This document shows, one piece after another, positions 1-13,432 of a DNA stretch of 13,432 bases. Positions within the stretch are counted from its first letter, which is position 1, and every line of letters begins with the position of its first letter. The DNA comes from an uncultured archaeon (GTDB lineage Archaea > Asgardarchaeota > Lokiarchaeia > Sigyniarchaeales > SOKP01). The notes beneath the pieces are model-generated. The model did not search any database. It had not been told where the DNA came from and saw only the letters and a list, made by a program, of their open reading frames with translations. Location: NCBI GenBank assembly GCA_964388035.1, contig CAYLZE010000129.1, forward strand, positions 1-13,432, written 5' to 3'. The position numbers were made by a program, and so were the translations under genes.

Positions 1-117
1 TTCCATTTTGAGAAATTAGGCAATAGTTGGGTGACCTGGAAAGATAGAAACCACATAATCAAACCCTTTGACAATACATGTTCTCAGTATTTAGATGAGA
101 ACAAAGAGAACATTTAA
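1..117 (+). CDS. Possible 3' end of an upstream gene (partial, hypothetical)
   Basis: Frame +1 is open from base 1 to TAA at 115-117 (FHFEKLGNSWVTWKDRNHIIKPFDNTCSQYLDENKENI*). No recognisable motif. Confidence 0.35.
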   Translation, partial: FHFEKLGNSWVTWKDRNHIIKPFDNTCSQYLDENKENI

Positions 118-274
118 AAGAATGAGTTATAAAAGTAAGGATCTTTTTATGAATAATTGCTATTTTTTCAACCTCTTAAGTTGGTATACACATAGTGTGA
201 AATTTCAAACTATTTAAGGAGTGTACCATTTAATACTTCAAGTTATTATAAAACAAGAATAATGGAAAAATTAA

Positions 275-1216
275 ATGAAAGTCGAAAAATCGAGTCAAGA
301 TCTTGAAAATGAGGTAATTTATTCAAGCCTTTGCATTCATTGTGGAAGCTGTAATGCCTTTTGTCCACACATGGATTTTAATAAGGATACAGGAGAAGCT
401 TATGTGGTAGATGAATGTGCAGAAACGGTTGGATTATGTTATAATTCATGTCCCCGCACATTTTTCCCTGTTAGTGCTATTGAACAAAAGACCTTTGGAA
501 CGACTCGCACTGATCTTGCGGTAGGTGTATATAAAGACATTGTTCAAGTCAAATCTAAGAATAAAGATGATATTTTGTATAATCTAGTGAAAACTGCATT
601 TGATGAGGGCATTGTTAAGTCCATGGTCTTACCAGAATCGCATAGCAAAAAACCTCCTGTAGCATATCCCATAATTGTGGAAGACGCCAATGAAGCAAAG
701 AAATATATTCCAACCAAGACAATGGATAATGCAGGGCCTTTAGTAACTGGAATTGGAAAAGCTTATCTTTCAAGGAAAAAGCAAGTAGGGATAGTAGCAA
801 ATCCTTGTCATATTCGAGGCATAGCAAAGATTGCAAGTTCTGATTTTAACACGGGATTAAGAGAAACTCTATCTTTGAAAATAGCATATGCTTGTTCCTC
901 TGGTGGAATGGCTGGATGCAAGTACTGCACGGATTTTTCAGGTGAGTTTTCAGATCTATCATATTCCCCTTGGGGCGCTCCAAAAGGAGAAGCATTACTT
1001 ATTATCCGAACCGATTTGGGTCAAAAAATAGTAGATGCTGCTGTAAAGAAAAAATTCATTGAAATTACTAATGATAAACCAGATCTTGCAGAAATGAAAA
1101 AATTTATCAATAAAAAGCGAAAGAAAAATTTTAGAACTCTCATTGGTAAATCTTTAGTTAAAGCCAAATACCTCGAATTAACGGGAGATGAAATTTTAGA
1201 GTTATTAAAAGAATAA
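275..1216 (+). CDS. Divergent FrhB/FdhB-family (F420 hydrogenase/dehydrogenase beta subunit-like) Fe-S protein with N-terminal ferredoxin domain
   Basis: CIHCGSCNAFCP and CAETVGLCYNSCP ferredoxin motifs. VGIVANPCHI resembles VGTPCQI, IAYAC resembles IGLFC, and GCKYCTDFSGEFSDLS...IIRTDLG resembles the FrhB C-terminal signature. Confidence 0.8.
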   Translation: MKVEKSSQDLENEVIYSSLCIHCGSCNAFCPHMDFNKDTGEAYVVDECAETVGLCYNSCPRTFFPVSAIEQKTFGTTRTDLAVGVYKDIVQVKSKNKDDILYNLVKTAFDEGIVKSMVLPESHSKKPPVAYPIIVEDANEAKKYIPTKTMDNAGPLVTGIGKAYLSRKKQVGIVANPCHIRGIAKIASSDFNTGLRETLSLKIAYACSSGGMAGCKYCTDFSGEFSDLSYSPWGAPKGEALLIIRTDLGQKIVDAAVKKKFIEITNDKPDLAEMKKFINKKRKKNFRTLIGKSLVKAKYLELTGDEILELLKE

Positions 1217-1219
1217 GCA

Positions 1220-1260
1220 TTTATTTTATTTTTCCCTCTTTTTTTCTCAAGCATTTTTTT
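1220..1260 (+). terminator. Oligo-T tracts downstream of the FrhB-like gene, likely archaeal terminator
   Basis: Several T runs directly after the stop codon in a convergent intergenic region. Confidence 0.5.
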
Positions 1261-1321
1261 AACGAAATATAAAACCAAAGGGTATTATCGTTTCTAACTT
1301 CTTTTTATTTCACTCTTAAGC

Positions 1322-1340
1322 AAAAAAGAAATTGAAAAAA
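1322..1340 (-). terminator. Oligo-T tract downstream of the longin-like gene
   Basis: aaaaaaagaaattgaaaaaa-type A runs on + give T runs on the minus strand just after the stop at 1348-1350. Confidence 0.45.
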
Positions 1341-1347
1341 TGTTTGA

Positions 1348-1779
1348 TCAGAGATTAACCAATCCGGCGCCCCATTTTTCGGATTTAGACATTTCTTTGA
1401 ATATTTCATCAAGTTCTCCTTCATACTGTTTAAATGAAGTTACATCGCCGTCAAAATTCTCCAGTTCCAATTTAAACTTTTTAATAAATTTATCTTGGAG
1501 GATTTCAATCCTTTTTTTAATTTTATTATCTGAAGTATTAATGGTTGCTTTAACCACGAAAATCAATTCATTTTCGGTAAAAAATAAAAATTTTACCCCT
1601 TTGCTTTCTATCTTCTGAAGAGTGGAAGCCATTACTTCTTTAGAAACAGTTAATATACCGGTAAGTAACCCTCCTAATAGCTGTTCAAAGGCATCCTCAT
1701 TTTTCGAAGTATCATTTCCCTTAATGCGGTGATAAAGACAAATTCCCGACTTATCAATTATCCAGAATTCTTCAATCAT
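1348..1779 (-). CDS. Longin-like domain protein (143 aa)
   Basis: MIEEFWIIDKSGICLYHR...LLGGLLTGILTVSKEV...LQKIES...FLFFTENELIFVVKA...KKRIEILQDKF fits the beta-beta-alpha-beta-beta-beta-alpha-alpha longin pattern (sybindin/AP-sigma-like). ATG at 1779 preceded by purine-rich GGAAGCAAGGAA is preferred over TTG at 1800. Confidence 0.72.
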   Translation of the reverse strand: MIEEFWIIDKSGICLYHRIKGNDTSKNEDAFEQLLGGLLTGILTVSKEVMASTLQKIESKGVKFLFFTENELIFVVKATINTSDNKIKKRIEILQDKFIKKFKLELENFDGDVTSFKQYEGELDEIFKEMSKSEKWGAGLVNL

Positions 1780-1800
1780 TTCCTTGCTTCCTACTCTCAA

Positions 1801-2103
1801 TTATACTTTTATCAGTCCTATGATAAAAAATATGAGAGCAATTAAAGCAAGTCCCTCATAAATTTCTAATATTTTATCTCCAATAATCGGGATTGCCTCG
1901 AATCCAGAATGATTTAGAATTCCTGCTAACCCCCCATATAACCCTGATATAGCCAAACATGTAAAGGCTGCAAAGAAAAATAATGCAAGTCTATTCTGAG
2001 TTGATTTATATTTTTTTATAGTGGTATACGCTAATATCATATATATTATTCCATACCCTAATTCTACCCCATATTCTAATATATCCGCCATATCTAATGC
2101 CAT
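1801..2103 (-). CDS. Small 3-TM membrane protein (paralog B)
   Basis: Three hydrophobic segments with a basic loop KKYKSTQNR after TM1. Its start overlaps the upstream stop (TAATG). Confidence 0.8.
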   Translation of the reverse strand: MALDMADILEYGVELGYGIIYMILAYTTIKKYKSTQNRLALFFFAAFTCLAISGLYGGLAGILNHSGFEAIPIIGDKILEIYEGLALIALIFFIIGLIKV

Positions 2104-2417
2104 TATTCTGTGCCCCTTGGTTTTTTAATTAGTCTCAATCCATAAAAAAAGAAAAAAGCTGCCAGAAATTGTGTAGATTCTATTATAGCTTCCAAATAAG
2201 CGGAATCAATTAAAAAACTATTCTCAAAGGGAGAAATTATAATTCTTAGCAAAATCGAAAGGCCAATAATGCCAAATGCTATTGAAATAAATAGTAAAAT
2301 CTTATTTTGCATTCTTCTATAAGATATCATGGTGTATGTTGATAGAAAAAAAAATCCAATGATACTGATGATCTGAATTGCTAGAATTACACCCGCAGTA
2401 GTTAAATACACTGACAT
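2103..2417 (-). CDS. Small 3-TM membrane protein (paralog A)
   Basis: Three hydrophobic segments with a basic loop SYRRMQNK after TM1. Aligns by eye with 1801..2103. Confidence 0.8.
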   Translation of the reverse strand: MSVYLTTAGVILAIQIISIIGFFFLSTYTMISYRRMQNKILLFISIAFGIIGLSILLRIIISPFENSFLIDSAYLEAIIESTQFLAAFFFFYGLRLIKKPRGTE

Positions 2418-2474
2418 CTGTTAAACACTCATTTTTAAACTATTCTTCTTATTATTGATTTTATTAATCTGCAA

Positions 2475-2489
2475 TATTTAAAGTTATTC
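2475..2489 (-). promoter_or_regulatory. Putative BRE/TATA promoter for the 3TM-3TM-longin unit
   Basis: Minus strand reads GAATAAC-TTTAAATA about 58 nt upstream of the ATG at 2417. The AT-rich background limits specificity. Confidence 0.35.
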
Positions 2490-2534
2490 CATTAAAACCA
2501 TAAAAAGGCGGTCCTGATAAATAAAAGAAACTTT

Positions 2535-3740
2535 CTATTTCAGTGAAGCATCCAAATGCAATAATAAATCAATTATAAATTGATTGAATTTTGCCAACAT
2601 TTTAGGTGAAAAATTTCGAACATTATCTCGATCTGAATGAATGGGAGCATTAGAAAAAAAGACTATAAATTCATATCCAAAAGACTTTAAAGGAGCATGA
2701 TCTGTTGAGTAATGGATCAATGGTGGAATCCAAAAGGGTTTAATTTCATAAAAATCACTCTCTTTATTCTTTAAAACTGATTCTATTTCCTTTTCAATAA
2801 TTGGAGAAAATTTTCTCTTTGGTAATAATCCTTGGGAATGGGCATAAAGATTTGATAGTTTATTTGCTCCTACTGTATCAAATATTAAAAAGAAAGTATT
2901 ATTCTTGTCATAATCTTTAAAATGGCTTTTAATGAAACTATCTGCCCCGAAATCACCCCATTCCTCAGCCCCCGTCAGAACAATTGTTAAATTTATTCTC
3001 TCCAAAGGATCATTTTTAAAAGAGTGCAATACATTCAAAGCGGCAGCTACTCCCGTGGCATTGTCCGCTGTTCCGAAAGATTTATTGTGGCGTTTATTAA
3101 AAAGCTGAATACAATAAAAAGTTGCAAGGAAGAATCCATAATAAAATTGATAATAGAAATTTATCGGTATTACATTTAACAATGATAAGATTATCACGAT
3201 CATGTTATGAAGTGAAAAGAAAGTGCCACCAACCAATCCAAATAAGTATATTGCCCCATCGAACAAAGGATGTAATTCATGACTCATCGAATCATAGTGG
3301 GCTAAAATTACTAAATTCCTCACTTGTTGTGGATTTCTTTCACGAGGGGGAATAGTAAGAATATAATTAAATGATGTTCTCTCTTTTCCAATTCTGGTAA
3401 AAGTAAATTGGATTTTCTCTCTTATGGTTCTGCCAAAATATGATAAAATCAAAAGAAGAACGCTAAAACAAATGCTTAAAACGCTTAATCTATAAATATC
3501 AAAAACAATTATTAAAATAATTAGGATTCCAAGAAATGGATCATAAATTCTTAACAAGATATTCATGAAAAAAGATGTATACATGAATGCTTCTTTTTTA
3601 AAATCAAGAAAACCAAGAGAAGTTAATTCTGATTCAAGTATTTCTTGAACTTTAGTTTCCCCATCTGTTCCTGCTAAGCGAGGAAATGATATTTTTTCTA
3701 CAAAATCTTTAGAAAAGTAATCTTTTGAATAATTAAACAT
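2535..3740 (-). CDS. Membrane-embedded M28-family zinc metallopeptidase
   Basis: PRLAGT, AHYDS, GTADNATG, GAEEWG, FDTVG, STDH and IHSDRDN motifs, with two hydrophobic hairpins inserted. ATG at 3740 (MFNYS; 8-nt overlap with the GTPase stop) is preferred over TTG at 3776. Confidence 0.88.
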   Translation of the reverse strand: MFNYSKDYFSKDFVEKISFPRLAGTDGETKVQEILESELTSLGFLDFKKEAFMYTSFFMNILLRIYDPFLGILIILIIVFDIYRLSVLSICFSVLLLILSYFGRTIREKIQFTFTRIGKERTSFNYILTIPPRERNPQQVRNLVILAHYDSMSHELHPLFDGAIYLFGLVGGTFFSLHNMIVIILSLLNVIPINFYYQFYYGFFLATFYCIQLFNKRHNKSFGTADNATGVAAALNVLHSFKNDPLERINLTIVLTGAEEWGDFGADSFIKSHFKDYDKNNTFFLIFDTVGANKLSNLYAHSQGLLPKRKFSPIIEKEIESVLKNKESDFYEIKPFWIPPLIHYSTDHAPLKSFGYEFIVFFSNAPIHSDRDNVRNFSPKMLAKFNQFIIDLLLHLDASLK

Positions 3741-4269
3741 TCTTTTTTTCGATGATTTCCCTTGCGAGCGTTTCAAAAATTATATGGTTATTATATCCTG
3801 ATTTGCTACTAGTTTCTATCAAATGCGTGATGCTATGTTTTGCTTGAAATTCCTTAGCTTTTTCAATGCTTACTACCCGCTTTTCATCTGCCAGATCGAG
3901 TTTTTCTCCAATTAACATGTAAACAGGCTCGGTAGAATTATCATTTACAATGTGATACCATTCCTCTAAGTGTTCATAACTAGAATATCGGGTAATATCA
4001 TAGCATATTAATGCTCCCATTGCCCCTCGGGCATAATTCGGTAAGAAAAATCTAAAACGCGCTTCACCTGCAAAATCCCATAATTGAAGGTATACCTCAT
4101 ATATACTATTTCCTTTTTCAATTTCAATGGCATAAGTGGCCAGATCCGTCCCAATTGTCATTTTCTGAGGTAGATAATTGCCCGTGATCAATCTTTGTAT
4201 CATTGTGGTCTTTCCAACGCCACCATCACCCACAACTACGATTTTGAACAAGAATTTCTTCCGAATCAT
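3733..4269 (-). CDS. Rab-like small GTPase (Ras superfamily)
   Basis: G1 GDGGVGKT, G2 MTIGTD, G3 LQLWDFAG, Rab-like RFRFFLPNYARGAMGALICYDIT, G4 GEKLD, G5 ETSSK. No C-terminal Cys motif. Confidence 0.93.
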   Translation of the reverse strand: MIRKKFLFKIVVVGDGGVGKTTMIQRLITGNYLPQKMTIGTDLATYAIEIEKGNSIYEVYLQLWDFAGEARFRFFLPNYARGAMGALICYDITRYSSYEHLEEWYHIVNDNSTEPVYMLIGEKLDLADEKRVVSIEKAKEFQAKHSITHLIETSSKSGYNNHIIFETLAREIIEKKNV

Positions 4270-4332
4270 TTGAGCTTTTAATTCCCCGAAGTAAATTTTT
4301 TTATAAATATTATATATTAATTCTAATTAAGT

Positions 4333-5223
4333 TTATTCTATTGTTAAAATTTGTTTAAATTTTTTATTTATTGAAATAATATTCTGTTTTATATGGACTT
4401 GTAGGTTTTTCGGTAAACTAGATAAAATCGAGTTAAATTTTTCCTTATCAATGTTTATTATATCTTTATAAATTAATAAAAAACTACTGCAATCAAAAAT
4501 TGGGGGCACCAAGAGGATTAGTATAATTAAATATGATAATCCTAAACCCTTAGAATTTAGCAATCCTGTACCAGGATAGTTCAATATAAAACCTACAAGA
4601 AGATTCTGGTTATTGAGATAAACTAGAATAATATTGAAGATATTAGCACTAAAAAAAATAACAAATCCCCCAATGCTGATTAATTTTAACGTTTTGAGCT
4701 TAAAATTGCCAATTATTTGTTGTAATCCCGATTGAGAGGACTTTCTATCAAAGAGGTATAAATCACTTTTCTCTTCTGGAAGGATAATTTGTATTTTACC
4801 ATACTTCCAAATATCTATAAAAATCCAAAAGAAACTGAGCGTATATATAAAGATAAAAATGATAATAAAATAATTCGAGTAATCTGCTATCAATTGCGGG
4901 TGATATAAGCTTTCTGCTCCAATCCAGAATAATAAAATTTGGTTAAATAATGACGCAAAAAAAAATCGATTCGCGTGTCTCTTTTCCACGCCCAACGGAC
5001 TATAAATTATTAAATCTTCAGAAAACTTAATTCTCCATTTAATAATACTCAATATCTTAAAAAAAAGATAATAACCGAAAGTAATGAGTGGAAAAATAAA
5101 TAGAAATATGTTATCCCAATATTGCGAGACGGTTAAAATGAACAAAAAAAAAAACAATATCAACTCTCTCATGAGGCTTTCCGATAGGAGTTTTCTCCAA
5201 CTTAATTTTTCTTGGTCATTCAT
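4333..5223 (-). CDS. Hypothetical polytopic membrane protein (about 6 TM)
   Basis: 296-aa ORF with about six hydrophobic segments in three pairs. No family motif recognised. Confidence 0.75.
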   Translation of the reverse strand: MNDQEKLSWRKLLSESLMRELILFFFLFILTVSQYWDNIFLFIFPLITFGYYLFFKILSIIKWRIKFSEDLIIYSPLGVEKRHANRFFFASLFNQILLFWIGAESLYHPQLIADYSNYFIIIFIFIYTLSFFWIFIDIWKYGKIQIILPEEKSDLYLFDRKSSQSGLQQIIGNFKLKTLKLISIGGFVIFFSANIFNIILVYLNNQNLLVGFILNYPGTGLLNSKGLGLSYLIILILLVPPIFDCSSFLLIYKDIINIDKEKFNSILSSLPKNLQVHIKQNIISINKKFKQILTIE

Positions 5224-5507
5224 CTTTTATAAATTTCTCACCACTATAAATGATATAAGAGGAATCTTATTTTTGTGTTATTTAATTTAATATCTATGAA
5301 TTTAACATTTTAAACCTTCCTCTCCTATATTTGAGAAGCGGGATAAATATTTAACTCTCAACTCAATTTAGGATTTATGAATAATTTAAGATTATCTGTT
5401 TAACATGCTAATTTTATTGCCTTTTAAATCTTTTAGTAATTAGCTAAATTTTAAGTCTCTTTGAATATATAAACAAGATATTATTTATTATCAATATTAA
5501 AATAAGT

Positions 5508-5512
5508 GGTGG
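5508..5512 (+). promoter_or_regulatory. Putative Shine-Dalgarno GGTGG before the proposed ATA start of the helicase
   Basis: GGTGG, then 7 nt, then an in-frame ATA at 5520. Confidence 0.4.
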
Positions 5513-5519
5513 CTTTTAC

Positions 5520-7487
5520 ATAAATTATCTTAATTTTTTTCCGTATAATCAATTCAGATCTTCCCAAGAAAGTATAATAAAGCAAATAGAAGAAAGTGTA
5601 CAACAAAAAAAAATTATTTTATTAAGCGCTCCTAATGGTACGGGAAAAACAATTATAGCGTTAAGTGGGGTTCTGCCATATATCATTGAAAATGATTTAA
5701 AAGTCATCTATCTTTGTAGAACCCATTCCCAAAATACCCGAGTAATAAGGGAATTAGAAATGATCTCGAATTTTTTACGAGAGAAGGGACTTTCCATAAA
5801 GGTCAATGGGCTTTCGATTAGAGGACGTGGAGAAATGTGTCTTAATGAAACTTTATTGTCAGTTAACCCCAATCCTAAAGATGCGATGTCATTATGTACG
5901 GATTTACGAAAAAATAAGAATTGCATTCACTTTTTAAATTTGTTAAAAAAAAGGGATGAATTAGAGAATCCCGTGCTCATTGATCCGGACATTTTTAATA
6001 AACCAGTAGATGCGGAAGCATTAATTAAATTGTGCAAGGATAAAAAGTTATGCCCTTATTTTCTCAGTAAATTTCTCCTCAAAGAAATGAGTATAATTAT
6101 GTGCAATTATCAATGGATATACAATCCCTTTATTAGAGATTCATTTTTAAAATTTATCGGGAAAGAGTTAGAGGAATGTGTTTTAATCATCGATGAGTGC
6201 CATAATATCATTGATGTGGCCACCGAAGTGAATTCTTTGAGAATTACCCCATATCTTTTAAAACTATGTATAAAGGATCTTGATATGCATAATTCGCCCC
6301 AATTACTGAAAAATTTTGTAAACCTTCTACTTAATCGTCTAGAAGAGAGGAGAGGAAAGATGAAAGAAGAAGAAAGATCCATAAATCCTAGGAAATTATT
6401 AAAAAGGATATGCGAGGGCTTAAAATTAGAAGATTTAGCTAAATTAAAACTCCTATTAAAAGATTTATTAGATTATAGTCTCTCCCTCCACGAAGAAAAA
6501 ATAGCAAATGGGGAAATCTATCGAGATTATCTGGGAACTTTAGCGGAATTCTGGCTGAAATGGATAGAAACGTGTGATTTAGATTCTTACTTTTTTTGCT
6601 ATACCTTGCAGGAAAAGAACGACAGAAAATCAGTCGCTCTTGAAATCGTAGCTTTAGATCCGAGAGAAATTTCCATTCCCATTCTTAGAAATTGTTACAC
6701 GTGTTTAAATCTTTCCGGAACCGTGAATCCCTATGTATATAATAATCTCATGGGATTGAATAAATGCGGGAAAAGTTATAAAGGTATTATTGCGGAATCT
6801 CCTTTTCAAAAGAAAAATGTTAAAGCTCTAATTGTAGAAGGTGTTAGTACTAGAAGAGAAGACCGAAATCCAATAATGTATAGAAAATTAATAGATAAAA
6901 TCGAAGAGGTCATTGCGTGCACTCCAGCAAACATTGGAATATTTTGTGCATCATATAAGATACTTCAAGCACTACTTTCTTCTGGTTTAGATAATAGAGT
7001 TATAAAATATGATAAGAAATTGTTCGTGGAGGAGCCAAATTTATCTGCAAGTGAGAATTCTGCCATGATAGAAGATTTCAAATCCATGGGAAACCCAAAA
7101 TATGGCGGTGCGGTATTATTAGGAGTATGTGGGGGAAGAAATTCAGAAGGAGAGGATTATCCCGGAAATTCCATGAATTCTGTAATTATATGCGGATTTC
7201 CATATCATCTCCCCACGCCACGGATAAAAGCGAAAATAGAATATTATGATAAGGTTTTCGAAAAACAAGGATGGAATTTTGCTTACCTTTACCCCGCCAT
7301 TCAAAGAGCTAATCAAGCTTCGGGACGTCCTATTCGAAAAATAGATGATAAGGGTGCAATCATCTTTATGGATGAACGGTTTAAAGATAAATATAATTGG
7401 ATTTCAGAATGGGTCAGGACCGAGATTGAACTGATATCCAATAAAGATAACTCGATCTATCAATCATTATACCCTTTTTGGCATTAA
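5520..7487 (+). CDS. xpd: XPD/Rad3/DinG-family Fe-S ATP-dependent 5'-3' DNA helicase (about 655 aa; start uncertain)
   Basis: The frame is open upstream of ATG 5760 and encodes the Q motif FPYNQFRSSQ, Walker A APNGTGKT and motif Ia RTHSQ. Downstream are four candidate Fe-S Cys (MCLN, SLCT, KNCI, LCPY), IIDECHN, LSGT, GRNSEGEDYPG, GFPY and QASGRPIR. Confidence 0.9.
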   Translation: MNYLNFFPYNQFRSSQESIIKQIEESVQQKKIILLSAPNGTGKTIIALSGVLPYIIENDLKVIYLCRTHSQNTRVIRELEMISNFLREKGLSIKVNGLSIRGRGEMCLNETLLSVNPNPKDAMSLCTDLRKNKNCIHFLNLLKKRDELENPVLIDPDIFNKPVDAEALIKLCKDKKLCPYFLSKFLLKEMSIIMCNYQWIYNPFIRDSFLKFIGKELEECVLIIDECHNIIDVATEVNSLRITPYLLKLCIKDLDMHNSPQLLKNFVNLLLNRLEERRGKMKEEERSINPRKLLKRICEGLKLEDLAKLKLLLKDLLDYSLSLHEEKIANGEIYRDYLGTLAEFWLKWIETCDLDSYFFCYTLQEKNDRKSVALEIVALDPREISIPILRNCYTCLNLSGTVNPYVYNNLMGLNKCGKSYKGIIAESPFQKKNVKALIVEGVSTRREDRNPIMYRKLIDKIEEVIACTPANIGIFCASYKILQALLSSGLDNRVIKYDKKLFVEEPNLSASENSAMIEDFKSMGNPKYGGAVLLGVCGGRNSEGEDYPGNSMNSVIICGFPYHLPTPRIKAKIEYYDKVFEKQGWNFAYLYPAIQRANQASGRPIRKIDDKGAIIFMDERFKDKYNWISEWVRTEIELISNKDNSIYQSLYPFWH

Positions 7488-7596
7488 TTACTAATCTCTC
7501 ATTTAAATACTGAAAATTAAAATTAGAATCCTTTTAAATCATATCCTCTTTTTCATTAAATAGTATTCAAATTTATAATACACGAGTTGAAATGAA

Positions 7597-8421
7597 TTGC
7601 CAAATAATGTAGTATTAATTGAAGAAAATGAAGATAAAACCGTTACTACTATCAAAATGAATCGACTAGATAAAAAAAATGCGATGAATTTTGACATGCT
7701 GGTCGGTTTGAAAGAAGCTATTGACAAAATTGAGAGAACAGAGACAAGAGTTGTCATTGTGACAGGCGGAGATGAGATTTTTAGCTCGGGAATCGATCTA
7801 AAATTTCTCTCGGGACAAGAAAAAGACCCGGATGGAATCATCCCTGATTTGCGGGTCCCGCGCAATTTTAGATTTTTCGCAAATACTTGGATCCAGCCAG
7901 TATTATCAAGTTTAGAAAAAATGGAAAAACCAGTAATTGCTGATATCCGTGGATATTGCTTTGGTTTAGGTTTTGAATTAGCTTTAGCATGTGACTTCAG
8001 ATTTGCTTTAGAATCTTCTATTTTTAGCATGTTAGAAACCAAAGTAGGCATGAATCCTGATGTAGGAGGTTCAATACGCCTATGTCGATTAGTAGGAATT
8101 CCGAATGCTAAAGATATTGCGATGACTGGTAGGAGATTCGATGGAAAAGAAGCTTATCGTTTGGGTGTTATTAATAGAGTGGCAAGTAACCCGGAGGAAT
8201 TACAATCCATCATAAAAATGTATGCCGATGAGCTTATTGATTCTGCCCCTCTGGCAGTAGGATTGACTAAAAAATTAATCGATGATTGCTATGGAAAAGA
8301 AATAGCTTTTGGAAATGAATTAGAAACCTTGGTTAGCTCACAATTGCTACAAACAAAAGATGCGATGTCCGGAGCTTTAGCTCGGATGCAAAGAACTAAA
8401 CCTGCATGGAAATGGAAATAA
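7597..8421 (+). CDS. Enoyl-CoA hydratase/isomerase (crotonase superfamily)
   Basis: NRLDKKNAM, FSSGIDL, GYCFGLGFELALACD and LETKVGMNPDVGG, with both catalytic Glu positions present. TTG start. Confidence 0.93.
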   Translation: MPNNVVLIEENEDKTVTTIKMNRLDKKNAMNFDMLVGLKEAIDKIERTETRVVIVTGGDEIFSSGIDLKFLSGQEKDPDGIIPDLRVPRNFRFFANTWIQPVLSSLEKMEKPVIADIRGYCFGLGFELALACDFRFALESSIFSMLETKVGMNPDVGGSIRLCRLVGIPNAKDIAMTGRRFDGKEAYRLGVINRVASNPEELQSIIKMYADELIDSAPLAVGLTKKLIDDCYGKEIAFGNELETLVSSQLLQTKDAMSGALARMQRTKPAWKWK

Positions 8422-8426
8422 ATTCA

Positions 8427-8448
8427 TTCTTTTTTATTTTTTTTTTTA
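8427..8448 (+). terminator. Oligo-T terminator after the enoyl-CoA hydratase
   Basis: Long T runs immediately after the stop codon. Confidence 0.55.
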
Positions 8449-8547
8449 CTCTGCTTCAATTTAATTTTAAACGGAATTAATTAGAACGTAATTTTTAAAT
8501 TTTTTTATTTACATGTGAAGCAGAATCTAAATTATTTAGGTTTCATT

Positions 8548-9744
8548 TTAAATGTCGGATTTTGGAAGTTTGGGAAATTTAACTAAAATTATCAAGGAAG
8601 AAAGTAATGGAAAAATGATCATCACATACATAATCGTGAAATAATCCGAATTAAAGCTTAATAATAAACTGAAAAAAAGACCTCCTAAAAAACTTCCCAA
8701 ATAAAAGCTTGAGTTTGCATACCCGATATATTTTCCTTTATTTTGTGGTGAAGTCTTTTTAGCGATGTAAACATGAGTAGCGCTATAAAACAAGGCATAA
8801 CTGAAGGAAACCATGATTTGAAAAAATAAAAAACCTAAAAAATCTGTTGAAATGATATATCCAAAAATAGTAAATGCGGTAAGGATGTACCCGATAATCA
8901 TGAATCCTTTCATGTTTTTATCTGCAATTATTCTACCGATAAGAATCATTAATACAATCTGAATCAAGGGATTTATCCCAACTAAAAAGCCAATTTCCGC
9001 ATCGTTATTTATATGAAAAGCTATGATTATTGCTAAAATTGCCATGAGAGGACGAACTCCAAAATTCCGAAAATAAAGAGCATAATAGATAGATTTTGAA
9101 ATGTTAGGACTATCTTTGTTGTTCTCTTCTTGGATAAATGATGTACTCACTCTTCGATTTTTTTCCTCCTCAAAATATTTAAGAATAAATTCTCTGTCTT
9201 CCCCTATAAGAATTACAAAAGGAATGATGATAAAGGAATTAATCGATAAAAAAACAAATAAGTTGATAATACTATAAATTTGAATGAAAATCCCTCCTAA
9301 TTGTGCCCCCACGAACCAACCCATTACCATCATGGCGTTATAGTAAGAAATAAATTTAGGGTCATTTACGACTAATTCTTGATACAAAAAAAATGTTGTC
9401 AAGCCGCAACCACTAAAAAAACCATATATAAACATGCCTATTACAAGAAAAGATAAATTATTTACAAACACCATTATAAAAAAGATAATAGAATTCCCAA
9501 TCCCACCTAAGACAAAAAAAGTATAACGATTTTGAAATTTGTCACTTAATTTACCAATTATTGGGGGGAAAAGAAAGGAATTAAAAGGAATGATTGTTGT
9601 AATCAATTGAATGGTAATTTTGGGGAGCCCATTATATTGTAAAAAGCGGGGAAAGTAGGTATAGAATGCCATCCCCACGCTATTGAAGATTAAAACAGAA
9701 ATTAATATTAAAAGAATGGATTTCTTGATTGAGAACGGTTTCAT
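8548..9744 (-). CDS. MFS transporter (about 12 TM)
   Basis: Motif A-like GKLSDKFQNR, second-half counterpart GRIIADKNMK, and SPQNKGKYIG...GSFLGG. 398 aa and hydrophobic. Confidence 0.9.
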   Translation of the reverse strand: MKPFSIKKSILLILISVLIFNSVGMAFYTYFPRFLQYNGLPKITIQLITTIIPFNSFLFPPIIGKLSDKFQNRYTFFVLGGIGNSIIFFIMVFVNNLSFLVIGMFIYGFFSGCGLTTFFLYQELVVNDPKFISYYNAMMVMGWFVGAQLGGIFIQIYSIINLFVFLSINSFIIIPFVILIGEDREFILKYFEEEKNRRVSTSFIQEENNKDSPNISKSIYYALYFRNFGVRPLMAILAIIIAFHINNDAEIGFLVGINPLIQIVLMILIGRIIADKNMKGFMIIGYILTAFTIFGYIISTDFLGFLFFQIMVSFSYALFYSATHVYIAKKTSPQNKGKYIGYANSSFYLGSFLGGLFFSLLLSFNSDYFTIMYVMIIFPLLSSLIILVKFPKLPKSDI

Positions 9745-9759
9745 GGTTAATAAACTACT

Positions 9760-11541
9760 TTAATTCTGCTTGCCTAGTTCCAAGTAAAGATCCATTAATT
9801 TCTTGCACACGATTTCCCAATGAAACGCATTTTTAACCCTTTTATAACAATTTTCTCGTATTTCATCATAGAATCGAGGATTCATGAGTACCTGTTTCTT
9901 GAGACTTTCATTAGATATAGCTTCAATATTAATTTCCTTCTTAATTTTATCAATTCCTATTCCTTCTTCATTTAACTCTTCAATCTGGGACAATATAAAA
10001 AAAGAAATTAATGAATCAACAAACTTTTTAGAATTATCCACGGGAATTAATTGTCCGGTGCCTTCCTTGATATTCTCTCTAACATCAATAATACTCTCTT
10101 GAAGGCCCCCTATTTTAGTCGCAATAACGGGTAACTTGGATGCCATGGCTTCCAAGGCAATAATTCCGAAAGGTTCCCATCGAGATAAGGCAGCATAGGT
10201 ATCAGCAGAAATATGAGCTAAATTAAAAATATCGGGAGCAATACCAAAAAAGATCCTTAAATTTCCGGGATATTTTGTGACGTATTCTGCATAGAGTTTA
10301 ATTTCCTTTATACTATATTCCGTGGGAAGAATAAGTAATAAGAACTTAGCATTCGGGATCACTTGAAGCACGTCAGGGATTGCCTCAAAAATTGTTTCGA
10401 ATCCTTTTTGCCGCGACATCCTCCCGGTAGAAATAACGAGGGGCCCTGTTTCCAAAAAACATTTAATATTACCATTTTTAACGAAACAATTTCCATTAGA
10501 AATTTCATTTATTGCTTCTAGCACCTTTTTGGATGTTATGAGGGGACTATCATTTAAATGACCGATCTTATAAGTGAGCAAGTACTTTTTCATATCTTTT
10601 CTGGAAATCGTTTTATCATCGGGTATATTGAGAATTTCATGCATTTCTTTTCCTAAATTCTGCATGACCTCTTGATATAATTCATGATAATCCCAATCAC
10701 ATCCATTCCAGACAAAATTGGTCTTGAATTTTATGATCTCATCTCCTAAATCTGGAATTATATCCGATTTTAAATAAGATTCACTTACCGTAATGACCAT
10801 ATCAGAGATGAGCGCGCCAACTTGCTCAACACTCGGTACTTTTTGTTCTTTGCTTAGTACTTTTTGTTTTAAAAATAAAAAAATTTCGGAAAGAGTGAAG
10901 GATTTGTATCCTTCTCTTAAAAGGATGGTAATTGGGGTCTCATCCATGCCGCAGGCTTTATAAAAATCTATCTCATAATGAGGCCAAGTTAACAAATGAA
11001 AAGTAATGATAGAGACGACATCCAGGTGATTCTTATTTAGCTCTTGCTTAATGTTTAAAAATGGAATTACCGCGTGATAATCATGGAGATGCACGATGTC
11101 CGGTACATTTTTGGGATTTTCTTTTATAACATGATTCACATAAAAGCGCATTCCAATACTAAACAAACAGAGTTTTCCATCAAACGTATCCGGATTATAT
11201 ACGATTTCATCATCCAAATATTTGCTGGTAAAAGAATTTTCCCCCGATAATAAGATCACATTAACATTTTTTATCATGACTTGATAATAAGAAATTAGAT
11301 ATTCCTCCTCTTTCTGTTTTCTATCATCGAAAGGAAACTTTTGGTGTCCTGAGCAACTAATTGATAATTTTTGAACATTCGTACTTTTTTTTAAACGCTC
11401 AACCTGTCCATGCGAAGGAATAAAGACAAGAAAATCAAAATCATTACTTAAAATCCTTGTCTGATTTGCAGAGACTTCTCCAAGTCCACCTACTTTAGAA
11501 ACTCCTTGATACTCGAAGTTCAAAACCCATATTTTTTTCAT
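9760..11541 (-). CDS. glgA: Glycogen/starch synthase (GT5, GT-B fold)
   Basis: KVGGLG nucleotide-sugar loop, HLHDYH, TVSESY, VWNGCD, GRMSRQKG, SRWEPFGIIALEAM and GGLQE. Confidence 0.88.
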   Translation of the reverse strand: MKKIWVLNFEYQGVSKVGGLGEVSANQTRILSNDFDFLVFIPSHGQVERLKKSTNVQKLSISCSGHQKFPFDDRKQKEEEYLISYYQVMIKNVNVILLSGENSFTSKYLDDEIVYNPDTFDGKLCLFSIGMRFYVNHVIKENPKNVPDIVHLHDYHAVIPFLNIKQELNKNHLDVVSIITFHLLTWPHYEIDFYKACGMDETPITILLREGYKSFTLSEIFLFLKQKVLSKEQKVPSVEQVGALISDMVITVSESYLKSDIIPDLGDEIIKFKTNFVWNGCDWDYHELYQEVMQNLGKEMHEILNIPDDKTISRKDMKKYLLTYKIGHLNDSPLITSKKVLEAINEISNGNCFVKNGNIKCFLETGPLVISTGRMSRQKGFETIFEAIPDVLQVIPNAKFLLLILPTEYSIKEIKLYAEYVTKYPGNLRIFFGIAPDIFNLAHISADTYAALSRWEPFGIIALEAMASKLPVIATKIGGLQESIIDVRENIKEGTGQLIPVDNSKKFVDSLISFFILSQIEELNEEGIGIDKIKKEINIEAISNESLKKQVLMNPRFYDEIRENCYKRVKNAFHWEIVCKKLMDLYLELGKQN

Positions 11542-11780
11542 TTTTTATCCTACTGAATATTAGCAATTATACTTTCTCTAATGATCTAATAATTTAATTC
11601 TGTAAAAAAATAGTGGTATTAAAATTTATTTAAAAGTAAGATAACCTTTCAAGCGAGAAGAATTACCATAAATTGATCCTTAATAGTTCAAAATCTGACG
11701 TGCCGATAAGCTAGATAAATTTAATTATATTTCAACGTTAATTCTTCACAAAATAGAATGTTTTTGAGGGAATCAGAAAA

Positions 11781-12869
11781 ATGGAAGAATCTTGGAAAGA
11801 AAATATTTCTACGCCTGCCTTAATATTGAATTATAATATAATGGAACAAAATTTGCAACACATGGCTAATTTCGTTAAGGAAAATAAGATTAATCTTCGC
11901 CAACACGTGAAAACAGCTAAAATACCTTTAGTGGCACACATTCAACAAAAACTAGCTGGGGAATACGCTAAGGGTATTGCAGTAGCTAAAGTTGGAGAAG
12001 CCGAAATTTATGCGCAATGTGGATTTGATGATATTTTAATTACTAATGAAGTAATACTTCCAAGTCAAATAAAAAGACTGGTGCTTTTAAATAAATTTTG
12101 TTTAACTCGTGCTTGTGTGGATTCGGAAAAAAACATTAGTGATTTAGAGACTATTGCATCTAAATATCATCAAAAATTGGAATTATTAATTGATTTGGAC
12201 GTTGGATTTGGGAGGTGTGGCACTCAACCGGGAGAACCCGCTCTCAAATTGGCAAGAAAAATTAAGGAAGCACCTCATTTAGAACTTGTAGGATTACAGG
12301 TGTATGAAGGGCATTTAACCCCCATGACAAATCTCGAAGATAAAGAAAGAATGACGAAAGATTGCATGAATTTAGCCGTTCAGACCCGGGATCTTTTAAA
12401 TGAAAACGGATTCGAAATTAATTACATTTCTGCCTCCGGTTCTGGAACTTACATGTTTGCGGGAAAAGTCGAAGGGATTACTGAAATCCAACCCGGCACT
12501 TATGTATTCTCTGATGAGCATGTAGAGATGGTAACGCCGATTTTTAAACCTGCCGTAACGGTACTTGGCACCATTCAAAATCAGACGGGATCCAGGTTAT
12601 TTACCTTGGACTCGGGATTGAAAGCCGTACCCACGGGAGATGGAAAACCTCTATTTAAAGATTATCCAAGGAATCGATGGAGGGTGTTTACTGAGGAACA
12701 TGCCCAATTTAAAGCAAGTCCTGACACAGATTTCAAGATAGGGGATAAATTAGAATTAATACCCGCTCACGTATGCATTACTGTTAATCTCTATGATTTT
12801 ATTCACGTCGTAAAAGAAGGAGAATATATTGGCACGTGGCCTATTTTGGCCAGAGGAAAAAATTTTTAA
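11781..12869 (+). CDS. DSD1/D-threonine aldolase-family PLP-dependent enzyme (fold type III)
   Basis: TPALIL, RQHVKTAK (PLP lysine), GRCG, YEGH, EIQPGTYVFSD, DSGLKA, EEH and PAHVC (metal His/Cys). Confidence 0.9.
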   Translation: MEESWKENISTPALILNYNIMEQNLQHMANFVKENKINLRQHVKTAKIPLVAHIQQKLAGEYAKGIAVAKVGEAEIYAQCGFDDILITNEVILPSQIKRLVLLNKFCLTRACVDSEKNISDLETIASKYHQKLELLIDLDVGFGRCGTQPGEPALKLARKIKEAPHLELVGLQVYEGHLTPMTNLEDKERMTKDCMNLAVQTRDLLNENGFEINYISASGSGTYMFAGKVEGITEIQPGTYVFSDEHVEMVTPIFKPAVTVLGTIQNQTGSRLFTLDSGLKAVPTGDGKPLFKDYPRNRWRVFTEEHAQFKASPDTDFKIGDKLELIPAHVCITVNLYDFIHVVKEGEYIGTWPILARGKNF

Positions 12870-12873
12870 TTCG

Positions 12874-12902
12874 ATTTTTCTTTCTTTTTTACCTAATTTT
12901 TT
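12874..12902 (+). terminator. Oligo-T terminator after the PLP enzyme
   Basis: tttttctttcttttttacctaatttttt directly after the stop codon. Confidence 0.5.
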
Positions 12903-13103
12903 AAAATAAAGAGATTCGAACTTTTGTATTCTACTCTCATTAATGAGAAAATCTTATTGAAATAGTTGATTAAATTTTTTATCAGTTAAACTTCACTTAT
13001 TAACATGTATAATAATAGAAGCAATTCATTTCATCAAATTTTTATTTTGTTCAATCCTATTTTTAAACATCATCCAACCTAAAAGTTGAAGTGAAAATAA
13101 AAA

Positions 13104-13432
13104 ATGGCTGATAAGGAATATATAAACCCGGGTACGCCCGTAGCTGGACCATATACTCCAGCTGTAAAAGTGGGAAACATGATATTTGTATCCGGGCAAG
13201 GACCAAAACCAAACACTGATAACATAACAGATCAAACCACCACGGCATTTGAGAATGTCAAATCCATTTTGGAAGCCGCTGGAGCATCCGTGGCGGATAT
13301 TGTAAAAGTTACCGTGTTTTTAAAAGATATGAATGATTTTAGCAAGATGAATCGCGCCTATAAAAACTTCTTTAAAGACAATGGAGTGAACGAAAATCTT
13401 CCCGCAAGAACAACAGTACAAATTGCCAACTT
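13104..13432 (+). CDS. ridA: RidA/YjgF/YER057c/UK114 family enamine/imine deaminase (3'-partial)
   Basis: Not in the ORF track. ATG 13104 gives MADKEYINPGTPVAGPYTPAVKVGNMIFVSGQG...QTTTAFENVKSILEAAG...IVKVTVFLKDMNDFSKMNRAY...PARTTVQ, with the catalytic Arg of PAR present. Confidence 0.95.
   Translation, partial: MADKEYINPGTPVAGPYTPAVKVGNMIFVSGQGPKPNTDNITDQTTTAFENVKSILEAAGASVADIVKVTVFLKDMNDFSKMNRAYKNFFKDNGVNENLPARTTVQIAN

Follow-up and report, generated by a model that had tools for sequence, protein, structure and literature searches.

Paired three-helix membrane proteins encoded with a longin in Asgard archaea: a possible membrane station for a small-GTPase switch

Here we describe a cassette of three genes, two of them encoding paralogous three-helix membrane proteins of about 100 residues (TM-A and TM-B, hereafter A and B) and the third a longin-fold protein, in a low-G+C (~30%) window of a 5.47-Mb Lokiarchaeia-type Asgard genome, the window being the whole 13,432-nt stretch of DNA that was analyzed. 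The best explanation for the arrangement is that the three genes form one autonomous operon. We give about an even chance to the reading in which A and B together form a heteromeric station at the membrane for a switch of longin and small GTPase.

All three genes are read from the minus strand. Upstream of them is a gene for a membrane M28 peptidase (3776..2535, minus strand), and downstream is a convergent FrhB-like gene (275..1216). The 117-nt gap separating the peptidase gene from A contains a TATA-box-like TTTAAATA (2475..2482, minus strand) ~60 nt upstream of the A start, a consensus match that is probably the promoter of the cassette. A (104 aa; 2103..2417) and B (100 aa; 1801..2103) were recovered by ORF calling and translation as the first-pass annotation had described them, including the TAATG (2105-2101) by which they are coupled, where the A stop TAA and the B start ATG have one base in common. 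This tight translational coupling is kept across four lineages. Public gene calls frequently shorten A to 65-69 aa, and we favor the 104-aa form because its N-terminal helix is conserved. A purine-rich spacer of 21 nt, ttgagagtaggaagcaaggaa (1780..1800, minus strand), leads from the B stop to the ATG of the longin gene (1348..1779, minus strand; 143 aa), and the corresponding spacers in orthologous loci with full-length A and B measure 7-23 nt. The longin ORF reaches back to a TTG at 1800 (150 codons, 1800..1348), but since five orthologs begin with MIEEFWIID, the ATG at 1779 is the most likely start. The C-terminal tail of the longin, KSEKWGAGLVNL, is encoded at 1351..1386 (minus strand). Directly past the longin stop codon are two T-runs (1322..1340, minus strand), which as read from the sequence are probably an archaeal terminator lying opposite the convergent FrhB-like gene; a scan for promoters and terminators of the bacterial type was uninformative, with no terminator detected.

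That A and B are homologous had been proposed from pairwise identities (10/30 and 7/20), and a hand count on the translations returned the same figures. While a comparison of the two single sequences is weak (BLASTP E 0.028), family profiles built from 10 A and 16 B sequences align in hhalign at 94.6% (E 6.7e-8), with a score of 46.5 over 81 columns. This compares with a score of 17.6 for a reversed-column control and 11.9 ± 2.6 (maximum 23.1) for 60 column shuffles in which composition was kept. The families also cross-detect each other in HMMER, B proteins being retrieved with the A profile (E 1e-5 to 1e-8) and some A proteins with the B profile (E 0.002-0.008). A joint alignment of 24 A and B sequences is nearly gapless, with L25, Y33, F48, and G93 invariant and T29, S54, E80, A86, F90, and L94 near-invariant. 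Profile scores, shuffle controls, cross-detection, and the near-gapless joint alignment thus show that A and B are true, old, and distant paralogs, and the proposal stands after profile-profile comparison.

Each paralog also has a signature of its own. In A, this consists of Q15 in TM1, the loop SYRRMQNK, E76/E80/Q83, QFLAAFFFFYGLR, and a basic tail; in B, it consists of EYxVExGYG in TM1, the loop KKYKxTxN, a glycine-rich SGLYGG in TM2, and KILEIYEG at the start of TM3. The motifs QFxAAFFFFYGLR in A and both EYxVExGYG and SGLYGG in B are invariant in their families. Since each protein keeps its own invariant motifs, we argue that A and B have distinct, non-redundant roles, and the persistence of these motifs across lineages fits an obligate hetero-oligomer, which would most simply be a 1:1 six-helix unit arising from coupled translation. 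In our reading, the A- and B-specific motifs date from before the Loki-, Thor-, and Jord-type lineages separated. Two features singled out by the first-pass annotation, namely a polar residue in TM1 (Q15 of A, E14 of B) and a glutamate in TM3, are conserved in the family alignments.

There are three helices in each protein, two of which are detected in each by a crude hydropathy threshold. Lys and Arg residues are clustered in loop 1 and at the C-terminus of both A and B, and Asp and Glu residues at the N-terminus and around loop 2 and the start of TM3. By the positive-inside rule, this charge pattern points to an N-out/C-in topology, in which the basic loop 1 and the C-terminus would face the cytoplasm. 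The conserved acidic and polar residues are placed in the outer halves of TM1 and TM3, where they would allow cation or ligand binding and might have a role in sensing. Loops are 8-17 residues long and an extracellular domain is absent.

The family to which A and B belong is small and restricted. Word-based searches with A and B returned ~100-aa proteins from Promethearchaeota/Lokiarchaeia and Thorarchaeota only, the 12 homologs of A being from Asgard archaea exclusively. An exhaustive HMMER search of 1.84 billion representatives with an A+B profile found 15 proteins at E ≤ 1e-3, all of them small bar one of 3360 aa aligned over 38 residues, which we judged spurious. With this spurious match set aside, the same search showed neither a fused A-B protein with six TM helices nor a eukaryotic homolog. 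Among 400 Asgard genomes, the B profile matches 11 strongly and 5/6 Frey/Jordarchaeia genomes weakly and in pairs, making the A-B module patchy (~16/400), and it was not found among the listed Asgard genomes that are assembled as a single contig. An A-like gene lies directly upstream of every B found with the B profile, overlapping or touching it.

A resemblance to DUF5985 and DUF7521, which the first-pass annotation had suggested, held in part. Against DUF5985 (PF19447; cut-off 27.3 bits), the window proteins score 13 bits (B) and 11.6 bits (A), but sub-threshold matches occur in 11/16 B members (best E 0.0017) and one B ortholog, from the family that we call f16 (G071:C17:10927-11160), clears the cut-off with 28.1 bits. 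DUF7521 (PF24365; cut-off 27 bits) matches 1/10 A and 1/16 B members, with window A below the cut-off at 17.6 bits. The neighbors of A and B by protein-atlas features include clusters that partly carry DUF5985/DUF7521. Both DUF families are like A and B in size and helix count, but the A+B profile reaches none of their proteins at E ≤ 1e-3 among the 1.84 billion representatives. With one B ortholog over the cut-off and the window proteins below it, the A/B family is best called a divergent DUF5985-like offshoot. DUF5985 and DUF7521 are small three-helix membrane families for which we know of no function, and membership in them would therefore not explain the module. No match was found in NCBIfam.

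Their size of ~100 aa, three helices, N-out/C-in topology, and conserved acidic/polar residues embedded in the membrane in outer TM1 and TM3 could also suit a small heteromeric transporter or channel of 3+3 helices, like semiSWEET or PQ-loop proteins, with the longin regulating it or reporting its occupancy to a GTPase. There are transporter-like anchors that report to GTPases, namely PQLC2 with the C9orf72 longin complex and SLC38A9 with Ragulator, and the present genome fuses a longin of the same family to a body resembling the major facilitator superfamily (MFS), described below. We nevertheless regard a transporter as unlikely. The first-pass annotation had named a known small transporter family as a finding that would speak against its reading, and no such match appeared at E ≤ 1 bar single stray members. 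A relation to semiSWEETs was rejected at the sequence level, since the A, B, and A+B profiles all stayed below 1% (0.2-0.5% in hhalign) against three Loki semiSWEETs. Moreover, PF03083 (MtN3_slv) matches neither A nor B at E ≤ 1 nor anything in this genome (G000), the PQ motif is absent from A and B, and a PDB sequence search with the two proteins found no relative.

The third gene product had been called a longin on first reading, and its predicted fold bears this out. An AF2 model built with nine orthologs (pLDDT 78, pTM 0.75) shows the longin topology of two strands, a helix, three strands, and two helices, the DSSP assignment being E4-9, E14-19, H28-48, E55-59, E62-69, E72-79, H84-99, H103-107, and H113-131. 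Foldseek returned 55 PDB matches at E ≤ 1e-3, including AP sigma (AP2 sigma), Sec22b (TM 0.62-0.68), VAMP7, Bet5/Trs23, Tca17, Mon1-Ccz1, BLOC-3, SRX, and MglB. Sequence signals are fainter: Fuz_longin_1 reaches 24.2 bits against a cut-off of 26.1 and is sub-threshold in 5/5 orthologs, Sybindin reaches 14.6 bits against a cut-off of 25 and is sub-threshold in 4/5, and the closest PDB sequence match is Bet5/TRAPPC1 (E 0.004). The longin domains of TRAPPC1/Bet5 and Mon1, which the cassette longin resembles most closely, form Rab exchange-factor platforms.

Longins of this kind are abundant in Asgard archaea, where the longin profile matches 381/400 genomes. The present genome has 29 longin-profile ORFs and 50 Ras-like GTPase ORFs. 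Longin paralogs are fused N-terminally to Ras-like GTPase domains in many genomes of the group, including two cases in this one, an architecture that has been described (Tran et al. 2024, PMC10933270). These fusions, together with the operon position of a GTPase in Thorarchaeota (see below), suggest indirectly that the cassette longin may be a dimeric small-GTPase-binding platform.

Longins are also found joined to membrane bodies. In this genome, one paralog makes up the C-terminal domain of a protein of ~12 TM helices that is MFS-like (MFS_1 E 1e-5; longin E 1e-9), and a Roadblock/LC7 gene follows it. In addition, seven TM helices and a cytoplasmic domain with longin topology are predicted for a family that comprises at least 145 clusters of Loki, Thor, and Hermod origin. 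In Foldseek, the model of this 7TM-longin family gives matches below significance, to GPCR-like bundles (E 4e-3) and to AP2 sigma (E 4.6e-3; TM 0.61 by target). The first-pass annotation had called for a search for fused proteins of this sort with a membrane part matching A and B; fused proteins do exist, but their membrane parts are without demonstrable homology to A or B. For the 7TM-longin family, homology to A, B, and the longin was not established, with 37%, 5.7%, and 2.3% in hhalign, respectively. Since both the MFS-like fusion and the 7TM-longin family combine a membrane body with a longin, this appears to be a recurrent design in the lineage, of which the A/B-longin operon would be a split form, by analogy rather than by shown descent.

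The first-pass annotation had gone further, reading A and B as a split receptor that senses a ligand or ion and passes a conformational change to the longin as its dedicated output. All of the linkage between A, B, and the longin counts in favor of this, as do the abundance of the 7TM family with a longin-topology domain and sub-threshold matches to the sensor modules 7TMR-DISM and MASE3, the latter in 5/10 A members (best E 2e-4). The occurrence of DUF7521 in a Haloferax transcriptional regulator (10.1101/2025.11.10.687552) may be added to these. However, the MASE3 match in window A is below the cut-off and spans model positions 12-72 of 226, short of a full-length sensor domain. Loops are short, an extracellular domain is absent, and no signal or ligand is indicated. 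Homology of A and B to the 7TM body was not established, and the Foldseek matches of the 7TM-longin model stayed below significance. We consider a sensing split receptor improbable, and return to A and B as a membrane station.

Gene neighborhoods bear directly on whether the membrane pair belongs with a GTPase switch. In the Loki-type loci that were fetched, A-B is followed by a longin ortholog of 145-154 aa, with genes overlapping or near-touching, the exceptions being one locus with a shortened A and one where an A/B chimera replaces the pair. Flanking genes differ between these loci (PEPCK, penicillin amidase, POR), and the link of pair and longin is thus kept in Lokiarchaeia in unrelated surroundings. 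In 7/7 Thor-type loci, A-B is followed by a Ras/Arf-like GTPase of 165-183 aa, which occupies the longin's operon position, and beyond the GTPase lies a convergent gene for a 300-aa protein. No single locus type holds a recognized membrane pair, longin, and GTPase all at once. Distant pairs that have neither a longin nor a Ras-like GTPase nor a tail-bearing gene closer than ~8 kb were found in Frey/Jordarchaeia (5/6 genomes) and in f16, where a 366-aa upstream protein shows no homology to the Thor 300-aa protein or to the longin. Homologs without a longin neighbor, which the first-pass annotation had counted against its own reading, do occur in Jordarchaeia and f16 and speak in part against that reading. 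The A-B pair can thus function without a partner gene next to it.

The surroundings of the cassette in this genome are separable from it. In a same-genus genome (G162), genes for a 296-aa TM protein, a Rab-like GTPase, and an M28 peptidase adjoin the FrhB-like gene, with ~360 bp between the flanks and no trace of the A-B-longin triad. Since both flanks are kept there, the triad is gained or lost as a unit that is not tied to the upstream GTPase. A larger module (1348-5223) with the Rab-like GTPase, the M28 peptidase, and the 296-aa TM protein was accordingly rejected as obligatory, these upstream genes being neighbors of the triad at no other locus and persisting without it in G162. Searching this genome for a cognate GTPase as the best match of the Thor GTPase was also set aside, as it revealed no clear ortholog; many of the genome's own GTPases are similarly remote from the Thor protein, at 28-37% identity. 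We found no mobile-element signatures around the triad.

The two types of locus are linked by a short C-terminal tail. Every A-B-linked longin ends in K-S/T-E-K-W-G-K-G-L-x-D-L (family consensus K-S-E-K-W-G-K-G-L-I-D-L), within which K132, K135, W136, and G137 are invariant. The last eight residues (136-143) are disordered in the AF2 model, with pLDDT < 50. The Thor 300-aa neighbor ends in R-A-S-E-W-G-K-G-I-L-D-L, and when it is compared with the longin by hhalign, the tail region alone is aligned (63%, E 7e-5). This protein consists of a zinc-ribbon-like N-terminus and a second domain with weak structural leads to DENN, Avl9, and folliculin (TM 0.33-0.41). The tail pattern is present in all A-B-linked longins and Thor 300-aa proteins that were fetched, and a search of the entire 5.5-Mb genome found it in a single ORF. 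Longin paralogs located away from A-B do not have it, except for one ortholog in G153, a genome that is 94% complete and in which A-B was not found. That two different protein bodies beside A-B carry the same rare tail is our strongest, though circumstantial, evidence that tail and A-B pair work together.

These observations weigh on the possibility that the genes are merely co-transcribed, in which case A and B would have a membrane role of their own that does not involve GTPase control, with the neighboring longin or GTPase as a lineage-specific passenger. Such a passenger would account for the two lineages in which A-B has no longin or GTPase neighbor and for the tail-bearing longin of G153, and Asgard GTPase and regulator genes are in general found outside operons (PMC10933270). 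We think this very unlikely, given that two partner architectures next to A-B bear the same rare tail, that in each of the two lineages with a partner this is always a longin or a GTPase, and that gain or loss affects all three genes together.

Structure prediction lends weak support to an association of A, B, and the longin. In a prediction of the A+B+longin complex, the longin scored 0.57, against 0.00 for the best of three controls; at least 84% of contacts are shared between runs, with a partner pLDDT of at least 64. This mark is attained by 58/80 solved complexes and 2/110 mismatched pairs, and scores ≤ 0.60 comprise only 7 of those 80 solved complexes and both mismatches that pass; according to the tool, scores in this band mislead more often than not, except where the association was already likely.

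In the mechanism that we propose for the membrane station, the cytosolic longin would be held at the hetero-oligomeric A/B unit by physical binding. The probable contact would be between its disordered, near-invariant tail (KWGxGLxDL) and the conserved cytoplasmic loop of B (K-Y-x-x-T-x-N). Held there, the longin would act on a Ras-superfamily GTPase. In Thorarchaeota, the GTPase itself is encoded in the A-B operon, and the convergent 300-aa protein carries the same tail. A more specific version, which we hold tentatively and judge possible but doubtful, is that A/B is a dedicated membrane receptor for small-GTPase regulators, recognizing the C-terminal KWGxGLxDL peptide grafted onto different bodies. 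In Lokiarchaeia the body would be a longin resembling those of TRAPPC1 and Mon1, and in Thorarchaeota a zinc-ribbon protein with structural leads to DENN. By binding these regulators, A/B would bring the cognate Ras-like GTPase switch to the membrane, possibly upon cation binding by the outward-facing acidic cluster.

Longin and roadblock platforms are placed on membranes in eukaryotes by several routes, including SRX on the TM-anchored SR-beta, PQLC2 with C9orf72-SMCR8-WDR41, SLC38A9 with Ragulator-Rag, Mon1-Ccz1, and TRAPP. The cassette would be a functional analog, in that a longin GTPase platform is put on a membrane by an integral protein, and the longins of SRX, TRAPP, and Mon1 are among the fold matches of the cassette longin, but the eukaryotic membrane proteins show no detectable sequence relation to A or B. 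Among prokaryotic systems, the Streptomyces conservon combines a membrane kinase (CvnA), a roadblock protein (CvnB), CvnC, and a Ras-like GTPase (CvnD), and MglA/MglB has been discussed with it (PMC4316618). The conservon is an operon that pairs a membrane protein with a regulator of the roadblock/longin superfamily and a small GTPase, and the cassette may be a system of that kind. Unlike the conservon, the cassette has neither a histidine kinase nor any enzymatic domain, its regulator is a longin rather than a roadblock protein, its membrane part consists of two 100-aa three-helix paralogs, and a GTPase is in the operon only in Thorarchaeota. Within the Asgard longin/roadblock/GTPase repertoire (PMC10933270), the cassette longin belongs to the large longin family and is TRAPPC1/Bet5-like by sequence and fold. 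For that repertoire no membrane partner was reported and no membrane targeting was seen (PMC10933270), whereas the cassette links a longin with a specific tail, or in Thorarchaeota a GTPase, to a polytopic membrane pair. None of the literature that we searched describes a longin linked to a pair of three-helix membrane proteins.

Asgard archaea have dozens of Ras-like GTPases and of longin/roadblock proteins, and at stake is how regulators are matched to GTPases and how these gain access to membranes without lipid anchors. The cassette offers a compact, conserved, and testable set for this problem, consisting of two 100-aa membrane proteins and a 143-aa tailed longin, to which Thorarchaeota add a GTPase and a second tail-bearing protein. 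If the longin does bind the membrane pair, the cassette would illustrate one pre-eukaryotic means of tying a longin/GTPase switch to a membrane. If A/B is in addition a dedicated receptor for tail-bearing regulators, prokaryotes would have an equivalent of the transporter-like proteins that anchor longin complexes in eukaryotes, and a membrane site, a regulator, and a GTPase would for the first time be matched to one another among these proteins.

The public gene calls shorten gene A (window 2103-2417, minus strand), which encodes one of the two paralogous three-helix membrane proteins, to 65-69 aa, and likewise two of its homologues. This short form begins at the internal Met36, so that the conserved first helix is missing. 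A second TTTAAAAA box, found by sequence match upstream of A at window 2439-2432, cannot serve the long form because it lies too near the ATG at 2417.

At one locus, a single minus-strand gene replaces the A-B pair (L017:1498-1770, contig C128 of genome G123). It encodes a 91-aa chimera in which the first helix of A is fused in frame with the second and third helices of B, without the conserved cytoplasmic loop, and the longin gene follows. Known from one MAG only, which is 88% complete, the chimera may represent either a deletion variant or a copy in decay. The triad is absent from the same-genus genome G162, where the site syntenic to window 1217-2534 (L085:6505-6866, contig C22) holds ~330 bp between perfect 22-nt inverted repeats (ATGAGGTAGCAAATTAATCTCA and its complement). 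This segment is like a miniature inverted-repeat element, and the window contains no copy of the 22-nt repeat.

In Thor-type genomes, DUF5985-like helices form the N-terminus of multi-TM proteins of ~230 aa, and forms of 545-570 aa (L076:79-1788 and L081:97-1725, both minus strand) carry a further region at the C-terminus, which contains an EExxFRG motif and, by eye only, recalls CPBP/Rce1-type intramembrane proteases.

Immediately upstream of the A-B pair of the distant family f16, a plus-strand gene (L018:15-1115, contig C17 of genome G071) on the same strand as A ends 50 nt before it. Its 366-aa product has no family matches; by eye, it is reminiscent of uDENN/DENN proteins at the N-terminus and in a central IIVMGQELLVSHVVRGLRLFTLFPP stretch, a likeness supported by none of the tools. 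Convergent to the Thorarchaeota A-B-GTPase operon is a gene for a 300-aa protein (L002:9016-9918, minus strand; also in loci L003-L005 and L014-L016), with a zinc-ribbon-like N-terminus (CxxC...CxH) and a C-terminal SEWGKGILDL that matches the Loki longin tail. For the protein atlas's model, structural leads to DENN/Avl9/folliculin were weak (TM 0.33-0.41).

Finally, longin-type domains accompany other membrane proteins. A large family of proteins, ~430 aa long and comprising at least 145 clusters of Loki, Thor and Hermod origin (member P0029, L032:1501-2796, genome G158; alignment A7), is predicted to combine seven TM helices, an extracellular hairpin and a cytoplasmic domain with longin topology. 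It has no Pfam matches, and Foldseek gave only weak matches, GPCR-like and AP-sigma. The window's own genome encodes a 525-aa MFS-like protein with ~12 TM helices (contig C143, L063:545-2122, minus strand), whose C-terminal longin belongs to the window's longin family (E 1e-9). A Roadblock/LC7 gene directly follows (L063:3-365, minus strand), and the two look like a transporter-longin-roadblock set.

Follow-up and report, generated by a model that had tools for sequence, protein, structure and literature searches.

The window is a 13,432-nt stretch of DNA from an uncultured Asgard archaeon, and at positions 1348..5223 it carries six co-directional open reading frames (ORFs), all on the minus strand. 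Read in that direction, they encode TM6 (4333..5223), a 296-aa membrane protein with six helices whose family was not recognised; a Rab-like small GTPase of 178 aa (3733..4269; Pfam Ras); an M28 metallo-aminopeptidase (2535..3740 from an ATG, giving 401 aa, or 2535..3776 from a TTG); two small membrane proteins, TM3a (2103..2417, 104 aa) and TM3b (1801..2103, 100 aa); and a longin-fold protein (1348..1779 from an ATG, giving 143 aa, or 1348..1800 from a TTG). TM6 and the GTPase gene lie 63 nt apart, the GTPase and M28 genes overlap by 8 nt (3733-3740) given the ATG start of M28, TM3a and TM3b share 1 nt (ATAATG at 2103), and 21 nt separate TM3b from the ATG of the longin. An identical 8-nt GTPase/M28 overlap is given by the ORF coordinates of two related genomes, G001 and G005. 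The M28 and TM3a genes are parted by a 117-nt gap on the same strand (2418..2534), with T runs immediately 3′ of the M28 stop and, ahead of TM3a, a pair of TATA-like boxes, TTTAAATA and TTTAAAAA. The space 3′ of the longin gene (1217..1347, minus strand) contains oligo-T runs and is terminator-like; it is followed by a convergent FrhB-like gene (ORF 275..1216) with an FrhB_FdhB_C domain. The ORF list and a reading of the sequence agree with the initial annotation on the six co-directional genes, the tight junctions and the 117-nt gap, and its caveat that there may be two transcription units matches the evolutionary boundary found at 2418-2534.

Across this Asgard (Promethearchaeota) family, TM6 and the Rab-like GTPase lie between XPD-like helicase and FrhB-like genes, in a conserved block of glycosyltransferase, MFS and XPD genes, then TM6 and GTPase, then the FrhB-like gene. 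Of the 32 family loci that could be assessed, 30 have the two side by side; at 5 loci the GTPase gene runs on the other strand. TM6 is single copy and lineage-specific, the core neighbour of the GTPase and the divergent partner of the XPD-like gene; it occurs in 129/134 family genomes and 12/19 in three sister families, and nowhere else among the 400 phylum genomes searched. TM6, TM3a and TM3b could be placed in no Pfam family, and TM6 in no NCBIfam family either. The AF2 model of TM6 (pLDDT 78.6) consists of six long helices, and its fold search returned nothing significant (best Foldseek E = 0.19); the best VIA score (Z = 9.6), to designed helical proteins, is within the stated noise for helical bundles. 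The GTPase matches Pfam Ras with 127.3 bits (cut-off 21.6), and all 60 PDB chains among the sequence matches listed are Rab/Ypt/Sec4 proteins, the best being Rab11 (E = 1.7e-30). In all 33 sequences of its orthogroup Glu (DFAGE) takes the place of the catalytic Gln, and NKxD has E, C, Q, G or S instead of its Asn; none of the 33 has a C-terminal Cys, in keeping with the earlier description of the GTPase as unprenylated.

The peptidase matches Pfam Peptidase_M28 (PF04389) with 60.6 bits (cut-off 21.3), and residues H148, D150, D226, E259, E260, D288 and H368 are invariant among 21 sequences. A profile search of the PDB returned YwaD (6hc6, E = 7e-26) in three pieces, with breaks at hydrophobic inserts; the hydrophobic stretches 57-106 and 166-199 are each long enough for a hairpin. 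The protein is predicted to be a membrane-embedded aminopeptidase with two hydrophobic hairpin insertions in its catalytic domain; from the positive-inside rule we infer that it probably faces the cytoplasm, and we treat its role likewise as putative. Its catalytic domain is shared with Bacillus subtilis YwaD and the Aeromonas/Vibrio leucyl aminopeptidase, and it keeps every metal ligand as well as the catalytic Glu, but these solved relatives are soluble or secreted. One hairpin is placed at the position of a long insert in YwaD, and the other lies between HxD and the bridging Asp. Orthologues occur in 7/135 family genomes, each time beside TM6 and the GTPase, in the order TM6-GTPase-M28 (G001, G005, G174) or M28-TM6-GTPase (G024, G183, G187). 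The M28 gene is, on this pattern, an accessory gene found in few genomes and at a constant locus, where, unlike YwaD-type relatives, it appears to be translationally coupled to the GTPase gene. Separately, a single ancestral insertion with later losses could account for the association with the locus.

TM3a and TM3b each contain two segments whose mean Kyte-Doolittle value exceeds 1.6, and an acid-capped third, which is weaker, so that three transmembrane helices are plausible but short of proven. The two proteins are evidently paralogues (hhalign probability 96.7%, E = 4.3e-10). At each examined locus with a full TM3b (tblastn; loci L086-L092, L094 and L095), TM3a adjoins it, and at L096 the counterpart of TM3a is an upstream ORF, 22% identical. 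TM3b is the best conserved gene of the three that follow the gap: four genomes of another genus encode it with 71-73% identity, and three that are Thorarchaeota-labelled with 56-59%. At E ≤ 1e-10 it matches 4 cluster representatives among 1.84 billion, and a sequence-cluster search that included these 1.84 billion found no TM3b fusion proteins.

The last gene was proposed to encode a longin, and the structural model bears this out. The AF2 prediction (pLDDT 80.2) has the order strand-strand-helix-strand-strand-strand-helix-helix, and Foldseek ranks longin domains of Mon1/Ccz1 first, 5ldd_D (E = 3e-6) and 5ldd_A, followed by BLOC-3, TRAPP and AP sigma, with roadblock/MglB lower down. The Pfam match to Fuz_longin_1, the first longin domain of Fuz/Mon1/HPS1, falls slightly below the cut-off (24.4 against 26.1 bits). 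The protein ends in a family-specific tail, ...SEKWGAGLVNL (residues 132-143, nt 1351-1386), a motif present in 1 of the 10102 ORFs of its own genome. A similar tail is found at three loci on an otherwise unrelated protein of 300-320 aa beside a 3TM pair. At all three Thorarchaeota-labelled loci TM3a and TM3b are followed by a Ras-family GTPase and then by a convergent protein with a longin-type tail, the similarity of which is modest (hhalign 65%, E = 6e-5).

The set of TM3a, TM3b and longin is a self-contained cassette with its own promoter-like region. The tie between the longin and the 3-TM pair is upheld by synteny, since 3TM gene(s) lie directly upstream of the longin orthologue in 5/6 other genomes. 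The triad is common to loci with otherwise different flanks and travels as a unit, in at least four genomic contexts. In one genome, G018 (94% complete), the longin orthologue bears the tail and no 3TM gene could be found, and in families f16 (two loci) and f21 (five loci) the 3TM pair occurs beside neither a tail-bearing protein nor a longin. The gene next after M28 in G001 and G005 is the FrhB-like one, the cassette being absent, and G001 has a MITE-like element at the site equivalent to the 2418-2534 boundary.

The initial annotation had read the locus as one membrane-sensing switch, in which the 3-TM pair recruits the longin to act on the adjacent GTPase, with the peptidase as an input or output. 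In its own genome all six genes are indeed near each other and co-directional, the best structural matches, Mon1-Ccz1 and TRAPP, use longin domains as GTPase platforms, and at three other loci the 3TM pair adjoins a Ras-like GTPase; moreover, a GTPase that lacks the catalytic Gln may need a partner. The gene neighbourhoods nevertheless argue against it: the GTPase and the 3TM-3TM-longin set are not conserved neighbours, an outcome that the initial annotation itself had listed as counting against its model. The cassette is found at none of the 39 other TM6/GTPase loci, and where another genome encodes the cassette as well as an orthologue of the GTPase, they are on separate contigs (4/4 genomes). 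Some 130 genomes have the GTPase and lack the cassette, and one cassette-bearing genome lacks the GTPase orthologue (best match 38% identity); all these genome counts come from related genomes and are not independent. In a genome with 90 ORFs for GTPases and 57 for longin-family proteins, the 1.9-kb spacing of longin and GTPase is at chance level, and a GTPase within 2.5 kb is seen for 6/57 longin-family ORFs against 4.4 ± 2.0 for random ORFs. The units are also parted by the promoter-like, terminator-like gap, and the GTPase of the Thorarchaeota-labelled loci and the one in the window are not orthologues, the best matches of the former in the genome being other paralogues. A single six-gene switch is thus quite improbable, and the 3.9-kb stretch is rather more plausibly a composite, in which three separately inherited units are juxtaposed. 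A functional link may still exist in this one genome, as the only one with the cassette 117 nt downstream of the GTPase operon. The arrangement has been seen in this genome only, and its bin has an estimated contamination of 7.26%, so a chimeric join of the M28 gene and the cassette in the metagenome-assembled contig was also considered. It is very improbable: genes of the conserved block lie on both sides of the cassette (M28 upstream, FrhB-like downstream), so that a chimera would need two joins, GC is even over the region (0.28-0.33), and two DNA runs contain 84% and 75% of sampled 1348-5223 words, a measure of word presence and not of contiguity.

Other loci lend indirect support to the wider notion of a membrane-bound longin that acts together with small GTPases. 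In the same genome 14/57 longin-family ORFs are fused to polytopic domains with at least two hydrophobic segments, and the C-terminal domains of these fusions align with the window longin family (hhalign 99.2%, E = 1.7e-19, 121 columns); their membrane domains have no detectable relation to TM3a/TM3b, which makes the fusions an analogy and no true Rosetta stone. For 14/57 longin-family ORFs a membrane-protein gene lies in the same direction within 150 nt, against 5.9 ± 2.4 at random. Alternatively, the cassette may be unrelated to GTPases, the longin being a subunit for regulation, assembly or ligand sensing in a small membrane complex such as a channel or transporter, as the wider longin/roadblock/PAS-GAF-like fold class has such members. 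Where the 3TM pair adjoins a tail-bearing protein, 6/9 loci have no adjacent GTPase, and 20/30 7TM-longin loci have none within 1.5 kb. Excerpts of two papers point the same way, one cautioning that longin-like folds by themselves do not indicate a trafficking role (PMC4917890) and one remarking that GTPase genes of MK-D1 are generally outside operons of longin or roadblock genes (PMC10933270). However, the top structural matches are GTPase-binding longin domains, six of the 57 family members carry fused GTPase domains, the 10/30 7TM-longin loci with a small GTPase within 1.5 kb exceed a background of ~5% several-fold, and a GTPase directly follows the 3TM pair in the Thorarchaeota-labelled loci. 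We regard this alternative as unlikely, but as one to be taken seriously.

Among known systems, the Rab GEFs Mon1-Ccz1 and the TRAPP core (Bet5/Trs23) share the longin fold (further matches 2j3t_C and 3cue_A). These are soluble heterodimers or multisubunit complexes recruited via lipids or partner proteins, whereas the cassette has a single longin gene and two small integral membrane proteins, with no second longin and no TRAPPC3-like gene, and its GEF activity is putative. Actinobacterial conservons combine a roadblock-class protein and a Ras-like GTPase with a membrane sensor. Like MglA-MglB, the conservons (CvnA-D) are prokaryotic roadblock-class/Ras-like GTPase pairs in conserved operons, and MglB is among the weaker matches of the window longin; here, in contrast, the adjacency of longin and GTPase is not conserved, the longin fold is without the N-terminal helix of roadblock proteins, and a sensor kinase or DUF742-type gene is absent. 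In Ragulator, a membrane anchor holds a platform of the roadblock/longin class that places unlipidated GTPases on the membrane (PMC10933270, in excerpt). The likeness of the Ragulator-Rag system, with its LAMTOR1-anchored roadblock dimers, to the cassette is one of concept, and homology is not claimed: LAMTOR1 is a lipidated extended protein and the proposed anchor of the cassette a pair of polytopic ones, the subunits of Ragulator belong to the roadblock and not the longin class, and Rag GTPases bear their own C-terminal roadblock domains. Lokiarchaeum is reported to encode 41 longin-like domains along with roughly 100 small GTPases, some of them fused (excerpts of PMC4917890 and PMC10933270), and such expanded families are shared by Lokiarchaeum, MK-D1 and the present genome (57 longin-family and 90 GTPase ORFs, 6 fusions). 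Those excerpts do not describe longins that have a polytopic membrane domain as partner or fusion, and full-text searches gave no paper with a title or abstract on transmembrane-longin proteins of Asgard archaea or Lokiarchaeota.

We propose that TM3a and TM3b would form a heterodimer in the membrane, to which the longin would dock, probably through its conserved C-terminal tail. A physical complex of the three proteins is slightly favoured, and the tail as its docking element is a tentative assignment. The outcome would be a membrane-fixed longin platform, a split counterpart of the fusions of polytopic membrane domain and longin that are common in the genome. An action on any GTPase has, in our estimate, a little less than an even chance; such a platform would most likely bind one of the ~90 small GTPases and regulate it through nucleotide exchange or GTPase activation; the adjacent Rab-like protein is an improbable target, named here as a candidate only. 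An unlipidated GTPase would thereby be positioned at the membrane, and the cassette looks like a split, membrane-anchored longin platform that may resemble the docking platforms of eukaryotic small GTPases.

ORF calling finds all six co-directional minus-strand genes of the initial annotation. In the direction of reading, they encode the six-helix membrane protein TM6 (4333-5223), a small GTPase (3733-4269; Pfam Ras, 127.3 bits), an M28 peptidase (2535-3740 from its ATG), the two 3TM proteins TM3a (2103-2417) and TM3b (1801-2103), and a 143-aa longin-fold protein (1348-1779 from its ATG). A Pfam search assigned no family to TM6, TM3a or TM3b. The junctions are as tight as had been described, with an 8-nt overlap between the GTPase and M28 genes, a 1-nt overlap between TM3a and TM3b, and 21 nt ahead of the longin gene, and the sequence of the 117-nt gap at 2418-2534 contains T runs 3' of the M28 stop and two TATA-like boxes.

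Taken as a whole, the window corresponds to a conserved gene block (glycosyltransferase, MFS, (enoyl-CoA hydratase), XPD / TM6, GTPase / FrhB-like). TM6 is a single-copy gene in 129 of 134 family genomes; three sister families have it in 12 of 19 genomes, and it was not found beyond these groups among the 400 phylum genomes searched. Its AF2-type model consists of six long helices. A fold search with this model gave no significant match; the GPCR entries returned (E = 0.19-1, TM-score ~0.3) are no evidence for such a fold, which was rejected, and the Atlas returned unnamed clusters only. Our synteny sample comprised 39 TM6 loci besides the window. A GTPase orthologue adjoins TM6 at 30 of the 32 assessable family loci, the two that lack it belonging to the same genus; one further TM6 locus is interrupted by a contig end, and at five loci of one genus the strand of the GTPase gene is reversed. 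In the sister families, none of five assessable loci has any GTPase near TM6, yet the divergent XPD/TM6 pair is kept. The adjacency of TM6 and the GTPase is therefore largely inherited synteny. The XPD-like ORF (5760-7487, plus strand) has a frame that is open for 104 codons 5' of the first ATG (5448-5759). As this stretch contains a Walker-A motif (nt 5637-5651) and lacks ATG, GTG and TTG, offering ATT, ATA, ATC and CTG codons only, the helicase gene probably starts at a non-canonical codon.

All 60 PDB sequence matches listed for the GTPase are Rab/Ypt/Sec4 chains, with Rab11 at the top (E = 1.7e-30). The protein keeps the P-loop, the switch-I Thr, DxxG, the K and D of G4 and the SSK of G5. 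The set of Rab G1-G5 motifs is not intact, as Glu takes the place of the catalytic Gln of DxxGQ and another residue that of the Asn of NKxD, both in 33 of 33 orthogroup sequences; hence we call the protein Rab-like rather than a canonical Rab. A C-terminal Cys for geranylgeranylation occurs in none of the 33 sequences, which bears out its earlier description as unprenylated.

The peptidase belongs to the M28 family (Peptidase_M28, PF04389; 60.6 bits against a cut-off of 21.3). Residues H148, D226, E260, D288, H368 and E259 do not vary among 21 sequences, and we take them to be the metal ligands (His, Asp, Glu, Asp, His) and the catalytic Glu; because all of these are kept, the protein looks catalytically competent. 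Its profile match to Bacillus subtilis YwaD (E = 7e-26) falls into three pieces, with two hydrophobic inserts between them. Lys and Arg residues flank the inserts on the side of the catalytic domain, which by the positive-inside rule would face the cytoplasm. Membrane-embedded M28 proteins form a large paralogous family across the order: iterated HMM searches count 22 such ORFs in the window's own genome, and 38 of 41 related genomes contain matches. The stretch from the first His ligand to the bridging Asp carries a hydrophobic hairpin insertion, which is unusual for M28. No Ras-like match lies within 1.5 kb of the paralogues (0/16 loci). An orthologue proper is present in 7 of 135 family genomes, and the other six all have it at the TM6/GTPase locus, three of them 3' of the GTPase and three 5' of TM6. 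The 8-nt overlap with the GTPase gene recurs, judging from ORF coordinates, in two of these genomes (G001 and G005), and in a third (G024) the M28 gene stands ahead of TM6 with spacers of 27 nt and 46 nt. The clearest hint that the peptidase may work with TM6 and/or the GTPase is that its gene stays in the operon through a rearrangement.

All six genes had been read as one membrane-sensing switch in which the longin regulates the adjacent GTPase. Orthologues of TM3a, TM3b or the longin, however, are found at none of the 39 other TM6 loci. In the four cassette-bearing genomes of one genus, the GTPase orthologue lies beside TM6 and the TM3a-TM3b-longin cassette on a different contig (4/4), and the one cassette genome from another family has no GTPase orthologue, the best match being 38% identical. 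The gene-neighbourhood comparison thus does not show conserved synteny between GTPase and cassette, the absence of which the initial annotation had itself named first among the results that would count against it. By the same counts (0/39 loci; 4/4 on different contigs), there is no conserved longin-GTPase operon of the MglA/MglB or conservon type. The locus is composite, and its interpretation as a single module is not confirmed. Nor is the distance between the two genes exceptional. Iterated HMM searches of the 10102 ORFs of the window's genome yielded 90 GTPase-family and 57 longin-family ORFs, including six fusions, and a GTPase lies within 2.5 kb of 6 of the 57 longin-family ORFs, as against 4.4 +/- 2.0 for random ORFs; a longin-GTPase spacing of 1.9 kb, as in the window, is at chance level. 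In line with this, the accessible text of PMC10933270 reports for MK-D1 that GTPase genes generally lie outside roadblock/longin operons. In genomes that hold ~90 GTPase and ~57 longin genes, proximity within a few kb is no evidence of partnership.

The cassette has conserved-block genes at either flank, so that two joins would be required to explain it as a chimeric assembly; the GC content is even throughout the six-gene stretch. In G001 and G005, an FrhB-like gene lies directly 3' of M28. The M28/FrhB spacer of G001 (2701-3013 of locus L026) contains a 313-bp MITE-like or IS-end-like element bounded by perfect 23-nt terminal inverted repeats. In G001 this element has 51 matches (copies, fragments and repeat ends matching each other), many of which lie at the ends of contigs; the window's genome has no match. 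Since this element occupies the site equivalent to the cassette position in the window, the M28/FrhB spot accepts insertions. The intergenic flanks in the window have no similarity to the G001 spacer, and a search for repeats or target duplications flanking the cassette gave nothing convincing.

The most interesting part of the locus is this mobile and rare cassette. At E <= 1e-22, 7 of 400 phylum genomes have a longin orthologue, the window's own included; in five of the six others (four of one genus, one of another family), one or two 3TM genes lie directly 5' of it. A paralogous 3TM pair directly followed by a longin with an ...EKWGxG[LI]xx[LI] tail is found in the window and in G024, G182, G185 and G186. 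In G163, the longin is preceded by a lone 91-aa chimeric 3TM gene, and in G018 the longin orthologue stands alone, without a 3TM gene. The start of the 91-aa gene (7575-7850 of locus L119, minus strand) resembles TM3a residues 1-33 and the remainder TM3b residues 38-99; it looks like a deletion-fusion of both 3TM genes. GEF complexes of the Mon1-Ccz1/TRAPP type are longin hetero- or homodimers that catalyse nucleotide exchange on a bound Rab; the cassette in the window has a single longin gene by ORF calling. The flanks of the cassette loci have little in common beyond the triad, except in two closely related genomes. The tail motif occurs in only 1 of 10102 ORFs of the window's genome, that of the cassette longin.

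The AF2 model of the longin (23 sequences; pLDDT 80.2, pTM 0.76) has strands at residues 2-9 and 14-19, a helix at 29-50, strands at 56-59, 62-69 and 72-79, and a helix at 84-101, followed by more C-terminal helices. This strand-strand-helix-strand-strand-strand-helix-helix topology, with a five-stranded sheet and without an N-terminal helix, is that of the longin fold; the roadblock fold, unlike it, has an N-terminal helix. Foldseek ranks 1-6 are Mon1/Ccz1 and BLOC-3 longin domains (E = 3e-6 to 2e-5), headed by the Mon1/Ccz1 domain 5ldd_D (E = 3e-6). Below Mon1/Ccz1 come BLOC-3, TRAPP and AP sigma, and roadblock/MglB chains rank lower still. Topology and structural matches together uphold the assignment of the last gene as a longin. 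With 24.4 bits, the protein scores under the PF19036 (Fuz_longin_1) gathering cut-off of 26.1, and we therefore file it under the longin fold and not under that Pfam family; two relatives, 54-55% identical to it, carry a precomputed PF19036 label.

An hhalign comparison shows TM3a and TM3b to be paralogues (96.7%, E = 4.3e-10), and within the cassette it is this pair that is most widely conserved, with strong TM3b matches in ten further genomes among the 400 and TM3a adjoining TM3b at every locus with a whole TM3b. The TM3b family is very rare: in a search of 1.84 billion representatives, only four, each about 100 aa, reach E <= 1e-10. The long matches of that search are partial and multi-stretch hydrophobic, and no fused form was found among longer proteins. 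Scans with the TM3b alignment confirmed no relatives on metagenome contigs, and on genome contigs returned the known loci only and one weak partial match. Leads in the Atlas were below 0.9 and comprised only small DUF5985/DUF7521-like membrane proteins, with Pfam scores far under the cut-off. At three Thorarchaeota-labelled loci, the 3TM pair is followed by a co-directional 165-183-aa Ras-family GTPase (Pfam Ras, 84 bits) and then by a convergent 300-320-aa protein, whose last ~50 residues resemble the longin C-terminal helices and tail (...SEWGKGILDL compared with ...SEKWGAGLVNL in the window; hhalign 65%, E = 6e-5). Orthology between the Thorarchaeota-labelled GTPase and that of the window was considered and rejected. 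The convergent protein (L113 5612-6514, plus strand; L114 6566-7513, plus strand; L115 1282-2244, minus strand) has no Pfam family and carries an N-terminal cluster of Cys and His that by eye resembles a zinc ribbon. Because the tail accompanies the 3TM pair on two different proteins, we propose that it could serve as a docking element to the pair. At seven loci the 3TM pair has no tail-bearing neighbour.

Membrane association recurs among the longins of this genome. Fourteen of the 57 longin-family ORFs are fused to domains with at least two hydrophobic segments, usually with the longin at the C-terminus, behind an N-terminal ~235-aa domain of five to seven segments. The fusion C-terminal domains match the window longin family (hhalign 99.2%, E = 1.7e-19, 121 columns), and a profile from the longin-family alignment alone reaches 10 of 12 of them at E <= 1e-4. 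A co-directional membrane-protein neighbour lies within 150 nt of 14 of the 57, compared to 5.9 +/- 2.4 for random ORFs. Across the order, a small GTPase lies within 1.5 kb at 10 of 30 loci of one 7TM-longin subfamily against a background of ~5%, a count from related genomes that overstates independence. The own-genome member of these ten loci is G000:C1:72483-75383. Tandem ~370-aa genes with a 5-7-segment membrane domain and a C-terminal longin are found there and, among others, at G000:C50:9831-14512 and G000:C101:18-2273 (all minus strand); the C1 tandem has a small GTPase gene 73 nt downstream. Five more stand-alone longins are paired with an adjacent co-directional membrane-protein gene (111-256 aa, no Pfam family) at G000:C14:48148-49394, C41:39574-40747, C25:19541-20833, C80:7991-9012 and C26:42802-43553, and these are further split forms of this theme. 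Two 190-aa longin-family ORFs with identical scores, 2.5 kb apart at G000:C119:713-1285 and 3195-3767 (minus strand), are apparently a recent duplication. Neither TM3a/TM3b nor TM6 is detectably homologous, even remotely, to the membrane domains found with other longins, the best comparison being that of a TM3a/TM3b alignment with three ~250-aa proteins (28.9%, E = 6e-4); the argument from the fusions is therefore one by analogy.

To our knowledge, eukaryote-type prenyltransferases for Asgard small GTPases are absent. The cassette is best read as a split, membrane-anchored longin platform that would act with some GTPase. A more specific reading, possible but in our judgement rather unlikely, is that TM3a/TM3b and the tailed longin form a minimal split GTPase-regulating membrane platform, as part of a wider Asgard strategy in which longins are fused to, or stand beside, polytopic proteins. 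It is equally tentative that this strategy brings unlipidated Rab-like GTPases to membranes, and that the platform is a prokaryotic equivalent of Ragulator, Mon1-Ccz1 and similar anchored longin/roadblock platforms. Judged by titles and abstracts, our searches of the accessible Asgard/Lokiarchaeota literature turned up no account of membrane-anchored longins. In their accessible parts, PMC4917890 counts 41 longin-like domains and describes eukaryote-type lipid anchors as absent in Asgard small GTPases, PMC10933270 presents structures of Asgard longin, roadblock and GTPase proteins, and PMC12962969 makes no mention of longins.

The accessible text of PMC4917890 also poses the question of whether operon analysis will reveal the targets of Asgard GTPases. 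The present locus offers no conserved GTPase-longin operon, yet it does offer a candidate answer on the membrane side of GTPase targeting, namely longin platforms with a membrane anchor made of dedicated small membrane proteins or of a fused polytopic domain. If this is true, the cassette would be a three-protein system small enough for reconstitution, and membrane-anchored GTPase-regulator platforms would predate eukaryotes.
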